Sequence record: NC_028999.1 | Length of the DNA: 64,000 nucleotides | Reading direction: 5' to 3' (one strand) | Shown here: positions 1 through 64,000 of the stretch, piece after piece | Layout: every line of letters starts with the position of its first letter | Position numbering within the stretch: the stretch's first letter is position 1 | Made by a program: the position numbers and the translations under genes | Notes under the pieces: model-generated | The model's input: the letters and a program-made list of their open reading frames with translations, nothing else | What the model was told of the DNA's origin: nothing | Database searches by the model: none

Positions 1-806
1 CGAGCTGGCTGTTTGCGCGTCCAACCGAGTTGTTCGATCAGTTCGCTTACATCCATATTCGCATCAGACTCCAGACCCAGTGATTTCTGTTTCATTGCCT
101 GATCCTGCATACCCCAGAGAGTAGCAGGTGTAATGACAACTTCAGTTTCAGCAAAGCTTTCTAGTGCTGGTGACTTATACTTGTTAGCGATGTAAATACC
201 GCCTTCACCCACAAAGTCCCATGTAGAAATCTCACGGGTGTATTTGATGCCACGCATCATGTCATCTTGAGTAATCGAACGTACCGAACAATAGGTGTTG
301 ATACTCGGATTATCGAGCGACTCTTTGAAGATATGGCCGAATGGACCGTAAGGCTTGACTTCACCTACGACCATTTTGACCCGACGACCTTCCTCATTGA
401 TGGTATCAACAATGGACAGTGCACGGATGTGCGCACAGACGCGATCGTCATCGATTTTGCGGATACGTTGCAGATATTCCCGATCAGACAGTTGTCGTTT
501 AACAACACGACCTTCAACCAGGATTTCTTCCCAGGGTTCAGGATGCTTGAACTCCATGAACAGTACGCCCTTTTTCAGACGACGCATCAGCGGGCTGTCA
601 GGGTTGAACATGGAGACACCACTGGCTTCGTCATAAAACATACCAGCAGAGTTATGGGTACCATAGGCACCGAGAACGACTGTGTAATAACCGTCCGCAC
701 TTGGGGCAAGAATGCCCTTCTTGTCAGTACCGGCGAGCATCGTACAACCAATGCGGACTTGGTTGGCTACGTTGTTAGCGCGCTGCGGTTGCGTTCCGAA
801 TTGCAT
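1..806 (-). CDS. Prohead (head maturation) protease, phiKZ gp175/T4 gp21-like; 3' end runs off the window
   Basis: Manual translation from ATG at 806: MQFGTQPQ...GYYTVVLGAYGTHNSAG...EFKHPEP...RIRKIDDDRVCAHIRAL...EVKPYGPFG...NTYCSVRS...TWDFVGEGG...NKYKSPALES, open to the window edge. The motifs and the position upstream of the gp178-182 block fit. Confidence 0.88.
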   Translation of the reverse strand, partial: MQFGTQPQRANNVANQVRIGCTMLAGTDKKGILAPSADGYYTVVLGAYGTHNSAGMFYDEASGVSMFNPDSPLMRRLKKGVLFMEFKHPEPWEEILVEGRVVKRQLSDREYLQRIRKIDDDRVCAHIRALSIVDTINEEGRRVKMVVGEVKPYGPFGHIFKESLDNPSINTYCSVRSITQDDMMRGIKYTREISTWDFVGEGGIYIANKYKSPALESFAETEVVITPATLWGMQDQAMKQKSLGLESDANMDVSELIEQLGWTRKQPA

Positions 807-817
807 TTGCAACCCCG

Positions 818-1540
818 TTAAGTTCTCAAGAGTTCTTCGATTACTTCGACAGACTCACTCGGATTCACCAGAGCAGAGTTGATACTGTCGCTAAAGTAAG
901 CACCATTAAGTTTCGAGGTTGTATCCGAGGTGTTCCAAATTACCGAGCGGAAAGGCACAGTCACCGGAGGGACCTTACGTACGTCATCGTGGCTGGAAAG
1001 CCTGTGACGATACAACCTAGTCATATCATCCGGATCACGAGCGATAGTGGAGATAATCAGCTCTACGATCGAACGACCACCTAGGTTAACCCCAGCATGT
1101 AGATCAGCTGTCTCAAACATCTTAGCCATGTCGTAATAGTCCATATACCAAGGGATGTTTCCCTTAGAAATGAACTCATCGTACATGTAGTACGCCAAGG
1201 TATCGTTCACAACCAAAGCCGTGGAAAAGAACACCTTATCACCCGCCTCAAACGAGAACTCGTAATAGGGTTCACTCTCGATCACTACCCGTTCTGTAGA
1301 ACTGGGGAGGATCCGCATCATGGCAATGGTGTTCGATACTCCGTAGTATTCTTCATTGAAGATGATCGGGAAGAAACCTAAGATGAAGACCTCCGAACCT
1401 AACACGGCCAGATTCTTCGCTGTGAATCGCTCAGGGATCTGAATTTTACAGGCAGCATTGGTAACTACGCTACCATTCTCTAGTTCAGTGAGGTGCGTGA
1501 GAGCACGAGCAGCATCACGCTTAAGAGATCTTACGTTCAT
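818..1540 (-). CDS. Conserved phiKZ-like (virion) protein, gp176-like by position
   Basis: 240 aa ORF with RBS (aaggtttcct before ATG), in the head/RNAP block next to the protease. Confidence 0.6.
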   Translation of the reverse strand: MNVRSLKRDAARALTHLTELENGSVVTNAACKIQIPERFTAKNLAVLGSEVFILGFFPIIFNEEYYGVSNTIAMMRILPSSTERVVIESEPYYEFSFEAGDKVFFSTALVVNDTLAYYMYDEFISKGNIPWYMDYYDMAKMFETADLHAGVNLGGRSIVELIISTIARDPDDMTRLYRHRLSSHDDVRKVPPVTVPFRSVIWNTSDTTSKLNGAYFSDSINSALVNPSESVEVIEELLRT

Positions 1541-1549
1541 AGGAAACCT

Positions 1550-2236
1550 TTAAATAGACGAACTCATCAACTTGCTCAAGTCTCTTAGCAAGTTCTTCTT
1601 AATGGTGTCGAAGCCTTCGTTACTCTGCATATCCAGCTCAGTGTCACTATCGATAGCGCCTTTGATCACAGCTATTACTGCACGACAAATCAAGTCAGCA
1701 TCAGTGTCATGCTCGACACTGTGACGCAATTTATGCCAGGTCTGTTGTAACTCTTCTACATATTTGTTAGTACTGAGCAGATTAGTGCGGTCATTCAAAA
1801 CGTCCACATAAACCCTAGCCGCAGATTTAAGACCATCTCGACTGAGAGTAGACAATTCCTGTGTTGGCCGAGCAGGTAGACCATGGAGTTTAAGCTCCAA
1901 GCCTTCGGCCTCTTCAACAGCGTTGGGATTATCTTGCTTGGCCTGTACAATTTTCTTCAGAGGTGCAGTACTAGCATCGAACTTTTTCAGGGTAGCAATG
2001 TTACCCTGGATCGACTTATTGAAACCCGCTATCAGGTTTTGGAGAGTGGACCCGATGTTGTCGGTTATGTAAGTTCCATACTTAAAACTTACCTTGCCTT
2101 TCTTTGGTTGGCGCTTCTTCAACCACTCGTCGTTGAGATAAGTATCTTTGAGGATTTTTATATCCTCTTTGGTACCTGTTAGTTTAGGTGCAGCACTGAA
2201 CAGTCCAAAGAGTTCGTTACTGAATGTGACTGTCAT
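1550..2236 (-). CDS. Hypothetical protein, possibly virion
   Basis: 228 aa ORF tightly packed in the - strand operon. Confidence 0.6.
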   Translation of the reverse strand: MTVTFSNELFGLFSAAPKLTGTKEDIKILKDTYLNDEWLKKRQPKKGKVSFKYGTYITDNIGSTLQNLIAGFNKSIQGNIATLKKFDASTAPLKKIVQAKQDNPNAVEEAEGLELKLHGLPARPTQELSTLSRDGLKSAARVYVDVLNDRTNLLSTNKYVEELQQTWHKLRHSVEHDTDADLICRAVIAVIKGAIDSDTELDMQSNEGFDTIKKNLLRDLSKLMSSSI

Positions 2237-2502
2237 AACTGCCCCAATTGGAATTTTAAAATAGAATGGAAAACATCGCTATCGCGACCATTGTGGTATG
2301 CTAAGCTACGGGTACGTTCTTCAGGGGTAAGGGTTCCATGAGGACCAGCACCCTGTTTGATTTCTGCGCAACGTACGAGCTTGGCAGAATAAGACAAAGT
2401 TGGATCTAAACCGAGGGCATCAAACACGGGATTGTGTTGAGTGTTCTCTTCCCCAGCCTTCTGCATCCATACATCAGAAGACTCACCCCGACGCTCTTCC
2501 AA
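2233..2502 (-). CDS. Hypothetical protein
   Basis: 89 aa ORF with a 4-bp overlap with the downstream gene. Confidence 0.5.
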   Translation of the reverse strand: MEERRGESSDVWMQKAGEENTQHNPVFDALGLDPTLSYSAKLVRCAEIKQGAGPHGTLTPEERTRSLAYHNGRDSDVFHSILKFQLGQL

Positions 2503-2549
2503 GCGCCGGAGTTTGTCTTCGATGTCGAATGTTTCAGTAGAAGACTGGC

Positions 2550-4337
2550 TTAGGCCAAAGGGGCCTCTTCCTCTTCTTGCTCTTCTTCAGCCTGCTCTTC
2601 TGCTTCTACCTCAGCTTCATCCACAACGGATTCTTCTTCAGTTTCAGCAGCTTCTTCCTCGGTCAGTGCACCGGCCTCGGCAACGCTGTCGTACGGATCG
2701 GCTTCAGTCTCTTCAACTTCATCGAACTCGTCTTCACCTTCCGCCATCGGTGGCAGACCATCGTCAGATTCCGGAACGGATTCAACGACGTCTTCATCTA
2801 CTTCAGCTTTCCCTTCTGCTTCTTCTTGGAAGAGAGGTTCAGCACCCGTTTCACTTTCGGCTTCAGCTTCCGGCAGTTTAGCATTCGGATCGACATCTGC
2901 TTCGAAGTCTTCTACCTTGATCTGTGCAGCTAGGAACAGAGCTACCAGCGAGATCAGACCTTGGGTATTCAGTTCACGAACAGAAGCATCCGGGAAGTGT
3001 TGACCGTATTCGTCGATCGCTTGCAGGTAATCCAGATACGTGGACTGCGGGAAGTACACTTTGCAGATCAGAGTAGCGAACACCGTGTAGGGGTTCTTGG
3101 TGTCTTCAATGCGAATGTAGCGCATGGCATCGGCCAGTACACCACGTAGGTTCGGGATAGCACGATCTTTCAGTGCAGTCTCGTTAACCTGCGACATGAA
3201 GGCAGCAACGATATCTTGACGGCGACTACGTTCGGCTGCATCGATAGCAGCTTGCTTGATCAGCGGGTAAGTGGCAACCCAACGATTGACCAGGTAATCG
3301 GATTTGGCTTCGATGGAAGCCACGGTGTCCAGACCAGTACCTTCGATAGCTGCACCCAGAATGGCTTGGATGTTGCCACCTTTAGCCAACCACTGAGGAG
3401 CTACGTCACCATTGATGATTACAACCACCTTACGGTTTTCGATGTACTTATCAGCGTCGTAACGCAGAACCAGCTGCTCACGCTCACGGGCTTCAATACG
3501 ACGAGCATAAGCACGCAATACATACGAACCCAGCATTTCGTGAAGCAGGCGAACAACGTTGTTCCATTCGTCCAGTGTTACCGATTCACCCGGAACAGTT
3601 TGCGGGTTTTCGATGTAGTGACCGCAGATGAAATACGCCATCAGCAGTTCATCAATATTGAACGGAGCATTGGCCAGACGCAGGAAGTCCAAGCTGGCTG
3701 GATTAACTACATGACCAGTACCGAACAGAGCCGTCCATACAGCTTCAATACGTTCAACCGGAATCTTCAGTGCCCATTCAGTAACCTGCTCTTGATCCAG
3801 GTGTGGGTTATTGACAGCCACCATCTCAATGATGGTTTCCGCCGACAGAGGCTTGAGCATGAAGGTACGGTATTCAGCCAGCGGGCGAACACGAGCGTAA
3901 CGATCATTGATGTGGTTAACCAGACGCGGATCGTTGTGGATAGGGTCGTAGTTGAAAGACTCTACACGGCAATCAGCTTGAGAGCTAGCACCCTGACGAC
4001 TGGCGTAATCATTGTGCATTGCGGTGATAGCCGGGATGATCACGTTTTGGGTATTGAACTGCACACGTGCAATTGCGGTGTGCAGGTTGGCGATCATGGC
4101 CTCACGTTCATCGTCAACCGATGCTGGAGTTTCCTGGTTGATTTCTTCGAAGTGGTCTTCTACCGATGCAGCCAGTTCATCAGACATTTCAACCTTGTTG
4201 GGTTGTTCGTCTACGTTCAGGCCATCAGCAAAGACACCCACCGGGGTATCCATGTTAGGGACAGTAAGAACTCGCCCATCGCGAGTGAAGGATTGGGCCG
4301 CATCACGTACCGCATCCATAGAGGTAATCTCGGACAT
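2550..4337 (-). CDS. Virion/head protein (gp177-like by position) with a very acidic C-terminal tail
   Basis: 595 aa ORF with RBS aaggag; last ~110 aa dominated by E/D/A. Confidence 0.65.
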   Translation of the reverse strand: MSEITSMDAVRDAAQSFTRDGRVLTVPNMDTPVGVFADGLNVDEQPNKVEMSDELAASVEDHFEEINQETPASVDDEREAMIANLHTAIARVQFNTQNVIIPAITAMHNDYASRQGASSQADCRVESFNYDPIHNDPRLVNHINDRYARVRPLAEYRTFMLKPLSAETIIEMVAVNNPHLDQEQVTEWALKIPVERIEAVWTALFGTGHVVNPASLDFLRLANAPFNIDELLMAYFICGHYIENPQTVPGESVTLDEWNNVVRLLHEMLGSYVLRAYARRIEAREREQLVLRYDADKYIENRKVVVIINGDVAPQWLAKGGNIQAILGAAIEGTGLDTVASIEAKSDYLVNRWVATYPLIKQAAIDAAERSRRQDIVAAFMSQVNETALKDRAIPNLRGVLADAMRYIRIEDTKNPYTVFATLICKVYFPQSTYLDYLQAIDEYGQHFPDASVRELNTQGLISLVALFLAAQIKVEDFEADVDPNAKLPEAEAESETGAEPLFQEEAEGKAEVDEDVVESVPESDDGLPPMAEGEDEFDEVEETEADPYDSVAEAGALTEEEAAETEEESVVDEAEVEAEEQAEEEQEEEEAPLA

Positions 4338-4346
4338 GATGTCTCC

Positions 4347-4544
4347 TTAAATACCCAGCAGTTTAGACACACGAGCTACCAGGGCAGCTTGGATATCCGG
4401 TTTAGTCAGAAACTCGCCTTCCAGTGTGGCGGCGTGAGAGTCAGAGCCCAGGGACCGAACGATAGCTTCGGCCCCCAGTTCAGCAACAGCGGTCAAAACT
4501 GCTACGTTCTGACCGTGTGCAACGTTACTACTTAGCTTTTGCAT
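4347..4544 (-). CDS. Small hypothetical protein (65 aa, MQKLSSNV...)
   Basis: GAGGA RBS before ATG at 4544; the start overlaps the end of RNAP exon 2. Confidence 0.55.
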   Translation of the reverse strand: MQKLSSNVAHGQNVAVLTAVAELGAEAIVRSLGSDSHAATLEGEFLTKPDIQAALVARVSKLLGI

Positions 4545-5667
4545 TTGTGGTTCCTCGATATACGCCTGCAATATGCTTGGACAATGCACGGAGCAAAATG
4601 CTCGTGGTTGAAATGAGTTTAGGAGACATTACCATCCGTTCCTCTACAGAAGTATTGCCGAAGATCAGATCAATCGGAGTACCGTCTTCCGTTTCGTTAC
4701 GACCTTCCATTACCCGAGAGATAACAGTTTTCATCTGGTTACCGAGTACACCTTTATCACCGACACCACAAGAGATGTCATGGTCGATATAGATGCGGAT
4801 AACCATGTGGTCTGGTTCAAGGATTTGACCTTTCACACGGAACGACGAATCCACTTCACCGGTAAACACCGGTTGATTCAGAGACTTCGCAATATCTGCA
4901 CGTTGTTTGTCAGAGGCGCGAGCGATCGCTTGCAGGTTCTCGGACATGTCTTCGATGTCACCATGATAGTAACATTCGATCTTCGACACAGTACCGACAA
5001 CTTTAGCACGCGGGGTGTGCGCAGCCAGTCGACGCAGCGTTTCAATAGCCGCATCGCCAAACAGCGTGTTCTCTGCGGTTTCGGGGTCTTCGATTATACA
5101 TAGAATTGAATTCAGGTCGACATGGTCTCCCCGCTTCACCAATTCTGAAACATGTTGATCAAAGCGAACAGTGATGTTCTTAATGTCGGTGGTCTGTGTT
5201 TGTAGGCGCACAGCCAGTTCTTTCGAAATGGTTGAGCCGTCCTCCAATGTATCGAGGTTATCACAGAAAGCCACCGTTGCCATACATCCAGCTTTCCACA
5301 ACACTTGGCCCGGAGCATAACGGTCCGCAGTGAAGTACTTACGGTTGTACGCGATCGTATCACCATGTTTGAACTTGTCACCTTTCTTCAGATCAGTTAC
5401 CAAGTCATGTGGATAGTTCACACCAGCAGCGGTGCCATGAACGATCCCCAGAGGCGAACTCACGATTTCTCCATCAGCGTATTTAACGGTAATGCCATGC
5501 TCGTCAACCGAGATAACTTCACCGTCTTGTTCAGCAGCAGTAGCGAAGATGGAACTGGTACGCTGTGCTACAATTTGCTCGTAGCCGGTACGCACTGGAG
5601 TTACTTCGTAACCATCAGCATAGATACCTTGCTGTTGCTGAATACTGATAAATCCGACGCGTTTCAT
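4528..5667 (-). CDS. Virion RNA polymerase beta-like subunit (gp178-like), exon 2
   Basis: Starts MKRVGFISIQQQQG; spliced to exon 1 it gives NDD|MKRVGF, matching the beta-subunit DDxxR motif. Later motifs: LEDG...IS and GDKGVLGNQMKTVI. Confidence 0.88.
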   Translation of the reverse strand: MKRVGFISIQQQQGIYADGYEVTPVRTGYEQIVAQRTSSIFATAAEQDGEVISVDEHGITVKYADGEIVSSPLGIVHGTAAGVNYPHDLVTDLKKGDKFKHGDTIAYNRKYFTADRYAPGQVLWKAGCMATVAFCDNLDTLEDGSTISKELAVRLQTQTTDIKNITVRFDQHVSELVKRGDHVDLNSILCIIEDPETAENTLFGDAAIETLRRLAAHTPRAKVVGTVSKIECYYHGDIEDMSENLQAIARASDKQRADIAKSLNQPVFTGEVDSSFRVKGQILEPDHMVIRIYIDHDISCGVGDKGVLGNQMKTVISRVMEGRNETEDGTPIDLIFGNTSVEERMVMSPKLISTTSILLRALSKHIAGVYRGTTNAKAK

Positions 5668-7019
5668 CGAGATCTTCAGATAGTTCGTTAGACTATCCCG
5701 TGCGTTTAAGCACTGCTCTAGGCTTTCCCTAGATGTCGAGACTATATCTTCCCCTACGTGAGAGGCTTCCCATTTCGAGCCCACTTGAGCCCTACACCGT
5801 GATAAGCGGTTAGTCGTTGAACCTTACCCATATCTTTCGACTTAGGGTCTTGGCTGCTGATTGTCCAATCTATCTCGTTTTCAAACCGTCAATACCTGCT
5901 TTCGCGGTACTTGTGGTGAGACAGCTCTAAGGACGTTCCAGCAATTAGAGAAGATACCATCTAGATATCGCTATCTAGTGGGACTGTATCTATTAAATCT
6001 TTGTAATAGCCATAGCGATAGCCATCACTATAAACTTTGTTACCTTTGGATTTCAAACGTTCATTTAACGTAGTGGGTTTTAAGAACATTGACGATGCGC
6101 ACATGTGTGGAGATTCGAAGGCAATCCTTCTACCATTTTCACCAATCAACAGCACGGGTTTCTTCCCAGCTAAAGCCATGTCAAGGTAAGGATCATCAAC
6201 TATTCGCCATTCATCGGTATCCCATCGAATCTGACGGAGACCAGGTATGATTGGTTGAGTTGGATCGTTTATCCATTGGCTAACAGTAGGTAATGCAAAC
6301 CCAATAAATCTAGCTGCATCTGTGAGACTGACGAATTCAGTAATTTCACCGGAAATGAGACACTTTATTAAAACTTTCCGATGATTTAGGTTAGCTTGAA
6401 TCTCTTTATCAATGTCAACTGGTATATACCAAGGTTTATCACTAATGCGTCGATACTGTCGTTTCTCGGGAAACACACGCTCCTGCCCGACTTTGACTCG
6501 GTATGAGATAGCGTCTTTCGATAAACCGTAATATCGACCGCAGTCAATGTAACTGGGGAAAGTGCGAACTTCCCCTGTGATAGAATCCCTGACTTCAATT
6601 GGAATACATTTATCAGAAATTCCAATCTCTCCAGCATGCTCAATATTGCGTTGAGCGGTTACCCATTCTAAGTTATCAAGGCGGTCATCGCCTTTTATGC
6701 CGTTTTTGTGATTCACCACCAGTTTAGTTATATCTGAATCAAAGGGAATGTAGACGAATGCTAGTAATCGATGTCGTCCCCATGTAAGAGTAACTCCATG
6801 ATCGTCCGTCAAACGTAGGTTAACGTAACCAGCTGGATTAACACTTCCCTCCATGAGAGAGCAAGTGTGAAAGCTGTATACATCCCCGTCCCTTGAAATA
6901 AGATATTTACTGTAACCAGGAATCGGCGAGAAATCCTTTAAGTTTATAGCCATGTCTATCCTCCAAAAACACTATAACATTGGAGTATAGACTTCACAAA
7001 CATTCAATAAACAATAACA
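5668..7019 (-). mobile_element. Self-splicing group I intron (1352 nt) carrying a homing endonuclease
   Basis: On the - strand: P element AATTGCTGGAA (~5935-5945), Q AATCAGCAGCCAAG (~5850-5863), R GTTCAACGACTA (~5811-5822), S AAGATATAGTC (~5740-5750). The 5' exon ends in U (7020), the intron ends in G (5668), and splicing is in frame (1081+379 aa). Confidence 0.9.
5961..6953 (-). CDS. Intron-encoded NUMOD4-HNH homing endonuclease
   Basis: N-terminal IPGYSKYLISRDGDVYS (NUMOD4-like), HRLLA...VVNHKNGIKGDDRLDNLEWVTAQRNIEHA (HNH), repeated C-terminal HTH-like modules; GGAGGA RBS. Confidence 0.9.
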   Translation of the reverse strand: MAINLKDFSPIPGYSKYLISRDGDVYSFHTCSLMEGSVNPAGYVNLRLTDDHGVTLTWGRHRLLAFVYIPFDSDITKLVVNHKNGIKGDDRLDNLEWVTAQRNIEHAGEIGISDKCIPIEVRDSITGEVRTFPSYIDCGRYYGLSKDAISYRVKVGQERVFPEKRQYRRISDKPWYIPVDIDKEIQANLNHRKVLIKCLISGEITEFVSLTDAARFIGFALPTVSQWINDPTQPIIPGLRQIRWDTDEWRIVDDPYLDMALAGKKPVLLIGENGRRIAFESPHMCASSMFLKPTTLNERLKSKGNKVYSDGYRYGYYKDLIDTVPLDSDI

Positions 7020-10000
7020 ATCATCGTTCATTGAACCTACGGCCAACAATGCTGACGTAGACAGCATCTTAGCGTGACCGTCTGTTTCTTTATCGAACAT
7101 GCGGGTCGTACCACGCATGCTGACAAAGTTAGCGTCAGGCGAGAGGTAAGCAATTACACCCACGTCACCGGAGTCTACTGTCGATTCCGAAACCACACCT
7201 ACGTCAGCTTCACCGTAGATACGAGTACGCGCCACCATCGATGTTGGACCATGGCCACCATCACCACGATAGGTCATGGCTTCTTGCTCTCGCAAGTTGG
7301 CGATCGGGTTGGAGTCTTCAATCGTTGCGACAGTCGGATCCTGAACAATCTTGCGCCAGATTTCGTGTTGGTCAAGAATGATCTGTTGATCAGCAGAACC
7401 TTCACGGTTGTTGTACACCTTAGCGGCTTGGTTCAGAGACTTGTAAATGGCCCCAGCCATGCGTTCATAGCCACGATAACGCATGTAAGCACCGTCGACC
7501 TCACCCGGAGACCAATCGTTCATCAGAAGCTCTACAGAACGATACAGCAATCCTTCGAAGTCCGTTGGCTCACCCATCTCCTCCAAAATACCTTTGGTGA
7601 TGGGATCCACCCAGGAATTAAACAGATGGGTAATCTCTTTGGCGTAGCGACTAGACAACCCAGCCTCTTCCAGAACACGGTAATACACGTCACGACGGTC
7701 GAAGTCATAACGAGAAAACTTCTTCAGTGATTGATGATACCGTTTAAAGCCAGCGAGCACGAGTTGTGCTTTGTAGTCCTGACGAGAGAACACAAGGATC
7801 TCATCAGCAAAGGCTAACGTGTAGTCGTCTTGGGAGACCTGAATGCGAGTACCGCGCTGGTGTTTATCGTACTTGACCCCCAGCTTGTTTAACAGATTGG
7901 TCAGACCACCATGGAACCCAAGGATGAATGCTAGTGGAATCTCTTTGTTAGAGACCGACATAACAATCGCTTCTAACGGTGCCTTGGTCAGATTCAGCCC
8001 AACCATGTCAACCAGTGTACCCATTGGTTCGAGATCATTGCCATCTTGCAAGTAGAAGTTACCTGCTTGATCTAACATGATAGGTTGACCTTCACGGACA
8101 CCTGTCATGACGTAACCATCTTTCTCGAACTGCGTTACATCCAGATGGAACTTCTCTCGGAAGTAATCTACACGGTCAGCGTACTTGAAGTACAACTGGT
8201 TCTTACCATTATCGAACGCTTGGAACGCACCACCCATTGCAGAATACACACGAGGCAATACGTAAGCTGATTGATCCAGCTCAGCGTAACGGACGTTGGT
8301 GATCGATTGATCATTGGGATCCAGAGCACGAGCGGTGATCTGACGAACCAACCACACATCGTAGTTGTTGACAGCCAATCCAGAACGAGACACGAAAGTC
8401 TTGTTATAGTAGCTGGTCAATGCCACTCGGGTTGGGTTAACTTTACGGATCGGTACGTCTGCCCGCTGCATCCGTTGGCGGTAGGTGACCCCATTAGAAC
8501 GGAAACGACCATCACGATCAATCACCGGAATGCGGAAACGCAATTGGCTAGAACGACCACGAATCGGCTTCACTGTCACAGTGAATGATTGGTAATGGTT
8601 CATGGCGTCTTGCACTTCTTCCATCTTGATATCGGTCACTGCGATACCTTGCTGTTGAATAGCCAGGACCGAGTTCATGATGTCTTTAGGTAGCAACGTC
8701 TTGTTGTACTTACGCACCATCGCCTTGTGTTTAGCACCGAGCATCGACTTATCGAGGATCGTCGTTTTGTCGGCGAACTTCACTTCAGGGATAGCGTAGT
8801 CTTCGGCTGCATACTGCATGGCTTCCGCAATCGTCTTACCTGAACCAAAGGGATCCGGCAGGGACTTATAGCTGCTAGCGTCTTCTACAGCCTGTTCGAA
8901 GGTACGGGGTGAGATCATACCCACCTGATACAATTCAAACGCTTTAGCCCCTACACCATCGACCAATGGATCATCAGTCTCAAAACGAGGCAGAGCGGAT
9001 TTGGTAGCCTTACCGTCAGAAACGTTAAGGGTCTTCTCAGCTTCTACTTCTTTGACCAGTGGTGCAGTTTCTAACGGATCTTTCTCAATAACCAGCGTCG
9101 TGATTTCGAGCTCAGACTCCGGAGGAGGATTGTAGGTGACTTCCATCAAACCCAGGTCAAGTGTTTTCACAATCGACGAATCGTCTTTACTGGAGTCATC
9201 CACTACATCACCTACGTCAACGTCTTCAGCCTCTTCTTGAGGCTCAACGTCATCAGTGGGTTCAATGTCTTCATCTTCCGATACCACATCAGTGGGTTCT
9301 TCCAACGCGGTGGGGCTAATCGCTACATCACTACTGTCCTGTTCAACCAGAGTATCATTACCATGGTTGTATTCCACCAGCGTGGTCAGCAAGCTCAGGA
9401 TACGGCGTTGCATCACGTCTGGGGTATAGACGACTTCCAGACCCAGTTCGTCGACGTACGACTCTTGAGCAACAGTGAGCTGTTCTTCTTCAAACTCAGG
9501 AGACTTCCGCCATTCTTCCAGTAGACCCAGATTGATCACAAAGAACGAACCTTGTGCACGGATCAGGAAGTTGATCTTCTCGTAAGCTTCACGTGGCAGA
9601 ACAGACATGAACGAAGTTTCACGACTGTTACCAAAGAAGCGGTACAGATCAAAGATGTTCAATACCGCCGGCGTGCGGAACTTCTCCAGCAGGGCTTGAG
9701 TTTGACCTTTGGAGAACTGGACAAATTCTGAATACAACGGAATCGATTCTGGAATATGGATCTCGATGAACTGGTTCCAACCGAACCGTTTATGTGCATC
9801 TACCACGCCATCCCAGAAGGTAGCGGTGTTATTGACCCATCGATACCATCCAGCTTTATAGTTAGCTTGGTACTTATAAAGGTCATTGAGCATGTTGTAG
9901 TTGAACACTGCTACGTTTTGCAGGTTAAGCTTAACAGCCTCGTCTTTGCGCAGTGGTTTGAAGAAACGATGTTGACGACGGAACTCTTGTTCGAGTGTGG

Positions 10001-10262
10001 TCGCAATAACGCTGGTACGCCGTGCGTTACCATCAAGTGTCTTCAGTTCCAACTTGTGTTCAATGAACGACTTCCCCATCAACCGCGCAAAGATGGGATC
10101 CGATTGACTCGGACCCCGAACAGCGTAGTTGTCGTCGAAGAACTGGTAAACAGTCTCCAAAGGAAGCTCAAGTTTCTTGACGGCATGAAGTCTCGGCTTC
10201 TGCAACTCACTAGCCTGCTTGAGGCCATAGTTCTTAAGAAACTGTGCTATTTTTAAGCGCAT
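7020..10262 (-). CDS. Virion RNA polymerase beta-like subunit (gp178-like), exon 1
   Basis: 1081 codons ending AVGSMNDD; RNAP-like motifs such as IEDSNPIANLREQEAMTYRGDGG and SESTVDSGDVG. The ORF-track tail (CYCLLNV...) is intron read-through. Confidence 0.88.
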
Positions 10263-10267
10263 GGTTT

Positions 10268-11920
10268 TTAGTCTCTAGCGACTGGATCACCAGTCATGTA
10301 CCTGAGGGTGAGGTTCAGCGTGTGAATGTTGATACTAAACGCCAAGCCACCACCAGCTTTGATGTAAGCCAAACGAGATTTGAAGAACTTATCGGATTCC
10401 TCGATTGCCTCTTTGGAGTACACGGCATTAAACGATACCGTGTCACCATCGAAGTCGGCAGTGAGTGGAGCCAGGACCGCTGGCGATACCGACGTAGAGT
10501 CGTGCCACTGCGCAATTTCGTTGAGTTCAAAGACGGGGTATTCGATAGCTGGTTGTGCGGTTAGATCCCTCTCCCAGTTGTAATCCAATGGATAACGCAT
10601 CTCACCTTTTACAGTGGTCTTAACGTACATCTTCATCGGGATCGAACTGTTGTAGTTCTCTACTGGATAGCGGGTAACGAATGCGGAATTCTTGTACCAC
10701 ATAGGTAAACCAGCGAGGTAAACCAACTCGGAATAAGTAATCGGACGAACGAACTTCTTGTGACGATCTTTCGGTAGATCTTCAATGTCACGGAAGATCT
10801 TGTAGTTCTGTTGATCATCCAAATAAACCAGTGCTAGATAGTGATCAGCAATCTCAATCGGCCGACTACGTTGGTCAATAACCTTGAGTTCGTTAATGAC
10901 TCGCTCAAGCCCTTCTGGCGTACCCCAAGTATCGAGGTCTTCAGCAGTGATGTCAACCCATTCCCGTTTGAGCGTCTTCTTATTAACCAATTCAACGCGG
11001 TTAGAGATACTGTCAAAGATCTCACCGACCACTGAATTCCGCAGATGGAAGATCGTCTTGGGTTTAACAGAGACGGCGCCTTGATACAGACCTACCACCG
11101 CATCTTTAAAGCGTGGTCGGTTGGGCGCATCCAGATCCGCAGCGTTAGTATCCAATGAAGAGATCACGTTACGCGTACCGTTTTGTACACGACGGGAAGC
11201 CCACTTGGATTGGATGTAGCCGCCCTTACCAGAAATCAACCGTTCAAAATGACCATAGATCTCCAGTACTGTGTTCTGCATGGCAACACGTTTACGGTCG
11301 TAGATACTCAGGTCGTCGTTAGGACCAAAGAACTCAGGCACACCAAATGACTGGTTGAGTAGATAACGATATTTTTCGTTGATCTCATCCATCGATACTC
11401 GACCGTCAGCGTCGATCTCAGCTTCACGGTAAGCGGCTGGAACAACCAACACATCTTGCATGATACACCGATCTTTGTACTTCTCGATCAGCTGAAGACG
11501 GTTCAGACGGATACCGGATTTGGTACCCCCGAATTCAATCTTACGCCAGTTGTTAAAGAAGAATGTATAACCGGTTTGACCTTCGAGTTCATTAGACCGA
11601 GCGAAATCTCTCCCTATTGGATCGAACACAGCAAAGGCTTTACCCAGGATGATTTCTTCGTAGAATGCCCTGAGTTTGATTAAGTTTCGGTAGATTACTG
11701 GGTGGATAATATCAAGTCCTAAGTGGATGTAACCGAAGTTGCCTTCACGTTGCTTAGAGCCAACTCGCCCGAAGATCTCCACCGAGAACAAACCTTTCTC
11801 ATGGAAGTTACCACCGGTACCTTCAAAGATCTCATGACTGGTGACTTGTCCCACGCGTAGCAACTGAGCCTTGGTAGGGATCAGTAGATCAATGTTAAAT
11901 GGGACTAACGCTTTCCTCAT
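10268..11920 (-). CDS. Virion RNA polymerase beta'-like subunit (gp180-like)
   Basis: GLFSVEIFG, FGYIHL, SRRVQNGTRNVI and catalytic ADFDGD motif. Confidence 0.92.
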   Translation of the reverse strand: MRKALVPFNIDLLIPTKAQLLRVGQVTSHEIFEGTGGNFHEKGLFSVEIFGRVGSKQREGNFGYIHLGLDIIHPVIYRNLIKLRAFYEEIILGKAFAVFDPIGRDFARSNELEGQTGYTFFFNNWRKIEFGGTKSGIRLNRLQLIEKYKDRCIMQDVLVVPAAYREAEIDADGRVSMDEINEKYRYLLNQSFGVPEFFGPNDDLSIYDRKRVAMQNTVLEIYGHFERLISGKGGYIQSKWASRRVQNGTRNVISSLDTNAADLDAPNRPRFKDAVVGLYQGAVSVKPKTIFHLRNSVVGEIFDSISNRVELVNKKTLKREWVDITAEDLDTWGTPEGLERVINELKVIDQRSRPIEIADHYLALVYLDDQQNYKIFRDIEDLPKDRHKKFVRPITYSELVYLAGLPMWYKNSAFVTRYPVENYNSSIPMKMYVKTTVKGEMRYPLDYNWERDLTAQPAIEYPVFELNEIAQWHDSTSVSPAVLAPLTADFDGDTVSFNAVYSKEAIEESDKFFKSRLAYIKAGGGLAFSINIHTLNLTLRYMTGDPVARD

Positions 11921-11972
11921 TTTACTTTCCTCTTAGGGGTTAGCGGTTAACGATATGACTGTTTAGATATCG

Positions 11973-14900
11973 ATGGAGTTAACTATGGCCAGCAAAAAGA
12001 CCACGCTGCCAAAGCCCAAGGGGATCAATCCCCAAGGGTCTATTGTTCAGCTTGATCTTGACGACTTTGATGATCTGTTTGACGAAGACTTCGGATTGCC
12101 CAAAAAGAACAGTCCGTATACGGACTTCAAATCGGGCCTGAAGAGTGGATTCCTCGACAAATTCAAGACCACCACGGTTCTCAAGAACTTCCTACGTCAT
12201 GCAGCACCAGATGGATTCAACCGCTTGTTCGGCGTGTATGATGATCTTGTTACCAGTGCAAAAGACATCAAGGATTCTGTTGAGCGTACCAACGCTGCTG
12301 ACTTGGATTATCTGGGTCGTAAGGCAAAGTCTTATTTGCCGTACCTGGAAAAACACATTCCTAATACGCTTTACAAATCGATGGACGAAGGTCTGTCGCG
12401 TAAGCTTGAGCAATATAACTACGAAATGGAAGCTGGTCGTGACCAGATTGCCATCCGTAAACGGGCTCAGCAAGCTGCTGATGAAAATGAAATCAAGGCA
12501 GCACTCGACCAGAACACCCTGGTAAGTAAAGAGAACTTCCAGCGCTCCGAGCAAGGCATTATTAAACGTGCCGCCATGGAGAAGGCTGAAAGAAATATTA
12601 GGGATAAGATTTCCGCAGGTCGTTTCGATTTTACATCTCGTGCAATGAGCATGGCTGTAGACAGCCTGACTCGGATCTCTGCTTATCATGAGCAAGTAAG
12701 CTACGGGATGCAACGTAAGAGTCTGGAACTTCAGTTCCGTTCTTACTTGGGTATTCGTGATCTGGTTCGCCTGACAGAAGCCAACATGGAACTTCAGGAC
12801 CGTGCTTTCCAAGCATTGGTTCGTAACACTGGCATCCCGGAACATAAGAAAGCGGGCATGGGTAGTGGTTTACTTGGCTTTGGTGACGGTAGAGGTAATG
12901 CCAGTTTCGCTAAAGCCTTGGCAGGAGCCGCTTTCTCCACTCTTCCTGGCTTCATGGGGAACTGGGGTGGTCAGGTAGAAGATCGAGTTAAGAAGTCTCT
13001 CAGTGGTCGCTTGGCAGACATCGTTTCGGCTGCTCGTATGGGTGAGGGGGCTGGTTCCTTCTGGGATCAGCGTTACAATCTTGCCGGTATGATGGCTGGA
13101 GAATTTGGTTCTGATGTAATCAATGATCACATTGCCCCATGGCTGGGTTCTAAACTCCGACCTGGTGCTACTAGGTTAGCCCAGCGATTTGGTGGGCGCC
13201 ATAACCAACTGAACTATACGCTGGACAATATCCCAGCCTTCTTGCAAGAGTTTGTTAACAACTCGCAAAACCAGTACGGTTGGAAAGGCACCGTCCGTGA
13301 CATGATAGCTCCGTTCATCCCTCAGTTCTCCTTAAAGGACCGACTGGATAATGGAACCTATCAAACAATTGACCAGCAAACTGCTTTTAACCAGTTGACA
13401 CAACGGTCGATCACTGAAGTCATTCCTGGCTTACTGTCACGTGCAGTACAGGAACTGCGTATGATCCGTACTGGCCGTAATGATGTTGAGCGGGAAGTCT
13501 TTGACATCACTACTGGTAAATTTACGGTTGAGAAAACTGCTCAAGACAACGTCATGCATCGCGTTATTCCCAAGACGGCTATTCGTAACACGTCCGGAAT
13601 GATCAATGATGCACTCAATAACCTCGATCAAGAAGGTCAGTTGTCTCCAGCGGCACGTAAAGCTCTCAGCGAGAGGTTACTGCGTGATGCTTCAACTAAT
13701 CGTCGTTTTGACCCTAACGCATATATCCGTGCTGGGGGTTACGCTGATGGTCTGTCGCCGGATGTTACAAACGAACTCAGTCAGTTCTTCCGTGGGAAAT
13801 TCCAGTTCGACGACAAAGGTAAGATGACGGATACCGCGGCCAACCATCAACTCCGTGATGAGTGGTCTCGGGCTTTCTTGGACATTCGTAGTGTTTCACG
13901 TGATCCGATAAAAGAGATTCATCGCCTGGTGAACGCCGGTCATACCGAATCTCTGCGTATGCTCGGTATCATCGTTACTGAACAAGGTCAGGATAAGATC
14001 AACTACAACCGCGTTTGGGAAATCCTGCGTAGTGGTGTTTCGGATAACAATCCGTACGCTGGTGGTCCGATGCCTGATCCGGAACAAACGGGTACTCCTG
14101 GCGATAAGGGTTTTGTTGGTCCTGCCTATCCAGGTGCTGCGAAAGCTGGTGCATTAAATGCGATGGTGAGATTCCGTCGTAAATATGCCCCTGAAGAACA
14201 ACGCGCTCGTGACGAGTGGAACAAGTTTGCAAACAACATGCGTGGTCGTTACGGTTCCGCTGCTGACCAAATCAGGGAAGCTGGCGGTTTCGGAGACTGG
14301 ACCAATTCGATGTATGGTCGGTATAGCCCGAAAGTATCCGGGATGGCCACCGACGTAGTCGAACGAGCTAAAGCGTTCGCTGAGCGCCATAAGCCCGGTG
14401 CTGTTGATAGCATGATGAGTCGAGCCAAGGCTCTGGCTGGAAACTTCTTCCCCAACGGCCTTAGTGCTGGCGGTGTGTTGGATGCAGCCATGGGTTATGG
14501 GAAGAGCGCATATAGCCAGGCTATGTCGCAGATGCCTGGGATGAACGACGCCGCTGGCTCGTACGTCCAAGAGGGAATGAATAAGATCATGGACTTGTAT
14601 TCCAAGTTCGATCCGAAAGTACCCCTTATCAAAGGCACCGATTTCATCCAAGGTAAGCTCATTGACCTGAACACCAAGAAAGTCATTACGAAACCCAGTG
14701 ATATCACAGGTGCTGTGATTAACATGGCTGGTATGACTGTCCTCACAGCTCAAGAAGCTGCAAACGGTCTGTTCGATATTACGGGTCAGATGGTCATTAA
14801 GACATTGACCAATAATGGTGATATCTCTAATGCCGTATCTAAAAATACTGGTGGAATGGGTGCTGCTGCGAACGACGCAGAAAATCCTAACGAGGAGAAA

Positions 14901-17900
14901 GACCTAGAGGAACAAGACTGGTGTATCGACGGTGATCCGGATCCGATTATCACATCCCGTGGTCTGAAGAACGGTTCGTATTTCGATTCGGTAACAGGTG
15001 ACGTGGTTACGAAGCTGAACGAAGTTAAAGGAGATATTCTTGACAAGTTCGGTAACATCGTAGCGACAGCTAAAGAACTTGCAGTTGGTTTGATCTCTCG
15101 GAAAACGGGTAAGCGTTGGCGTTTGAAGAAAGGCCCGAAAGCCATTCTGAACATCATGGGTAAACTGGGTAAGTTTGGTAACATGACAGCTCACCAAGCT
15201 GCCTGGGGTATGATTAAGTTTGGTGCTAAGGCTGCCTTAGGTATTGCCTCAAAAGCATTTAACTTTGTGGTGGAAACACAGAACGCTTATCTGCCTGATT
15301 CTGATGACCCTGTATTCGAACGTCGTAAGTGTCATAATGGCGAATACTTCGATGAGAAGGGTAATGTGATCGAGAACTTCGCTGATGTCTATGGACAAAT
15401 CTACGATGCCAAAGGAGAACCCATTCTACCATTAGAACAGTTCAAGGATCTCATTAACTACGACGGCACTAAACATATCCTGGCTAAGAACAAAAAGCTT
15501 ATTCGACGTACATTAAATCGCGGCATTCGAGCTTTGCGAAAGAAATACGTCAACATGTCTAAGCGTTATTGGAAATGGTTGGGACGCACCAGCGCCAAAC
15601 TTGCCCCCAAGGTGGGTAGAAAACTCCTCGGCGGTTTTGCTAGCGCCGGTGGAGCTATCATGAACCGTCTTGTGGAGCGAGTTCCTTACGAAGACTTTGA
15701 AACGACGGATCAAGTATTGTTGGGTCAGATCCTGGAGACTCTACGGGGTACTCAGGAACAGCAAGTCCGCGAAGGTAGCTGGCAAGATCAAGCCGCTAAG
15801 AAAGCAGAAGCCGCAGAACGAGAAAGCCTCTTTGGAAGCTTAGGTGGACGCAAAGGCGAAGGTGATCAAGAGAAAGCCCAGAACATCTTCATGAGAGGTC
15901 TAACCAAGGGACTGCAAAGTGTCTTTAGTAAGATCACTGGTAAAGATGCTGATGAAGATTCCGGTATCATGGATCTCATCTTGGGTGGTGGTAAGAAAGG
16001 CGGTGGTAAAGGTCGATTGGGTGGGATGCTGGCTCGTGCAGCTCCATACGCTGCGGCCGGTGCTGCTACAGCGGTAGGTACAGCCATTACCGCGAAGAAG
16101 TTCAATGATCAAGGATTTGACGGCAAGGAAAGCGGCTTACTCACCGCACTGTCGGCAACAGCTCCGGGCAAGTTAATGACGGACTGGATCATTGCTCCAA
16201 CCATGTTGAAATTCAAGAACGTTGACAAATTGACGAAGCCGTTCATTCTGCTTCGGATGGCGCAGTACGGTATTACTGACCTTGATCAACAGAGTAAGAT
16301 CTTTACTCTTGAACAAGAGTTCGAGAAATCCGCAACACGTGGTGAACGTTCTGACATCAGCATGGAAGCCGTAGGTGCGAAACGGGTATTTGAGATTCTG
16401 GATATCAAACCAGATGACAAAGCGCGTATCAAAGCGATGGCTGATTGGTTACAACTTCGTTTCCGACCGATCTTCAACGCCTATCTGAACGCTCTGCATT
16501 CAGTAGACAAAGATAATATCAATGTCACTGAGATGGACGACAAGCTCCCCAATGAGTTAAAGGGTGCTGTACTGGAAAAAGTGAAGTTCCCGATGCTTGG
16601 GGATACGCCGTACCAGTACCGGATGAGTCCGTTCGATCCAGAAGGCAAGCTGGAAGATACAACTGCGGATATCACGGAACGCTTTGAGAAGTACACCAAG
16701 ATGTTTGCAGGGGTTAAGGCCCTAGCTTTAGCGAATAAGAATAAAGTCGCTAGAGACAAGGCCATGGCAGGCGAAGCTGCCAGTACTGTTCAGGATGCAG
16801 CTAAAAAGGCTGTAGACACGGCAGTTAAAGGTAGCCCGCTGAGTATGGTTGCTCCCGGTGTTCCTTCACCATTGGCTCCAGTAGATCCGAAATCTAAGAT
16901 GCAACTCAAGACAGCCTTGGGTGGCACTGCGGTAATCACTGGTGTAGGTAAGCTAGGTAGTTCTCTGACTGGCCTACAGGCAATCCGTATGCGGGCTTAT
17001 GGTCTGCAAACGATGGCCTACTCTGACGTACAAGCGTTGCTGTCGTTGGAGGCCAGGTTTGTAGAAGGTCTGAAGATCAGTAACGGCGAGGCAAATTACA
17101 CAGGGGATACGGAAGATCTGATTCAGACTACCGCCCCACTGTTTGGTAAGGACCCTTCCGATGGATCGAAAGATAGAGTTGGGTACGTAAACTGGTTACT
17201 GTATCGCTTTGCTCCGGCATTCCGCGCATACATGCTAGCCTCTTCCCAGTTTGCCCCCAGCGCCAACCTAAATGGATTGGAATCCAAGCTCAAGCCTGGT
17301 GATAAAGTAACTGTTGCAAACGCTGTATTGGGTGCTGCTGATGGTGGGAATTCAGTCTGGAAACAAGCCAGTATCTTCGAGATCAAAGGAGACCCTGAAG
17401 ATCTTAAGAAATTGGCCGAAGCCGACTTGGAACACTTAAAGCAAGAAGCAGAGAAAGACATTGCTGCTTCCCCAACTCAATCAGCGGGTTCTCAGGCTGC
17501 TGGTAAGGCAGCTGCTGATGCCGGTGGTTCATTTGCCGACAAAGCAGTAAGCAGTATTAAGAATGCCTGGGAGAAGACGAAAGACACCGCTGCAACTGCT
17601 TGGCAAAATACCAAAAATGCAGTGAGTGCTGGCGTTGACAACGTCATGGACATGAAAGATGCGGCAACGTATCGCATGGGTCTGGCGGGCGAAGTCAAAG
17701 CAACAGGTAATACCTACGGGTCTCTAGCCCAAGGTAATGGTGGTCAGTGGGAACAAATCCCCATGCCTAAGCAAAACAAATCCGCAGCAGCTGCTCGTGA
17801 GACGCTGTCGGTTGTAGCGCAAATGGTGGGGGTACCTGTTGAACTGTTGATGATCTTCTGTGCTATCGAGTCCAGCTTCGACTGGAATGCTCGGGCAGGT

Positions 17901-18944
17901 ACGTCTAATGCATCTGGTTGGTTCCAGTTCATTAACAGTACTTGGGACGGCATGATCAAGAAGTACTCGGCTAAGTATGGTTTACCCGCCGATACGCCAC
18001 AGCGGAGTCTCCGGATGGATCCTCGGATCAACGCCCTGATGGGTGCCGAGTTCGTCAAAGAGAACTTCACGATCCTGCAAAATGCGTTGGGTCGTGCTCC
18101 GACTGACGTTGATCTGTACGTTGCACACTTCATGGGGCCATACGGCGCTAAGAAGTTCCTGATGAAAGATCAGAACTCCATCGGTGCCGCTGTATTCCCG
18201 AAAGAAGCCGCTGCTAACCGGACAATCTTCTACAAGAACAAAGGTACTGGTCCTGCCCGTACCCTTGGTGAAATCTATCAGACCTTCGAATCCTTGGTCG
18301 CTCGTTTCCGTAAGATGGCGGGTGGTACCGGTTCGGACGTTAAGATGCCACAACAGCCTGGTGAAGAGAAATCTTCTCAGGAACTTGCTGAAGAACAATC
18401 CAAGCAGGCTGCAAAATCTGGGAGTGCAGCAATTAGTGCATGGGATGTGGATACCTCTGACAATGCCAGTGATGCTGCCGTCGCAAGATCGGAAGCCTAT
18501 CTGGCAAATCAGGGTAAACCACAAGTACCGGTTTTACCGGGTATTACCCCCATGTCCACTGCGCCTGTACCGGCTGGCACTACATCGCCAGATGGTACGC
18601 AGACTGGTGCAACGCCATCTGCGGATTCAGGCGTGAGTGTGGCTGCTGCTGGTACGAATGCACGTGTGGAAGCTGCACAACAGCAAAACACCATTCGCCA
18701 GCATGAGATTCGTCAATCGCAACAAGTTCAACAGAAAGCAATTGATGTGCAAGGTGAGCAACTCGCAATCCTCATCCAGATTCGAGATCATCTCGCTATT
18801 CTGGTTGCCGCTGCACAATCAAAAGGTTCTATTGAACAGCAACAGGTACAGACCGGCAGTGCAGGAGGCGGTAATAATATGACCTCTACTCAACGCACCA
18901 GCCGGCCGGCCCTTGATCGGCCATCACCGCTGAAGCTGCAATAA
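11973..18944 (+). CDS. Giant tail-associated lytic transglycosylase (phiKZ gp181-like)
   Basis: 2323 aa with an SLT motif near the C-terminus (FCAIESSF...ASGWFQFINSTW...LYVAHFMG); follows the gp180-like gene; true start may be ATG 11985. Confidence 0.88.
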   Translation: MELTMASKKTTLPKPKGINPQGSIVQLDLDDFDDLFDEDFGLPKKNSPYTDFKSGLKSGFLDKFKTTTVLKNFLRHAAPDGFNRLFGVYDDLVTSAKDIKDSVERTNAADLDYLGRKAKSYLPYLEKHIPNTLYKSMDEGLSRKLEQYNYEMEAGRDQIAIRKRAQQAADENEIKAALDQNTLVSKENFQRSEQGIIKRAAMEKAERNIRDKISAGRFDFTSRAMSMAVDSLTRISAYHEQVSYGMQRKSLELQFRSYLGIRDLVRLTEANMELQDRAFQALVRNTGIPEHKKAGMGSGLLGFGDGRGNASFAKALAGAAFSTLPGFMGNWGGQVEDRVKKSLSGRLADIVSAARMGEGAGSFWDQRYNLAGMMAGEFGSDVINDHIAPWLGSKLRPGATRLAQRFGGRHNQLNYTLDNIPAFLQEFVNNSQNQYGWKGTVRDMIAPFIPQFSLKDRLDNGTYQTIDQQTAFNQLTQRSITEVIPGLLSRAVQELRMIRTGRNDVEREVFDITTGKFTVEKTAQDNVMHRVIPKTAIRNTSGMINDALNNLDQEGQLSPAARKALSERLLRDASTNRRFDPNAYIRAGGYADGLSPDVTNELSQFFRGKFQFDDKGKMTDTAANHQLRDEWSRAFLDIRSVSRDPIKEIHRLVNAGHTESLRMLGIIVTEQGQDKINYNRVWEILRSGVSDNNPYAGGPMPDPEQTGTPGDKGFVGPAYPGAAKAGALNAMVRFRRKYAPEEQRARDEWNKFANNMRGRYGSAADQIREAGGFGDWTNSMYGRYSPKVSGMATDVVERAKAFAERHKPGAVDSMMSRAKALAGNFFPNGLSAGGVLDAAMGYGKSAYSQAMSQMPGMNDAAGSYVQEGMNKIMDLYSKFDPKVPLIKGTDFIQGKLIDLNTKKVITKPSDITGAVINMAGMTVLTAQEAANGLFDITGQMVIKTLTNNGDISNAVSKNTGGMGAAANDAENPNEEKDLEEQDWCIDGDPDPIITSRGLKNGSYFDSVTGDVVTKLNEVKGDILDKFGNIVATAKELAVGLISRKTGKRWRLKKGPKAILNIMGKLGKFGNMTAHQAAWGMIKFGAKAALGIASKAFNFVVETQNAYLPDSDDPVFERRKCHNGEYFDEKGNVIENFADVYGQIYDAKGEPILPLEQFKDLINYDGTKHILAKNKKLIRRTLNRGIRALRKKYVNMSKRYWKWLGRTSAKLAPKVGRKLLGGFASAGGAIMNRLVERVPYEDFETTDQVLLGQILETLRGTQEQQVREGSWQDQAAKKAEAAERESLFGSLGGRKGEGDQEKAQNIFMRGLTKGLQSVFSKITGKDADEDSGIMDLILGGGKKGGGKGRLGGMLARAAPYAAAGAATAVGTAITAKKFNDQGFDGKESGLLTALSATAPGKLMTDWIIAPTMLKFKNVDKLTKPFILLRMAQYGITDLDQQSKIFTLEQEFEKSATRGERSDISMEAVGAKRVFEILDIKPDDKARIKAMADWLQLRFRPIFNAYLNALHSVDKDNINVTEMDDKLPNELKGAVLEKVKFPMLGDTPYQYRMSPFDPEGKLEDTTADITERFEKYTKMFAGVKALALANKNKVARDKAMAGEAASTVQDAAKKAVDTAVKGSPLSMVAPGVPSPLAPVDPKSKMQLKTALGGTAVITGVGKLGSSLTGLQAIRMRAYGLQTMAYSDVQALLSLEARFVEGLKISNGEANYTGDTEDLIQTTAPLFGKDPSDGSKDRVGYVNWLLYRFAPAFRAYMLASSQFAPSANLNGLESKLKPGDKVTVANAVLGAADGGNSVWKQASIFEIKGDPEDLKKLAEADLEHLKQEAEKDIAASPTQSAGSQAAGKAAADAGGSFADKAVSSIKNAWEKTKDTAATAWQNTKNAVSAGVDNVMDMKDAATYRMGLAGEVKATGNTYGSLAQGNGGQWEQIPMPKQNKSAAAARETLSVVAQMVGVPVELLMIFCAIESSFDWNARAGTSNASGWFQFINSTWDGMIKKYSAKYGLPADTPQRSLRMDPRINALMGAEFVKENFTILQNALGRAPTDVDLYVAHFMGPYGAKKFLMKDQNSIGAAVFPKEAAANRTIFYKNKGTGPARTLGEIYQTFESLVARFRKMAGGTGSDVKMPQQPGEEKSSQELAEEQSKQAAKSGSAAISAWDVDTSDNASDAAVARSEAYLANQGKPQVPVLPGITPMSTAPVPAGTTSPDGTQTGATPSADSGVSVAAAGTNARVEAAQQQNTIRQHEIRQSQQVQQKAIDVQGEQLAILIQIRDHLAILVAAAQSKGSIEQQQVQTGSAGGGNNMTSTQRTSRPALDRPSPLKLQ

Positions 18945-18948
18945 CTTT

Positions 18949-18974
18949 GAGGCCACTCCTTCGGGGGTGGCCTT
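18949..18974 (+). terminator. Intrinsic terminator after gp181-like gene
   Basis: gaggccactcc-ttcg-ggggtggcctt followed by a T-rich run. Confidence 0.7.
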
Positions 18975-18995
18975 ATTTCGTCAAAGGAAACCAAC

Positions 18996-20972
18996 ATGGC
19001 AACCGATATAAAACCAATTTGGTTACGACAAGCCTTTCTGTTGCCCGTATCCGACAACAAGAAACACTTCGGCTCTGGCACTCGCCGCCGCTATGCTAAC
19101 TCAGCAGCATTTAAATTCACCAACACCACATTAGGTGGTAGCTTCGCTATTAACATGTTACCCCAATACACCAGGTATGCAGACATTCGTCAACCTGGTC
19201 GGGGTCGAACATACGAACAACGTTTCGATGGCATGGGGCGGTATTATTCCGAAGCTCATGATGACACCAAGCAAGAACTACACATGTCGTTCGGTGTGCC
19301 ACGTTTTAGTAGTTGGTCTGGATTCTTCACGAACTTCTACGACCGCTCAGCTGCTGCATTAGCCAACACCGGTGTAGCTGGTGGAGCTTGGTATAACTTG
19401 GGTAACGTTGGCGGGTTATTGGTTACATTACCACTGCAACCGTTTATCCTGGGTATTACAGGCGTTTCTAAAGTTATCTCGTTCCTGTCCAAGACTCAGC
19501 CCTCTAAATGGTTCTATTTCAAACCGACCATGCACGCATATTGGTCAGCGGTTAATACCTTGGCAAACGAATTTGCTATCGGCCTTGGTATCACCCCATG
19601 GGTTTGGGATAACACAGCTAAACCACTGACTGATCCAGGTCAATCGGTTTCGGAAGAAGACGTTAAAGGAATGCACAAAATCTTCCCAGGGTTATTCCGT
19701 GAAGATGGTGGTGTAGACATTATGGCTCTTGCTGGTCGTACACAGCGAATGTCTGACCAAGCACAGCAAAACTTTAAGGCCATCGCTGAGAAAGCCGAAT
19801 CCATTGAAGCACTGCAAGCGGCGGTGGATGAAGAATACTCCAAGATGCCTGACGACCCAGGCGCTGGTGCAGATGCTCGTAAATACTTCCTTGATTATCT
19901 AAAAGCAGATAACCGCGCAGCAGACGACTCTGGTATCGTAGATACGGAATCGTTTAGTACGTGGAAAGACCTCAAAGGAGTTTACGACTTCGTGGTCGGT
20001 GCACAACACGACGGCATGCAATTTGTTACTCTGCGTGCTGATTATAATGGGGAGGTTTCCGAATCTTTCAGCAACTCCACACGCGATGTTGGTGTCGCTC
20101 AAACCCTGAATACTAAGGTGGGGGAAGGGCGCGCCGCTTCATTTGACTTCATGGGTGGTAACATCACTGAAGGGGTTGGAGCAGCTGTGGACATGGTCAA
20201 GAGTTTTGTTTCTGGGGCACTGGATACTATCAACATGAATGGTCTGGCTACGTTAGCGGGCGCTGCATTTGTTGATGTACCGGAATACTGGGACAGTGCA
20301 ATGGCATCTTTGCCGTCAGCACAATACACGATTCCCTTGATCAGTCCGTATGGTAATGTTATCTCCCGTTTCATGAATATCTACATTCCGCTGGCTATGA
20401 TTCTCCCGATGGGCTTGCCCCGTTCGGCTGGTCGTTCAGCGTACACAGCTCCGTTCATTTGTCAGATCTACCACAAAGGTCGCGTACAAAGACAACTGGG
20501 CATCGTAGATTCTATACAGATTCGTCGTGGTGTAGGTAATGTCGGCTGGAACGCCGAGCATCAGATGCTCGGTTGTGAAGTTACCATCAGTGTCAAAGAC
20601 CTCTCTAAGCTCATGCACATCCCAATCAAAGGTGGCTTCGCTAGTCCGTCATGGCTAGGTACAGTTACTCGGGGTGCGGTAGCAGAGCTTGCTGACCTGG
20701 CTGGTGGTGAGGGCGCACAAGCTGCTGCCATTGCCTTAACCAACGGCGCGGTCTGGGATGAACAGAGTTTGTTCAACGACTACGTTGCAACACTGTGTTC
20801 TCAATCCTGGGCTGATCTGTATTACGCTGGAAAGCGTTTAAACCTCAATATCACTCGTGTAACGCAAGATTTCAAATCTTGGAAGTCCCCATCCAACTTC
20901 ATGAGTTGGGTACTGGACGGCGAGGTTGCACGGACGGTCTCTGCATTCATGCAGACAACTGATCGCTTCTAA
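18996..20972 (+). CDS. Virion structural (tail/baseplate) protein, gp182-like
   Basis: 658 aa ORF with RBS aagga, directly after the gp181-like gene as in phiKZ. Confidence 0.7.
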
Positions 20973-20982
20973 AGGAAAAACT

Positions 20983-21351
20983 ATGTCTCTTCTGAAAACC
21001 ATCGGTCTTAAACTCATTGGCGCCAAAGGCATTGCCGAAATTGAAAGCGCTGCCATTGCTTCGGCTGCAAGTGGCATCATCTCCAAAGCGGTAGATGAGG
21101 CAACCCCACGCATCACCCGTGAAGCTATTGCCGCTCAAACCTACACCGAACTGCGTGTACGCCTCCTTAGTAAACTTCTGGGTGGCGAAGACAATGTAAT
21201 TAGCTGGGCTGATAAAGTAGCCGAATCTAAGCTCCAAAACAAAAATCCGGTGGTGCTGCGTAGCAAGCTAGTGAAAGAACTCAAGGAAATCACAGGCGAT
21301 AGCACTCGTGCTGGCGCTACTGCTGATCTGCTCCTTGATTCCCTGAAGTAA
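20983..21351 (+). CDS. Hypothetical protein
   Basis: aaagga RBS then ATG 20983 (MSLLKTIG...). Confidence 0.65.
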   Translation: MSLLKTIGLKLIGAKGIAEIESAAIASAASGIISKAVDEATPRITREAIAAQTYTELRVRLLSKLLGGEDNVISWADKVAESKLQNKNPVVLRSKLVKELKEITGDSTRAGATADLLLDSLK

Positions 21352-21362
21352 GGAGAGACCGA

Positions 21363-21848
21363 GTGCTTCATTTCATCACCCCAATGATTCAAGCGTGTCG
21401 AGCTGTATTTGACAAAGAAGCTCTGAAGAAGAGTATCACGAACAAATTGACGAAAGAAGACGTCAAGCAATTGGCGCTCCAACGTCTGTCTCGTGAAGAG
21501 ACTGCACAGCTGGCTGCGAAAGCACACGGTCACGCTAGTTTCGAACAACTGATCGAGCAGTGGAACACCAGTTTATTGGGGCGCCCTGAAGCACTTGAAC
21601 ATCAAGCTCGTAGTGTGATCCTGCGTAATTGTCCTGATGCTCGTGCTTCGGACTCCTTTGAGCAATTTACTCTCCGGGCATTGGTTAGCGATACACTACT
21701 CGCTGAGCAAACAATGAAGAACATGCTCAAGAAGAAATCCTATGTACTGACAGCAGTCAAATATCGTCTGCCAGGCATTACCAAATCCGAAGCAAACCTG
21801 ATGGTTGAACTCCTGGTTCAACTGTCCAAAACTTACAGGGGCAATTAA
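21363..21848 (+). CDS. Hypothetical protein
   Basis: 161 aa ORF, aaggag RBS, stop/start overlap with the next gene. Confidence 0.65.
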   Translation: MLHFITPMIQACRAVFDKEALKKSITNKLTKEDVKQLALQRLSREETAQLAAKAHGHASFEQLIEQWNTSLLGRPEALEHQARSVILRNCPDARASDSFEQFTLRALVSDTLLAEQTMKNMLKKKSYVLTAVKYRLPGITKSEANLMVELLVQLSKTYRGN

Positions 21849-22417
21849 TGAAAGGCATGAATTGGGCACTGAGTCTTGAGGACCAAGAAGGTCAGGCTCA
21901 AGAAGTAGACGTGAATAACGTCGAATCGGAAACCGAGGTAAAGGATCTCGATCAGGGCAATCTGGATGTAGACAACGCCAACAAGGAATCTCAGCCTGAT
22001 ACGGTCCATGCGGATACTGAGGGCGATGTCTCCAACGAAGAGGCTACCTACGCTGCTGCAACGGGTGCATCTACTATCGAAGCTTTCGCTCCCGATAAAT
22101 ACGGTTGTCCCAAGCGTTTCGTCCTGTCAGGCTTTGATGCTTCCAGCAACCCGGCAGCTGATATCAATGACAACAAGCTCCAGTGCGTACTGCTGATGCA
22201 AAACGGTACGCTACCGGAAGTAGGTAAGAATGGTATCACTGCTGAAGATCTTCTGCGTGTTGTTGAAGAGCTTTTCGTGGGCTATCAATCAGGTCCGTTT
22301 GCGTGTGAAGAGAACGAGTCTGTTCTGTTCCATGTTCGTGCCGCTCAAGCGAAGATTCAGGCTCGTCTGTATCGTCGTCGTGAGGAAGGTACTGAAGGGA
22401 CCTACCAGGGTCACTAA
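21848..22417 (+). CDS. tad1: Tad1-like anti-defence sponge domain with an acidic N-terminal extension
   Basis: C-terminal ~105 aa matches the Tad1 family pattern as I recall it: QNGTLPEVGKNGITAEDLL..V......Q.GPF.C.EN......A...I..R...R...G.EGT. Confidence 0.8.
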   Translation: MKGMNWALSLEDQEGQAQEVDVNNVESETEVKDLDQGNLDVDNANKESQPDTVHADTEGDVSNEEATYAAATGASTIEAFAPDKYGCPKRFVLSGFDASSNPAADINDNKLQCVLLMQNGTLPEVGKNGITAEDLLRVVEELFVGYQSGPFACEENESVLFHVRAAQAKIQARLYRRREEGTEGTYQGH

Positions 22418-22420
22418 CGA

Positions 22421-22451
22421 CATAAATGCCCAGCTCAGGCTGGGCTTTATG
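22421..22451 (+). terminator. Intrinsic terminator closing the structural/Tad1 unit
   Basis: cataaatgcccagc-tcag-gctgggctttatg. Confidence 0.75.
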
Positions 22452-22481
22452 CCATTGTAAAAAGTTTCAAATCTATATTAC
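22452..22481 (+). promoter_or_regulatory. phiKZ-type early promoter
   Basis: ccattgtaaaaagtttcaaatcTATATTAC (motif at 22474-22481). Confidence 0.75.
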
Positions 22482-22512
22482 AGATTTGAATTGAAACCAT
22501 TGAGGCTTTACC

Positions 22513-23046
22513 ATGGCACTGTCTGATTGCTATCAATGTTGGGAAACACCCTGTAAATGTGGTCATGACTACATGGATTGGACAGAGAAAGATCTGAAGG
22601 GGCAAATCGCAATGCTTCAAGGTGTTCTCCATTCCAAGCAAACCAAAGAAGCCAGCAAACTAGCTGGTGAGGAAATGGTGCGCTACGAGATCCGTGATCT
22701 CATTCCTGTCCGGGTGAAGTACTATCACGGCACCTCTGTAAAGGTACAGGCTCTGGATGCACCGACATACTCGATGTTTAAACACCGTCGTCTACAGGAA
22801 ACCTCTGGGCATTTCCAGTTCGATCCAGCTGATGGTAAATGCATATCTGGTTCCGGGGATAAACCCTGGGCTTTCTCGGTGTCGATCAAGATCGGCGAAG
22901 GACCTGACGATTGGACGTATTCGCTGAGTGCATTCAACACCAACGAATTCGCCGCGCCGCATTACGACGCTAATATTCGGGTAGAATTCATCATTCGGGA
23001 TCGTGTCGTGTACTTACCCAAATGTACCTTGCTGGAGCCGGAATGA
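22513..23046 (+). CDS. Hypothetical protein with an N-terminal Cys cluster (CYQCWETPCKCG)
   Basis: 177 aa ORF with gagg RBS, first gene after the early promoter. Confidence 0.7.
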   Translation: MALSDCYQCWETPCKCGHDYMDWTEKDLKGQIAMLQGVLHSKQTKEASKLAGEEMVRYEIRDLIPVRVKYYHGTSVKVQALDAPTYSMFKHRRLQETSGHFQFDPADGKCISGSGDKPWAFSVSIKIGEGPDDWTYSLSAFNTNEFAAPHYDANIRVEFIIRDRVVYLPKCTLLEPE

Positions 23047-23405
23047 ATTCACAATTGATCATCTACATCGTGAATGGGGCATATACCCGAGAGCAGATTG
23101 AAGCGCACAGCAAAGTCCCTTTCGTGGAAAACCTATCCGAAGCGGCTGATCAACCAGTGGTGTTCACTCCATATACCCGAAGTAAGGTAATTAGGTACAG
23201 ACAAGAGAATAGAATCAATCTGTTTCTCACCCCGGACTTTGATAAGTCGATTTCGATGCTGCACGAGAACCATGGGCGTTACTTCCAGATAAGTCTCTTG
23301 GGTATCAAGGACTATAACGACAATTGCAATATGGTTCCACTGGGAATCGAACATCTGAATATGTTTGATGAAACATACGAACGGAAGATGAAGGAAAAAC
23401 GATGA
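23043..23405 (+). CDS. Hypothetical protein, tandem paralog 1 of 3
   Basis: IYIVNGAYTREQIEAHSKVPFVE...PVVFTPY. Confidence 0.7.
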   Translation: MNSQLIIYIVNGAYTREQIEAHSKVPFVENLSEAADQPVVFTPYTRSKVIRYRQENRINLFLTPDFDKSISMLHENHGRYFQISLLGIKDYNDNCNMVPLGIEHLNMFDETYERKMKEKR

Positions 23406-23737
23406 CACTCAAAGCGATTGTCTACATCCACAACAATGCTTTCACTCCGGAGCAGATTGCTGAGTTCAGCAAAGTTCCGTACATGGAAGTCATTGACCTG
23501 AACACCACCCACCCCATGGTGTTCACTCCGTACAGCTCCGACCTGATCATCCAATACAAGAACACGATCCCGTACCAGATGATTGTTTCGGTGGACCCAA
23601 CCCCCGAGCAAGAAAAAGAGCTGCGGCAGCATACCCTGAAAGATGGGATTTACAGCCTGAGCTACGTCACGGGTGAGATCAATCAGGACCAGTTCCTGAT
23701 GTGGGACGCTGAATACGACAACATGGCGGCGGTGTAA
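23402..23737 (+). CDS. Hypothetical protein, tandem paralog 2 of 3
   Basis: VYIHNNAFTPEQIAEFSKVPYME...PMVFTPY. Confidence 0.7.
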   Translation: MTLKAIVYIHNNAFTPEQIAEFSKVPYMEVIDLNTTHPMVFTPYSSDLIIQYKNTIPYQMIVSVDPTPEQEKELRQHTLKDGIYSLSYVTGEINQDQFLMWDAEYDNMAAV

Positions 23738-23739
23738 GT

Positions 23740-24096
23740 ATGAAACTCAAGGCAGTGCTGTATGTGGTCAATGACGCATTGACCAAAGAAGAGATCGTTG
23801 AGCACACGAAGATCCCATTCGTTGAGAACGTAGATCTGGAAACGGAACATCCGATCGTAGCTACGCCGTATAATGCGGAGAAAGTCAAATCTCACCAAAG
23901 CGTCGTACAGTATCAGTGCTTCATTGCCCACGAGTATGAAACCACTGAGAAACTGCTGAACGAGGAGCTGGGTGAACGTCCGCGTAATACCACTTATATC
24001 ACCTATCATGGGTCGGATGTACCTGGTAAACGTCTTAGCCCAGGTCACCTGGATGCCTGGAACTTTGAGTACGATCGTCTTCTGAATGAGAGTTGA
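23740..24096 (+). CDS. Hypothetical protein, tandem paralog 3 of 3
   Basis: LYVVNDALTKEEIVEHTKIPFVE...PIVATPY. Confidence 0.7.
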   Translation: MKLKAVLYVVNDALTKEEIVEHTKIPFVENVDLETEHPIVATPYNAEKVKSHQSVVQYQCFIAHEYETTEKLLNEELGERPRNTTYITYHGSDVPGKRLSPGHLDAWNFEYDRLLNES

Positions 24097-24119
24097 ACTA
24101 ACTCAACTCAGAGGCTACC

Positions 24120-24368
24120 ATGAAGGAATTCATTGTTCTCAACGAAGAAAAGATCCAATTCGAAATCAAGCGATTCCCTATTGAGAAGGCAGTAGAGGAA
24201 TCGGCCTGGCAGAACTTCGTTCACGATCTCAATAACGAGGTCGTGGAATACGAAGACTGGGAGGTGGAACAAGAGATCTACTTCGAAGAGGCAAGAGAAA
24301 TACTCACCAAGTTCGGGCAGAACTATATCCCAGAACCCGGTGAGTGCATCATCGCTGTACAACCATAA
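24120..24368 (+). CDS. Small, highly acidic hypothetical protein
   Basis: 82 aa, gagg RBS, Glu-rich (EVVEYEDWEVEQEIYFEE). Confidence 0.65.
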   Translation: MKEFIVLNEEKIQFEIKRFPIEKAVEESAWQNFVHDLNNEVVEYEDWEVEQEIYFEEAREILTKFGQNYIPEPGECIIAVQP

Positions 24369-24398
24369 CACATCGATATAACACAAGGAATTACTCAC

Positions 24399-24809
24399 AT
24401 GTCCAAAGATCTGAAGAGCGTTGCTTTCGCGGAAGAACACCTGAAAGGCGTAGTCACCCTGGACGACGCCAATCGCCTGACCGGCCTCGATGACCTGTAC
24501 GAGAAGCACGTACTCGAACCCCTGGGTCTGACCCTGGAGATCGAGAACAAGCGTGAGAAGGCGGCCGCTGAGCTCTTCGCTGGCGTTACTTATCACGCCG
24601 GTGAACTCTTTGCCGGCGCCATGAAACAGGACCCGAACATCAGCGAACTGGCGTTCAGCTACCCCATGGGCAAACACGCCACCGCATCTGGCGTGTTCAA
24701 CCGTGAAGGCAGCCATGTCGTGCTGGCAATGACCAGCAAATGGGAAACCGCCGAAATGAAACGTGTGGTGGCCCACGTCAACACTCTGTTCGACGAAATC
24801 AGCAACTAA
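24399..24809 (+). CDS. Hypothetical protein
   Basis: 136 aa, aagga RBS, strongly C/G-ending codon usage, followed by a terminator. Confidence 0.7.
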   Translation: MSKDLKSVAFAEEHLKGVVTLDDANRLTGLDDLYEKHVLEPLGLTLEIENKREKAAAELFAGVTYHAGELFAGAMKQDPNISELAFSYPMGKHATASGVFNREGSHVVLAMTSKWETAEMKRVVAHVNTLFDEISN

Positions 24810-24815
24810 TGGTTG

Positions 24816-24837
24816 TGGGGTACCTTCGGGTACCCCA
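24816..24837 (+). terminator. Intrinsic terminator
   Basis: tggggtacc-ttcg-ggtacccca. Confidence 0.75.
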
Positions 24838-24867
24838 TTACTCTTTTAATTTTTTGAAGGAAATACA

Positions 24868-25956
24868 ATGTTCAATCCGGCAGTTCAAAAGTTTGTTGTT
24901 CTGGAAGGTGATGAATTCTCTGGTAAGAGTTCGGTTCGCAAAGCGCTGGTCGAGCGACTGGAAGCTCTCAATGTCCCGCATCAAGTTTTCCGTGAACCGG
25001 GCGGTACTCCGTTCGGTGAAGAGATCCGTGAGATCCTGCTGCGCAAAGGCGATGAACAGATCAACCAAGTCTCCGACATTCTACTGCACCAAGCCTACCG
25101 TGCCCAGAATGTCCGTGAGATTATCAAGCCGGCTCTGGAAGCGGGTAAGCTGGTCCTGTCTGAACGCTTCATTATTTCCACTTACTGTCTGAACGTCGTA
25201 CCGTATCTGGAAACCAATCCAGAACTGCAAGACCTGTTCATGGGTACCCTGCCGTTCGTAACTCAAGGTATTCCAGAACCGATTACTTTCATGCTGCGTC
25301 TACCCGAAGAAGAGCGGATGAAGCGTGCTGACGGGCGCAAGCTCGATCGTTATGAAGATATGCCTGCCGATCACGTAGCTAAAGTTTCTAAGGCCTACCG
25401 TGAGCTGCAATTGCCAAGCATGGTTGAAGTTGATGCTACACAATCGATCGAAAAGATCGTTGACTTCATTCTGGACGTGCTGACCCAATTCGACGATCGA
25501 GAAACTCAACGGCTGGCGGACGAAGCGCAGCGTAAAGCACTAATGGCTGAGGCCGAAGTGCCGACCCCAGAAGAACCAGTTGCAAAAGGTTCCAGTGAAG
25601 CTGAAGAATCTCAGCCGTTTGATCTGGAAACCGCGCTGGAAGCCTACGCCCAGACCAATATCGTTCCTGAACTGTTCCCGCGTCTTACCCAAGAAGGCGA
25701 CGCTGAATATCAAGCCAATGCTATGAAGTACTGGCGCGAACTCGCTAAGAAAATCGTAGCCAAGATCTTCAAGCAAACCGGGGAGGACCAGTCGATCTTC
25801 CAACCTCACCGAGTCGGTCAACTGAACAGCGAGATCCATTCTCTGTTCCATTACCATGCACGCTTCGAGTACATGATGGATGAACTCCGAAAAGACGGAG
25901 CGTTCGGTGAGGACTCCACTGAGACTGGAGTCACGATTGAAGACCCTGCTGTCTGA
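24868..25956 (+). CDS. tmk: Thymidylate kinase with a long C-terminal extension
   Basis: FVVLEGDEFSGKSS P-loop, FREPGGTPFGEEIREILL, VLSERF..ST. Confidence 0.92.
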   Translation: MFNPAVQKFVVLEGDEFSGKSSVRKALVERLEALNVPHQVFREPGGTPFGEEIREILLRKGDEQINQVSDILLHQAYRAQNVREIIKPALEAGKLVLSERFIISTYCLNVVPYLETNPELQDLFMGTLPFVTQGIPEPITFMLRLPEEERMKRADGRKLDRYEDMPADHVAKVSKAYRELQLPSMVEVDATQSIEKIVDFILDVLTQFDDRETQRLADEAQRKALMAEAEVPTPEEPVAKGSSEAEESQPFDLETALEAYAQTNIVPELFPRLTQEGDAEYQANAMKYWRELAKKIVAKIFKQTGEDQSIFQPHRVGQLNSEIHSLFHYHARFEYMMDELRKDGAFGEDSTETGVTIEDPAV

Positions 25957-25978
25957 ACCATACACAGCAGTACTTGCT

Positions 25979-26236
25979 ATGGATCGGCAAGATAACTATA
26001 AGCCAACGCCAATGACCACTAAACATGTTCGGCGGGACAATCTATGGCGCTTTATTAATGAAGAGTTCAAAGCCTTCGCTAATGGAGTGCCAGTTCGCGT
26101 CATCTTACAAGATGTAACCAAGCACAACGCCGTTGTGGCTAACTACTACCACCGCAGGGATTCGTACACAGTGAAGATTAGCTCTTTCCTGCAAAACTAC
26201 CTGCACGTCGATAAAAACATAGGAATCGTTAGCTAA
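25979..26236 (+). CDS. Hypothetical protein
   Basis: ORF filling the gap; stop overlaps the next ATG; start uncertain. Confidence 0.45.
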   Translation: MDRQDNYKPTPMTTKHVRRDNLWRFINEEFKAFANGVPVRVILQDVTKHNAVVANYYHRRDSYTVKISSFLQNYLHVDKNIGIVS

Positions 26237-26481
26237 TGAGTGACAAACTCTCTCTGAAGAAAAACGCCTCTGAATATACTCCGGCGACTGAACTAGGTGA
26301 TCTCACTCAGTACGTGGAGCGTACATTCGTTTGTAACCGTAACGGCCAAGTCACCGCAGTCAAATTGGCTGAAGTGAAGAACCGTAACGTGCGGCTCGAA
26401 TATCCGGGCGGTCGTGCTGACTCGTTCAGCCTTCCTCAGGAAAAGTTCCGTAAGCTCTATCAACTGGCACCCGCCGCTTGA
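26236..26481 (+). CDS. Hypothetical protein
   Basis: 81 aa ORF with RBS, followed by a terminator. Confidence 0.65.
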   Translation: MSDKLSLKKNASEYTPATELGDLTQYVERTFVCNRNGQVTAVKLAEVKNRNVRLEYPGGRADSFSLPQEKFRKLYQLAPAA

Positions 26482-26486
26482 ATTTC

Positions 26487-26506
26487 AGGGAGCCTTCGGG
26501 CTCCCT
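26487..26506 (+). terminator. Intrinsic terminator (gggagcc-ttcg-ggctccc family)
   Basis: The same hairpin recurs at 57386-57401 and 59229-59246. Confidence 0.75.
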
Positions 26507-26523
26507 TTCTATTTTGCTAAGGA

Positions 26524-27231
26524 GTGATGATGCGTTACATTCTACTTTGTTTGCTGGTACTGGCTGGCTCAGTATGGGGTAATCCGGTAAAAGACCCAGT
26601 GGTCTACAAACATGTACCGTATTGGTACACTGTCCAAACTCCAAAGGAAATCTCCTGTGTCTATACACCTGGAGCGAATATGGGGATGTGCGGTGTTCCC
26701 AATTATCCGGATGAAGTAACGGTATCTGTTACCCGTCGCTCTGATTACACCGAGGAACGCGCCTACAGGGTCGCAACGTATATCCAGTACGTCTGCATTG
26801 ACGGTGTGTGTTCCGATGCGTATGGAGCAATTGGAGGCGTTCTAGAGGGTGAAGTAGGCATCACGTACTGGGAGCTTCCTCGTGGTTACTATGTGACTAC
26901 CGAGCAAGGACAATACAAAGCTTACAAGCATGGGAACGGACCGCTGGCACAGCGATTTCCGATCCGGGATGTACTGCTCAACGGTGAATCCATCGATGGT
27001 TTTTACGTGTCGGTTGAACAAACACAAAATCTTTACAATGTACACTGCAATGTTCAAACACAACGCTGTGAATATCTGGGGCGTGAGCTGACGCTGTTGG
27101 AACTCGCTCAATTGGTACCCTTTGTGAAAACCGATATGTGCGATGCGTATCTGTGCTATATCAACAGCAACAAAGCCATGGTGGCTGGGATAAACCCTGA
27201 CCGTAAGGATATCTACGTAGGGCTACGATAA
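26524..27231 (+). CDS. Cys-rich hypothetical protein with a predicted signal peptide
   Basis: MMRYILLCLLVLAGSVWG N-terminus and several paired Cys; aaggag RBS. Confidence 0.65.
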   Translation: MMMRYILLCLLVLAGSVWGNPVKDPVVYKHVPYWYTVQTPKEISCVYTPGANMGMCGVPNYPDEVTVSVTRRSDYTEERAYRVATYIQYVCIDGVCSDAYGAIGGVLEGEVGITYWELPRGYYVTTEQGQYKAYKHGNGPLAQRFPIRDVLLNGESIDGFYVSVEQTQNLYNVHCNVQTQRCEYLGRELTLLELAQLVPFVKTDMCDAYLCYINSNKAMVAGINPDRKDIYVGLR

Positions 27232-27566
27232 TGGGTGAATTCTTTATTGACGACCGGCGTCAAATCGAGATGTACCTACTCAGTGAAATACAGGCTAAGG
27301 TCCGTGCATCTCATCTACGGGTAAAATGGTTAGCCGATTACAACGTGTTTGTCGAAACCGTCAGTGAAAGAATTGCTGTAGCCATTCTCATCACCAAAGA
27401 TAGTAAAATCTTGGTACTGACGTACGACATTCAACGTGATCCCACGATATGGAAGACATGGGATGACCATATCAACCCCGATACCGCCATTCACAAACAA
27501 CAATTCAATCGAAACGAGATTGATCCTGCTGCAACTGTGGTTATCTTGGAATTGATGTCCGTGTGA
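27231..27566 (+). CDS. Hypothetical protein
   Basis: 111 aa ORF, stop/start coupled, followed by hairpin 27575-27596. Confidence 0.6.
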   Translation: MGEFFIDDRRQIEMYLLSEIQAKVRASHLRVKWLADYNVFVETVSERIAVAILITKDSKILVLTYDIQRDPTIWKTWDDHINPDTAIHKQQFNRNEIDPAATVVILELMSV

Positions 27567-27652
27567 ACATAATAGCCCTCTCCCGAAGGAGAGGGCGTTA
27601 TGCCATTATTTTTTTACTTGTTTCGTCACCTTATGTACCCAAGGAGAATTTA

Positions 27653-28012
27653 ATGATCAACTGGATCCGACGACACTATAAACGTAGACGCTGTAGTCGT
27701 GGTGAATTAATAGCTATTAATGAGTTGATACTCAAGGCAGCTCGACGACAGAATTATGACCTAGCTCACCTGATCTCTTACCTTGGTGATGGTAATGACC
27801 CAGTTGTACTAGACCAGATCAGAAATGAATTCTATAGTTTGTACCATCATTACAGATCGGTGTTTGATCCAGCTGACTTCGGTAAAAACTATCGAACCAA
27901 GTTAGGTCAGAACCTTATGGAAGCTGATCTAAAGATCGGTCAGTTTAAAGAACTGTGCGACAAGCATGGCATTGATTATTCCCACATTGTAGCAAACGAT
28001 ATTCCGTTCTAA
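27653..28012 (+). CDS. Hypothetical protein
   Basis: aaggag RBS then ATG 27653 (MINWIRRHY...). Confidence 0.6.
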   Translation: MINWIRRHYKRRRCSRGELIAINELILKAARRQNYDLAHLISYLGDGNDPVVLDQIRNEFYSLYHHYRSVFDPADFGKNYRTKLGQNLMEADLKIGQFKELCDKHGIDYSHIVANDIPF

Positions 28013-28021
28013 GGACACCCC

Positions 28022-28384
28022 ATGGATTTCCAAACTCTGTTTGAATTGTTCTTCCTTTTACTCGTTGGTCACGCTGTCTGTGATTACGCTTTACAAAACG
28101 ATTTCATGGCTATGGCCAAGAATCACACTACCGAATTGGGTAAGATATACTGGAAGTTCGTTTTGCCATCACATGGATTAATCCATGGGGGTTGGGTGTA
28201 TTTTGCTACAGGTTCAATTGCTTTTGGTGTACTGGAAACCATCATCCATTGCATCACCGATTACTTGAAGTGTGGTAATAAAATCAGCTTCAATACAGAT
28301 CAATGGATTCACATTGCTTGTAAAGTTCTTTGGGTTATCTTGGTTGGATTCCAGTTCGACTTCCTCGATTTGCTTCTTTTCTGA
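28022..28384 (+). CDS. DUF3307-like membrane protein
   Basis: LLLVGHAVCDYALQNDFMAMAK...H...H...IIHCITDYLK...DQWIH pattern with hydrophobic helices. Confidence 0.7.
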   Translation: MDFQTLFELFFLLLVGHAVCDYALQNDFMAMAKNHTTELGKIYWKFVLPSHGLIHGGWVYFATGSIAFGVLETIIHCITDYLKCGNKISFNTDQWIHIACKVLWVILVGFQFDFLDLLLF

Positions 28385-28423
28385 CTACGGCCTCCCCTCG
28401 GGGAGGCTCTATGCCGCTATTCT

Positions 28424-28945
28424 ATGAATCAACGGCACTTTGGGGGACACATGCCTCTTACCTGTACCAAAGTCCCAGAGATAGACCAATTTGTAACCGA
28501 AGGGAAGCATATCGGCTATTTCGGAAAAGAGGACAATATAACCGACCTGCCGTCTGTGATTGGCGATTGGAATATCCGAGCGATCTATGATCGGGTGAAC
28601 CCCACAACAGGATACATCGTTGCGGTTCCTTCGAATACACGTACCCGCGTTATTTATAATACTGGGCGTGCAAATTGGCTGCAATCACTCGGCTACACTA
28701 GTAAACAGGCTGACTTGTATATCAGGGCGAGCACTATCGTGAATGGTCGTTGGGACCATCGCGTTGCTGAATTTGTACTGAAACATTTCCACATGGACGA
28801 TTACGTCATTGAGGAAGTAATACAGAGCGATCGCCCTAAGAAAGTTTGCCAAGAAAACAACATTAATACCAAACTCTCAGCGCGTAAGATTTTGACAGCC
28901 TGTCAGATACTTTACAACATGCGCTTTACTCTGGTAGGGGCCTAG
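28424..28945 (+). CDS. Hypothetical protein
   Basis: 173 aa ORF between two hairpins (28390-28407 and 28935-28952); start uncertain. Confidence 0.55.
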   Translation: MNQRHFGGHMPLTCTKVPEIDQFVTEGKHIGYFGKEDNITDLPSVIGDWNIRAIYDRVNPTTGYIVAVPSNTRTRVIYNTGRANWLQSLGYTSKQADLYIRASTIVNGRWDHRVAEFVLKHFHMDDYVIEEVIQSDRPKKVCQENNINTKLSARKILTACQILYNMRFTLVGA

Positions 28946-29004
28946 GCCCCTATTTATTTCGTCGTACGCTATTCTATGACTTTAAATCGTAAAGGTTTGA
29001 CCCT

Positions 29005-29439
29005 ATGAATTTTTTCGTTGATGCCGAATTCGACGTACCCACTGATAAACTAATCTCTTTAGCGATCGTCTCTGAAGACGGTAACCGTGAGTTCTATGAA
29101 GTTATAGACTATACTGGGATTCAGGATGAATGGGTAATGAAAAACGTTATTCCCATTCTTCAGAAGGAACCTGTATCGTTTGAAGAATTCCAAAACAGAT
29201 TGGCAAAGTTTGTGCAGCAATTTGCTGGCATGCACATTATCGTAAACCACCCGAATGATGTACTCTATTTCAACAGAGCTCTGTTGCAGGAGAAAGGTAA
29301 GTGGATTATGATTCAGCCATTGACTTTTGAGATCGACGACGACCTCAGCGGGAAAGGTTCCAAACTTTTACACAACGCGTTACATGATAGTCGAGCGACG
29401 CGAATCGACTGGCTAAAGAAGAACGGATTTCAGCCTTGA
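29005..29439 (+). CDS. DEDDh 3'-5' exonuclease/exoribonuclease (RNase AS/Rv2179c-like)
   Basis: FFVDAEFD...LISLAIVSEDG.REFY...WV..NVIP.L...HNALHDSR. Confidence 0.75.
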   Translation: MNFFVDAEFDVPTDKLISLAIVSEDGNREFYEVIDYTGIQDEWVMKNVIPILQKEPVSFEEFQNRLAKFVQQFAGMHIIVNHPNDVLYFNRALLQEKGKWIMIQPLTFEIDDDLSGKGSKLLHNALHDSRATRIDWLKKNGFQP

Positions 29440-29513
29440 AGCCTCTCGAATAGATAACGTCTAGACCGAATATATCTGGAACATTAAATGTTACCGTCTG
29501 TGGACTATTAAAA

Positions 29514-30185
29514 ATGTCTGTTTATGAGCAAATGACCAACCAACCAGATCGCAAGTGCAGATCTGAAACACTACTGCGCTTACTGATCTCCACAAGTTAC
29601 CCCCATGCAACATTAGCCGATCTCACCTTTGCTTTCTCCAATCATAGCGGTCAGAAAGATCTTGATGAACTAGAGAAGATTGCTATACAGATGAAGGACG
29701 TTGAGCGATCCTTCGATATGTTTGACTTCATTCGATGCATCGAGCTTAAACGCCAGGGTGAGCAAATTCAAATCCAGGTTAAACGTCTGGACTTTGATCC
29801 GACTATGCGTACGCTGGAAGACAGTTCCGATACACATGAAGCAATGGCAACCAGTTCAGTTCATCTGACCGATGAACGAGTGAATCTTGCCGATGTCGAT
29901 GTACTAGCTACCCGCTTGCTTGAAATTTTCTATCGTTCTCAAGTTAAAGTGAAGAAGAAAGGGAACGAGATTGCAACTACGGTTTGGAAGAGTCGAACCA
30001 AGCATATTGATCGCCGTAATCCGAAAGCAGAGACAAAAGTTGTAGAAGCTGAATTGGATTTCCAAGCAGCTATTGAAATGATCTCCACGTCTCTTCGCAA
30101 GCGCCGCTTCCACATCCTGTTGACACAGAATACAATTCTACTACTGGATCAGAAGAGCCGCATTTGGGGTGTGTCCAAAGCGTGA
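29514..30185 (+). CDS. Hypothetical protein
   Basis: 223 aa ORF; AAATGTTAC middle-promoter-like motif at 29486-29494. Confidence 0.65.
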   Translation: MSVYEQMTNQPDRKCRSETLLRLLISTSYPHATLADLTFAFSNHSGQKDLDELEKIAIQMKDVERSFDMFDFIRCIELKRQGEQIQIQVKRLDFDPTMRTLEDSSDTHEAMATSSVHLTDERVNLADVDVLATRLLEIFYRSQVKVKKKGNEIATTVWKSRTKHIDRRNPKAETKVVEAELDFQAAIEMISTSLRKRRFHILLTQNTILLLDQKSRIWGVSKA

Positions 30186-30214
30186 GTTAAAAACTTACAC
30201 TTTCCCCAATGATA

Positions 30215-30390
30215 TAGCCAAGGCAGTACGCGTAAGCGCTGCACATTAAGGGGGTGATCCAGCCAATACTTAACCTGATACGTTAAGGCATTTGCGGGAG
30301 CAAAAGCGAGTATCTAACTACGGCGCCTTGGACTAGCTTGGAGCATCGATTCAAGCGGCATAACAGCCCAGCTTCGGCTGGGCTTTATGT
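30215..30390 (+). ncRNA. Candidate structured non-coding RNA
   Basis: ORF-free; three GNRA-capped hairpins; closing CCAAGGC/GCCTTGG helix; upstream AAAACTTAC motif; downstream terminator 30365-30384. Confidence 0.4.
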
Positions 30391-30446
30391 CGTCTTACTC
30401 GGGAGCCAATCTTATGACTTTCTAAAATCCTGACGGAATCACTCAC

Positions 30447-33400
30447 ATGTTCGATACATTTCGCACGCTCTTCAGCGGACTAGACGTAAAAGAAACCGAC
30501 ACGGAGATTATCATCAGTGGTGTAGCTGCTAATGAGATCATTCGTGATATGGACAAGTTCTGGAAGACTACCAAGTTGACTGGGAACATGTTCAATAATG
30601 TCTCTCGTCGCTCGATGAGCTTCTATAAGTTCTTTGCTCCAGAAGTCATGTACATGCTGGAGAACATCAAACACTACCGGAATCGTTGGACGTCTATTAA
30701 GGCGATCAATGCGATTCGCGAAGCGTTGATGGAACATACCTGGTTAAAGGGTACCATTCCAGTTGATCCCAATACTGTACCTGGTCGTTTGGATCTACGT
30801 AAGCTCCAGAACTTACATTTTGACGCAATGACCTACCAGATGGAGTATTTCCAGAACTACTCCTATAGACTCGACCAATACGGTTTAAAAGGTGATCTGA
30901 TCGCAGCTGCTGCCGGCACAGGTAAAGCCCAGCCGCTAACTTCCATGGTCAAAGTACCGGGTGGTTGGAAAGCCATGGGTAATATTCAAGTAGGTGATGT
31001 TGTTACTGCTTGGGACGGTACTCCAACTAAGGTAACTGGCGTTTATCCGCAAGGAAAGAAACAAACCTTTACCGTCACCTTCAAAGACGGCCGGACCACC
31101 AAAGCCTGTGACGAGCACCTGTGGAATGTGTACTGCCAAGATTGGACCCGTTACGGTGGAACCGGGTGGCGCGTAATCAACACCTTGGAGTTATTCGGTC
31201 GTATCCAAAGCGGGAAACAACGGCTGTATGTGCAGTTGTGCAAATCCGAGGAAGGTATTGATGTAGAACTTCCCATTGATCCTTACAACCTGGGAGTTAT
31301 CCTTGGTGACGGATGCATCAGCTCAAACTGTGTGTCGGTGACTAGTGGTGACCCGCAGCTCTTCACAGAGTTCGCTAAAGCCCTTCCAGAAAATCTGGAA
31401 TTGATCACCCGTGATGACATCACGATGGGCGTAATCAACAAAAAGGGTGAACGTAATCCGTATACCAGTGCGTTGCGTGAGATGGGGCTACTTGGTGAGA
31501 ACTCACTGACTAAGTTCATCCCGCAAAACTACCTGATGGCGTCCACTGCACAGCGTTTGGCTTTGGTTCAGGGGCTGATGGACACCGATGGTACTGTTGA
31601 TGTTAACAGTAGCCTGAGTTTCTCGACCAGCAGTTACATGTTGGCCAAACAATTCCAGTATCTGATTCGTTCGCTAGGTGGAATCGCGAAGATCTCGTTC
31701 AAGGAGCCAACCTACACCTACAATGGTGTTAAACAGTACGGGAACATGTCGTACCGGGTACTTGTCCGCTTCGATGTGCCATCAGCTCTTTTCCGACTCG
31801 ACCGCAAGTTAGCACGGTGCAATGACAATCATCAGTACACGGAGAATCTTCGGTTGCAGATCAAGCATGTGAACGTGTCAGACCGGGTAGAGTGTCAATG
31901 CATTCAGGTAGAGCATCAGGACCACCTGTACGTTACCGATGATTTCATTGTGACGCACAACACCTACATGACTTCAGCCATTGCAGAAATGCGCAGTGCG
32001 GAGTTGATTGTTGTAATCTGCCCCAAACAAGCATTAGAAACCGTCTGGTTAGAATCTATCCCCGATATGTTCAAAGCCAAACAGAGCGTCTGGAGTTCAG
32101 CGAATAAACACGCTCCCTATAAAGGTGAGCGTTGGATTGTTTGCCACTACGACGCTATGGATCGACTGATCGAACTACTCCGTGATCAGCGAGTCTATAA
32201 AGGTAAACGGGTTGTAACTATCCTTGATGAATCCCACAACCTGAACGATCCAAACTCGGCTCGGTCTTTGTACTATCAGACCATCTGTAAGATCCTAGGT
32301 AGCGAAGACAATCTGTTTGCATCGGGTACACCGGTGAAAGCACTTGGCTCTGAACTAATCGGTTTACTGCGTGTGGTGGATGACATGTTCACACCAGCGG
32401 TAGAAGAACGGTTCCGCAAGATGTACGGTAAAGAAGCCAGTAAAGGTCTTGATATTATCCGTCATCGCTTGGGTCTAATGTCCTTTAAGGTGGAGAAGAA
32501 AGAAACTGGTCTCCAACCTCCGATCATGAAGCCGTATCCAATCAAGATCCCCAATGGGGAACTGTTCACGCTACCGATGATCAAAAAGGACATGGAGAAA
32601 TTCATCAATGAACGCTGGGCTTATTATAAGTCCCGTCGTCCGAATGATGAGAAACTCTGGAACCAGATGTTGGATATCCATCGCAAGTCACTCAAGACAC
32701 GCGATCAAGTCAAAGCCTTTGAAGACTACCTGCGTTTGGTAGAACTCGTTAAGCGTACTCCTGACCCTCGTTACATCGGTGAGGAAATCAAGGCAACGAA
32801 CGTTTACGAGAAGCGGATCTTTGAACCGACCCTTCCACGCACGATGATCCATCAGTTCCGTGACATCAAGTCCGTGATCAAATACACCAACCTTAAGATC
32901 CAAGGTGAATGCCTGGGTCGAGTGTTGGGTGGTAAACGGATTGAAGCGCACGTAGCGATGGTTCCGTATATCGATTGGGTGGGGATTGTTGAGTCTACTG
33001 AGAAGAAGACGATCATGTTCACAAGCTTCGTTGAAGCGGTGGAAGCGTCTGAAATTCACACTACTAAACTAGGGATGAAACCCACAGTTGTGTACGGTAA
33101 GACGACAGGGGATCTAGCAGGCATCGTTAAACGCTTCGATGAAAATAAGTCCATCAACCCATTGTTAGCAACCTTCGCTTCGCTATCTACAGCTGTACGC
33201 TTGACCATGGCTGACACCATGATCCTATTGAACTCTCCATTCCGTGCCTATATTCTGGAACAAGCCATCGCGCGTATCTATCGCATGGGTCAAGACTCGC
33301 AAACTTACGTCTACCAATGCACACTTGATACGGGGGAGGTTCCGAACATCTCTACGCGATCCGCTGACATCCTGGCGTGGTCTACTGCTCAAGTGGAAGC

Positions 33401-33617
33401 GATCATGGGTATCAAGTCTCCTCTGCAAATGGAGGATGCGGCCAGCTTTGAAAATCTAGCTGAAGAACTCAAGTACGATGAGAACCGAATCATGCATCGG
33501 ATTCTGGCTAATGCTTTCGAAGCGTATGGTATTGAAATTTCCCAAGAAGACTTCATTGTGAAGTCTGTTGTTAAACACAAACCTTTAGTGCCCGCATACA
33601 TGCGGTTCGGAGGATAA
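30447..33617 (+). CDS. SF2/SNF2-like helicase (phiKZ gp203-like) containing an intein
   Basis: Walker A AAAGTGK|T, ILDESH (DExH), ASGTP motif III, QAIARIYRMGQ motif VI. Confidence 0.9.
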   Translation: MFDTFRTLFSGLDVKETDTEIIISGVAANEIIRDMDKFWKTTKLTGNMFNNVSRRSMSFYKFFAPEVMYMLENIKHYRNRWTSIKAINAIREALMEHTWLKGTIPVDPNTVPGRLDLRKLQNLHFDAMTYQMEYFQNYSYRLDQYGLKGDLIAAAAGTGKAQPLTSMVKVPGGWKAMGNIQVGDVVTAWDGTPTKVTGVYPQGKKQTFTVTFKDGRTTKACDEHLWNVYCQDWTRYGGTGWRVINTLELFGRIQSGKQRLYVQLCKSEEGIDVELPIDPYNLGVILGDGCISSNCVSVTSGDPQLFTEFAKALPENLELITRDDITMGVINKKGERNPYTSALREMGLLGENSLTKFIPQNYLMASTAQRLALVQGLMDTDGTVDVNSSLSFSTSSYMLAKQFQYLIRSLGGIAKISFKEPTYTYNGVKQYGNMSYRVLVRFDVPSALFRLDRKLARCNDNHQYTENLRLQIKHVNVSDRVECQCIQVEHQDHLYVTDDFIVTHNTYMTSAIAEMRSAELIVVICPKQALETVWLESIPDMFKAKQSVWSSANKHAPYKGERWIVCHYDAMDRLIELLRDQRVYKGKRVVTILDESHNLNDPNSARSLYYQTICKILGSEDNLFASGTPVKALGSELIGLLRVVDDMFTPAVEERFRKMYGKEASKGLDIIRHRLGLMSFKVEKKETGLQPPIMKPYPIKIPNGELFTLPMIKKDMEKFINERWAYYKSRRPNDEKLWNQMLDIHRKSLKTRDQVKAFEDYLRLVELVKRTPDPRYIGEEIKATNVYEKRIFEPTLPRTMIHQFRDIKSVIKYTNLKIQGECLGRVLGGKRIEAHVAMVPYIDWVGIVESTEKKTIMFTSFVEAVEASEIHTTKLGMKPTVVYGKTTGDLAGIVKRFDENKSINPLLATFASLSTAVRLTMADTMILLNSPFRAYILEQAIARIYRMGQDSQTYVYQCTLDTGEVPNISTRSADILAWSTAQVEAIMGIKSPLQMEDAASFENLAEELKYDENRIMHRILANAFEAYGIEISQEDFIVKSVVKHKPLVPAYMRFGG
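30927..31961 (+). mobile_element. Class 3 intein (345 aa) with a LAGLIDADG endonuclease
   Basis: Ala1 start AQPL, block B DEHLW, LAGLIDADG-like LGVILGDG and LVQGLMDTDG, block F CQCIQV, block G IVTHN, +1 Thr; inserted between K and T of Walker A. Confidence 0.9.
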
Positions 33618-33619
33618 TA

Positions 33620-34006
33620 ATGGCACGTTCTACAGCCGCAACAATGCTGGCAGCACTTCAGAAGTACTTTACTAAAGTTGAAGAGCGATTAGATAGTGGT
33701 GGCAGTGGTGGGGTGAATGCCCTGTATTTTGCAAATGGCTCTATTGCAGCCGGTGCTACCACTCAGAAAGATCTAACTACGATTACTGGTGCACCGACTG
33801 GCAAAGATTGGCGCTCGGCAATTGTGCAAGTACTGGTCAAAGATGTAACGGCCGGTTCCCCTACTCTAAACTGCTGGTTAGATGGTAGTGCATTATTCAC
33901 GTATGGCATTGATGAAGCTGGGGTATTCAAGATCACTAACTTGAGTACGACCGGACAACTCTACGCTGTCACCATTCTTGCCCCCTCTTCCGCTAAAATT
34001 GGTTAG
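33620..34006 (+). CDS. Putative virion structural protein
   Basis: 128 aa, Gly/Thr/Ala-rich, ggagga RBS, precedes the tail-fibre-like gene. Confidence 0.55.
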   Translation: MARSTAATMLAALQKYFTKVEERLDSGGSGGVNALYFANGSIAAGATTQKDLTTITGAPTGKDWRSAIVQVLVKDVTAGSPTLNCWLDGSALFTYGIDEAGVFKITNLSTTGQLYAVTILAPSSAKIG

Positions 34007-34013
34007 GTGATGT

Positions 34014-36494
34014 ATGGTCTACGCCATTCCAGATAAAGCCGCAGGGAAATATGCATCGGCTCAAACGGTAAACTGGACGTTCGCCGCTGGCGTGGTAGGT
34101 TATACTTGGAACACCGGGGATACTCCCCCGGTGATTTCCGAGTATATTGCCTACGATAACCAGACTCCTCAGAATCCTTTCATTGCTGTTACTCAAGATG
34201 GTAGCGGTAAAGTGGTTTACGATGGCGGTTTCCCTAAGTGGTTAAACAATCAGTTAGGGTCAACTACAACCACTACACCGTTTGCTAATTTGACGATTGG
34301 TCAGAAATACTTCGTTAACGCGTTGAACTTCATCGCTAGTCCTGATCGACCTAAGAAAGTTCTATTCTTAGGAGATCGCCTGTTTACTAACAGTGGTGGA
34401 AGTTACCAGATTAAAGAAACGGCTCCTGGTGGATTCAAGACTTTCATTGAGACGCTTTCCGCCGTTGCTGGCTATATCCCCACTATCAAAGATTCGGGCG
34501 ATTATGGTGGTTCATCGCTTAATCCAACTTTAGTTGAGATGGACCAATACGCCGCCGTTGTGTTGGTAGCTACAGACACAACTAAAGTAGCTGGATGGTT
34601 CACTGCGAATGCTCTGTTAGATATCCAGACATATCGCCGTAATGGTGGTGGTATATTCATCATTACCGATGATGGTCCGGAGATTTCCGACATTGCTAAC
34701 GCATCACCGACTCCAACAAACGCTTTCTTCTGTACAGCCAACCAACTGGCGGTAAAGTTTAATTGCTGGTTCTCTGGTAATTACAACCGCACGCCTATCC
34801 TGGTCAGTGAACTAAAAGCTAATTACGGTGATCATCCGTTATGGCAGGGTATGGCCGATACAGATATGTTTCCAGCCGGTGGTTCAGAGTCACGTGTTTA
34901 CGTAAACTCGGTAGCACTGTCAGCTCCGTCTGCATTGGCTACGCCTATCGCCAGTTCAGCATTGACCAAAGTTAACTTCTTGGTAAAGTTGGCAGATGGA
35001 TCATTCCACACGGAGACATATGGCTATACCACAAATGGATCGGACATTGTCCAATACCTTAACCGAGCAGCCAACAACGTCGTGGTTACCGCCCTGGATA
35101 CGGGCGTAAACAATAGCGCGGCCCTAGACTTTAACATCACACATACCACATCAGGTACGTTGGTGGCGTATATTCGACGCTACAAAATTGATAGTCAGTC
35201 TGTAGTGAATGTGGGTGAGGTTCGATACGTTCCTGGACAAGGGACAGTAACATCCTGGTATGCCTATAATGGCATCGTTCCCGTTCGAAATGGTGATAAG
35301 ATCTATGTTGATTTTATCGCGCCGTTCGAATACCACTCGGAATTGCCCGTAACACGTTACATGCCTCCAATGCATGGTATCGTTAAGACACTAGCTGATG
35401 CAGCGAAATGGATTCGTCCACGCTATTCGACTGGTTCGTTAATATCGGTTATCCGTAGGGCTGTAGAAGAAGCCGCTGGTCAACACCCAGCTATGGGGAT
35501 GGATCAGTGGACAGGCACTGCTCAACATGTAATGGGTTTGGCCAATTTCTATGCTGATCTATTGGATCGTCCACGCACTCAGGCAGTAGCCTATTCGACA
35601 ACCGCAGCTATTACAGCAGCATTGCCGACTCTGACGCCTCCTGATGCATCAGCCATCTTTAACAAATGGGCACGTTTTTCTAACAATGCCTATTATCCGG
35701 CTGGCACTACCCCAGAAGGGGATGCCGCATCTTGGACATGGGATGACACGACTAAGCAGGCAATTCAGACAGTAAATTCGGGGACGTATAACGGTTTCTT
35801 GTCTGATGAAACTCCTATGGTGTGGACGTTAGATGTAACTCTCCAGAGTAACAACATTGACGATGATTTCAATGGTATCGTGATCTGTTTTGATCGCGAT
35901 GAATCAGCGGGTATCAACCGTACATTAAGTGTTGTTGTTAACCGTGGAGCTATGGGTTTTGGTACCCTACCACATCCATGGCCTAACTTAATGTTACTAA
36001 CGGGTTTCGAACGTGGCAATCCAGCACATGCTGAATGGAAAGTCTTCGGACAAAGTTCAGTGGGTGATCCAACTGATACATCAGGATGGAATGGTTCTTA
36101 TAGACGTCTGTTCATTTCCCGTCGAGCAGATCAGATAACCGTACAGGCATCTGATTGGAACTCTACGGTACTCAATAATGTTCACACCCTAACACTGGAC
36201 CTGACATCTGATCCCCTACTGGCTCGCTTTCGTGGACCTAAGAGGTACGGCTTGAGTAACCAAAGCCAACCTGATTCGTTTTTCAAGAACATCAACTATG
36301 TTGGTGAACTGCAACGAAATCTGGCATTGGACATGCAAGCGAACAAAGTTTACTTCTACACCAGTAATGGTTGGTTGTTATTGAACGGAGTACTCATCCA
36401 CGACCTCTATGGATGGCCTCGTACACTGGAATCTTCAGTGGATGGTTCTGTGTGGCACTTGAACCAAGATCGAACAATCACCCGCATTTCGTAA
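34014..36494 (+). CDS. Putative tail fibre/receptor-binding virion protein with a C-terminal lectin-like domain
   Basis: 826 aa, rich in G/T/N/W; SNNIDDDFNGIVICF resembles the ConA/TSP-C lectin DDDxxG motif. Confidence 0.55.
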   Translation: MVYAIPDKAAGKYASAQTVNWTFAAGVVGYTWNTGDTPPVISEYIAYDNQTPQNPFIAVTQDGSGKVVYDGGFPKWLNNQLGSTTTTTPFANLTIGQKYFVNALNFIASPDRPKKVLFLGDRLFTNSGGSYQIKETAPGGFKTFIETLSAVAGYIPTIKDSGDYGGSSLNPTLVEMDQYAAVVLVATDTTKVAGWFTANALLDIQTYRRNGGGIFIITDDGPEISDIANASPTPTNAFFCTANQLAVKFNCWFSGNYNRTPILVSELKANYGDHPLWQGMADTDMFPAGGSESRVYVNSVALSAPSALATPIASSALTKVNFLVKLADGSFHTETYGYTTNGSDIVQYLNRAANNVVVTALDTGVNNSAALDFNITHTTSGTLVAYIRRYKIDSQSVVNVGEVRYVPGQGTVTSWYAYNGIVPVRNGDKIYVDFIAPFEYHSELPVTRYMPPMHGIVKTLADAAKWIRPRYSTGSLISVIRRAVEEAAGQHPAMGMDQWTGTAQHVMGLANFYADLLDRPRTQAVAYSTTAAITAALPTLTPPDASAIFNKWARFSNNAYYPAGTTPEGDAASWTWDDTTKQAIQTVNSGTYNGFLSDETPMVWTLDVTLQSNNIDDDFNGIVICFDRDESAGINRTLSVVVNRGAMGFGTLPHPWPNLMLLTGFERGNPAHAEWKVFGQSSVGDPTDTSGWNGSYRRLFISRRADQITVQASDWNSTVLNNVHTLTLDLTSDPLLARFRGPKRYGLSNQSQPDSFFKNINYVGELQRNLALDMQANKVYFYTSNGWLLLNGVLIHDLYGWPRTLESSVDGSVWHLNQDRTITRIS

Positions 36495-36499
36495 CGACA

Positions 36500-36530
36500 T
36501 AAGGCCCCTCCATTACGGAGGGGCTCTATG
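36500..36530. terminator. Bidirectional terminator between convergent genes
   Basis: cataaggcccctcc-atta-cggagggctctatg. Confidence 0.65.
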
Positions 36531-36534
36531 ACAT

Positions 36535-37503
36535 TTAACGCACCAGTTCTAAGAACGGTAAATAACCGCGTGTAGTTCCGCCAGTTGCCGTCGTTGTAGA
36601 TGCTAACGTACCGAAGTTAGTAGTCGTTCCACGTTGAACAGCCTGACCATTCGACAACACAGCTCCAACTTGGAACGTCACACCAAACCCTGAGTTACGG
36701 TTATACGAAGTCGTAATGTCCTGACTGTTGTATTTGTCGCGCAACCACGAGTACACAAACGACGAACTCTGTACAGTGTACACTCGGTCGATCGTACTGG
36801 TAACTTGGTCACCAATAACGGCCATACCTGTTGCAGCATCCGTTAGGTCAGTGTAAACAATGCGATCACCCAAACTAGGTGCGTACACCTTGTAAACATT
36901 CGACCCGTTGGTGTAGGTCTTACCCTGGACAGTAGCCGTTAACGTACTGGTCACAGTGGACGGTAGATCACTGAAATAATCCCTTGCTTCAGGGAACATG
37001 ATACCGGCTTCGTAGGTAGCTTTCCAGTTCACCCCAGAGAAGAAGCTATGGTCTGGGATATAGATCGTCTTACCATTTACTTGGAACTTATGGCAGTTGA
37101 CCGGCAGGTTAGTACTATCGACGAAGTTACCAGTGGACAGAGCTAACTGACTACGGAAAGCGGTTCGATCTACGATACTGGTAAAAGCTACTGTACCAAA
37201 ATAACCATTCCAGAAATCGCCCAGGAGTGGCGTAGTTCCACCAGGGCCAGGATTGGTGTACTCGGCAATAGCAAAACTACGACGCATCGCTGCTACCGTG
37301 CGGCTATCAGGCAACACGTTGACGATGTAATAATGGTAAACGGTGTCCTTTACAGCTGTCGTGTCATCCCATGTTGTGGTGCCTGCTGCTAGGGTAGCAA
37401 TGGGAGGTTCCACCACTTCTGTAATAGAATTCACTCTGACAGAACCACGGTAGATTTTGATGCTTGACACGGTCCCGAAACTACTAAGATTGAGTCTAAT
37501 CAT
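36535..37503 (-). CDS. phiKZ-like virion structural paralog (Ig/FN3-like N-domain plus PGxxx..GD..GYFG domain)
   Basis: IKIYRG...WDDTTAVKDTVYHYYI; PGPGGTTPLLGDFWNGYFG; CHKFQVNGKTIYIP. Confidence 0.7.
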   Translation of the reverse strand: MIRLNLSSFGTVSSIKIYRGSVRVNSITEVVEPPIATLAAGTTTWDDTTAVKDTVYHYYIVNVLPDSRTVAAMRRSFAIAEYTNPGPGGTTPLLGDFWNGYFGTVAFTSIVDRTAFRSQLALSTGNFVDSTNLPVNCHKFQVNGKTIYIPDHSFFSGVNWKATYEAGIMFPEARDYFSDLPSTVTSTLTATVQGKTYTNGSNVYKVYAPSLGDRIVYTDLTDAATGMAVIGDQVTSTIDRVYTVQSSSFVYSWLRDKYNSQDITTSYNRNSGFGVTFQVGAVLSNGQAVQRGTTTNFGTLASTTTATGGTTRGYLPFLELVR

Positions 37504-37511
37504 AACTCACC

Positions 37512-38474
37512 TCAGAAGTCGAGTTTCAGTACGGGAAGGAAGCTTGCCGATGTGTTAGCCGAGATAGCCACAGATACCATGTTTTGCATGTTACCAGTGC
37601 TGCTGCGAACGAAAGCTTGCGCAACGTCAGTACGGTAAGTAGCTAGGTGATAGCCAGTAATACCGCCAGAAGTGATATCAGCCGGCCAATCGTTAGAGTC
37701 CCAACGTACCTGACTCCACGACTGCGCTATGTTACCTGTCGCGCCGTACGCGTACAAGCGTTCGAAAGTACGGCTGATGAAATCCGTACCGTCTACAGCA
37801 GCTGTACCGCCGGCAGAGTTGTAAGCATCCGCTGGCATCCACGGGAGACAAACTCGGAACAGATGCCCCTTAATCTCCCACTGACGATATTGCTCAGATT
37901 TATTCGCTGTAGTCAACGCGGTTTGCATACCGGCATTCAAACGATCCCAGTTATCGCCGGGTGCATTAAACGCCATCCCCATTCGGTAGATATCTTGCCA
38001 ACTGGCGCGAATGAATCCTGCGGTGGGGATAAAGTAAATAACCCCATCGACGATAAACTTGTGCCATTCAAATTTGGTTGGTGCGTTAATCGAGATGGAA
38101 TTGATAGGTGTGTAATCCGCAATCTTCAACACCGAATACAATTCACCGACTGTAACAAAGTCAGTTGTCGACTTACCGAAGTAGCCGTACTTGTAATCAC
38201 CGAAGAGAATATTCTGACCACCGGGACCAGTATAAGGCATGAAAGATAGAACTTTCTGTTCGCTGAACGAACTACCATCAGGAGACAGACACTCGATGAT
38301 GTAATAGTACAGTTGATTACGGACAGCAGTGGTATCATCGTAGTTGCGAACAGCAGCGCCGACTGTTGCCAATGCCGCTGGTAGTGCCGTCACGTCCATG
38401 GGTGTGTTACTGCGGTACACTTTATAGCCGGTCGCATTGGGGGCCATACTAGCCCAAGATACTTTAGTACCCAT
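37512..38474 (-). CDS. phiKZ-like virion structural paralog
   Basis: YKVYRS...YDDTTAVRNQLYYYII; TGPGGQNILFGDYKYGYFG; WHKFIVDGVIYFIP. Confidence 0.7.
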   Translation of the reverse strand: MGTKVSWASMAPNATGYKVYRSNTPMDVTALPAALATVGAAVRNYDDTTAVRNQLYYYIIECLSPDGSSFSEQKVLSFMPYTGPGGQNILFGDYKYGYFGKSTTDFVTVGELYSVLKIADYTPINSISINAPTKFEWHKFIVDGVIYFIPTAGFIRASWQDIYRMGMAFNAPGDNWDRLNAGMQTALTTANKSEQYRQWEIKGHLFRVCLPWMPADAYNSAGGTAAVDGTDFISRTFERLYAYGATGNIAQSWSQVRWDSNDWPADITSGGITGYHLATYRTDVAQAFVRSSTGNMQNMVSVAISANTSASFLPVLKLDF

Positions 38475-38476
38475 GA

Positions 38477-39466
38477 TTAGCTCCCAATGTTAACTACGTT
38501 AATCGGCACCATTTCAAGAATTGGGTACCAACCGGCCACAGTGGCGCTCGCGGCGCGGGCGTTTGGTTTACCTGCGGCACTAGCAGTTGACGTGAAGTCA
38601 CGGAAAACAACGTTGGTGCCATTGTACTCACGACAGATTACATAGTTTGTGCCGGTCGGCCATGTTAAGTTACCTTGTGCAATGTACGGCGCAATTCGTT
38701 CTAGAGAACGGTTGTTTGTGAAGTAGTTACTCAGCGGCATTATGAACATATCAACTGCTGAGTTAGTCAGACGAGAGTCAACGTTTGCCCAAGACCCGAA
38801 CGTGGAGTCAACCACATATCCAGCTGGGTCAGCATCGTGTGCAACAATGCCAGTAGGACAGGAAACGATAAACTCATAACCACGGATGGTGACACGTTTG
38901 TTCTGGGGTACTTCTGCGGCTGCACCCAGTGGAGTCGGCTTCACAGTGGGTACTTTATCGCCAAACATCAGCCCGGCGTTGTAAATAGTCAACCAGGTAA
39001 AGGTTGTTGTACTAGATACTCGGCGATCAGGGACATAAATCGTTTTCCCTTTATAGGAGAACTTATGCCATTTTTGCAAAGCGTCTGTATCAGCTGTCCA
39101 GGATTGGCCACACGCTGTAATAAGAGCAGCGTTACTGATGAAATCAAGTGGGTTAACGCTACCATAGTAACCGTAGTTTACGTTACCGAAGAGCAGTTTC
39201 TGGGGACCAGGACCGGTGAACGGCAACGCATCAAACGAGAAGACTTTACTCTTACTAACGTCGGTACCTTTTACGGATTCCCACATGTAGTAGTATTTCA
39301 GACCGAACGTGACGTTAGTGTCATCGTAAGTGGTTTCACCATTAGTAAAGGTAACGTATGGAGTACCGGGGTTACTACGATCGATGTTCGACGTACTACG
39401 GTACAGATTGACCGTGACGCCAGCCCCGTTCGGGTTGACCCATTTCAAATGGATTGTGTACGACAT
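38477..39466 (-). CDS. phiKZ-like virion structural paralog
   Basis: VNLYRS...YDDTNVTFGLKYYYMW; TGPGPQKLLFGNVNYGYYG; WHKFSYKGKTIYVP. Confidence 0.7.
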   Translation of the reverse strand: MSYTIHLKWVNPNGAGVTVNLYRSTSNIDRSNPGTPYVTFTNGETTYDDTNVTFGLKYYYMWESVKGTDVSKSKVFSFDALPFTGPGPQKLLFGNVNYGYYGSVNPLDFISNAALITACGQSWTADTDALQKWHKFSYKGKTIYVPDRRVSSTTTFTWLTIYNAGLMFGDKVPTVKPTPLGAAAEVPQNKRVTIRGYEFIVSCPTGIVAHDADPAGYVVDSTFGSWANVDSRLTNSAVDMFIMPLSNYFTNNRSLERIAPYIAQGNLTWPTGTNYVICREYNGTNVVFRDFTSTASAAGKPNARAASATVAGWYPILEMVPINVVNIGS

Positions 39467-39477
39467 TAATCGTTACC

Positions 39478-40449
39478 TCAGACAAAAGTATAAGAATCTA
39501 CGATGGTACCGGCTAAAATGTCGGTACCACCACCGACTGTAGAATAGTCGATAAGTGTTTCAGTTGGCGGAGTAATATCGGTGAAGCCCATTACGTAAGC
39601 ATTATTAACGTTCCAGACATCAGTAAGACGTTGTGCAATAGCCTCACCAGTGTAGTCACCCCCAGTGATTTGAGATACCGTACCCTGAGAACCCTGCGGA
39701 AGTGCGTCCACTAATGTGATCGGTACGATCTTCAGATGGTCTTGTGGGATGACTTCCAGCACGGGACGCCAGTTGCCGTTAGCACTGGTAAAGCTGTATA
39801 GGCTACCTACGTACGGCAATGTACCGTTCATCTGGAACCATGGTGCTCCAGCTGACGCTGTTGCTGCTGCCATCCAAAGGATGCTACTTGCACCCAACTG
39901 AGCTGCCGTATAATTACCCCAAGACCCATCGCTAAGCTTAATGAAGATTTTATAAAGCTCAGTCAGATAAGACGTTGTAGAGTTAACTTCCGGTGTGAAC
40001 GGGTTAGCTGGGGCTGTGCCCAGACGCAGCCTAAACTGCCAGTTCTTCCCGTTATTATCTTGCATTGCGTAGATCTTATTCTGTGCAACACTGTACCCAG
40101 CCGGGACGTTTTGTCCAGTGCCATCATCGCCGAAGATAAGTCCTTTATCGTACAGCATTTTCCACGAGACTATGTTAGTCAAAAAACTCATGGGGGTGAA
40201 ACAAACCTTATTTTGATACATGTACTTAATCCACTGTACAGTATTAAAATTGGGGTTTATTTGCGATATCCAGTCTGCAATATCAGCTTGTTCAATAAAA
40301 GCGCTATCCTGATAAATGTCAGACCCATTAATTACCCCGAAAAAACCTAGGGTGGTATCGCCTTTAGCGAGCGTTGTCGGTCCAGGACCAGAGTACGGAA
40401 AGTCCAACGCACTCTTTTTTCCGACCGTACTTAACAGCAATTCAAACAT
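39478..40449 (-). CDS. phiKZ-like virion structural paralog lacking the Ig-like N-domain
   Basis: MFELLL...SGPGPTTLAKGDTTLGFFG; WIKYMYQNKVCFTP; WRPVLE. Confidence 0.7.
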   Translation of the reverse strand: MFELLLSTVGKKSALDFPYSGPGPTTLAKGDTTLGFFGVINGSDIYQDSAFIEQADIADWISQINPNFNTVQWIKYMYQNKVCFTPMSFLTNIVSWKMLYDKGLIFGDDGTGQNVPAGYSVAQNKIYAMQDNNGKNWQFRLRLGTAPANPFTPEVNSTTSYLTELYKIFIKLSDGSWGNYTAAQLGASSILWMAAATASAGAPWFQMNGTLPYVGSLYSFTSANGNWRPVLEVIPQDHLKIVPITLVDALPQGSQGTVSQITGGDYTGEAIAQRLTDVWNVNNAYVMGFTDITPPTETLIDYSTVGGGTDILAGTIVDSYTFV

Positions 40450-40515
40450 TGCTTTTTCACCTTCAGGTTGCTGTTAGGATTTATCTACTCAATAAATGAA
40501 TACTATACCATTGGA

Positions 40516-40552
40516 CCATTAAATTTTATTTCAAATCTATATTACGTCTTTG
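40516..40552 (+). promoter_or_regulatory. phiKZ-type early promoter (copy A of an identical 37-bp element)
   Basis: ccattaaattttatttcaaatcTATATTACgtctttg, identical to 59268-59304. Confidence 0.8.
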
Positions 40553-40580
40553 GAGTGCGCGCCAAAGTTAGGAGTTTATA

Positions 40581-41408
40581 ATGTCGTCTGAAGTCCAACC
40601 GAACATTCTCGGTGCACGATATACCCATTGTTTTATTCGTATTACTGGGGACCTGGAAGGAGCACGTTCTTTCTTCTACATTGAGGACGTTGATGGCTTA
40701 GGTTTACGGAAAACTGAAGAGCAACAAGAAGCTAAAGTCTTCCGCAATGATTTCGTGGATACTCTGTGGCTACCTTTGATTAAGAAACACCTGATGGCCA
40801 GCTACGATCGTACTAAAGGTAATCACATCTGGAGTATTCACGTCGTACCTCTGGTAGTTGTTGAAACTGATACTCGCCATTTCCACCTAGAAGTAAACGC
40901 TGATGAATCGGCTGAGTACGTGACTCCAGAAACCGAGATTGATCCGAACAAACTCGTTGTTGCCGAAACGTTCTCTAATGAACATCTCAATGAACTGACG
41001 GTTGAAGGTGAACTCAAACCACTGGATCCAGAATTGCTGTACAGCAATAGCTCGTTCATTGAAAAGAGTATCCGTAGTGTTGCGCAAGTTCCTCCACCTG
41101 ATGCGTTTGAAACCTACGAAGAACATTCAGCTTATGACGTGATCCAAGCATTGCGCCGAGTAGGCGAGTTGTCTAAAGTACAATCAATCACCGGTTCTCA
41201 TCAGCATACCTTCCACATGGAAACCAATGATGAAGGTAGCTTTGTTATTCACAAAGTCAGTATCCCTGGCATTGTATCGCCGACTGAATGGGGCGACCTA
41301 ATCGAGAAAGCAAAAGCATCCGGTTGGTATAACCTGTCTGCCGAGCAGTATGGTAAAGGTTCCGCGACTTACCAGGTTCTAAATCTCTGGCGAAAGCTGG
41401 ACATCTGA
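40581..41408 (+). CDS. Hypothetical early protein
   Basis: 275 aa, aggag RBS, first gene after the early promoter. Confidence 0.7.
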   Translation: MSSEVQPNILGARYTHCFIRITGDLEGARSFFYIEDVDGLGLRKTEEQQEAKVFRNDFVDTLWLPLIKKHLMASYDRTKGNHIWSIHVVPLVVVETDTRHFHLEVNADESAEYVTPETEIDPNKLVVAETFSNEHLNELTVEGELKPLDPELLYSNSSFIEKSIRSVAQVPPPDAFETYEEHSAYDVIQALRRVGELSKVQSITGSHQHTFHMETNDEGSFVIHKVSIPGIVSPTEWGDLIEKAKASGWYNLSAEQYGKGSATYQVLNLWRKLDI

Positions 41409-41443
41409 CAGATCGTATGTAACTAACCCATTGAGGCATTATA

Positions 41444-41815
41444 ATGGCTTTCCCGACGTACGAATCTCTGCTAGATATCATTCAAGCAGATCAACCTGAT
41501 TACGCTACCATGCTTGCTGCTTTGCAAGCTGACATGGCAGACAATGACAAGGTGCTGGCCGGCTATCGCGTCCTCACCAAAGGCAACAAAGCGAGCCACG
41601 GTTTTGCTTTTCATGTCAAGGGCTGGTTCAGTGCCGCTGACTTGAAACAACTCAAAACCGATGTAGAAGCCGGTGGCGATATGACGATCTTTGAAACTAC
41701 GGCGTTCCAATGTCCAATGCCGCCCAACAGTGCTACGTTACCGCTGGCAGCTGAGGACAGTGTAGGTTATTCAACTACCCGCTGGACTCGTGTGATCCTG
41801 ACTGCCAAAGAGTGA
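41444..41815 (+). CDS. Hypothetical protein
   Basis: 123 aa, gagg RBS, followed by terminator 41822-41839. Confidence 0.7.
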   Translation: MAFPTYESLLDIIQADQPDYATMLAALQADMADNDKVLAGYRVLTKGNKASHGFAFHVKGWFSAADLKQLKTDVEAGGDMTIFETTAFQCPMPPNSATLPLAAEDSVGYSTTRWTRVILTAKE

Positions 41816-41860
41816 TAAAACGCCTCCCTTCGGGGAGGCCTTTATTTCGCAAGGAAGATT

Positions 41861-42307
41861 ATGACTTGGGATAAAGAGTTCCTGAACACCATGAGTAAGG
41901 AAGAAGCTTTCCGACTCTTGGATGCTCAAGGTAAGTTCCGCAAGGATTTACAAAAGAGCCGTTATTGGATGCTTGATGAATCCACCGGGGAGTACGGTTG
42001 GTTCTGGGACATTCAAGGCGTTAAACCAAGGATCGTGGCGGCCTGTAACCGTTGGAAGGATGTGTATTTCATCGCCTCTCGTCATTCCTCCGACGTGATG
42101 ACCACACAGCAACTGTTATACGGCGGTATCCACGTTCTCCATGAATACGCAGGAGAAGATCACGATCAAGGTTTCATCGACCAGTTCGATGTATTCCACA
42201 CTCGTGAACAGGCTGCAATCATCGCTAAGGAAAACGGACAACTGTTCCGTGCCGATCGTGATGATCGCCACGTGGGTAATAATCTCTTCTCCGAAGATCT
42301 CTACTAG
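41861..42307 (+). CDS. Conserved phage hypothetical protein
   Basis: IVAAC...RH...DQGFIDQFDVFHTREQAAIIAKENGQ...LFSEDLY, a pattern I recognise as common in phage hypotheticals. Confidence 0.65.
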   Translation: MTWDKEFLNTMSKEEAFRLLDAQGKFRKDLQKSRYWMLDESTGEYGWFWDIQGVKPRIVAACNRWKDVYFIASRHSSDVMTTQQLLYGGIHVLHEYAGEDHDQGFIDQFDVFHTREQAAIIAKENGQLFRADRDDRHVGNNLFSEDLY

Positions 42308-42471
42308 GTAAATCCATGACCATCAACAACAAACGACCATCTCATTTCCGAGCTGACATTATTTTCCATGGGATCAACCTGATCCTAGAGAAATGTGCAG
42401 ATCTCTGCGATCGGTAGTAAACCCGGTCAGATGTTCGTACACCTGCAAAAGACAAGCGTAACGAGTTCCAA

Positions 42472-42747
42472 GTGATCCATACCAATTCCCCCATCCTCCT
42501 TAACCTACAGGACCAAGGACGAATTGTGCTGGAGTTCGATCGGACGAATCCCGATTGCCCTCTGTTGAAATACCCTGACGATGACATGGTTATCCTGGCC
42601 ATCGTTAAGGCTGCAAAGATTCACGTTGATAAACCGTTCATGTTCCTCGATCAACTCGAAGAAGAATTCGGCTACCGACTCAACTGGAGCTCTGGATTGT
42701 TCGATGAGACCAAGGACATCACCAGTATCGAACTGCGGAAACACTAA
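42472..42747 (+). CDS. Hypothetical protein (start uncertain)
   Basis: 91 aa ORF from GTG; in frame with an upstream 33-codon ORF at 42316. Confidence 0.5.
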   Translation: MIHTNSPILLNLQDQGRIVLEFDRTNPDCPLLKYPDDDMVILAIVKAAKIHVDKPFMFLDQLEEEFGYRLNWSSGLFDETKDITSIELRKH

Positions 42748-42778
42748 TTTCGCTGATATCAGCAACTAGGATATTCCA

Positions 42779-43171
42779 ATGCAGATTAACACTCCCGCTG
42801 AAGTTTACAACCTGATCAAATTCGCCAAGGCTAATCCAACTATTACTGAAGAAGACTATTATCTGAAACGGTCATTGATGTTGGCTGTCGAAGAAGCTCT
42901 CAGTAATCCAGCTACAGTGGAGCGCTGTCAGTTCACCAAGGATCATTGGGGGCACTCGGGCATTGGCGTTGAACTAGAGTTCACGATCAGTCGACATTAC
43001 ATTCAACCAGAAGCGGTTGATATGATCAAACAGGCACTGCGTGACAGTGGTTGGCCTTATGTTGACCTCACCCAGATCAAACGGTTTGACATGAATAACG
43101 GTCCATCTAAGTACACTGTCAAGATCACTCTGGCTAATAAGCCGCTGGAGAACAATGGAACAGTATCCTGA
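42779..43171 (+). CDS. Hypothetical protein
   Basis: 130 aa, agga RBS. Confidence 0.65.
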   Translation: MQINTPAEVYNLIKFAKANPTITEEDYYLKRSLMLAVEEALSNPATVERCQFTKDHWGHSGIGVELEFTISRHYIQPEAVDMIKQALRDSGWPYVDLTQIKRFDMNNGPSKYTVKITLANKPLENNGTVS

Positions 43172-43340
43172 TATCGATGAGTGGAATAATCCCGATTGGG
43201 AAGCTGGTGGTCGGATCCACAACTGGCGGCGTTACGCCGGGCAGGATCTTCGTTTGGTGTGGAATACGTTCTCACTGGACCAGAAACAAGCCATCTACAA
43301 AACACTCGATGAAGTAGCTGGTAACGAACACTGGGATTAA
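43155..43340 (+). CDS. Small conserved phage hypothetical protein
   Basis: WNNPDWEAGGRIHNWRRY...W..FS..QK.A...EHWD pattern; ggag RBS. Confidence 0.65.
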   Translation: MEQYPDIDEWNNPDWEAGGRIHNWRRYAGQDLRLVWNTFSLDQKQAIYKTLDEVAGNEHWD

Positions 43341-43411
43341 GGAGTCTAGCATGCCAGTCTATGAACAGGTCTATACGCGATTTAGTAGATAGTGCCAAAG
43401 GAGGCAATCTC

Positions 43412-43573
43412 ATGTCGCGTAGTTCCCATTCAAAACATCAGTGGTCCAAAGAATTTTGGTCCCGTCGTCCAATGCGTTATTTCATCTCCTGTAAATGGGC
43501 TAAGGTGAAATGCCACCGGATCGAAAGGATGGAAGAGCGTAAACTCATCCATACCGAAATGCAACAGCTGTAA
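43412..43573 (+). CDS. Small basic hypothetical protein
   Basis: aaggagg RBS, ATG 43412, followed by terminator 43577-43600. Confidence 0.55.
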   Translation: MSRSSHSKHQWSKEFWSRRPMRYFISCKWAKVKCHRIERMEERKLIHTEMQQL

Positions 43574-43614
43574 AATAGTGGGAGGCTTCGGCCTCCCACT
43601 TATTCCATCTCAAG

Positions 43615-44058
43615 GTGAATACAATGGCTATCCCAAGTCCACAACAGGTATACCAACACGATAAACTGTTGGATCGTCAGTACCAACAGGTAGAAGATTA
43701 CCTCGTTGAATTCATGCACGATGATAAAAGAATGAATGAGGTTCTCCACAGGAACACCAGTTATCGTCATGGTCAGGAAGTGGTGTACAGCATCCCAGTT
43801 CCAATGAGCCGCTTCCCTTTCATGGACGAGATCTATGGCGCTCGTTTAGTGAAAGCATTCAAGGTTGCCGGCTGGAACGCCGAGTATAAGGCCGTCGATA
43901 TGGAATCGACAATGCGACTGGCATCGGCAGGCAATGCTGTAATTGAAGGCGACTCCTATTTCCACATCTATCGTCCTAAGGAATCTCTGAGTGAAGAACT
44001 CCTGGTCCGACTCTTCAATGAACACTCACCCATCGTTGTTTGTGCGCCTCATCGATAA
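43615..44058 (+). CDS. Hypothetical protein
   Basis: 147 aa ORF after the terminator. Confidence 0.6.
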   Translation: MNTMAIPSPQQVYQHDKLLDRQYQQVEDYLVEFMHDDKRMNEVLHRNTSYRHGQEVVYSIPVPMSRFPFMDEIYGARLVKAFKVAGWNAEYKAVDMESTMRLASAGNAVIEGDSYFHIYRPKESLSEELLVRLFNEHSPIVVCAPHR

Positions 44059-44383
44059 ATCGAAAATTGAGGGTATCCTAACGAGTATTAGAGAGCGGGG
44101 AATCAATGAGGGTGACACGGTATACGCTAGACACCTGATTGGTCGTAAGGCTTGCTGTGAAGCCCCAGCTGCTCTGTTTTGTCGTCGTAACGATGTGCTT
44201 ATCGTTACTGGAATAGAAGTTGACAGTACCGGTAAGATCTGGTACAGGGTACGACATGCTAAAGGAACTGGCGAATGGTCGGTTGGCTTTCGTGATATCA
44301 CGAAGATGAAACCATTTAGCCACAACTACAGCGACGAACAGAAGTACTACGATTCTCAGCGTGAACAAGATTACGTGGGGTAG
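43991..44383 (+). CDS. Hypothetical protein (start uncertain)
   Basis: ORF fills the gap to 44387. Confidence 0.5.
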   Translation: MKNSWSDSSMNTHPSLFVRLIDKSKIEGILTSIRERGINEGDTVYARHLIGRKACCEAPAALFCRRNDVLIVTGIEVDSTGKIWYRVRHAKGTGEWSVGFRDITKMKPFSHNYSDEQKYYDSQREQDYVG

Positions 44384-44386
44384 TAA

Positions 44387-44941
44387 ATGAAAGAGAACCG
44401 CGATAAACATCAAGTAGTCATGGCCACTGAGGTGTTTAACCGTCTATTGGCTTTTGCCGAAGATGGCGCAAAGATGGCTGGGGTTAGCTTGGCTGATGAC
44501 AAGCGACATATCCGTAAGTTCAATCTTCACTTACATCAACAACGTATCCAAGAAGTTGCCGAAGATGATCGGCAACGACGAGAATGGTACAAGCGCGCCA
44601 AGGAAATCGTTAATAAACACCGGGGTGAGCAGATTGTTTACCATGACGGTAAAGGTCACTACCGTTATGTCAAGGTCATCGGTTTAGGTAAACCCAAACA
44701 CATGCTTCGGGTAGGTCACAATGTAGTCGACCAATCGGTGATCGATCAGCAGAGTACGCCCCATAATTACAAGCATGACTGCTGGGTTGCTGAAGTACCA
44801 GTGTGGCAGCTGGGTGGTAGCATACCGGATGATTACAAAATGATGTTCTCTGGCCCGTACACCGGTTGGTGGGTTTCCCCCGAGCGGAAAGCCGTACTGG
44901 AATCGTGCCAGTCGCTGGTAGTGAGCCTCTGGTATGATTAA
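44387..44941 (+). CDS. Hypothetical protein, paralog of 47194-47787
   Basis: QVVMATEVFNRLLAFA...HIRKFN...NKHRGEQIVY. Confidence 0.65.
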   Translation: MKENRDKHQVVMATEVFNRLLAFAEDGAKMAGVSLADDKRHIRKFNLHLHQQRIQEVAEDDRQRREWYKRAKEIVNKHRGEQIVYHDGKGHYRYVKVIGLGKPKHMLRVGHNVVDQSVIDQQSTPHNYKHDCWVAEVPVWQLGGSIPDDYKMMFSGPYTGWWVSPERKAVLESCQSLVVSLWYD

Positions 44942-45194
44942 CCCAGCACATCATCCGCTGGCTCCTGTGACCAGTCATAAGCTCTTCGACATTTTCAGGA
45001 AATGTGCGGAAACGTCAAAAGGTAGATGGCGTAATCTACAGGAGTCTAAAGGGTATATTAGCCTCACCATACCCCACCAGGACTACAATGCGTATTTCTG
45101 GGAACTCATTAGTCTGTATAAGTGTCGGATAGTTCATACACATTCAGTTAATGAACAATTCATTGATATCGTGATCTCTAAAGAATCGGAGTGA
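44934..45194 (+). CDS. Hypothetical protein
   Basis: 86 aa ORF overlapping the upstream stop. Confidence 0.5.
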   Translation: MINPAHHPLAPVTSHKLFDIFRKCAETSKGRWRNLQESKGYISLTIPHQDYNAYFWELISLYKCRIVHTHSVNEQFIDIVISKESE

Positions 45195-45197
45195 ACC

Positions 45198-45851
45198 ATG
45201 GACCGTAAGGGTTACGTTGCAATAGTCGAGTCACGCACTGTTCCCGAAACTGTACTGGAGCTGATGATTCGACTGGGACGTACTCACACGGACCATGGTT
45301 GGGCTGTTAGTTCTGGTGACGCCTACGACTCCGATCGTGCAGGTTGGTACGGCGCTGTGCAGTCGAAACACTACGATACAGTGGGTTCACGGATCTACCT
45401 GGCCAGTGGTACTGGTCGGAACTGGTATCGTATCCGTGACCATAAGAACTTCATGGATGCAACTCAGTTTACCGATACGTGGGCTGATGCTCGTGCAATG
45501 GCTATAACGGCGAGGGGTTCTTTCGGAGGACTGAATGAATTTTGTCAGGCGTTGCACACCCGTAACGTTTACCAAATTCATGGACATACCCTAGATGAAC
45601 TGGTAGAGCGCCTGTTCTATTACGCTAAACCCATAGGGAAACGTGAGAATGAACGAGTTGACGGTGGCACTAATACCGCTTTGCGTTTGAGCGTAATGGC
45701 GGGTGTACCCATCCGAAAGAATCTCTACTTCGAAGATGATCGTCAGTGGTGCCTTGATTGGCTAGCTGAAAATGAACTGGACTACCCTTATCAGGAGATT
45801 GATTGGAATGCAATCCATAACCCACGCGACCCAAGAGTCCTCGATTTCTGA
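45198..45851 (+). CDS. SLOG/DprA(Smf)-like nucleotide-binding protein
   Basis: YVAIVESRTVP...VSSGDAYDSDRAG...LHTRNVYQIHG...GGTNTALRL. Confidence 0.6.
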   Translation: MDRKGYVAIVESRTVPETVLELMIRLGRTHTDHGWAVSSGDAYDSDRAGWYGAVQSKHYDTVGSRIYLASGTGRNWYRIRDHKNFMDATQFTDTWADARAMAITARGSFGGLNEFCQALHTRNVYQIHGHTLDELVERLFYYAKPIGKRENERVDGGTNTALRLSVMAGVPIRKNLYFEDDRQWCLDWLAENELDYPYQEIDWNAIHNPRDPRVLDF

Positions 45852-45896
45852 ACGTGGTATTTTATCACAAGAAGTTCTGGATGGAGTGAAGACGCT

Positions 45897-46256
45897 GTGA
45901 AGGACTCTAAGCTAAAAGATCCTACCCCTGTGCTGGATTTCATTGCCAGTATCCATGCCCCACTGAAAATTAAAAACGGATTGGTAGCTGACAATATCGA
46001 ACACCGCGTGAGAGAATCGATGCGGAGCATGCTCTGCGATATAGGTGCCCGTAACGAGAAATTCGCGCACCACATCATCGATCGGATTCGGTTGGAGGAA
46101 GCAGATCGGGATGAACGTATCCAGTTCGACCGTAATATTCGATCCAAGTCCATGGATGAGTTGATGGTGTGGGCTAACGTTCAGCTGTGCATCATTGGGG
46201 GTGCACCTGCAACACTCGCTATTGATAAAGCCTGTAGGAGGTTGATGTGGGCTTGA
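45897..46256 (+). CDS. Hypothetical protein
   Basis: 119 aa ORF, ggag RBS. Confidence 0.55.
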   Translation: MKDSKLKDPTPVLDFIASIHAPLKIKNGLVADNIEHRVRESMRSMLCDIGARNEKFAHHIIDRIRLEEADRDERIQFDRNIRSKSMDELMVWANVQLCIIGGAPATLAIDKACRRLMWA

Positions 46257-46597
46257 ACGTTTCTCGCAATAAACTGTTCCGGATGGTGAGCATTATCCGT
46301 CGGCAAGTTCCGGTAGCTGCCCATCCGGTTCAGGAATACGAGGCTACCATTGAAACGCAGATGTTGGAGCGTATCTCTGGTAAACCACGTTGGATGAAAG
46401 CTCAGACCATTAAAATGTCAGATGCTTACGCCAAGCGGCTAATGGATAAGCTGACATATTTACCTCCACCGGGTTACGATCTGGCGAAGATACAGGAATA
46501 TAAGCCAGTGGAAATCGATCCATGCTTTAAACGGTTTAATACGGATATTTCCGTTCGAATTGAACCTCACTACAACGCAATCCTTAAAGGTGTGTAA
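46247..46597 (+). CDS. Hypothetical protein
   Basis: 116 aa ORF, aggagg RBS. Confidence 0.6.
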   Translation: MGLNVSRNKLFRMVSIIRRQVPVAAHPVQEYEATIETQMLERISGKPRWMKAQTIKMSDAYAKRLMDKLTYLPPPGYDLAKIQEYKPVEIDPCFKRFNTDISVRIEPHYNAILKGV

Positions 46598-47184
46598 TGA
46601 ACAAGTCTAAGATTCCGGTAGTGGTTCCTGATTTCGCATTGGATGCTCCGAAGCCGGCGGCATGGCATAGTCCAGTGGTATTCCGTCAAGGTCAGTCCAT
46701 GGGCAAATCAACCGATGGTGATCAAGTTTTTAATGACTACTTAAACCACGTTTATATGCCAGCGTACCATGATCTTATTAATGGCCGCCTTAACGGTGGT
46801 CTTAAACATGGTGAGCTCTTCGTACTACAACATGGCTTGAATGTCGGCTCCGGTCGCCATAACCCCAACAAAACGAACCTCTACGCAGAACGTCTTATGG
46901 CCGAGCGTTTTGCACAGCAGAACAAACTGCGGGAACTGGAAGGCAGTCCTATTCCGGAGGTTCGTAAGAACCCGGTCACCGCTGCTGTACAGATGGTCGT
47001 TCAAGGTCGCTTGTCTGCACTGCGTGACTGGTTTGAAACCAAGCACGAAATGTGGATCACTTGGATCAATGGCTTGGTAGCTTCGGGTCTGGTACATCGT
47101 ACCAACGAAGGTAACAGTATCTACTGGTACGACATTGAAGGTAATATGTCAGAACTGCTCGATCCCAACAAAGTTTATTGCTAA
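46597..47184 (+). CDS. Hypothetical protein, paralog of 47797-48263
   Basis: MNKSKIPVVVPDFALDAPKP...SMGKS...RNP...AV..VVQGRL..LR.WF...W..WIN...LLDPNKVYC. Confidence 0.7.
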   Translation: MNKSKIPVVVPDFALDAPKPAAWHSPVVFRQGQSMGKSTDGDQVFNDYLNHVYMPAYHDLINGRLNGGLKHGELFVLQHGLNVGSGRHNPNKTNLYAERLMAERFAQQNKLRELEGSPIPEVRKNPVTAAVQMVVQGRLSALRDWFETKHEMWITWINGLVASGLVHRTNEGNSIYWYDIEGNMSELLDPNKVYC

Positions 47185-47193
47185 GGACTCAAC

Positions 47194-47787
47194 ATGGAAC
47201 GCAACCACAACGAACAACAAGTAATCCTTTCCCTAGAGATGTACAATACGCTGCTAGCGATGGCTGCCGACAGCCCCCGCTATACAACCAAACGGATTGA
47301 GAAGCATGTCCGTAAGTTCAACCCGTATCTGCAACTTCCACATCAGCTCAGGGTTAAGGAGTTCGAAGCTTATCGCTCAAAGGAGATCCGTGAAGCACGA
47401 GCGTTCTTCAATAAGCATGTCGGCCAAACTGTTTATGCTCTAGTGAATATGGGCTCTTCCCGTGTGGAAGGCGAGAACGTATTCTGTCCCGTGGTGGTGA
47501 AACGACTGGACAAAGACCGTCGGTTCATCCGAGTCGCTGAAGTAAGTGATATTACGTTGGGTCTAAAGTGCACTGTTCGCGTATCGGCTAGTTCGCTTGC
47601 GCTGGAAATCCCTGATGACTTCATTGACGGAGTTGGAGCTTATCGTCGGTACAGGATTCGTGAGAACGGTCCGTTTGATATCCGTAAGAAAGAAGCCGAA
47701 GCGCAAGAAAAACGCCTATTGGATTCGCAAACGCACGTTCAATCCGAGATGTGTGATGAAGACATCCGCGTCGAAGTACGTGACTAG
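47194..47787 (+). CDS. Hypothetical protein, paralog of 44387-44941
   Basis: QVILSLEMYNTLLAMA...HVRKFN...NKHVGQTVY. Confidence 0.7.
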   Translation: MERNHNEQQVILSLEMYNTLLAMAADSPRYTTKRIEKHVRKFNPYLQLPHQLRVKEFEAYRSKEIREARAFFNKHVGQTVYALVNMGSSRVEGENVFCPVVVKRLDKDRRFIRVAEVSDITLGLKCTVRVSASSLALEIPDDFIDGVGAYRRYRIRENGPFDIRKKEAEAQEKRLLDSQTHVQSEMCDEDIRVEVRD

Positions 47788-47796
47788 GAGACTAAC

Positions 47797-48263
47797 ATGG
47801 CTAAATCGCGTATCCCTGTAGTAATTCCCGATTACGTGCTGGATGCACCGAAGCCCATGGCGACTGAACCGTTCATGGGTGCTTATGTAACTGCTTATCG
47901 TGGTTCGGCCATGGGGAAATCGGAACACCTCAGTCACCTCAAGGATGGCTTACATCCAGGTGAATTGGCGAAGATGAATGATTATCTAGAATACCTGGGG
48001 AGACTCCGCGATCTGGGAGGCACTGAATATCCACAGGTTAATCGTAATCCACTGGCACACGCGGTTAAGCTGGTAGTACAGGGGCGCTTGGATGATCTAC
48101 GTAACTGGTTTGATGTCAAAGAGAAAATGTGGTGGTCCTGGATCAATTGTACAGAATATTCCGGCGTGCGCCATCGTTTGATTTCATGGTTTACGTATAC
48201 CTGAACATGGAAGCCAACGGCGATGACTTGATGGATCCAAACAAGATTTACTGTGGTAGATAA
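47797..48263 (+). pseudogene. Frameshifted paralog of 46597-47184 (frame 0 ends 48204; homologous C-terminus in the -1 frame to 48263)
   Basis: The -1 frame from 48183 reads FMVYVYLNMEANGDDLMDPNKIYCGR*, matching the paralog's LLDPNKVYC. Confidence 0.55.
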
Positions 48264-48294
48264 TCAGATAGGCTAAAACAAGGAAAGCTCTTAA

Positions 48295-48873
48295 ATGTCT
48301 GTACTCTCTGATAAAACTATTGCCCGCCTGTGCAATGGTGACCTCCCGATGATCGAACCGTTCTTTGCGGAATCGATCAAGCACGCTGAGGATGGTCACC
48401 GCATTGCTTCGTACGGTGTGAGCAGTTACGGTTATGACCTTCGCGCTGCTGGGGAATTCAAACTCTTCAAAGGTGTCCCGGAAGGGCAGGCTGTAGACTA
48501 CAAGAACATCACCGAAGACATGTTCGAAACCGTAGTTGGCGATAAGATCATCATCCCACCGCACGGCTTTATCCTGACTCGTTCTGTGGAGTACGTCCGT
48601 ATTCCGCGTAACGTACTGGCACTGTGCATCGGTAAGTCGACTATCGCCCGTGTGGGCATCAACTGTCTGTGCACTCCGATCGAACCGGAATGGGAAGGCC
48701 ACATCACCTTCGAATTCCACAACACTCTCGATCAACCGAACACCTTCTATGCCAACGAAGGTGTACTGCAACTGGTCTTCATCGAAGGCGATGAGCCGTG
48801 CATTACTTCGTATGCCGATCGTGGCGGTAAGTACCAGGGTCAGGGCGCCAACATCGTTCTACCGAAAGTGTAA
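48295..48873 (+). CDS. dcd: dCTP deaminase
   Basis: SYGVSSYGYDLR, IIIPPHGFIL.RSVEY..IPRNVL..CIGKSTIARVGI, TPIEPEWEGHITFE, YQGQ. Confidence 0.95.
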   Translation: MSVLSDKTIARLCNGDLPMIEPFFAESIKHAEDGHRIASYGVSSYGYDLRAAGEFKLFKGVPEGQAVDYKNITEDMFETVVGDKIIIPPHGFILTRSVEYVRIPRNVLALCIGKSTIARVGINCLCTPIEPEWEGHITFEFHNTLDQPNTFYANEGVLQLVFIEGDEPCITSYADRGGKYQGQGANIVLPKV

Positions 48874-48894
48874 AAACTTTTAGATCTATATCAC
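48872..48894 (+). promoter_or_regulatory. Variant early promoter (TATATCAC)
   Basis: aaaaacttttagatcTATATCAC; one mismatch to TATATTAC, with the same AT-rich upstream context. Confidence 0.5.
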
Positions 48895-48934
48895 GCCTTT
48901 GAATTGATTCCAAATCAACAAAAGGAAAATATAA

Positions 48935-49417
48935 ATGGCACGTGTACAAATCAACTCTTTCAAAGGTCTTGGGGAATTGATGGGCAAACCGGTTGAAGTT
49001 AAACCGGAACCGGTTAAGAAAAAGAAACCGAAGCCTGTCAAACGTGAAGATCTGAAGAAGGTTGAGGCGCCGAAGCCTGCTGAATCCGCTAAAGCAGAAG
49101 AGCCTCCTAAAAAGGCTCCCAAACGAAAGCGGGTGCCGCCGCCTCCGGAGAAGCGGGTTGTATATAAAGCCCCCACGACCATCAAGTTTGAAAAGTCCGC
49201 ATCGGAGCGGGCACTCCCAGATACGCGTGGTGTGTCGGAGCTCTGTAAGTTCAAACAAGAACTTTCGAAACACAGTTTGGAACTATTTGGTGGTGTGGTA
49301 CGACGTGTTAAAGACTGGAGTGATAGTCTGTTCCCTATCGAAGAGACCAAGTTCCAGAAAGAACTGATTGCTCAGTTTCAGTTGATCTACAACACGAAGT
49401 TCGTGCAAAAGGTGTGA
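48935..49417 (+). CDS. Basic Lys/Pro-rich hypothetical protein
   Basis: 160 aa, aagga RBS, followed by terminator 49427-49446. Confidence 0.7.
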   Translation: MARVQINSFKGLGELMGKPVEVKPEPVKKKKPKPVKREDLKKVEAPKPAESAKAEEPPKKAPKRKRVPPPPEKRVVYKAPTTIKFEKSASERALPDTRGVSELCKFKQELSKHSLELFGGVVRRVKDWSDSLFPIEETKFQKELIAQFQLIYNTKFVQKV

Positions 49418-49475
49418 CGGCATATTGGGGTTCCTTCGGGAACCCCTCTATGACTATTTTCTTTAGGAGAATCCA

Positions 49476-52023
<2,548 letters not shown>

Positions 52024-52038
52024 GACTTTGGGGATACC

Positions 52039-52293
52039 ATGCTTAATATCATCCGCCGTTTCTTCTTTCAACGTAAGTACAACCGCCTGATGCGTGAACA
52101 GTGGGACGAACGTGAAGCGTTCACCTCTAAAGTTCTCGATCAAGGTCACATGATCATCGCACCGGGCAAAGTGATACCCATTTCCGGTGGTAAGCGTACA
52201 GAAGTAACTGTCGATCTGGACGTCGAATACAAGACCATCCTATGGGAGCAGAAGCGTGCATTAGAGGCGCTGGTGGCGACCAAAAAGTTCTAA
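52039..52293 (+). CDS. Hypothetical protein
   Basis: 84 aa ORF with ggga RBS. Confidence 0.55.
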   Translation: MLNIIRRFFFQRKYNRLMREQWDEREAFTSKVLDQGHMIIAPGKVIPISGGKRTEVTVDLDVEYKTILWEQKRALEALVATKKF

Positions 52294-52310
52294 CAAAAAA
52301 GGATTGGCCC

Positions 52311-52529
52311 GTGAAAACCCTCCTCAGGCGTGCGCTACTCATTATCAGGCATGTACTGTGGTTGATCGGATTCAGTTTTCGGGTAGGTAGTGATCGCATG
52401 GGAGACGTACGTCGGAAATTCAGCGCTGATCGCGGTGGGTACATCCGTCCACTCCATAAAGATCGCAACATGGAACTGAGTCTGCATCAGCTTCACTTTG
52501 AATCTGATTGGCAGTTGGCAAAATATTAA
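52311..52529 (+). CDS. Hypothetical protein
   Basis: aagga RBS, GTG 52311, followed by terminator 52535-52556. Confidence 0.45.
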   Translation: MKTLLRRALLIIRHVLWLIGFSFRVGSDRMGDVRRKFSADRGGYIRPLHKDRNMELSLHQLHFESDWQLAKY

Positions 52530-52579
52530 GGACTAGCCTCTCCTCCGGGAGAGGCTTTATCCCGTTAGGAGAATACAAG

Positions 52580-53677
52580 ATGCAAATGCTTAAAGATATC
52601 TACAACCATTTTCGTACGAAACGTGTTCCCACCATGACCACGTTCCAAACCTTATTCAAGAACGGTGCAACGGTCATCCGTATTATCGATGGGGAGAAAA
52701 AGTTCTGGGTGTACGGTACAGGTGAGTTGATTGGCGACACCTACGAACTGTACTACTATTACATGAACGAGGAATACGATCGCGTAAAAAATGTAGTTAT
52801 CACTCCGTTGGATACACGAGCTTTCTTTGACTTGGATCTGGTAAGTGATTGGCCCAATGCCAAGGTTCGGGTACAGCATAATAGAGACGCCCAGGATGAA
52901 TTCATCCTAAAAACTATCTGTGAACGTAGTTTCGAGAACTGGCTCGTTAGTTCTGCCTACGTGAAGGCGTGGAAGACTTGGTTGGAAAAACCGTTGTATG
53001 AGCGTATACCTCGTGGCCATGGGGTTAAAGTGGGTAGTATCAGTAATCGTGACCTGTTTGCTATGTCCAACGTGGCTGATGGCGCAGACTACATTACCCT
53101 GTACGACTGTAAGGGTGAAATGTTCCAGATGCCGTATGCCATACTGGACTCGGACTTCTGGCATCATCACGAGGATAGCTTGGGCTATCCAGAATACATT
53201 CCATTGACCGTACCGCCCAAGCGACAAGCTTTGCATCACGATGATCCTCGTCGTTGGGTTGTTATCGAGCGTGTAACGGATCATGGACTGGATTACGCTG
53301 TACGTGGGCGCTACGCCGGTGAAGCGCTCCTGAAACCTACGGAAATCTTCAACATCACCATCGAACTAGATGGTCCTAACCTTGCTGGCCGTGATATCAA
53401 CCTCCAAGACATGTTGTTATTGGCTATTCTGCGTGATCCGTCCATGCAAGAGTTGGATCAGTTCCGAGTGTATCTAAACAACATTCGGATCAAGCATGCT
53501 GGGTTTGATGCTATCTTCTCTGCGTGGACCACCCGCCAGAGAGATAACAGTGAATGGCGTAATACTCATCCGTACATCTTCATCAAAGATAATGGTCGAC
53601 CTCAGGTTATCCATGATGAACGGACAGTGTATGTACGGTACGTTAATGCTGAAAGCGTGGAGACTGAACTTGATTAA
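52580..53677 (+). CDS. Hypothetical protein
   Basis: ~365 aa from ATG 52580 with aggag RBS. Confidence 0.7.
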   Translation: MQMLKDIYNHFRTKRVPTMTTFQTLFKNGATVIRIIDGEKKFWVYGTGELIGDTYELYYYYMNEEYDRVKNVVITPLDTRAFFDLDLVSDWPNAKVRVQHNRDAQDEFILKTICERSFENWLVSSAYVKAWKTWLEKPLYERIPRGHGVKVGSISNRDLFAMSNVADGADYITLYDCKGEMFQMPYAILDSDFWHHHEDSLGYPEYIPLTVPPKRQALHHDDPRRWVVIERVTDHGLDYAVRGRYAGEALLKPTEIFNITIELDGPNLAGRDINLQDMLLLAILRDPSMQELDQFRVYLNNIRIKHAGFDAIFSAWTTRQRDNSEWRNTHPYIFIKDNGRPQVIHDERTVYVRYVNAESVETELD

Positions 53678-54134
53678 ACGGCTATTGAAGAAACTCTTCA
53701 GGCCCGTTGATCCGTATGCTCACTACGAGAAGGAACTAAAGTTCCTCGCATCCTGTGATCCACATGGCCTGATTTTCAATCGTTGGATTGTCAAAGTTCC
53801 GTTGTGTGCTCTCCCCTACATGACACGAGTGGGGAAGATCTTCGGACCTGCTGTAGTGACATCCATCATCGCTAAGGTACATAACAGTCCGTTCCGTAAG
53901 GAGTTCTTTACGGACCTGGCCAACTGGTTAGATAGCCCAACGTCCATTGAAGTCTTCAACAGTGGGCATTACACTGATCGAGCTAAAGCCATCCATTTCG
54001 CTAGTTTCTTAGGCGGATACTGGAATGATTCTACTGACCAGTATTTATGGTACAGTCAATTGCGTTTTGGTTTGAGTTCGATGAGTGCGGCTAACGCTAA
54101 GATCCGTGTTGTTACGGAAGATCGTTTCGCATAA
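53670..54134 (+). CDS. Hypothetical protein
   Basis: ggag RBS plus TTG 53670 (MIKRLLKK...); followed by hairpin 54140-54165. Confidence 0.55.
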   Translation: MIKRLLKKLFRPVDPYAHYEKELKFLASCDPHGLIFNRWIVKVPLCALPYMTRVGKIFGPAVVTSIIAKVHNSPFRKEFFTDLANWLDSPTSIEVFNSGHYTDRAKAIHFASFLGGYWNDSTDQYLWYSQLRFGLSSMSAANAKIRVVTEDRFA

Positions 54135-54186
54135 GACCTACGCCCTTGACTTAGGTTGAGGGCGTTATGTCGCCTAGGAGAATCCA

Positions 54187-54603
54187 ATGAACAAAAATAT
54201 AGCCATGGCGGTGATGCTCCCCACCAGCCCAAATTCAGGAAACTACGAAAGTATTCGTCGTTCCAATGCTGAACCTATGGATCTGGAGGAGTATTACACG
54301 CGCCTTCATGAAACTCCGGAAACCAGTTCTCTACCAGAGAGGTTTGCTGAGGTGATCAGACAGCGGTATTCGACTCGCCGTGGTAAACGTAAGTATTACC
54401 GTAAAGAAGACCTCAATGACTTTGCTATTTGGTTGGCAGACTTCCGTTATTTCCTAATTGAGGCATGTGACGGTAATGAAGATCTTCGCATTATCCGGCA
54501 ACAATTCAAGGATCGTATGAAGACCAGTGAGAGGCGTAACTCTTTCTTCAAAGTCACCCGGATGCAGCAATACTTTAAGGAAGCAAAAGGGGACATTCGA
54601 TGA
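54187..54603 (+). CDS. Hypothetical protein
   Basis: 138 aa, taggagaatcca leader. Confidence 0.6.
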   Translation: MNKNIAMAVMLPTSPNSGNYESIRRSNAEPMDLEEYYTRLHETPETSSLPERFAEVIRQRYSTRRGKRKYYRKEDLNDFAIWLADFRYFLIEACDGNEDLRIIRQQFKDRMKTSERRNSFFKVTRMQQYFKEAKGDIR

Positions 54604-55031
54604 ACAGTACTCAAAAGGTACTCATCATTGATGGCGGTTCACTAACCACACAAATGACAGCGGCGCTGATCGCGACCTGCAAGAGAGAGTGTATCGAGAT
54701 AGAGGAGTACAAACCCTGTGAAAAGGGTTATCTACCTTATCCCGATTTAAGCGGTCTTAACCGCAACCTTATACCGTACTTTGAAACCGAAGAGTCGGGT
54801 GAGTACGACCGTGTGCCTACGTCCACTTACGAGAAGAGACAATTCAAGAAGTCGGACAAACAGCAAGAAGCAGCTGCATTGTGGCTAAAGACAGCCTATG
54901 CTTTAGACCACGCTAAAACAAAAGAAGAACGACACCACATTGTGAAGGGATACAAAAGTCAAAGACGTATTTTGCGTCTACAACACGCTGGGGTGATACT
55001 CACTCGTCTCCACGAGTGTACTTTGAAATAG
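54600..55031 (+). CDS. Hypothetical protein
   Basis: 143 aa, ATGA overlap with the upstream gene. Confidence 0.6.
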   Translation: MNSTQKVLIIDGGSLTTQMTAALIATCKRECIEIEEYKPCEKGYLPYPDLSGLNRNLIPYFETEESGEYDRVPTSTYEKRQFKKSDKQQEAAALWLKTAYALDHAKTKEERHHIVKGYKSQRRILRLQHAGVILTRLHECTLK

Positions 55032-55074
55032 TGGGTACCGCGTTGGTACTTCACGTCTGGAGGTACTAACCCCA

Positions 55075-55395
55075 ATGGAACTCCTGATACCCCTTAAAGA
55101 AGACAACGACTTCCAGGACGATATCTTCAAGTATGGGGATCTTTCTGGTTGCATCAGCGTCGTCGATAAGAATGGTAATAGTGATTATGACTACCAAGTA
55201 TCAGTTGAGGAAGACCGTGACTTCCCGAATGAATGGACGGTTGTAATCCAACAAGCCGTTCCGGATACCGCTAAGTTGAATCTTAAATTCAAGCGATATT
55301 GGTTTAAGTACAACTCTGTGTCTGGTCATTTTGCGGGCGAACCATTCTTCTACTCAGGATTGAGTAAAAGGCTAATCCGCGTCGAAGTGCCGTAA
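55075..55395 (+). CDS. Hypothetical protein
   Basis: 106 aa, ggagg RBS, followed by terminator 55404-55423. Confidence 0.65.
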   Translation: MELLIPLKEDNDFQDDIFKYGDLSGCISVVDKNGNSDYDYQVSVEEDRDFPNEWTVVIQQAVPDTAKLNLKFKRYWFKYNSVSGHFAGEPFFYSGLSKRLIRVEVP

Positions 55396-55526
55396 GGCAT
55401 AATAGCCTCCCTTCGGGGAGGCTTTATATTTCCCCTAGGTGAATCCAATGCCCCATCGTAAAGTTCTCAACAATATCATGGAGCTATAGTAGAACAAGGT
55501 ATGAGGTTATAACCAACAGGACTCTT

Positions 55527-55922
55527 ATGAGTACACGATTACACACCACCATTTTTAACTTACCGTATCACTACAAAGGCAAGTATTCAGAACGCTTTAA
55601 AGAGATGCGGGAGGTTGGTGTAGAAGCTCTGGAATTTACCGACATGGACATTGAGGGAATTATCAATGGTGATACCCAACGTGATCATGATGAGCTTAAG
55701 TTTTACAAAGAGACCTGGCTTGAGAAACCCAGGCACATCTGTTTCACAATCTTTGAGAAACGGCGCAACCGTATAGTTGTTGAACTCCATGTAGAACTCG
55801 ATAAGAAACGAGTCTACTGGGTAAAACCCCGCATGAGATGGGGACTGCCAAACATGATCGTCAAACTCAAAGTGATCCAAGACCTGTCTAAACAACAATG
55901 GATTGGATCAATGCAGGTGTAA
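55527..55922 (+). CDS. Hypothetical protein
   Basis: 131 aa, agga RBS. Confidence 0.6.
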   Translation: MSTRLHTTIFNLPYHYKGKYSERFKEMREVGVEALEFTDMDIEGIINGDTQRDHDELKFYKETWLEKPRHICFTIFEKRRNRIVVELHVELDKKRVYWVKPRMRWGLPNMIVKLKVIQDLSKQQWIGSMQV

Positions 55923-55924
55923 CC

Positions 55925-56344
55925 ATGACAGTACGAGTCGTAATTCCGTTGTACAAGGGCGTTAGAGGGAACTTGAAACAGTTCTTTTATTCTAGGAATG
56001 GGGAGTTTGATAAGCGATTCGTCTGGTGGATTACGCCGATCGCGTGCTATATGCCAGATGGTTTAGCTGTGGGCGAACTGAAAACTGTACCTACAGTTAG
56101 TCGCTATGAAGGGCAGATCGAATTCGAGGTATGGGATAAGCTGCGTAGAGCTACACCAAAGTTAGTAGCCAAGGTAAAGATCGACGCAGATGACGATACT
56201 TATGAAGTCGAGCTTGAAGACTATTACATGACTCAACGACTACAATTGGAATTTAATCTCCATCAGTCAAACACCGTACATGAGTCTCAAGCGTTCAGGA
56301 ACAAGACTCACCATGGCGATTGGAGCTACAGAGACAAGGTCTAA
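55925..56344 (+). CDS. Hypothetical protein
   Basis: aggt RBS plus ATG 55925. Confidence 0.6.
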   Translation: MTVRVVIPLYKGVRGNLKQFFYSRNGEFDKRFVWWITPIACYMPDGLAVGELKTVPTVSRYEGQIEFEVWDKLRRATPKLVAKVKIDADDDTYEVELEDYYMTQRLQLEFNLHQSNTVHESQAFRNKTHHGDWSYRDKV

Positions 56345-56640
56345 TGCGGTTGAAGAAGACACTTAAGCGTAGATGGCGCCGCTGGCGTCGAGAACACCGG
56401 GGACGGGTGTTGGAATCCATTTCAAGTTCCCTACCTTTTTGTCAACTAGAACCTAAGGCAAAGCGTATGTCAGAAAAACAAAAGAACGCCGAACGCATCG
56501 CTGACTTGGAACAACTGCTAGATACCCAAGCCGAGCAGATGACGCAGCTGTGCACCAAGCTTAGTGAGCAAGGGAAACTGCTTGCATCCATGGGTGAGCG
56601 TCTAGCTAAGCTAGAAAACGAATGCCGACTCGGACAGTAA
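56344..56640 (+). CDS. Hypothetical coiled-coil protein
   Basis: Basic N-terminus then heptad-like LEQLLDTQAEQMTQLCTKLSEQGKLL; hairpin 56644-56664 follows. Confidence 0.55.
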   Translation: MRLKKTLKRRWRRWRREHRGRVLESISSSLPFCQLEPKAKRMSEKQKNAERIADLEQLLDTQAEQMTQLCTKLSEQGKLLASMGERLAKLENECRLGQ

Positions 56641-56685
56641 TTGGGAGTCCCTTTGCGGGACTCCATTTATCCCTCTGGAGGAATT

Positions 56686-57378
56686 ATGATTTACATTGGC
56701 GTCATTGATTGGAAGAAGTTTACCTTTTTCTGTGCGGAACTGAAAACTCCGCAAATCAGCAAGTTCGTTGCCGAGAAAGGTAGTGATCTGTATAAAGCCT
56801 TCGACCAATTCATTCGCGACAATATCGAGTGGATTCCACAGACGGCTTATAATCGGGAAACTCAAGTCATTGTACGTGTAAGCTGCCGACCAAACGATGT
56901 GATTGAGAGCAGCTACAACTACATCGTCAACTCCGACCTGTACGGTTATAAAGGTCGTGGTGTAGTTACCGAAAACCCTGCACTGGCGATGGTTGAACGC
57001 TTCACTGAACGGATGGAAGAATCTTTCGAGGTGAAGCTGGTTGATGAAGCTAATCCGTATCTCTTCGGTTTGGACCTAGCATGGCGTCCGGAAGCTCAAG
57101 AGTGCATCATTCGTTACACGGCTACTCTGAATATCGAGAAGGCCTGGGTGTTTAGGGCTACTGTTTATAATCAGGCCATCCCGGAAAATGAAAACGCGCC
57201 TTTCGCGATGCTCCGTAAGAAAGAACTAGGTGCACCAGATACAGATTGGGAAGACGTACGCGAACTGACTGAAGCGGAGTTCAATGAAGAATTCGCCAGT
57301 CCTACCTCGGGTGAAGTCGATCGTGTTATTGACGATATTCCGGCAGAGATTCGTCCGGAAGACGTAAACCCAAAATAA
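56686..57378 (+). CDS. Hypothetical protein
   Basis: ggagga RBS plus ATG 56686; terminator 57386-57401. Confidence 0.7.
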   Translation: MIYIGVIDWKKFTFFCAELKTPQISKFVAEKGSDLYKAFDQFIRDNIEWIPQTAYNRETQVIVRVSCRPNDVIESSYNYIVNSDLYGYKGRGVVTENPALAMVERFTERMEESFEVKLVDEANPYLFGLDLAWRPEAQECIIRYTATLNIEKAWVFRATVYNQAIPENENAPFAMLRKKELGAPDTDWEDVRELTEAEFNEEFASPTSGEVDRVIDDIPAEIRPEDVNPK

Positions 57379-57428
57379 CTTCAGTGGAGCCTTCGGGCTC
57401 CCTTTTATTTCGACAAAAGGAAAATGTA

Positions 57429-58655
57429 ATGAGCTTTTTCAAAACCCTTAAAGATATTTTCTTCCCTGCTACGTTTTCAGAACGTGAAGAACTCAGTCGC
57501 GCCGAGATCCGGGCACAACACATTGCGGCTGAGGCAGCTGCTCAACAGGTATCGGTGGATGATCGTACCCGTCGAGAAAAAGCCGCATTAGAAGCACTCA
57601 ACGGCGACCTCCCTGTTGAAGTTTGCTATGGTGATGACATTATTGGCGTGTTCACCAAAGATGGTTATTTTGGAGCATATGACCGTAATACTTGGAAAGA
57701 AGTGGCTAGGGTAAAGGGCCTGAAGGAAGTTCCTTTCCAAGTACGCGATGTATTCATGACTCGAATCAGCGTAGTCAAGAAGGACACCACCCATACCCGT
57801 CAGCGCCCATCGGAACTCGAAGATGGATGGAAGCGAATCGTTAGCGCCTTTGATCACCTCGGTGTTAAAGTGGAAGTCGGCAAAAGAAAGGATGATATCC
57901 ATTGGATCCATCGCAGCTGGGAACACCTTAGTGCCAGAGAGCACTATAGCTTTATTCCCCAGGGAGCGGGTGTCCCTTGCCGTCGTAACGGTCTTTGGTT
58001 TGTGACGGGTTATGACACCGCGAGTAAAGAGCTGACCGTCGTGCGTTTAGAAGACGGGGTGATTGTGGACAAACGTACTCCGGCCGCTTGGGTATTCCAG
58101 GAACTGGAGTTCCAGAAAGATGAACTTGCCGATACATTGATTTGGTTCGATAACCCCATCAAGAAACTCAATGGCTCGATGGCCACTTACCTGATCTCGC
58201 ATCATGATGTTCGGGTTAGTCTGTATCCCATCGTAGATACCCAACTAAATAAACGGGCAGCATTCAGCTATTGGCGTAACCAGGGTTTGATGCGGTATCG
58301 CTTTGACTACGACGTAATTATCAACTTCAACAACCTCGGTATCATTCCTGGCGTAGATATCAGCGTGATGAAAGCAGAAGAGCTGATCGCTATGATTAAG
58401 CATTACATTCCTGCTACCGGGAATTGGATTGCAAATGGTGAAGTATGCCTGGAGCGCGTGAAGGTCAGTATCGATGGAGAGGTGTTCGATGGGGATCTGA
58501 GTGAAGCACTGAAAAGCAAGGATGTTGTACTGGATATCGATCTGGATCACGCTGAACTGACCGAAGAACAACAGCAAGTCATAGATCACCTACGTCGCGA
58601 AGAGTTCGATAAACAGGCTGTAACTTATACCTACCGCGGTAAGGTACTGGAGTAA
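57429..58655 (+). CDS. Hypothetical protein
   Basis: ~408 aa from ATG 57429. Confidence 0.7.
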   Translation: MSFFKTLKDIFFPATFSEREELSRAEIRAQHIAAEAAAQQVSVDDRTRREKAALEALNGDLPVEVCYGDDIIGVFTKDGYFGAYDRNTWKEVARVKGLKEVPFQVRDVFMTRISVVKKDTTHTRQRPSELEDGWKRIVSAFDHLGVKVEVGKRKDDIHWIHRSWEHLSAREHYSFIPQGAGVPCRRNGLWFVTGYDTASKELTVVRLEDGVIVDKRTPAAWVFQELEFQKDELADTLIWFDNPIKKLNGSMATYLISHHDVRVSLYPIVDTQLNKRAAFSYWRNQGLMRYRFDYDVIINFNNLGIIPGVDISVMKAEELIAMIKHYIPATGNWIANGEVCLERVKVSIDGEVFDGDLSEALKSKDVVLDIDLDHAELTEEQQQVIDHLRREEFDKQAVTYTYRGKVLE

Positions 58656-58716
58656 TAATGGATAAAAGGTATCGTTCCTACCTTTATATTCTGACCTAAC
58701 AACCAAAGGTACCAAC

Positions 58717-59088
58717 GTGATGCAATGTTTTACACACGTAACGCGACTTCTGGTTGTAGCGGCCCTTGTGGTACTGCCGTTGCAAGCAAAGTCAGCTGAG
58801 GTGGTTGATACGGATGGGATTTGTCATATGACTGCCCTCCTGGATCAGGCTACTGCCGAAGCACGGGATCGAGGTGATACCGTGAATCAGCAGCAGGGCG
58901 CCCTCCTCGCCCTTCAAAAAGGGTACGGCGTGAAGAACAAAGATAACGTTCTTTACAGCGTCTTACCGAAAGCGATACAAGAAGTCCGTAGTGTCTATCA
59001 GAAGCGACAGCCTCCGAAAGAAGCTTATGTGACTGCTTATAACGCCTGTATGTCAGACCGTTTCAACCGGATGGTTGCAGCGCAGTAG
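58717..59088 (+). CDS. Hypothetical secreted/periplasmic protein
   Basis: Signal-peptide-like RLLVVAALVVLPLQAKSA, two Cys; terminator 59098-59115. Confidence 0.6.
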   Translation: MMQCFTHVTRLLVVAALVVLPLQAKSAEVVDTDGICHMTALLDQATAEARDRGDTVNQQQGALLALQKGYGVKNKDNVLYSVLPKAIQEVRSVYQKRQPPKEAYVTAYNACMSDRFNRMVAAQ

Positions 59089-59267
59089 TATCATACTGCC
59101 TCCCTGCGGGGAGGCTTTATGTCATCTTAGAGAAAAGTTACCCTCCATTGAAATAACATGCACGCGTAGCAAGGAACAAGCTTTCGGCCATTCGTTCGAA
59201 GCTGGGCTGGATGTAAGCGGTATAAAGCGGGAGCCTTCGGGCTCCCTGCTTTTCCTTTTCTTTTTTG

Positions 59268-59304
59268 CCATTAAATTTTATTTCAAATCTATATTACGTC
59301 TTTG
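59268..59304 (+). promoter_or_regulatory. phiKZ-type early promoter (copy B of the identical 37-bp element)
   Basis: Identical to 40516-40552; TATATTAC at 59290-59297. Confidence 0.8.
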
Positions 59305-59335
59305 CTGAACCAACACTCAATCATTAGGGGTAATC

Positions 59336-60124
59336 ATGATCACGCTTAAAAAGTCGCTGACCCAGTGCACGCTGGATAGCTGGTATACCTTCATGGCTGA
59401 GAACAGCCTGTCTCGTTTTGATTGTCTGATTGATATTGGCTATCTGGATGAACCACTGCGTAAGATTCTGGAGAAGCACCCGATGTACCGTGGGGATGGT
59501 ACCATTCTCCTGAACCTGTCTGTGAATGCCTGTAAGCACATTAACTACAGAGGCGATGCATTTACCGGTGAGATCGGTCTTCAGGGTCGTCCGACTTCCC
59601 TGTATATCCCGTACCATGCGTTCGTTTCATTGCAGATTCCGCTGTCGGAAACGGCTACAGTAGAAGCCAGTTTCCCGATCTACGACCGACTGGTATTCGA
59701 TGCTCAGAACCCCACCTTCGTACACCCGTACGCTGAAGCTGGGCAACAATCGCTCCTCACTATTGCTCCTGAAGCTGTAGTGAAGTGGATGCACAATGAA
59801 GGCCACACTGAGTGTAATGTCCACAACGTCGGTGAGTTCATTAAGTACGTATGGCCTAATGGTGTACCGATGGAAGTCCAAGAATATTTGGTCGAAGAAA
59901 CCGCCAATATGCTCCGCGACCATCAAATGGCTGTACTGCAAAAGCAGTCTGCACAAGCTCCGGTTCCTTCGAATGACGATCGTATCCCGTTTGAAGAAGC
60001 TGAAATCAAACCCCTGCTGGAATTCCCTGATCTCTCGGCCAATAAAGTTGTTCTGCAACAGCCGGTGGCGTCGAAGTTCAAAGGCAAGCCAACCCTGACT
60101 CTGATTAAAGGAGGTAAGAAGTGA
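59336..60124 (+). CDS. sspB: SspB-like ClpXP adaptor protein
   Basis: N-terminus WYTFMAEN...GTILLNLSVNAC.HI......F...L.G.P..LYIPYHA resembles the SspB fold; C-terminus KGKPTLTLIK resembles the SspB ClpX-binding tail (E. coli RGGRPALRVVK). Confidence 0.65.
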   Translation: MITLKKSLTQCTLDSWYTFMAENSLSRFDCLIDIGYLDEPLRKILEKHPMYRGDGTILLNLSVNACKHINYRGDAFTGEIGLQGRPTSLYIPYHAFVSLQIPLSETATVEASFPIYDRLVFDAQNPTFVHPYAEAGQQSLLTIAPEAVVKWMHNEGHTECNVHNVGEFIKYVWPNGVPMEVQEYLVEETANMLRDHQMAVLQKQSAQAPVPSNDDRIPFEEAEIKPLLEFPDLSANKVVLQQPVASKFKGKPTLTLIKGGKK

Positions 60125-60390
60125 GTGCTTCTGTCGTTGTAGGTCTTCCGACTGTTCTGCTTAGTACCATTCTCACTGCTGGGGTACAAGGTCCTGCGGG
60201 TAATAGTCAACTGGCCCAGGACTTCGAGTCTAAGGAAGCTTGCTGGCAAGCAATAGGTGCAATTCAACAAGCAACAGGTACCAATGGCGTAAAAGTACAC
60301 CAGATCGAACAAGGTGTTGTCCTTGAATATAGTTTTGAGGGCAAGAACATCCGTCGTGAAATGGTTTGTGTTAGCAAGCACAAACAGTGA
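60121..60390 (+). CDS. Small predicted exported protein
   Basis: Hydrophobic N-terminus, FESKEACWQA...MVCV (two Cys); followed by hairpin ~60396-60416. Confidence 0.55.
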   Translation: MSASVVVGLPTVLLSTILTAGVQGPAGNSQLAQDFESKEACWQAIGAIQQATGTNGVKVHQIEQGVVLEYSFEGKNIRREMVCVSKHKQ

Positions 60391-60448
60391 ATGAGGGGAG
60401 TCCTACGGGACTCCCTTTATATCCCCTTCTCTTTTAGAGGCTTTAACA

Positions 60449-61201
60449 ATGAACCGACACAATTCCGAGGAAGTTCGCCAACTGATCGCCGATACGGCTG
60501 TGCAACTGGATACGCTGATGGAGAGTAATCACCTCAATGGCATCCGTTTCACTTTCGTGGCACCCAGTGAGGAGACCTTCAACGAACTGTCCAAGATCAT
60601 TCATGAAGTTGAAAACCTGGGTCACACCATGCGTGTGCTGCGTGGGTCTCTCCATGACTTCAAAGAAATCATGGACGCTCAAGACTTTATCGTCACCGCT
60701 GGTAACAGTTACGGACACATGACTGGTGGTCTGGATGGTGCTCTGGCTGATATCTATCCTGATCTGATCAAACGCGTTCCATCTACCATTGCTCTTAAGT
60801 GTCATGGCGAGCTCAATGTGGGTGATGGTGTACTGGTGCATCGACATATCCAAGAACCCATCTACGAGAAGATCGTGTACAAGGATCAATACCTGGTTTA
60901 CGTGCCGACCATGCGTACTCCACGTCGGTTGGCAAAAGGTAGTGATGTACCTTATCTGGCTACCCACAAGGCCCTGAGTCTGATTCGCCAAGGCCTGATC
61001 CAACATCCTACCTTCCGTAATGTGTTCATGACCCTCATGGGTACTGGCACTGGTAACATTCCCGTGAAGGTAGCAGTCGAGCAATTCCTGCTGGCTCTTC
61101 GGAAAGCTACTCGGATTGTCAATGTTAAGAAGCTGTTCGATGATGGTAAAGACGTCGACCATGAACTGGTTAACATTTGGAAAAGGTATGGCAATGAGTA
61201 A
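60449..61201 (+). CDS. Macrodomain (ADP-ribose-binding/hydrolase) protein
   Basis: DFIVTAGNSYGHMTGGLDGAL, GELNVGDG, LVYVPTMRTP, TLMGTGTGNIP. Confidence 0.85.
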   Translation: MNRHNSEEVRQLIADTAVQLDTLMESNHLNGIRFTFVAPSEETFNELSKIIHEVENLGHTMRVLRGSLHDFKEIMDAQDFIVTAGNSYGHMTGGLDGALADIYPDLIKRVPSTIALKCHGELNVGDGVLVHRHIQEPIYEKIVYKDQYLVYVPTMRTPRRLAKGSDVPYLATHKALSLIRQGLIQHPTFRNVFMTLMGTGTGNIPVKVAVEQFLLALRKATRIVNVKKLFDDGKDVDHELVNIWKRYGNE

Positions 61202-61589
61202 GGACAACGTGGGGTTAACGGTCGCACAGCGCAAGATTTACTTGGATGCGCTGGATCCAGTTATTCAAAAGATCGCATATGTCATCGATAAGGATCACAA
61301 AGGTTACGAGCCTGAAGTGCAGGTGAACTTAGCTAATCGCAGCTATGACATTATCTGCACGGAGTTCATGAAGTTCAATATGCAGCGTCGAGATGACAGT
61401 CCGCAATGGCAGTCGTTCTTCGACCAGCTCAAAGTGCCTCGTGAACTTCCCCCACGTGAGTCTGAGCAAACTGAGTACGAATGGCTGTCGATGGCTGCCC
61501 GTTCTCAGAAAGCCAAAGAGATGCAAGCAGCAATGAAGTTAGACTCTGTTGACAGAGACTACGTCAATACTTGGACGGGAAAAGTATGA
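61194..61589 (+). CDS. Hypothetical protein
   Basis: aaggt RBS plus ATG 61194. Confidence 0.6.
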   Translation: MSKDNVGLTVAQRKIYLDALDPVIQKIAYVIDKDHKGYEPEVQVNLANRSYDIICTEFMKFNMQRRDDSPQWQSFFDQLKVPRELPPRESEQTEYEWLSMAARSQKAKEMQAAMKLDSVDRDYVNTWTGKV

Positions 61590-61837
61590 GCGAAGAAGAT
61601 TACGTCGCATCTCAAATTCAACATGGTATTTGTCAGGAATTCCGTAAGGCTTACAAAGCAAAGATTGCTGTCTACAACTGCGAAGACATGCGAGTCAGCT
61701 TGGTCTACGAAGATGGCCGTGTTGAACACTACCAACTCCAACACCCGACCGTCGTTTGCGATCCCGATGCTAGTCGTATCGTAGATGTCACCTACGACTT
61801 CTCCATGATTGTCGGCAACAAACCAACTCTCCACTAA
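61586..61837 (+). CDS. Hypothetical protein
   Basis: ATG 61586 overlapping the upstream stop. Confidence 0.55.
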   Translation: MSEEDYVASQIQHGICQEFRKAYKAKIAVYNCEDMRVSLVYEDGRVEHYQLQHPTVVCDPDASRIVDVTYDFSMIVGNKPTLH

Positions 61838-61846
61838 GGAAATACA

Positions 61847-63277
61847 ATGCACGCTTATCTCCAGCTGTTGGAAGACATCAAGAAATACGGTGTCTTCAAA
61901 GGAGATCGAACCGGGACTGGTACTCAGTCCCTTTTCGGTCGTCAGTTCCGTTTTGATCTGAAAGACAACAACCTGCCGGTTGTGACCACCAAGTTCGTTC
62001 ATACCCCGTCGGTTGAAGTCGAACACGTCTGGATGAAGAACGGTCTCACTAACCTGAAGTTCCTGCTCGATCACAACGTGCGGATCTGGAACGAATGGTG
62101 CAAGCCGGGTACTGAAGTGCGCGTACCGGTGGACGAAGGTGAGCTGGTTGATCTGGTTCAACGCAAGTTCAAGTACGTTGACTTCGAAATGCACCACAGC
62201 AATGAAATCGAAGAAGACTACAAGTTCATCCTAGATGGTGCTCGTACCAACGGCGAGAAAGGTGCGGTACTGCTGATGAGTGGTAAAGCCTGGATGGATG
62301 TCGAGCGTTTCGGCCCAGGCCCCACTACTTACGACTTCTATGGTCATGCTCGTCGAGTCTGGCAAATCGTCTGCGGAGAAACTACTACCCTTAAAGTAGG
62401 GGAAGACGGCTTTGTTTACCGTCTCGTAGATGGTGATCTGGGTCCGGTGTATGGTAAGACCTGGCGTAATATCGAGGACACTCGGATCATCAAGAAGGCT
62501 GAACTCCAGAACTTCTTGGATCGTAAGTTCACATTCGTGGTGGATGTACCGGGTACATCTCTGGAAACCGATCGAGCTGTAGTTACCCGTAATATCGATC
62601 AACTGGCTGAACTGCTCCATGACCTGGAACACAATCCGGATTCGCGGCGTCTGATCATCTGTGCCTGGGACCCGGCTCTGGTTGATGAACAGGCATTGCC
62701 TCCGTGCCACGCATTTATTCAGTTCTGGACTCGTAAGCTGGAACTGTCCGAACGTCTGAGTCTGTGGGTTTCCAATAATGCCAATGAATTCATCAAGCAT
62801 CTGTTGGATTATAAGGGGGATTGGCCGACTCAAAACGTTATTGACATCGTCAACACTGGCGAATACCAACAAGTCATTACTCAGGTAGCCGAAAGTGATT
62901 GGCTGAAGTTTGTAGAAGCATCGGGTATTGATCTGACTGGTATTCCTGAACGAGGCATTAGTTGCCAACTCTACCAGCGATCAGTTGACGCATTCCTTGG
63001 TTTGCCCTTTAACATCACCTTCTACTCGATCATGACTCATGCACTGGCCAACCAGTTCAACATGGTTGCAGAAGAGTTCATCTGGACTGGGGGTGATTGC
63101 CACATTTATTCCAACCACCAAGAACAGACTGATCTACAACTGACTCGGAATACGTTCCCGACTCCGAAGATTCATTTCCGTGAGAAAGGTAAACCGTATC
63201 TGGAACTGGACGTAGGTGATTTCGTGATCGAAGGTTATGAGTATCACCCACACATTGCTGGCAAGGTAGCCGTCTAA
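61847..63277 (+). CDS. thyA: Thymidylate synthase with two large insertions
   Basis: DRTGTGT.SLFG.Q.RFDL, PVVTTK, IWNEW, GDLGPVYGK.WR, SRRLII.AW, ALPPCH, LYQRSVD.FLGLPFNI, GDCHIYSNH. Confidence 0.95.
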   Translation: MHAYLQLLEDIKKYGVFKGDRTGTGTQSLFGRQFRFDLKDNNLPVVTTKFVHTPSVEVEHVWMKNGLTNLKFLLDHNVRIWNEWCKPGTEVRVPVDEGELVDLVQRKFKYVDFEMHHSNEIEEDYKFILDGARTNGEKGAVLLMSGKAWMDVERFGPGPTTYDFYGHARRVWQIVCGETTTLKVGEDGFVYRLVDGDLGPVYGKTWRNIEDTRIIKKAELQNFLDRKFTFVVDVPGTSLETDRAVVTRNIDQLAELLHDLEHNPDSRRLIICAWDPALVDEQALPPCHAFIQFWTRKLELSERLSLWVSNNANEFIKHLLDYKGDWPTQNVIDIVNTGEYQQVITQVAESDWLKFVEASGIDLTGIPERGISCQLYQRSVDAFLGLPFNITFYSIMTHALANQFNMVAEEFIWTGGDCHIYSNHQEQTDLQLTRNTFPTPKIHFREKGKPYLELDVGDFVIEGYEYHPHIAGKVAV

Positions 63278-63537
63278 TGGAAAAGACCACGTTATCGTTG
63301 GAAGAACGTTGTACCTATGGAGCTCGTCAATCGATCCGTAAGGAAAGTGAGGCATCCAATGGGTATTTTGTTTGCAACAGTTTCACAATCGGTAACGTGG
63401 CTTCTCTCAAGATCTGGCAGAAGCCCAATGTCACCGATGAAGAACTACACGTCAAGTTAGATCAGATGGGTTATCCGAAATATCTGGAAGACGTGGATCC
63501 TGTTGACCTTGTTAAACAAGAAGATACCAATGTATAA
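63277..63537 (+). CDS. Hypothetical protein
   Basis: 86 aa, coupled to the thyA stop. Confidence 0.55.
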   Translation: MEKTTLSLEERCTYGARQSIRKESEASNGYFVCNSFTIGNVASLKIWQKPNVTDEELHVKLDQMGYPKYLEDVDPVDLVKQEDTNV

Positions 63538-63757
63538 ACATGTAGTAGATGGAAATGAATTGAGCAGTGCAGCCATTGATGTATTCCGCAGACTGTTCAA
63601 GAAAGGTTCCCAAGATGATGGTGATCTACCGTCCAAGTCGGGGATGCTGGAACTGATCCGTTGTGGCTTCGCCATGAAGGATTACACTATGGAATTACCT
63701 AACCGGCTGACGGTGGTAGGTCAGGAAGCTGCTGAACGTTTCTTTGGAGTACGTTAA
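63530..63757 (+). CDS. Hypothetical protein
   Basis: ATG 63530, MYKHVVDG...DDGDLPSKSG. Confidence 0.55.
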   Translation: MYKHVVDGNELSSAAIDVFRRLFKKGSQDDGDLPSKSGMLELIRCGFAMKDYTMELPNRLTVVGQEAAERFFGVR

Positions 63758-64000
63758 TGCTTGAACAATCCCAGAACTGCTTCAAAATCAACTACGCTGA
63801 AATCATCGGTAACGAAGGTAAAACCGACGGTAAGCCGCTTACTGCTTTCGGTGATGAAGCCGAAGTTCAACGTCGGCTGCAAGAGCTGGTTGACAAAGAC
63901 ATCCTGCGTTGTTCGATTCATTGGGGCGCGCATGACTACGCCACCTTCGATATCGATGTTCCGGGTACCGACCAGGTTCAAATCCTGAAGCCCGGTGACC
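63757..64000 (+). CDS. Hypothetical protein, truncated by the window edge
   Basis: Manual translation MLEQSQNCFKINYAEII... is open to the end; ggag RBS. Confidence 0.55.
   Translation, partial: MLEQSQNCFKINYAEIIGNEGKTDGKPLTAFGDEAEVQRRLQELVDKDILRCSIHWGAHDYATFDIDVPGTDQVQILKPGD

Follow-up and report, generated by a model that had tools for sequence, protein, structure and literature searches.

Gene 217 and its surroundings in PhiPA3

The DNA stretch of 64,000 nucleotides analysed here (sequence record NC_028999.1, referred to below as the window) was found to derive from the giant Pseudomonas phage PhiPA3, with a 100% match to GenBank accession number HQ630627.1. Gene 217 (gp217, AEH03640.1) occupies positions 21848–22417 on the plus strand, with the ATG at 21848 and the stop codon at 22415–22417, and its predicted product of 189 aa consists of an acidic leader followed by a Tad1-type domain. 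In the HQ630627.1 annotation, gp217 is described as similar to 201phi2-1 gp280 and phiKZ gp184. A gene order made up of a gp181-like gene, a gp182-like gene, small ORFs, the gene for gp217, gp184 or gp280, a gp186-like gene and a thymidylate kinase gene is common to PhiPA3, phiKZ and 201phi2-1, and gp217 and its counterparts in the other two phages, phiKZ gp184 and 201phi2-1 gp280, are syntenic orthologs.

Genes 213–216 (11985–21848, plus strand, from the HQ630627.1 annotation) precede gene 217 on the same strand and are closely spaced. The gaps in the series from gene 213 to gene 217 are 51, 10, 32 and −1 nt, such that the first base of gene 217 is shared with the stop codon of the gene before it. 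In the annotation, gp213 resembles the tail lysozyme protein of phiKZ and gp214 is gp182-like, and this order agrees with an earlier note on this DNA, in which gene 217 was the last of a run following gp181/gp182-like genes. No family could be assigned to gp215 or gp216 in family searches including NCBIfam. Neither a copy of the 17-base motif described below nor an intergenic hairpin was found between any of genes 213–217, and genes 213–216 are probably co-transcribed with gene 217. We infer late transcription of gene 217 from gene order.

A stem-loop (22421–22451, plus strand) lies directly 3’ of the gene 217 stop codon. RNA folding gave −20.2 kcal/mol (z = −4.41), and none of 200 shuffled sequences folded as well. 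The hairpin has a GC core stem at 22428–22445 and a short U-tract (UUUAU), and a promoter and terminator scan flagged it on the minus strand only, because the U-run on the plus strand is one T short. It is likely to be a transcription terminator, as had been proposed earlier, though with a short U-tract.

A 17-base promoter-like motif (22465–22481, plus strand) is located downstream of gene 217 and upstream of the gene for gp218. There are three copies in the window (22465–22481, 40529–40545 and 59281–59297), all intergenic and on the plus strand, and they are placed 32–39 nt upstream of the plus-strand gene starts of gp218, gp239 and gp270. The 8-mer at 22474–22481, read off the window, is part of this motif; it resembles the phiKZ early-promoter consensus and is a candidate early promoter. 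The coordinates place gene 217 upstream of it, as previously stated. A sigma-70 promoter scan was uninformative for PhiPA3.

The window also carries gene 205 (1–806, minus strand; its final 28 bases fall beyond the window edge), annotated in HQ630627.1 as similar to phiKZ gp175 and 201phi2-1 gp268. The role of gp175 as the head maturation protease is established (PMC11297242, PMC12676376), and a gp175-type protease is thus encoded in the window, in accordance with the earlier note.

The Tad1-type domain and its ligand pocket

A Tad1-like sponge had been proposed at residues ~84–189 of gp217 from letter patterns in the sequence. Here, the comparison with Tad1 was made with the gp217 protein itself. 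The AlphaFold2 model of the monomer has a disordered leader (residues 1–65) and a confident domain at 66–186, with four β strands (66–69, 76–82, 88–94 and 112–117) and two long helices (132–148 and 154–180), the conserved sequence G-T-E-G-T being found at the C-terminus. In a Foldseek search of the PDB, the best 20 matches were all Tad1 structures (E 2.5e-6, probability 1.0, TM 0.67–0.75 on the target), and the next match had an E value of 0.5. Tad1 structures were also recovered by phmmer with the single sequence (E 2.3e-5 to 3e-5) and by a profile built from 32 relatives (E 1.8e-13 for CmTad1 and 1.2e-10 for CbTad1, with a range to 1.4e-10), and the profile match covers chain residues 5–122 of 125, nearly the whole Tad1 chain.

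A search of BFVD returned Acb2/Tad1 hairpin proteins, and the precomputed Pfam assignment for gp217 and its relatives is PF24729 (Acb2/Tad1 hairpin). When whole gp217 and residues 66–189 were scanned against Pfam, no family was matched, even at an E value of 10; in this local scan PF24729 detects little, having recognised just 2 out of 49 proteins with a clear Tad1 domain. An NCBIfam scan of gp217 and its neighbours gave no match, and the PHROGs search returned only families of unknown function. The sequence and profile matches, the predicted fold and the pocket residues described below together confirm the predicted Tad1-type domain of gp217. Its extent differs from the one first proposed, as the model, Foldseek and the profile all place its beginning near residue 66, and the fold is accordingly assigned to residues 66–189 (22043–22414, plus strand).

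The fold is the same as in the Tad1 proteins of Clostridium prophages (CbTad1, 7UAV, 7UAW and 8SMD; CmTad1, 8KBB–8KBD), at ~20–25% sequence identity, and the C-terminal lid region is conserved. The clostridial proteins stand alone, without a leader, and are of the size of gp217 residues 65–189. Acb2 (anti-CBASS 2, PF13876) is also a cyclic-nucleotide sponge and shares with Tad1 the PF24729 helical hairpin, but its overall family is different and no PF13876 match was found in gp217 by the Pfam scan. One Tad1-domain representative was seen to be fused to an Acb2-family domain.

Residue roles in the pocket were taken from the study of CbTad1 (bioRxiv 10.1101/2023.11.15.567273), to which gp217 aligns without gaps. 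Mutation of CbTad1 F82, N92, R109 and R113 abolishes the binding of gcADPR and 2’,3’-cGAMP (bioRxiv 10.1101/2023.11.15.567273), and the corresponding residues of gp217 are Y146, N156, R173 and R177, located in a stretch encoded at 22283–22378 (plus strand). Among the 32 relatives, the first of these columns is Tyr or Phe in all, and Asn, Arg and Arg are each present in 32/32 at the other three, so that the gcADPR/dinucleotide pocket residues are the same in gp217 and in clostridial Tad1.

The same stretch includes two changed positions, E154 and F161. In the clostridial proteins, an Arg and a Thr (R90 and T97 in CbTad1, R88 and T95 in CmTad1) form the binding site for cyclic trinucleotides and keep the hexamer assembled. 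The position of CbTad1 R90 is E154 in gp217 and is never Arg among the 32 relatives (Glu in 26, Gln in three, and Pro, Ser and Ala in one each), while T97 corresponds to F161, in a variable column with Thr in a single relative of the 32. Since both residues are replaced, binding of CBASS trinucleotides by gp217 is doubtful, and from its sequence the protein probably binds none. As the trinucleotide site is a clostridial feature, its loss argues against trinucleotide binding but not against membership of the Tad1 family. A phiKZ mutant still carrying tad1 is sensitive to a cAAA/NucC CBASS system and is rescued by Acb2, which fits the loss of this site. The 2023 preprint version of Li et al. 2024 does not mention phiKZ. 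Thus, where the earlier note had suggested a sponge for both Thoeris gcADPR and CBASS signals, the residues for gcADPR and dinucleotides are kept and those for trinucleotides are not.

The acidic leader and the orthologs of gp217

The leader (residues 1–64, 21848–22039, plus strand) is a candidate capsid-targeting or propeptide region. Its acidic character, described earlier, was borne out by composition: Asp and Glu make up 25% of residues 1–80, and Lys and Arg 3.75%, against 13.8% and 11%, respectively, in residues 81–189. The pLDDT is below 50 throughout residues 1–65. Mean pairwise identity among 27 PhiPA3-type relatives is 55% for residues 1–65 and 62% for the folded domain, and W6, E11, D33, D35, D60 and E64 are nearly invariant within the leader. 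The first dozen residues of gp217 are common to phiKZ gp184. A start of the form W-x-x-[SGA]-[LIVM]-E, considered as a shared capsid-targeting signal, was found in no other ORF of the window.

Three S/A/G-x-E motifs, of the type cut by the head protease, are present in gp217 at the positions previously listed (SLE at 9–11, AQE at 17–19 and SNE at 62–64). Shuffled sequences contained 2.7 ± 1.3 such motifs, so that the count is at the level of chance, in line with the caution already voiced that three-residue motifs can arise by chance, and only the conservation of a motif can be given weight. By this measure two candidates remain and one does not, since AQE is kept in only 9 of the 32 relatives. 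The first candidate site, S9-L10-E11 (21872–21880, plus strand), is S/G-x-E in 30/32, including the phiKZ type, where it is found as S11-L12-E13; together with L8 it reads L-S-L-E and fits the LSxE motif that is enriched at phiKZ cleavage sites (PMC10449902). The second, S62-N63-E64 (22031–22039, plus strand), is S/A/G-x-E in 29 relatives and has Glu in 31 of the 32. The predicted product of a cut after E64 comprises residues 65–189, and at 125 aa it has the length of stand-alone Tad1 chains (123–138 aa). In one alignment (A3) the E64 column is invariant and pairs with G106-H107-E108 of the phiKZ type, and in another (A1) E64 pairs with E94; as the two disagree, equivalence of E64 to the phiKZ-type G-x-E depends on the alignment and is a possibility.

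The closest sequence match of gp217 in the PDB is phiKZ gp184 (PHIKZ184, PDB 8Y6V chain I; E 5.3e-36 with the single sequence and 6.5e-68 with the profile). The Tad1 domains are 54% identical (gp217 residues 77–189 against 117–230; BLASTP, E 9e-43), and both proteins have the same pocket residues, Glu at the trinucleotide Arg position, a W-x-x-S-L-E start, an acidic leader and a gp175-type protease encoded nearby. The phiKZ protein is longer (230 aa, against 189 aa for gp217), and a BLASTP comparison of gp217 with the phiKZ type was significant within the Tad1 domain only. Two elements of the phiKZ type are missing from gp217, a helix at ~51–61 and a β module, phiKZ-type residues ~74–105 facing gaps. 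The chain modelled in 8Y6V (8y6v_I) has 34 residues, with 97% identity and a TM of 0.83 to the phiKZ-type model by Foldseek. In that model, residues 69–102 are the sole confident stretch outside the Tad1 domain, and, since Foldseek gives no coordinates, the assignment of 8y6v_I to them is an inference. The capsid map shows nothing of phiKZ gp184 but a 34-residue β module, and this module is absent from gp217.

For phiKZ gp184, packaging, cleavage, injection and anti-defence activity have been published. In phiKZ, gp184 is cut by gp175 and located on the inside of the capsid, and its resolved N-terminal piece is wedged between gp86 and a hexamer centre (PMC11297242). It was found as an interactor of the inner body, and its injection was validated with a C-terminal tag (PMC10449902). 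The protein has since been named Tad1, with an N-terminus that remains wedged and a C-terminus that is liberated and injected (bioRxiv 10.1101/2025.11.23.690004; review PMC13282480). The view of the gp217 leader as a head propeptide therefore needs to be qualified, as in phiKZ a portion of the N-terminal region remains attached to the capsid, and gp217 does not have that portion.

These data bear on whether the leader of gp217 is itself retained in the head, bound to the shell, to the inner body or, as a counter-charge, to the DNA, with the Tad1 domain possibly tethered until ejection. The wedged N-termini of phiKZ gp184 (PMC11297242; bioRxiv 10.1101/2025.11.23.690004), its interaction with the inner body (PMC10449902) and a conservation of the leader nearly equal to that of the fold are in keeping with such retention, which we nevertheless consider improbable, given that gp217 has no ordered module and its residues 1–65 are predicted to be disordered. 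Far less credible is a role of gp217 mainly as a minor structural protein of the capsid that stabilises the vertices, its Tad1-like fold no longer binding signals. Although phiKZ gp184 is listed among the proteins of the vertex-binding complex (PMC11297242) and PHIKZ184 is annotated as a structural protein, the pocket residues are invariant in the 32 relatives (apart from Tyr/Phe at the Y146 column), the piece resolved in the phiKZ capsid lies outside the Tad1 domain, phiKZ can do without orf184 (bioRxiv 10.1101/2025.11.23.690004), and no gp184 homolog is present in the vertex complex of the related phage Goslar.

The protein of 201phi2-1, a phage of Pseudomonas chlororaphis, is closer to gp217 in architecture. 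Its gp280 (199 aa) is 50% identical to gp217 over the full length, likewise has no β module and is encoded in the same gene neighbourhood. The gp280 record states that the protein was identified using mass spectrometry; no functional study of it was found in the literature. Direct data on gp217 consist of one proximity-labelling detection in infected cells and a GFP fusion described as forming cytoplasmic puncta, and these neither show nor exclude its incorporation into heads.

It could be asked whether gp217 is a Tad1 sponge made fresh in the cytoplasm only and never loaded into heads, the leader serving solubility, localisation or regulation. The labelling and the puncta would agree with this, as would the chance-level motif count and the lack of the module by which phiKZ gp184 is held to the capsid in the published map. 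Against it, gp280, which has no module either, is recorded as identified by mass spectrometry, the ortholog phiKZ gp184 is injected (PMC10449902), gene 217 ends a run of tail and baseplate genes and has no promoter motif of its own, and two protease-type motifs are conserved in both subfamilies together with the N-terminal dozen residues. On balance, synthesis for the cytoplasm only seems unlikely, though somewhat less so than retention of the leader.

Predicted delivery with the DNA and distribution of the domain

The explanation that we favour, and regard as probable, is that gp217 is a Tad1 sponge with a leader that is loaded into the head, cut there and injected with the DNA. Support for the packaging of gp217 comes from its orthologs, which are also the basis for the following steps. 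Gene 217 would be transcribed together with the tail and baseplate genes 213–216, and the leader (residues 1–64) would take gp217 into the assembling head. The gp205 protease would then cut after E64, and perhaps also after E11, to leave a Tad1 protein of 125 residues free inside the capsid, and this protein would be ejected with the DNA; it would thus be in the cell before phage gene expression and before the phage nucleus. As gp217 has no 34-residue β module, it may leave no ordered piece on the capsid wall. Once delivered, the sponge domain (residues ~65–189) is predicted to bind Thoeris gcADPR in the pocket formed by Y146, N156, R173 and R177, and probably some cyclic dinucleotides, and the sequestered gcADPR would be kept from the host effector.

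Phage T4 offers a precedent in internal protein I (IPI*), a small anti-defence protein that is carried in the head, directed there by a short N-terminal signal and trimmed after Glu by the head protease. It is delivered with the injected DNA and works ahead of phage gene expression, by binding and blocking a restriction nuclease. The likeness to gp217 is one of analogy only, as the two are unrelated in sequence and fold and differ in action, nuclease binding in one case and, as predicted, sequestration of a small molecule in the other.

Matches were obtained in 98 phage records, of which about 66 are Pseudomonas phages, among them about 50 that are phiKZ-like. The Tad1-domain representatives number 4,337. 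Other Tad1 domains of jumbo phages are joined to part of the major capsid protein: at least six clusters from metagenomes have a Tad1 domain fused to a segment homologous to residues ~250–332 of phiKZ gp120, and one such fusion is a complete ORF of 376 aa in a viral contig of 254 kb. It is conceivable, and put forward here tentatively, that Tad1 domains have been tethered to the capsids of jumbo phages several times independently by means of different N-terminal modules. These may be an acidic leader with protease motifs (the PhiPA3 type), the same leader with the 34-residue β module (the phiKZ type) and part of the major capsid protein itself. If the fusions do enter capsids, the delivery of signal sponges made in advance would be a strategy common to large phages in general and not a peculiarity of phiKZ, and loading would, as judged from the PhiPA3 type, not require the module that binds the capsid wall.

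The phage nucleus shields the DNA from nucleases but not from small-molecule signalling, and a sponge delivered with the DNA would close this gap at time zero. Both this argument and the arrangement itself have already been published for phiKZ gp184, and the finding is in this respect not new. What gp217 adds is that the trait is conserved across phiKZ-like Pseudomonas phages, that it occurs in two architectures, with and without the capsid-wall module, and that this branch of jumbo phages has kept the gcADPR/dinucleotide pocket and not the trinucleotide site. The genes now listed as encoding hypothetical proteins in PhiPA3, PA1C, BRkr, 201phi2-1, Phabio and their relatives can be named as members of the Tad1 family whose products are probably packaged in the head.

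Gene 217 and its surroundings

The window is identical in sequence to HQ630627.1 (Pseudomonas phage PhiPA3), record coordinates minus 186000 giving window coordinates. Gene 217 (21848-22417, + strand) encodes 189 aa and is recorded as 'hypothetical protein, similar to gp280 of 201phi2-1 and gp184 of phiKZ'. It is the last of five tightly packed + strand genes, gp213-gp217, with gaps of 51, 10, 32 and -1 nt. The series opens with a tail lysozyme protein (gp213) and the gp182-like gp214, followed by genes 215 and 216 (20983-21848, +), whose products had no family match in Pfam, NCBIfam or PHROGs; the corresponding position is occupied by one small gene (183) in phiKZ and by two (278, 279) in 201phi2-1.

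A stem-loop (22421-22451; RNA fold -20.2 kcal/mol, z -4.4) lies 3' of gene 217 and is followed, before gp218, by a 17-base motif (22465-22481, +). Identical copies occur at 40529-40545 and 59281-59297; each of the three in the window lies between genes on the + strand, 32-39 nt ahead of a gene start (gp218, gp239 and gp270), with CCATT conserved about 15 nt upstream of the motif. We read the first copy as a putative promoter for gp218 onward, presumably early by analogy with phiKZ-like phages, and the recurrent motif probably represents one promoter class of PhiPA3. A gene for gp205, homologous to the phiKZ gp175 head protease, occupies 1-806 (- strand) and is clipped at the window edge. Everything that the earlier note describes at the locus thus holds.

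Downstream of the motif, gp218 (177 aa) has a Cys-rich N-terminus and belongs to no family. Genes 219, 220 and 221 (23022-24096, +) are three tandem small paralogs of 127, 111 and 118 aa, all assigned to PHROG 26097, function unknown. Like gp217, gp219 has been detected by proximity labelling and seen as cytoplasmic puncta.

Tad1 fold and predicted ligand pocket

The proposal that gp217 is a Tad1 sponge, made from short letter patterns, was examined with the protein itself as query. The best match in a PDB sequence search was 8Y6V chain I, 'gp184' of the phiKZ capsid (E 5.3e-36), and six Tad1 entries ranked next (E ~2.4e-5). A profile built from 32 relatives matched CmTad1 (E 1.8e-13) and CbTad1 (E 1.2e-10), covering nearly the entire Tad1 chain. 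In the AlphaFold2 model computed on the same alignment, residues 1-65 were disordered (pLDDT below 50), whereas residues 66-186 were predicted with confidence as one domain comprising four strands and two long helices. The top 20 Foldseek matches in the PDB were all Tad1 structures (E 2.5e-6 to 1.3e-4, probability 1.0, target TM 0.67-0.75), the first match after them having only E 0.5, and a search of predicted viral structures returned 'Acb2/Tad1 hairpin domain' proteins. Local Pfam and NCBIfam scans of gp217 gave no match; PF24729 (Acb2/Tad1 hairpin) is a precomputed annotation of gp217 and nearly all relatives. There is little doubt that gp217 belongs to the Tad1 family, as the earlier note had claimed.

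In CbTad1, gcADPR and 2',3'-cGAMP occupy a pocket made up of F82, N92, R109 and R113; R90 and T97 bind cyclic trinucleotides and keep the hexamer together (Li et al., bioRxiv 10.1101/2023.11.15.567273). These residues were mapped through a gapless gp217-CbTad1 alignment, with the PDB chain index equal to the published number plus 1, and all six checked CbTad1 residues landed on the correct letters. The pocket residues correspond to Y146, N156, R173 and R177 of gp217, the first being Y or F and the others invariant in 32/32 relatives. R90 corresponds to E154, with Arg in none of the 32, and T97 to the variable F161. From these columns we infer an intact gcADPR/dinucleotide pocket, and loss of the trinucleotide site throughout the jumbo-phage branch, to which phiKZ gp184 belongs. 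Such a loss agrees with published data on a phiKZ mutant retaining tad1, which is killed by cAAA/NucC CBASS and rescued by supplied Acb2, a cAAA sponge. Given the pocket and the ortholog, gp217 likely sequesters gcADPR, perhaps also dinucleotides; the conserved pocket speaks against the rival explanation of a purely structural role.

Acidic leader and probable head packaging

The earlier note further suggested packaging and injection of the sponge, which is already published, and experimentally established, for the phiKZ ortholog. gp184 lies on the inner capsid surface, is cleaved by gp175, 'mainly consists of beta-strands' and is mostly unresolved in the capsid structure (PMC11297242). It is an inner-body interactor, and its injection into translation-blocked cells was validated with a C-terminal FLAG tag (Fossati et al., PMC10449902). 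Chan et al. (bioRxiv 10.1101/2025.11.23.690004) describe 'Tad1, gp184' as non-essential and as the sole anti-defence gene of phiKZ known before; citing Li et al., Nature 2024, they describe its N-terminus as wedged in the capsid and its C-terminus as freed by the head protease, then injected. A 2026 review states that phiKZ injects Tad1, which blocks CBASS and Thoeris (PMC13282480). AntiDefenseFinder also picks up gp184.

Residues 1-80 of gp217 are 25% acidic and 3.75% basic, and their three S/A/G-x-E motifs are no excess over the 2.7 expected for such a composition. Conservation distinguishes the three proposed protease sites: S/G-x-E at 9-11 is kept in 30/32 relatives and S/A/G-x-E at 62-64 in 29/32 (Glu alone in 31/32), but AQE at 17-19 in only 9/32. 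Together with L8, the first site fits the LSxE motif enriched at phiKZ cleavage sites (Fossati et al., PMC10449902). A candidate cut after E64 would leave residues 65-189 (125 aa), stand-alone Tad1 proteins being 123-138 aa long. Though predicted to be disordered, the leader is conserved almost to the level of the fold (in 27 PhiPA3-type sequences, pairs are on average 55% identical in the leader and 62% in the fold), which speaks for a less likely alternative, a leader that stays in the head and has a function there. The first dozen leader residues are common to gp217 and gp184, and no other ORF of the window begins with its start motif.

The Tad1 domains of gp184 and gp217 are 54% identical, and BLASTP found no significant similarity between gp217 and the phiKZ type outside them. 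The only confident stretch beyond the Tad1 domain in the phiKZ-type model is a small beta module (69-102). The modelled chain 8y6v_I is very probably this module, since it comprises only 34 residues and matches the model at 97% identity (TM 0.83), which fits the published beta-strand description. In alignments, phiKZ-type residues ~74-105 stand opposite gaps in gp217, so that gp217 and its 189-207 aa relatives (PA1C/PS119XW/BRkr group, 201phi2-1, Viktualia, Phabio) would lack the sole piece of gp184 seen on the capsid wall. This weakens the transfer of the packaging model from phiKZ. Much of it is restored by gp280 of 201phi2-1, which has the PhiPA3 architecture, is 50% identical to gp217 over its whole length and carries the genome-record note 'identified using mass spectrometry'.

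On gp217 itself, the literature searched yielded just two data points: it was detected once by proximity labelling in infected cells, and its GFP fusion gave 'cytoplasmic puncta'. Both would fit the less likely rival of a purely cytoplasmic sponge. The packaging interpretation is supported by orthology and synteny, by the conserved motifs and by the note on 201phi2-1 gp280; in PhiPA3, gp217 would probably be loaded into heads, processed near E64 and injected.

Tad1 domains behind other N-terminal modules

From 1.84 billion representatives, the family profile retrieved 4,337 Tad1-domain proteins, and 1,568 reached E 1e-10. Among 180 surveyed (the best 150 representatives plus known family members), 49 place the domain close to or at the C-terminal end, preceded by more than 60 further residues (66-465 aa; alignment A4), and 44 of these end at most 4 residues past it. 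One carries an Acb2-family (PF13876) domain ahead of Tad1 and would be a double sponge. The gp217-type protein P0028 (300 aa, 1.4-kb contig) has ~100 residues inserted after the conserved S-x-E position and ahead of its Tad1 domain, so this junction can accommodate extra modules.

Six of the 49, each a representative cluster (P0107, P0103, P0085, P0129, P0123, P0061), have an N-terminal segment, fused to the C-terminal Tad1 domain, that matches PF25620, the phiKZ major capsid protein, at positions ~142-280 (E down to 1e-24). The segment aligns with residues ~250-332 of phiKZ gp120 and with major capsid proteins of other jumbo phages. One complete fusion ORF of 376 aa lies inside a 254-kb viral contig (L003:10001-11131, +); the whole fusion was not found in any isolated phage of the collection searched.

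gp217 thus contributes two modest additions, the module-less architecture and the predicted loss of the trinucleotide site, and the capsid-fragment/Tad1 fusions are a lead worth following. Together with the varied extensions, these fusions suggest, but do not show, that sponges are tethered to capsids by several routes.

What the first reader, a model, noticed from the sequence alone, without database searches (positions are those of the whole stretch)
30186..30390. Candidate structured ncRNA with three GNRA tetraloops between its own promoter-like motif and a terminator
Seen: a 260-bp ORF-free gap. Hairpins are CGC-GTAA-GCG (30229-38, extendable by GCAG/CTGC), GGG-GTGA-TCC (30251-60), TTGC-GGGA-GCAA (30292-30303) and TTAAC/GTTAA (30270-86). 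There is also ATACT/AGTAT pairing (30266-70 with 30309-13) and a long-range CCAAGGC/GCCTTGG closing helix (30218-24 with 30325-31), some in alternative registers. A GCTTG/CAAGC hairpin and a UUCG terminator (30365-84) follow. AAAACTTAC at 30190-98 fits the phiKZ middle-promoter consensus AAanntTAC (about -24), which would put the start at ~30218, where the closing helix begins. Inference: a ~120-170 nt compact RNA (ribozyme, protein sponge or tRNA/6S-like mimic). I do not recognise it as a known family; it is not a tRNA.
Basis: partly seen in the sequence, partly recalled or inferred. Interest (0 to 1): 0.65.

Follow-up and report, generated by a model that had tools for sequence, protein, structure and literature searches.

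The report
Phage RNA antisense to 16S tail
The gap between two genes of the giant Pseudomonas phage PhiPA3 holds a small, folded, non-coding RNA gene shared by phiKZ-like phages. Its best-kept unpaired stretch is the mirror image of the last 18 bases of the host's 16S ribosomal RNA, so the phage probably acts on the ribosome's mRNA-docking tail with an RNA.

Summary
The window is Pseudomonas phage PhiPA3. The 261-bp gap between gp232 and the gp233 helicase holds a real, single-copy non-coding RNA gene of about 175 nt (window 30217 to about 30391, + strand).

Homologues exist in phiKZ, 201phi2-1, Psa21, Phabio, Noxifer, D6, Viktualia, the PhiPA3-like phages and about 15 metagenomic jumbo-phage contigs. 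Across 25 members, 20 of 21 modelled base pairs show compensatory changes, and 93% of cells are paired against 27-36% in slid controls.

The GGG-GUGA-UCC and UUAAC/GUUAA hairpins do not.

The invariant junction 30247-30264 (UAAGGGGGUGAUCCAGCC) complements the last 18 nt of Pseudomonas 16S rRNA, the anti-Shine-Dalgarno tail plus the base of helix 45. It is the best such match in the 309-kb genome (-36 kcal/mol). A second, collinear antisense block (30318-30331) faces 16S about 1496-1514.

No conserved ORF follows the block. The orthologous terminator in 201phi2-1 is an experimentally mapped, very strong termination site.

Most likely the RNA pairs with the 16S 3' end. Binding and its effect are untested. 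No Rfam family or paper I could read describes it. This scan reached the same reading earlier on phiKZ and D6 relatives.

The parts
30189..30199 (+). Promoter-like motif AAAAACTTACA; 30191-30199 fits the phiKZ middle-promoter motif AAanTTACc
   Evidence: Sequence. Motif and its position about -24 come from PMC4666361. The TAC-N19-G spacing is identical in PhiPA3, HPP-Temi, phiKZ, 201phi2-1 and Viktualia (my hand count on the sequences printed; upstream flanks also). The start site was not measured in PhiPA3.
30209..30217 (+). Conserved ATGATATAG just before the RNA body; predicted +1 is G30217 (a TATAG/TATG-type start region)
   Evidence: Invariant TATAG in named phages; TATG in several metagenomic members. 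The phiKZ late motif is TATG with G = +1. Inferred, not mapped.
30218..30224 (+). P1 5' strand (CCAAGGC); pairs with 30325-30331; also resembles 16S sense 1497-1503 (CAAGGUA)
   Evidence: Covariation: the outer P1 pairs show 4-6 pair types.
30225..30240 (+). P2 hairpin (AG-UA-CGC-GUAA-GCG-CU); variable loop in relatives
   Evidence: Two modelled pairs are kept in most members (20 and 14 of 25 cells unchanged, 1 and 7 with changes on both sides). The inner stem is CGC/GCG in PhiPA3 and GCG/CGC in phiKZ, read by hand.
30247..30264 (+). J2/3 block UAAGGGGGUGAUCCAGCC: complement of 16S rRNA 1525-1542 (17 Watson-Crick pairs plus 1 G-U)
   Evidence: 16S 3' end verified. Best duplex of about 618,000 genome windows, -36.0 against the next best -30.1 kcal/mol. 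Position table.
30277..30281 (+). P3 5' strand GAUAC; pairs with 30310-30314 (GUAUC)
   Evidence: All 5 pairs covary: GGUAC/GUACC in 201phi2-1, GGGG/CCCC in phiKZ, AUGAGC/GCUCAU in D6.
30288..30307 (+). P4 hairpin GC-A-UUUGC-GGGA-GCAAA-A-GC with a GNRA-type loop
   Evidence: All 5 inner and 2 outer pairs covary. In 23 of the 25 members the loop is GGGA, GAGA, GUGA or GCGA; phiKZ has CAGGA and L058 has a larger insert here (alignment; for Psa21, Noxifer and G001).
30310..30314 (+). P3 3' strand GUAUC
   Evidence: See P3.
30315..30331 (+). J3/1 (UAACUACGGC) plus P1 3' strand (GCCUUGG). CUACGGCGCCUUGG is collinear antisense to 16S about 1496-1514
   Evidence: RNAduplex -26 kcal/mol, 0 of 300 shuffles. 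This is the best of all 16S windows for PhiPA3 and 9 other members.
30336..30358 (+). P5 hairpin (GCUUGGAGCAUCGAUUCAAGC); variable, absent in some members
30365..30391 (+). Intrinsic terminator AGCCCAGC-UUCG-GCUGGGCU plus UUAUGUC; predicted 3' end about 30391
   Evidence: Fold. The orthologous site in 201phi2-1 (record 229,201 = L003:1676) is an ONT-cappable-seq termination site chosen for more than 99% efficiency, and it is stronger than lambda T0 in vivo (PMC11512511).

Best explanation
This is a stand-alone gene for a non-coding RNA of about 175 nt, conserved in phiKZ-like (chimalli-type) jumbo phages of Pseudomonas.

Proposed expression (inferred): the phage's own RNA polymerase transcribes it from a middle-promoter-like element, and a strong intrinsic terminator ends it.

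Fold (shown by covariation): a closing helix P1 encloses a multiloop with hairpin P2 and the P3-P4 arm. Two junction strands are left unpaired.

Proposed action (inferred): the 5' junction strand, a 'super Shine-Dalgarno' of 14-18 nt, base-pairs with the free 3' tail of host 16S rRNA (1530-1542) and on into the base of helix 45. The RNA thereby docks on 30S or 70S ribosomes, or on nascent 16S. It occupies the anti-Shine-Dalgarno sequence far more stably than any mRNA: about -36 kcal/mol against -4 to -8 for the phage's own leaders.

In the phiKZ, PhiPA3 and 201phi2-1 clades, the 3' junction plus the P1 3' strand could then pair with 16S about 1496-1514.

The consequence for translation (blocking, sequestering, shielding or tethering ribosomes) is not known.
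For: Identity and synteny: the window is PhiPA3. The element, not the flanking coding DNA, is what blastn finds in phiKZ, 201phi2-1, Viktualia, D6 and the PhiPA3-like phages, usually beside the 5' end of the SNF2 helicase.

Structure: 93.3% of cells paired, 20 of 21 pairs compensatory, covariation 0.749 against 0.209 in shuffles (0 of 500), slid controls 27-36% (for the 8 named phages).

16S target:
- The 38-nt 16S 3' end is exact in many Pseudomonas genomes and ends the SSU rRNA model match.
- The block is the best complement to the last 20 nt of 16S among about 618,000 windows of the genome. It lies 8 sd from the mean and 6 kcal/mol beyond the runner-up.
- In the 10 members found without the block pattern, 13 consecutive positions facing 1528-1540 are invariant.
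- Opposite U1541 and U1537 the letters are A or G, with one C in Noxifer. Opposite G1526 and G1525 they are C or U, apart from Phabio, which diverges there. Such changes keep pairing.
- Conservation stops where 16S ends; the position facing A1542 is U or C, and the flanks vary freely.

Not coding: no start codon lies 3-15 nt after the GGNGG core in 16 of 25 members, and none is conserved.

No other target in the phage: the only complement of 10 nt or more to the block in the genome is its own antisense. The gene is single copy.

Discrete transcript: the orthologous terminator is mapped and validated in 201phi2-1. The promoter motif has conserved spacing (motif; spacing hand-counted).

Second antisense block.
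Against: - No transcript, 5' end or ribosome binding has been shown for PhiPA3. The only runs holding the locus gave sparse contigs.
- The supplementary tables that might list the phiKZ or 201phi2-1 orthologues as sRNA candidates were not readable.
- Single-sequence thermodynamic folding gives the block only a modest excess of unpaired probability: 0.45 against 0.38 overall.
- Most members carry G, not A, opposite U1537. This is a wobble rather than the optimal pair.
- The phage's own genes use Shine-Dalgarno sequences (59% of 374 ORFs against 18% of controls), so an indiscriminate ribosome blocker would also hurt the phage.
- Pairing beyond 1530 needs helix 45 to open, which is unlikely on a mature subunit.
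- The 15 IMG/VR members were retrieved with a pattern that contains the block, so their block identity is not independent evidence. The covariance model also rewards the block.
- No member was found in the Serratia, Erwinia, Klebsiella or Xanthomonas relatives examined. The model was run on the whole genomes of BUCT660 and pEa_SNUABM_37 and on the helicase-flanking loci of all five, and a block pattern was run on all five genomes.
- P. aeruginosa's own 16S and genome were not fetched, so other host targets were not excluded.
Confidence: 0.6

Rival explanations
1. Relic or protein-binding site. The RNA is real and structured, but its 16S-antisense blocks are a leftover of its origin, a captured antisense piece of host rDNA. 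Alternatively they are kept because a phage or host protein, or an internal tertiary contact, reads that sequence. On this view the RNA does not work by pairing with 16S.
For: Two collinear antisense blocks covering about 33 of the last 48 nt of 16S look like descent from an rDNA fragment. The block is only moderately accessible in thermodynamic folds. The G-U at 1537 is suboptimal for pairing.
Against: A relic would decay. Instead, 13 positions are invariant across genera whose remaining sequence is 70-80% identical. The few changes are nearly all pairing-preserving transitions, and conservation ends exactly at the 16S terminus. No conserved internal partner for the block exists in the consensus structure.
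Confidence: 0.17
2. Bipartite guide or helix-45 invader, a variant of the main reading. The two junction strands act together like an H/ACA-type guide pocket: lower stem P1, two antisense strands, upper stem P3-P4. They would pair on both sides of the tip of helix 45, mainly on nascent or immature 16S. This would block 30S maturation, or present the loop (A1518/A1519) or the 3' end to an enzyme.
For: The geometry and collinearity of the two blocks. The 16S window 1491-1524 is the single best 16S match for the 3' strand in 10 of 25 members and scores below the shuffle mean in 25 of 25, with z from -1.1 to -4.9. The P1 5' strand equals 16S sense CAAGG.AG, so it could release the 3' guide by strand exchange.
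Against: The second block is weak in D6, Phabio, Noxifer and several metagenomic members. It is locked in P1 in the free RNA. No partner enzyme has been identified. There are no H or ACA boxes, and no snoRNA model reaches threshold.
Confidence: 0.13
3. Leader or micro-ORF. The block is an ordinary, very strong Shine-Dalgarno sequence. It would drive translation of a tiny peptide, or serve as a ribosome standby site for the downstream gene.
For: The sequence is an extended SD. Some annotators called 30-aa ORFs here in Viktualia and HPP-Temi.
Against: 16 of 25 members have no start codon 3-15 nt downstream. Where one exists it is 13-15 nt away, and ORF length varies from 3 to more than 52 codons. 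The downstream genes differ between phages: helicase, gp204, gp305. A terminator chosen for more than 99% efficiency separates the element from them.
Confidence: 0.05
4. DNA-level element only, such as a promoter/terminator cluster or a recombination or replication site, with no functional RNA product.
For: The element lies at a rearrangement point. The helicase is inverted in PhiPA3 relative to phiKZ.
Against: Compensatory changes in 20 of 21 pairs are strand-specific RNA-level constraints. The termination site was mapped on RNA in 201phi2-1.
Confidence: 0.03

Closest known systems
Shine-Dalgarno sequence of bacterial mRNAs
   Same: The same pairing partner (16S 1535-1540 and its neighbours) and the same core sequence GGAGG/GGGGG-UGAUCC.
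   Different: 14-18 nt instead of 4-9. No start codon or ORF follows. It sits in a junction of a terminated, structured non-coding RNA and would act in trans.
6S RNA (RNA polymerase decoy that mimics an open promoter)
   Same: The concept: a small stable RNA that imitates the nucleic-acid ligand of a core machine and occupies its binding site.
   Different: The target would be the ribosome, not RNA polymerase. There is no rod-with-bubble fold, and no Rfam 6S match at the gathering score or up to E = 10 on the locus.
Ribosome-associated ncRNAs, e.g. Haloferax Val-tRF
   Same: A small RNA that binds the small subunit and competes with mRNA (PMC5711459).
   Different: Val-tRF is a tRNA fragment that binds around the mRNA channel and explicitly does not act through the SD/anti-SD interaction. 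Here the anti-SD tail itself is the predicted target, and the RNA is a dedicated phage gene.
H/ACA guide RNAs
   Same: A lower stem, two antisense strands of an internal loop that pair on either side of an unpaired target segment, and an upper stem.
   Different: No H or ACA boxes. The unpaired target stretch would be 10 nt. An extra hairpin (P2) sits in the loop. Only a sub-threshold 16.8-bit snR81 hit was found, on the opposite strand. No known bacterial or phage partner proteins.
phiKZ and 201phi2-1 sRNA candidates from ONT-cappable-seq and Grad-seq
   Same: The same phages and the same class: short terminated transcripts of 250 nt or less, conserved among jumbo phages (PMC10914365, PMC11512511, PMC8545117).
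   Different: The loci described in the texts are others (upstream of gp182/gp277, PHIKZ221, PHIKZ302, p40, PHIKZ298). None is linked to 16S. Whether this locus is in their supplementary tables could not be checked.

Membership tests
Any Rfam 15 family | Match at or above the family's gathering score | tested here: not met
   No match in the region at gathering score. The best sub-threshold hits are 13-17 bits, E 1-7, and include terminator look-alikes.
tRNA / tmRNA | Cloverleaf or tmRNA detected by ARAGORN | tested here: not met
   0 genes in the window.
Conserved structured ncRNA (new family) | Homologues in several genera with compensatory base-pair changes | tested here: met
   25 members; 20 of 21 pairs compensatory; 0 of 500 shuffles reach the observed values. 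Caveat: the alignment is fitted to the model.
Stand-alone transcription unit of a phiKZ-like phage | Middle-promoter motif AAanTTACc centred about -24, or TATG at +1 | tested here: inconclusive
   Motif present at 30191-99, with the same 19-nt spacing to the G of TATAG in five phages (spacing hand-counted). The start site has not been measured for this locus.
Stand-alone transcription unit of a phiKZ-like phage | Functional terminator at the 3' end | tested here: met
   Hairpin plus U-tract. The orthologous termination site at 229,201 in 201phi2-1 was mapped and is stronger than lambda T0 in vivo. This is published data for the orthologue, not for PhiPA3.
mRNA Shine-Dalgarno / small ORF | Start codon 5-10 nt downstream and a conserved reading frame | tested here: not met
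Trans-acting antisense RNA against 16S 3' end | Conserved complementarity to the target, with variation limited to pairing-preserving changes | tested here: met
Trans-acting antisense RNA against 16S 3' end | Antisense segment unpaired in the RNA's own fold | tested here: inconclusive
   Unpaired in the covariation-supported consensus. Single-sequence partition functions give only 0.45 unpaired against 0.38 overall.
Trans-acting antisense RNA against 16S 3' end | Physical binding to 30S or 16S, and an effect on translation | not testable with these tools
   Needs biochemistry or RNA-RNA interactome data.
H/ACA-type guide RNA | H (ANANNA) and ACA boxes, and Cbf5-type partners | tested here: not met
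   No snoRNA model reaches threshold. Only the pocket-like geometry is shared.

The most novel reading that the evidence does not exclude
The RNA is a phage-encoded, rRNA-directed guide. Its 18-nt toehold would capture the 16S tail. Strand exchange would then release its second antisense strand, so that helix 45 is pried open on nascent or free 30S subunits. That would block subunit maturation, or hand the helix-45 loop or the 3' end to a phage enzyme. It would be an RNA-guided attack on, or reprogramming of, host ribosomes, with no described precedent in phages.
Probability: 0.15. Interest if true: 0.95.

Novelty: categorically new. Interest (0 to 1): 0.8.

Why it matters
Phages are known to seize the ribosome with proteins. 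To my knowledge, no natural RNA that targets the anti-Shine-Dalgarno tail of 16S rRNA in trans has been described, and none appeared in the papers I searched.

If the pairing is real, nucleus-forming jumbo phages have an RNA-based handle on translation initiation. It could serve host shut-off, ribosome protection or ribosome tethering, and would open a new chapter of host takeover.

It would also give a compact natural module for sequestering or tagging bacterial ribosomes. And it would explain one of the most conserved non-coding stretches in a phage group now used as a model and as a therapy candidate.

The hypothesis can be tested directly with existing phiKZ and 201phi2-1 datasets and with simple binding assays.

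Tried and rejected
- Rfam at gathering and permissive thresholds: nothing. ARAGORN: nothing.
- Reads: the only runs holding the locus are tiny contig sets from one RNA-seq/RIP-seq study and a wastewater metagenome. They show neither expression nor its absence.
- Supplementary tables of the phiKZ dRNA-seq, phiKZ ONT-cappable-seq and 201phi2-1 papers are not held. I could not see whether the orthologues are listed as sRNA candidates.
- MAFFT/RNAalifold alone mis-paired the block with P2. I replaced this with a hand-drawn structure and covariance models R1 and R2.
- The GGG-GUGA-UCC mini-hairpin and the UUAAC/GUUAA hairpin are not conserved. The latter conflicts with P3.
- Other chimalliviruses have no convincing member. 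The model was run on the helicase-flanking loci of Serratia BUCT660, Erwinia pEa_SNUABM_37 and Special G, Klebsiella KpLz-2_45 and Xanthomonas LucasX, and on the whole genomes of BUCT660 and pEa_SNUABM_37. A block pattern with up to 2 mismatches was run on all five genomes. The 20-bit Erwinia hit lacks the block, and a GGGGGTGATCCA site in Special G lies inside a gene.
- A second partial 16S complement at window about 10272-10291 (- strand) lies in coding sequence and was set aside.
- Alternative target inside the phage genome: none.
- L092 (19 bits) was not accepted as a member.
- A protein-based scan for more helicase loci gave only two contigs.

Full report
**What the window is.** Megablast identifies the window as Pseudomonas phage PhiPA3 (NC_028999; window position = record position minus 186,000). 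The finding lies in the 261-bp gap between gp232 (29514-30185, homologue of phiKZ gp200) and gp233 (30447-33617, an SNF2/DarB-like helicase, homologue of phiKZ gp203).

**Checking the observation.** On its own the sequence does not fold unusually well: z = -0.76 for the 131-nt core and -2.24 for the whole gap. Rfam finds no family and ARAGORN finds no tRNA. The decision therefore rests on comparison with relatives.

**Conservation.**
- A sensitive blastn with 401 nt around the gap hits only the intergenic part (window 30208-30395), not the flanking coding ends. Identities are 81-83% in PhiPA3-like phages (HPP-Temi, PA1C, phiHQ, BRkr and others), 74% in 201phi2-1, 77% in Viktualia, and 85% over the first 56 nt in phiKZ and its many close relatives, where the region is unannotated. 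D6 was found with the 201phi2-1 copy as query.
- In phiKZ, HPP-Temi, PA1C, phiHQ and D6 the element is divergent from the helicase start. Viktualia has one gene in between. In PhiPA3 the helicase is inverted and lies downstream. In 201phi2-1 the element sits between gp304 and gp305. The neighbours change but the element stays.
- Phabio's copy was found by synteny, in a 320-bp gap near its helicase.

**Structure.** I drew a structure by hand from the named phages and built covariance model R1 from four PhiPA3-like sequences. I rebuilt it as R2 from the eight phages it recovered.
- R2 then found 16 further hits among the IMG/VR contigs fetched with the block pattern. One is a phiKZ-type record the size of phage PA7, and one (L092, 19 bits) I did not accept. 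Most of the accepted ones lie on contigs of 170-310 kb.
- R2 also found, with no pattern pre-filter, copies in whole genomes: Psa21 (63 bits), Noxifer (24.5 bits) and a 325-kb IMG/VR contig (88 bits).
- PhiPA3 has one copy.
- On the 25-member alignment, 93.3% of pair cells are standard pairs and 20 of 21 pairs have changes on both sides. The covariation score is 0.749 against 0.209 in shuffles (0 of 500 reach it). Sliding the partners by 1-3 columns gives 27-36% paired. The eight named phages alone give 97.6% paired and 13 of 21 compensatory pairs. The alignment is fitted to the model, which favours the structure. However, the hand reading of raw sequences shows the same exchanges, for example P3 as GAUAC/GUAUC, GGUAC/GUACC, GGGG/CCCC, AUGAGC/GCUCAU and GUACUC/GAGUAC.

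**Resulting anatomy in window coordinates.**
- P1: 30218-24 with 30325-31.
- P2: 30225-40.
- Junction J2/3, containing the block at 30247-64.
- P3: 30277-81 with 30310-14.
- P4: 30288-30307, with a GNRA-type loop.
- Junction J3/1: 30315-24.
- A variable hairpin P5: 30336-58.
- Terminator: 30365-84.

The ATACT/AGTAT pairing is replaced by the P3 register. TTAAC/GTTAA is incompatible with P3 and not conserved. GGG-GUGA-UCC is not a conserved hairpin.

**The key feature.** The most conserved stretch, UAAGGGGGUGAUCCAGCC (30247-64), is the complement of the 3' end of 16S rRNA.
- I first recalled the Pseudomonas 16S end from memory and then tested it. The 38-mer GTAGCCGTAGGGGAACCTGCGGCTGGATCACCTCCTTA is exact in many Pseudomonas genomes, including P. 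putida, P. fluorescens, P. viridiflava and P. avellanae. It ends the SSU rRNA model match in P. putida PSE7 (L179:1408-2944, model 1-1533).
- An RNAduplex scan of every 26-nt window on both strands of the 309-kb PhiPA3 genome against the last 20 nt of 16S puts this site first, at -36.0 kcal/mol. The runner-up scores -30.1. The mean is -9.6 with sd 3.2.
- I tabulated the ten members found without the block pattern (PhiPA3, HPP-Temi, PA1C, phiKZ, 201phi2-1, Viktualia, D6, Phabio, Psa21, Noxifer). The 13 positions facing 16S 1528-1540 are invariant.
- The variable positions nearly all change by transitions that keep pairing. Opposite U1541 and U1537 the letters are A or G, with one C in Noxifer. 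Opposite G1526 and G1525 they are C or U, apart from Phabio, which diverges after 1528.
- The position facing the terminal A1542 is U or C, and both flanks vary freely. Conservation therefore begins where 16S ends.
- For the IMG/VR members the block was part of the search pattern, so its identity there adds nothing independent.

**Not a translation signal.** Sixteen of 25 members have no ATG, GTG or TTG 3-15 nt downstream of the GGNGG core. The rest have one at 13-15 nt, with ORFs of 3 to more than 52 codons. The genes downstream differ between phages, and a terminator intervenes.

**No target in the phage itself.** Only the element's own antisense carries 10 nt or more complementary to the block.

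**A second antisense block.** Downstream of P3-P4, J3/1 plus the 3' strand of P1 is complementary to 16S about 1496-1514, and in the PA1C and HPP-Temi lineage back to about 1488. The sequences are CUACGGCGCCUUGG in PhiPA3 and CUACGGUGCCUUGACGACU in PA1C.
- The block is collinear with the first one.
- Duplex energies are -17 to -31 kcal/mol, below the shuffle mean in 25 of 25 members. For PhiPA3, HPP-Temi, PA1C and L087, 0 of 300 shuffles reach the observed value.
- When all 16S windows are scanned with this strand, 1491-1524 is the single best for 10 of 25 members (PhiPA3, HPP-Temi, PA1C, phiKZ, 201phi2-1, Viktualia, L087, L058, L030, L034). In the rest it is within the top 0.1-8%, and weak in D6, Phabio and Noxifer.
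- The RNA therefore reads like an antisense copy of roughly the last 50 nt of 16S, in which the tip of helix 45 (1515-1524) is replaced by the P3-P4 arm. The 5' strand of P1 (CAAGGCAG) resembles the 16S sense strand (CAAGGUAG).
- The geometry recalls an H/ACA guide pocket: lower stem, two antisense strands, upper stem. The defining boxes are absent and no snoRNA model reaches threshold.
- I treat this second block as a real observation of uncertain function.

**Transcription unit.**
- phiKZ middle promoters carry AAanTTACc centred at about -24. Late promoters carry TATG with G as +1 (PMC4666361).
- PhiPA3 has AAACTTACA at 30191-99. The distance from TAC to the G of TATAG (G30217) is 19 nt in PhiPA3, HPP-Temi, phiKZ, 201phi2-1 and Viktualia, by my hand count on the sequences. 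Several metagenomic members have TATG at that place.
- At the 3' end, the 201phi2-1 orthologue's terminator ends at record position 229,201 (L003:1676). That is one of the termination sites mapped by ONT-cappable-seq and chosen for more than 99% termination efficiency. It outperformed lambda T0 in an in vivo terminator trap (PMC11512511). By alignment the PhiPA3 3' end is about 30391, giving an RNA of about 175 nt.
- The same paper reports 11 small RNAs of under 250 nt, three of them intergenic, but the table is not held. The phiKZ study lists 17 candidates in a table I could not read.
- No text I could search links any phage RNA to the 16S tail.
- Laying public runs on the locus gave only a few short contigs and no information on expression.

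**Mechanism.**
- Shown: a conserved, structured, ORF-less element with promoter-like and terminator signals. It carries an invariant junction segment with 14-18 nt of complementarity to the 16S 3' terminus, unique in the genome.
- Inferred: the RNA pairs with the single-stranded 16S tail (1530-1542) on 30S or 70S particles or on nascent 16S, extending into the base of helix 45.
- Such a duplex would outcompete any mRNA leader. PhiPA3's own leaders give -4 to -8 kcal/mol, and 59% of 374 long ORFs have an upstream SD-like match against 18% of controls. Because the phage itself uses SDs, a simple global sponge is unattractive unless timing or dosage limits it. Shielding, tethering or action on a subpopulation (free or immature 30S) remain open.
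- The closest described ribosome-bound regulatory RNA that I could read about, Haloferax Val-tRF, binds the mRNA channel and explicitly does not use the SD/anti-SD interaction (PMC5711459).

**Weak points.**
- There are no expression or binding data for PhiPA3.
- The block has only a modest excess of unpaired probability in single-sequence folds: 0.45 against 0.38.
- Most members have a G-U wobble at U1537.
- Family membership partly depends on a pattern that contains the block.
- No members were found in the chimalliviruses of Serratia, Erwinia, Klebsiella or Xanthomonas that I examined.
- The P. aeruginosa genome was not scanned for alternative targets.

**Relation to earlier notes of this scan.** After I had reached the 16S reading (note), look-ups showed that the scan had already noted the same RNA on related pieces (phiKZ, D6 and others) with the same interpretation. 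These notes agree with my results but are not independent evidence. This report adds:
- the 25-member covariation count;
- the pairing-preserving variation table;
- the genome-wide uniqueness test;
- the statistics for the second block;
- the promoter spacing;
- the link to the published termination site at 229,201.

**Verdict.** This is a real and, as far as the searchable literature goes, undescribed phage RNA family. I put the probability that it is a genuine ncRNA gene at about 0.9, and the probability that it acts by pairing with the 16S 3' end at about 0.6.

Noticed in passing
window 5716-6004 (- strand): Rfam group I catalytic intron match (RF00028, 67.8 bits, full model 1-253). It probably interrupts a PhiPA3 gene.
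   Followed up: no
window 30447-33617 (+), gp233 helicase: The helicase is 1056 aa, against about 700 aa in relatives. It carries a LAGLIDADG_3 domain at residues 369-423 between the N-terminal domain and the SNF2/Helicase_C core. Residues about 130-390 match intein-bearing mycobacteriophage terminases. This is probably an intein with a homing endonuclease. The gene is also inverted relative to phiKZ.
   Followed up: partly
window about 10272-10291 (- strand): GGTGATCCAGTCGC is the third-best complement to the 16S 3' end in the genome (-29.1 kcal/mol). It lies at the end of one ORF, about 25 nt before the ATG of the next. It is likely chance or an unusual upstream ribosome contact.
   Followed up: partly
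downstream of the terminators in the family members (e.g. window 30385-30392; L003:1669-1676): The terminator hairpin is followed by a conserved UUUAUGCC/UUUAUGUC rather than a plain U-run. This recurs at other PhiPA3, Psa21, Noxifer and Phabio terminators, so it looks like a clade-specific terminator motif.
   Followed up: no
L058:2755-2910 and downstream (IMG/VR 69.8-kb contig): Right after this member's terminator, the upstream promoter-like stretch (TTAAGTATTTGTTTGTGTA..TATATAG) is repeated. This suggests a tandem second small transcription unit.
   Followed up: no

Follow-up and report, generated by a model that had tools for sequence, protein, structure and literature searches.

An SspB-fold protein of Pseudomonas phage PhiPA3 with a putative ClpX-docking tail

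Gene 270 of the giant Pseudomonas phage PhiPA3 almost certainly codes for a larger and much diverged homologue of SspB, which in bacteria passes substrates to the ClpXP protease. Our overall explanation, to which we give a probability of about 0.5, is that gp270 belongs to the SspB family as a phage-borne tethering adaptor for host ClpXP; judged from its sequence, it probably allows the phage to tap or block this protease early in infection. The SspB likeness of gene 270 is already known, as it appears in a 2011 GenBank note. What is new is that the gene is the syntenic counterpart of phiKZ gp232 (phrog_25970, "unknown function"), that it belongs to a phiKZ-like phage family marked by a variable linker, a peptide at residues 226–230 and a Gly-Gly-Lys extension, and that a small gene is translationally coupled downstream of it. 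The window, by which we mean the whole 64,000-nt stretch of DNA that was analyzed, is PhiPA3 (HQ630627.1, 100% identity), with window position equal to record position minus 186000. Its relevant features are the following:

59229–59246, + strand: terminator-like hairpin (7-bp GC-rich stem, TTCG loop, then a T-rich run) closing the upstream unit (gene 269)
59268–59305, + strand: phiKZ-type early (virion RNA polymerase) promoter motif, with core TATATTAC at 59290–59297
59326–59330, + strand: Shine-Dalgarno-like AGGGG, 6–10 nt ahead of the gene 270 ATG
59336–60124, + strand: gene 270 CDS (PhiPA3 gp270, AEH03693.1), ATG start, 262 aa plus stop
59336–59725, + strand: SspB-fold domain, residues 1–130 (N-terminal helix 8–22, beta core, helix 116–124)
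59726–59980, + strand: variable, partly helical spacer, residues 131–215 (helices 145–154, 162–172 and 179–206)
59981–60121, + strand: disordered C-terminal region with two conserved peptides, residues 216–262 (pLDDT 44–70)
60008–60028, + strand: KPLLEFP, residues 225–231, a peptide motif particular to the phage family
60083–60109, + strand: GKPTLTLIK, residues 250–258, putative XB-type ClpX N-domain docking motif
60110–60121, + strand: GGKK, residues 259–262, extension past the XB-type motif; its Gly codons GGA GGT double as a Shine-Dalgarno-like GGAGGT ahead of the next gene
60121–60390, + strand: unannotated small gene, 89 aa, with a hydrophobic N-terminus and two Cys; its GTG start overlaps the gene 270 stop by 4 nt

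The SspB-like N-terminal domain proposed in the preliminary description was borne out by both structure and profile comparisons. Residues 1–130 were modeled by AF2 with pLDDT 90–97 (>90 over residues 11–130), and the N-terminal helix 8–22 was present at high confidence, when the model was built with an alignment; without one, pLDDT was 39. Foldseek ranks 1–13 against the PDB were all SspB (probability 1.00, TM (target) 0.68–0.80), among them the ClpXP-SspB delivery complex 8et3. Profiles built from phage sequences only matched solved SspB chains in the PDB with E-values of 1.5e-8 (4 sequences) and 5.2e-15 (27 sequences). We conclude that residues 1–130 form a true domain of the SspB fold. Scored as a lone sequence, gp270 stayed below the gathering threshold of Pfam SspB (PF04386; 13.8 vs 27 bits, E 0.061, residues 51–99 only), and four close relatives gave likewise weak matches to this family (best E 2.6e-4).

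The positions that are conserved in bacterial SspB correspond to those of the ssrA groove and dimer interface (PMC9963277). Of the 44 columns with 90% conservation or more across 72 bacterial SspB N-domains (betaproteobacteria only), gp270 retains 10, and 9 are kept in at least 70% of the phage family; with so few retained, a peptide-binding groove in gp270 is an assumption. The residues held in common with bacterial SspBs include I57, L59, N60 and A65 of the most conserved strand block, and other residues, such as Y71 and F76 (25/25 relatives), are invariant in the phage family alone.

In its architecture, gp270 resembles bacterial SspB (E. coli/H. influenzae; PF04386; PDB 1ou9, 1ox9, 8et3), with which it shares the N-terminal fold and profile homology: a folded domain is followed by a disordered region and a short ClpX-docking peptide. 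Identity is about 20%, and gp270 is considerably longer, at 262 aa versus 133–171 aa for 80 bacterial SspB loci (165 aa in E. coli); the P. aeruginosa protein has 135 aa (PMC13251409). Unlike its bacterial relatives, gp270 has a longer and partly helical spacer, the extra 226–230 peptide and an internal docking motif followed by GGKK.

An extra middle domain of about 100 aa had also been proposed, and this did not hold up. The three helices predicted within residues 131–215 reach pLDDT 63–81 only, and the segment gave no match to the PDB, Pfam or Foldseek databases. It is the least conserved part of gp270: identity to the closest relative is 67/130 (52%) in the N-domain and 22/44 (50%) in the tail, versus 17/85 (20%) in the spacer, and BLASTP of the spacer alone returned no alignment. 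Other family members carry unrelated segments of different length at this place. Residues 131–215 thus have the look of a rapidly evolving, largely flexible spacer and not of a substrate-binding domain that the family shares.

Beyond the spacer, AF2 predicted no secondary structure for residues 207–262, and two short peptides stand out there by their conservation. The 226–230 peptide is nearly constant among 25 phage relatives (P226 in 23, L227 in 23, L228 in 25, F230 in 22) and is absent from bacterial SspBs in our alignment. The other peptide, at residues 250–258, agrees with bacterial SspB tails at every invariant position: L at −5 and K at −1 are found in 80/80 bacterial tails, P at −7 in 66/80, and I at −2 in 64/80 (the rest having V). 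It is identical to the tail of bacterial SspB P0028 at 8/9 residues, and it matches the ends of the E. coli SspB chain 8et3_Y (GGRPALRVVK) and of the SspB-like protein of Pseudomonas phage pf16 (...KKPTLRVVK). For P. aeruginosa SspB, which serves the host protease that gp270 would also address, ClpX binding is carried by R128–K135 (PMC13251409), 8 residues running from Arg to the terminal Lys; K251–K258 of gp270 has equal length and also ends in Lys, and the two were compared by these traits only. As the tail motif is too short for phmmer, these comparisons were made through the bacterial SspB alignment and the printed 8et3_Y alignment; the gp270 tail searched alone against PDB sequences gave spurious matches only (PCNA, a thioredoxin-domain protein). 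Across the six-frame reading segments of the window (47,059 residues), the bacterial tail pattern has a single match, which is the gp270 tail.

The C-terminal residues of gp270 in the ORF translation, ...KFKGKPTLTLIKGGKK, are those given in the preliminary description, which had called the docking-like tail intact. The likeness to bacterial tails stands; "intact", in the sense of a bacterial tail, does not, as the motif is internal and followed by GGKK. This type of extension is absent from 80/80 bacterial SspBs and from 3 short phage SspBs, all of which end at Lys, and is well kept among the 25 relatives (G259 in 25, G260 in 25, K261 in 24). Within the phage family the docking-type motif is never C-terminal, and the Lys that ends all bacterial tails (80/80) is present in gp270, yet in only 3/25 relatives. 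SspB binds the ClpX N-domain through its last 10 residues (PMC3983244), and an XB motif with other sequence after it still binds ClpX, with a KD of about 70 nM, "regardless of the position" (PMC12373786), so the GGKK extension is compatible with docking. Going by these sequence matches, the gp270 tail probably binds ClpX. The two Gly codons may be conserved in part as a ribosome-binding site of the gene that overlaps downstream: in seven genomes they form a G-rich stretch 7–9 nt upstream of the next start, with variable wobble bases (GGA/GGT/GGG).

Gene 270 had been described as the first gene behind an early promoter, and the upstream region confirms this position. The 38-nt block at 59268–59305 has an identical copy at 40516–40553 and a related copy at 22474, and its core, TATATTAC, is a published early-promoter motif of phiKZ (PMC7058600, Table 2). 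On its own, the octamer does not reach significance in the window (3 matches vs 1.2 expected; 11/100 shuffles reach 3). The extended motif is significant, with 27/58 columns invariant when three PhiPA3 copies and one phiKZ copy, which lies upstream of gp230.2-gp231-gp232, are aligned. The hairpin 18-mer at 59229–59246 likewise recurs on the + strand, at 26488, 43580 and 57385, with 0–2 mismatches (0 expected). Given this hairpin just upstream, the promoter motif and the AGGGG, gene 270 opens a new transcription unit. The previously given start of 59268 is the first base of the promoter block; the ORF itself begins at 59336. On the strength of the promoter motif, we infer that gene 270 is expressed early; a literature search for PhiPA3 expression data found none. 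A sigma-70 promoter scan around gene 270 found none, which is no surprise in a phage with polymerases of its own.

The genomic setting of gene 270 is shared widely among related phages. It follows a gp229 homologue and precedes thymidylate synthase, and the next gene overlaps its stop; counterparts in the same position are phiKZ gp232, 201phi2-1 gp347 and genes of the PA1C group, RVTF4 and Phabio, so that synteny holds in at least 5 phage genera or lineages. The docking-type motif and Gly-Gly-Lys are found in phiKZ gp232, Phabio 349 and 201phi2-1 gp347 as well. Against the phrog_25970 profile, gp270 matched at the tail only (residues 224–262, E 8.4e-4), the PA1C, RVTF4 and Psa21 homologues matched through the N-domain (E 1e-9 to 2.5e-6), and phiKZ gp232 itself scored E 5e-214. 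An exhaustive search of 1.84 billion representatives gave 12 matches and a profile search raised this to 23; a word-indexed protein search with gp270 alone returned only gp270. Scanning IMG/VR with the family alignment confirmed only PhiPA3; the other 49 pattern matches failed tblastn against gp270. Gene 272, suggested as another SspB-like gene by the case of 201phi2-1 gp349, showed no similarity and was rejected.

Both phiKZ gp232 and 201phi2-1 gp347 combine an SspB-like N-domain (Pfam E 6e-5 and 1.4e-3, respectively) with a variable middle in the syntenic position of gp270. They are 20% and 17% identical to gp270 and, at 302 and 373 aa, have longer middle regions that are unrelated to its spacer. 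The phiKZ protein ends in ...PKLTVIKGGKK, its stop is overlapped by the downstream gene, and the early-promoter motif lies upstream of its operon, in which it is the third gene, whereas gene 270 is the first of its unit. It has been detected in infected cells and not in virions, is enriched in the shell (phage nucleus) fraction, and when tagged is diffuse outside the phage nucleus (PMC10449902). A cytoplasmic location is likewise described for SspB-like gp039 of the nucleus-forming Erwinia phage RAY (bioRxiv 10.1101/2023.02.24.529968). We found no link between phiKZ gp232 and ClpX in the literature. The short phage SspB-like proteins (phrog_8945; pf16 gp18, Ralstonia FLC1-1B gp93, Erwinia AH06 gp38 and, from the literature, RAY gp039), annotated as host-takeover genes, form a different group, with lengths of 128–155 aa and an identity to bacterial SspB that reaches about 52%; in these the docking motif is at the very C-terminus, and the long spacer, 226–230 peptide and GGK extension of gp270 are lacking.

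The 89-aa small gene behind gene 270 is absent from the GenBank feature table and belongs to phrog_32080. Its product is 50% identical to that of the gene directly downstream in PA1C and 31% identical to phiKZ gp232.2, and in 7/7 genomes checked the next gene starts inside the stop codon of the SspB-like gene. We conclude that the gene at 60121–60390 is a conserved partner of the SspB-like gene.

Taking these features together, we propose that gp270 would be produced within minutes of infection and would stay cytoplasmic, outside the phage nucleus. It would dimerize in the manner of SspB, with the tail leashing it to ClpX, and the N-domain would carry a bound peptide or protein to the ClpX pore for degradation. 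Considering that most of the conserved residues of the bacterial N-domain are replaced and that the phage family has its own invariant residues, this cargo is probably not the ssrA tag. The 226–230 peptide and Gly-Gly-Lys probably modify docking, by an extra contact or higher avidity, which is the weakest step of the proposal. The same logic has been realized in engineered CLIPPERs, in which an XB peptide, a linker and a target-binding module suffice to send an untagged target to ClpXP (PMC12373786), although these are synthetic and use a short bait peptide instead of an SspB-fold domain.

Readings of gp270 differ on whether the tail would serve to deliver or to obstruct. Conserved ends around an unconserved middle are what a two-ended tether predicts, a pattern that a pure decoy does not need, and we tentatively favor cargo delivery over blockade as the net role, at slightly less than even odds. 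As a decoy, gp270 would fill the ClpX N-domains with its tail, possibly helped by the 226–230 peptide, and exclude host SspB and other N-domain-dependent substrates while delivering nothing, so that phage proteins would be spared or regulation in the host, for example through MucA/AlgU, would be upset. Free SspB tail peptide does inhibit SspB-stimulated, lambda O and FtsZ degradation by ClpXP (PMC3983244), P. aeruginosa SspB (PA4427), the host adaptor for MucA-AlgU and ssrA substrates, delivers MucA-AlgU through the same type of tail (PMC13251409), the extra conserved elements of the phage tail (226–230, GGK) could raise affinity, and most of the residues that form the ssrA groove and the dimer in bacteria are replaced. 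Nevertheless, we consider blockade unlikely, as the tail alone would do for it, yet the N-domain is the best conserved part (52%) with the invariant Y71 and F76, and as gp270 would be required to be stoichiometric with ClpX. Quite improbable, in our estimate, is that gp270 is a functional equivalent of host SspB, binding ssrA-tagged polypeptides and boosting their clearance by ClpXP when ribosome stalling is frequent in infection. The shared fold, the retained strand-block residues (I57, L59, N60, A65) and the existence of phages with a near-canonical SspB (pf16, FLC1-1B, AH06) would fit such a role; the small number of conserved bacterial columns (10/44 in gp270, 9 in at least 70% of the family) and the fact that the host already has its own SspB do not. 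In addition, the R91/E92 loop of P. aeruginosa SspB contacts AlgU (PMC13251409), and gp270 has no counterpart of the bacterial motif around this loop.

The remaining explanations place gp270 outside proteolysis or deny it a function. An SspB-fold protein that acts elsewhere, for instance as a scaffold for the small downstream protein or a phage-nucleus component, might keep its tail mainly through overlap with the downstream ribosome-binding site and start. The gene pair is conserved, all seven genomes have the next start in the stop codon with G-rich Gly-Gly codons 7–9 nt upstream, and phiKZ gp232 is enriched in the shell fraction (PMC10449902). The overlap accounts for the last 4–5 codons at most, not for residues 250–257 that match bacterial tails, the Gly wobble bases vary as under amino-acid selection, and tagged gp232 is diffuse in the cytoplasm and not on the shell (PMC10449902), so we rate this role as more improbable still. 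That gene 270 is what is left of a captured bacterial sspB, in decay and without function, would agree with its very few close relatives (12 matches in 1.84 billion representatives) and its strong divergence from bacterial SspB (about 20% identity), and is very improbable given an intact ORF behind a dedicated promoter, synteny across at least 5 phage genera or lineages, and an N-domain and tail that are strongly conserved in contrast to the free-running spacer.

In nucleus-forming jumbo phages the DNA is shielded, and cytoplasmic proteins and mRNAs are exposed to host machinery. To our knowledge, how these phages handle host proteolysis is essentially unstudied, and a 2026 review of jumbo-phage biology makes no mention of ClpX, ClpP or SspB. 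A conserved, presumably early and cytoplasmic protein with a ClpX-docking-type peptide is a concrete entry point to this side of the phage-host interaction; if gp270 were merely a diverged copy doing the usual job of SspB, the finding would be an ordinary one. The pathway touched, SspB-ClpXP control of MucA/AlgU, matters for P. aeruginosa physiology. In its most far-reaching form, which we consider unlikely as a whole, phiKZ-like nucleus-forming phages would possess a dedicated early host-takeover adaptor family (gp270, phiKZ gp232) that seizes ClpX N-domains by an SspB-tail mimic together with the 226–230 peptide and Gly-Gly-Lys. The diverged N-domain and the spacer would then route selected host proteins (e.g., defense proteins or regulators of the cytoplasm) into ClpXP, or else close the protease to phage proteins, with the small downstream protein as partner or first client. 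Our reading of gp270 provides a functional hypothesis for phiKZ gp232, and, if gp270 is a docking adaptor, nature would have its own equivalent of the engineered XB-peptide degraders.

A single early-promoter-driven gene of Pseudomonas phage PhiPA3, gene 270, encodes a product (gp270) in which a flexible spacer joins a predicted SspB-fold domain to a ClpX-docking-type peptide. PhiPA3 is a phiKZ-like jumbo phage of 309 kb that infects P. aeruginosa PAO1, and window positions 59000-60400 are 100% identical to HQ630627.1 245000-246400 from this phage. There, the product is listed as 'hypothetical protein'; a note by the depositor calls it 'similar to stringent starvation protein B in Marinomonas sp. 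MWYL1', so the record of its SspB likeness is as old as the genome entry.

Features at the locus, with the corresponding phiKZ signal
59229-59246, + strand: terminator-like hairpin followed by a T-rich run, upstream of gene 270
59268-59305, + strand: 38-nt block carrying an early-promoter motif, identical to 40516-40553
59336-60124, + strand: gene 270 ORF, 262 aa
60121-60390, + strand: 89-aa ORF with a GTG start overlapping the gene 270 stop, without an entry in the PhiPA3 GenBank feature table
60449-61201, + strand: gene 271 (phrog_2613), weakly matching Pfam Macro_2 (E 0.022) and Macro (E 0.052), both below threshold
L085:5025-5082 (phiKZ): early-promoter-type motif, near-identical to that of PhiPA3, between gp230.1 and gp230.2

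The preliminary description had placed gene 270 first behind an early promoter, which the hairpin, the 38-nt block and the extended motif support. As these signals are followed by AGGGG 6-10 nt 5' of the ATG, gene 270 heads a unit behind an early-type promoter. The block contains TATATTAC at 59290-59297, the phiKZ promoter motif of Table 2 in PMC7058600, and in phiKZ 28 early promoters are used as starts by the injected virion RNA polymerase (PMC13282480). The octamer by itself is not significant (3 seen vs 1.2 expected in 64 kb); the extended motif has 27/58 columns invariant across three PhiPA3 copies and one phiKZ copy. A scan of the region gave no sigma-70-like promoter, and the literature yielded no PhiPA3 expression data; early expression is what the promoter motif suggests. 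Further copies of the motif lie on the + strand at 40516-40553, where a 275-aa ORF (40581-41408) adjoins it on the 3' side, and at 22474-22481. The GC-rich 18-nt hairpin, with its TTCG loop, also recurs, with four + strand copies (59229-59246, 57385-57402, 43580-43597 and 26488-26505) that differ by 0-2 mismatches (chance expectation 0). A T-run follows at least the copy at 59229, and the repeat looks like an intrinsic terminator module reused by PhiPA3.

On its own, gp270 fell below threshold against Pfam SspB (E 0.061, 13.8 bits, cutoff 27), the PHROG 'SspB-like' family (E 0.014) and the PDB SspB of H. influenzae (E 0.017). Profiles built from four phage homologues and from 27 phage-only sequences retrieved solved SspB chains with E 1.5e-8 and 5.2e-15, respectively. 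In an AlphaFold2 model (30-sequence alignment), residues 11-130 have pLDDT 90-97, and the best 13 Foldseek matches in the PDB were all SspB (TM-score on target 0.68-0.80), one of them the SspB chain in 8et3, a ClpXP delivery complex. These alignments span 111-131 columns, the N-domain (residues 1-130) only. The SspB-like N-terminal region proposed earlier is therefore upheld by the phage-only profiles, the model and Foldseek, which support an SspB fold. Its surface has diverged. Among 72 distinct bacterial SspB N-domains, 44 columns are at least 90% conserved, and gp270 keeps 10 of them and the family of gp270 and phiKZ gp232 keeps 9; the positions conserved in bacteria make up the dimer interface and the groove for ssrA (PMC9963277). 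Instead, the family has its own set of invariant N-domain residues, such as Y71 and F76. With so few columns kept, ssrA is less expected as the ligand, and the comparison, made against a narrow bacterial set, argues against it.

The gp270 C-terminus had been read correctly as ...KFKGKPTLTLIKGGKK and described as an intact ClpX-docking-like tail. The profile search gave three bacterial SspB-like proteins ending in ...GGKPTLTLVK (two) and ...RPHLTLIK (one), and MAFFT places these tails on gp270 residues 250-258, GKPTLTLIK, which are identical to the bacterial SspB P0028 at 8/9 positions. We read the C-termini of 80 sspB loci, all betaproteobacterial: numbering back from the last residue, every tail has Leu at -5 and Lys at -1 (80/80 each), and most have Pro at -7 (66/80), Gly at -9 (64/80) and Ile at -2 (64/80, with Val in the remainder). 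Residues 250-258 match the majority residue at all five positions. Similar ends occur in the E. coli SspB chain of 8et3 (...GGRPALRVVK) and an SspB-like protein of Pseudomonas phage pf16 (...KKPTLRVVK), and across the six-frame segments of the window (47,059 residues) a pattern summing up these tails matched at one place, the gp270 tail. SspB binds the ClpX N-domain through its ten C-terminal residues (PMC3983244), and in P. aeruginosa SspB, binding is through R128-K135, replacement of which shifts the Kd from 27 nM to 179 nM (PMC13251409). Given this match and the published binding, the gp270 tail belongs, by sequence, with the ClpX-docking tails. By bacterial standards it is not 'intact', since GGKK comes after residue 258; a motif with other sequence after it still binds ClpX at ~70 nM, 'regardless of the position' (PMC12373786).

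This extension marks the gp270/gp232 family. G259 and G260 are present in 25/25 relatives and K261 in 24/25, and the extension also occurs in phiKZ gp232, Phabio 349 and 201phi2-1 gp347, and in none of the 80 bacterial tails or three short phage SspB proteins. The Lys that is invariant at the bacterial terminus is kept as K258 in gp270 and in only 3/25 relatives. Two distant members, Phabio 349 (L091:865-1581; ...SWMTVIDGGK) and 201phi2-1 gp347 (L086:5536-6657; ...WLQVHEGGLK), have Trp for the docking-motif Leu yet keep Gly-Gly, so this element is more conserved than the motif preceding it. In each of seven phage genomes compared, the gene that follows begins inside or at the stop codon of the SspB-like gene, with the two Gly codons (GGA GGT, GGT GGT or GGG GGT) 7-9 nt 5' of its start. 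These codons may double as its ribosome-binding site; as the wobble bases vary, the amino acids are probably under selection as well. A second peptide, KPLLEFP at residues 225-231, is conserved in the family (P226 23/25, L227 23/25, L228 25/25, F230 22/25), with no counterpart in the aligned bacterial SspBs.

Between these ends, the preliminary description saw an extra middle domain of ~100 aa, which we replace with an unconserved spacer. Residues 131-215 are the least conserved part of gp270 (17/85 identical to the closest relative, a PA1C/BRkr-type homologue, vs 67/130 in the N-domain and 22/44 in the tail region), and alone they gave no BLASTP alignment to that relative. Other family members carry unrelated segments here (total lengths 201-373 aa), and no match was found in PDB sequences, Pfam or Foldseek. 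The AlphaFold2 model has three helices (145-154, 162-172, 179-206; pLDDT 63-81) and is unstructured from the last helix to residue 262. Superposed on the BFVD model, it reached a TM-score of only 0.52, so the helices lack a fixed position relative to the N-domain. We read the segment as a fast-evolving, partly helical spacer, which could tune reach or specificity lineage by lineage.

By tblastn, 11 phage records including PhiPA3 hold close relatives (~39% identity in the PA1C/PS119XW/BRkr/HPP-Temi group, 24% in RVTF4). Among 1.84 billion representative proteins, gp270 found 12 matches and its profile 23, many on ~300-kb contigs, phages Psa21 and D6 among them; a Foldseek search of viral models added PA7, Phabio, Noxifer, 201phi2-1, and Erwinia and Aeromonas phages. 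The position of the gene is conserved in synteny across phiKZ-like phages: traced from the gp229 homologue, phiKZ gp232 (302 aa) and 201phi2-1 gp347 (373 aa) occupy the gene 270 position, both 5' of thymidylate synthase, with weak Pfam SspB matches (E 6e-5 and 1.4e-3). phiKZ gp232 ends in ...PKLTVIKGGKK and founded phrog_25970 ('unknown function'); an early-promoter motif lies two genes upstream, which makes it third in a putative early operon. It was found in infected cells and not in virions, was enriched in a shell fraction, and in tagged form was spread diffusely outside the phage nucleus (PMC10449902). Erwinia phage RAY has an SspB-like protein, gp039, that is also cytoplasmic and for which the authors suggested a ClpXP adaptor role (bioRxiv 10.1101/2023.02.24.529968). 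The short phage SspB-like proteins are separate (128-155 aa): pf16 gp18 and Ralstonia FLC1-1B gp93 (~51% identical to bacterial SspB) and Erwinia AH06 gp38 (31%) all stop at the canonical Lys, whereas gp270 does not.

The 89-aa ORF (phrog_32080) encodes a hydrophobic N-terminus and two Cys, and is 50% identical to the PA1C gene directly 3' of the SspB-like gene and 31% to phiKZ gp232.2. Given these counterparts, the two genes form a conserved pair, and gp270 may have the small protein as its partner or client. The phiKZ annotation shows two short ORFs (gp232.1, gp232.2) in the counterpart region. Gene 271 possibly encodes an ADP-ribose-binding or -removing protein adjoining the adaptor gene; its PA1C counterpart (45% identity) is labelled 'putative tail protein', which looks doubtful.

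We favour a model in which gp270 would dimerise, be leashed to host ClpX N-domains and, acting in the cytoplasm, deliver cargo to ClpXP. Conserved ends around a drifting middle fit a two-ended tether, and an XB peptide (the docking peptide of SspB) linked to a binding module is enough to route a protein without a tag to ClpXP (PMC12373786). The chief alternative is that gp270 blocks the ClpX N-domain, as free SspB tail peptide is known to do, inhibiting N-domain-dependent degradation (PMC3983244). A plain SspB substitute for ssrA substrates is less likely considering the 10/44 conserved columns, narrow as the bacterial set is. A role unrelated to ClpXP and a dead remnant are also less likely readings.

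SspB-type ClpXP adaptors, phage copies included, were already known, as was the GenBank likeness of gp270. What is new is its link to phiKZ gp232 and phrog_25970, and the description of a chimallivirus-type variant. In this variant the spacer is long and variable, a second peptide is conserved, the docking motif lies internally and is extended by Gly-Gly-Lys, the ligand surface has diverged, and a small gene is coupled to the adaptor gene. With a function proposed from sequence, gp270 offers a clear, testable lead on nucleus-forming phages versus host proteolysis.
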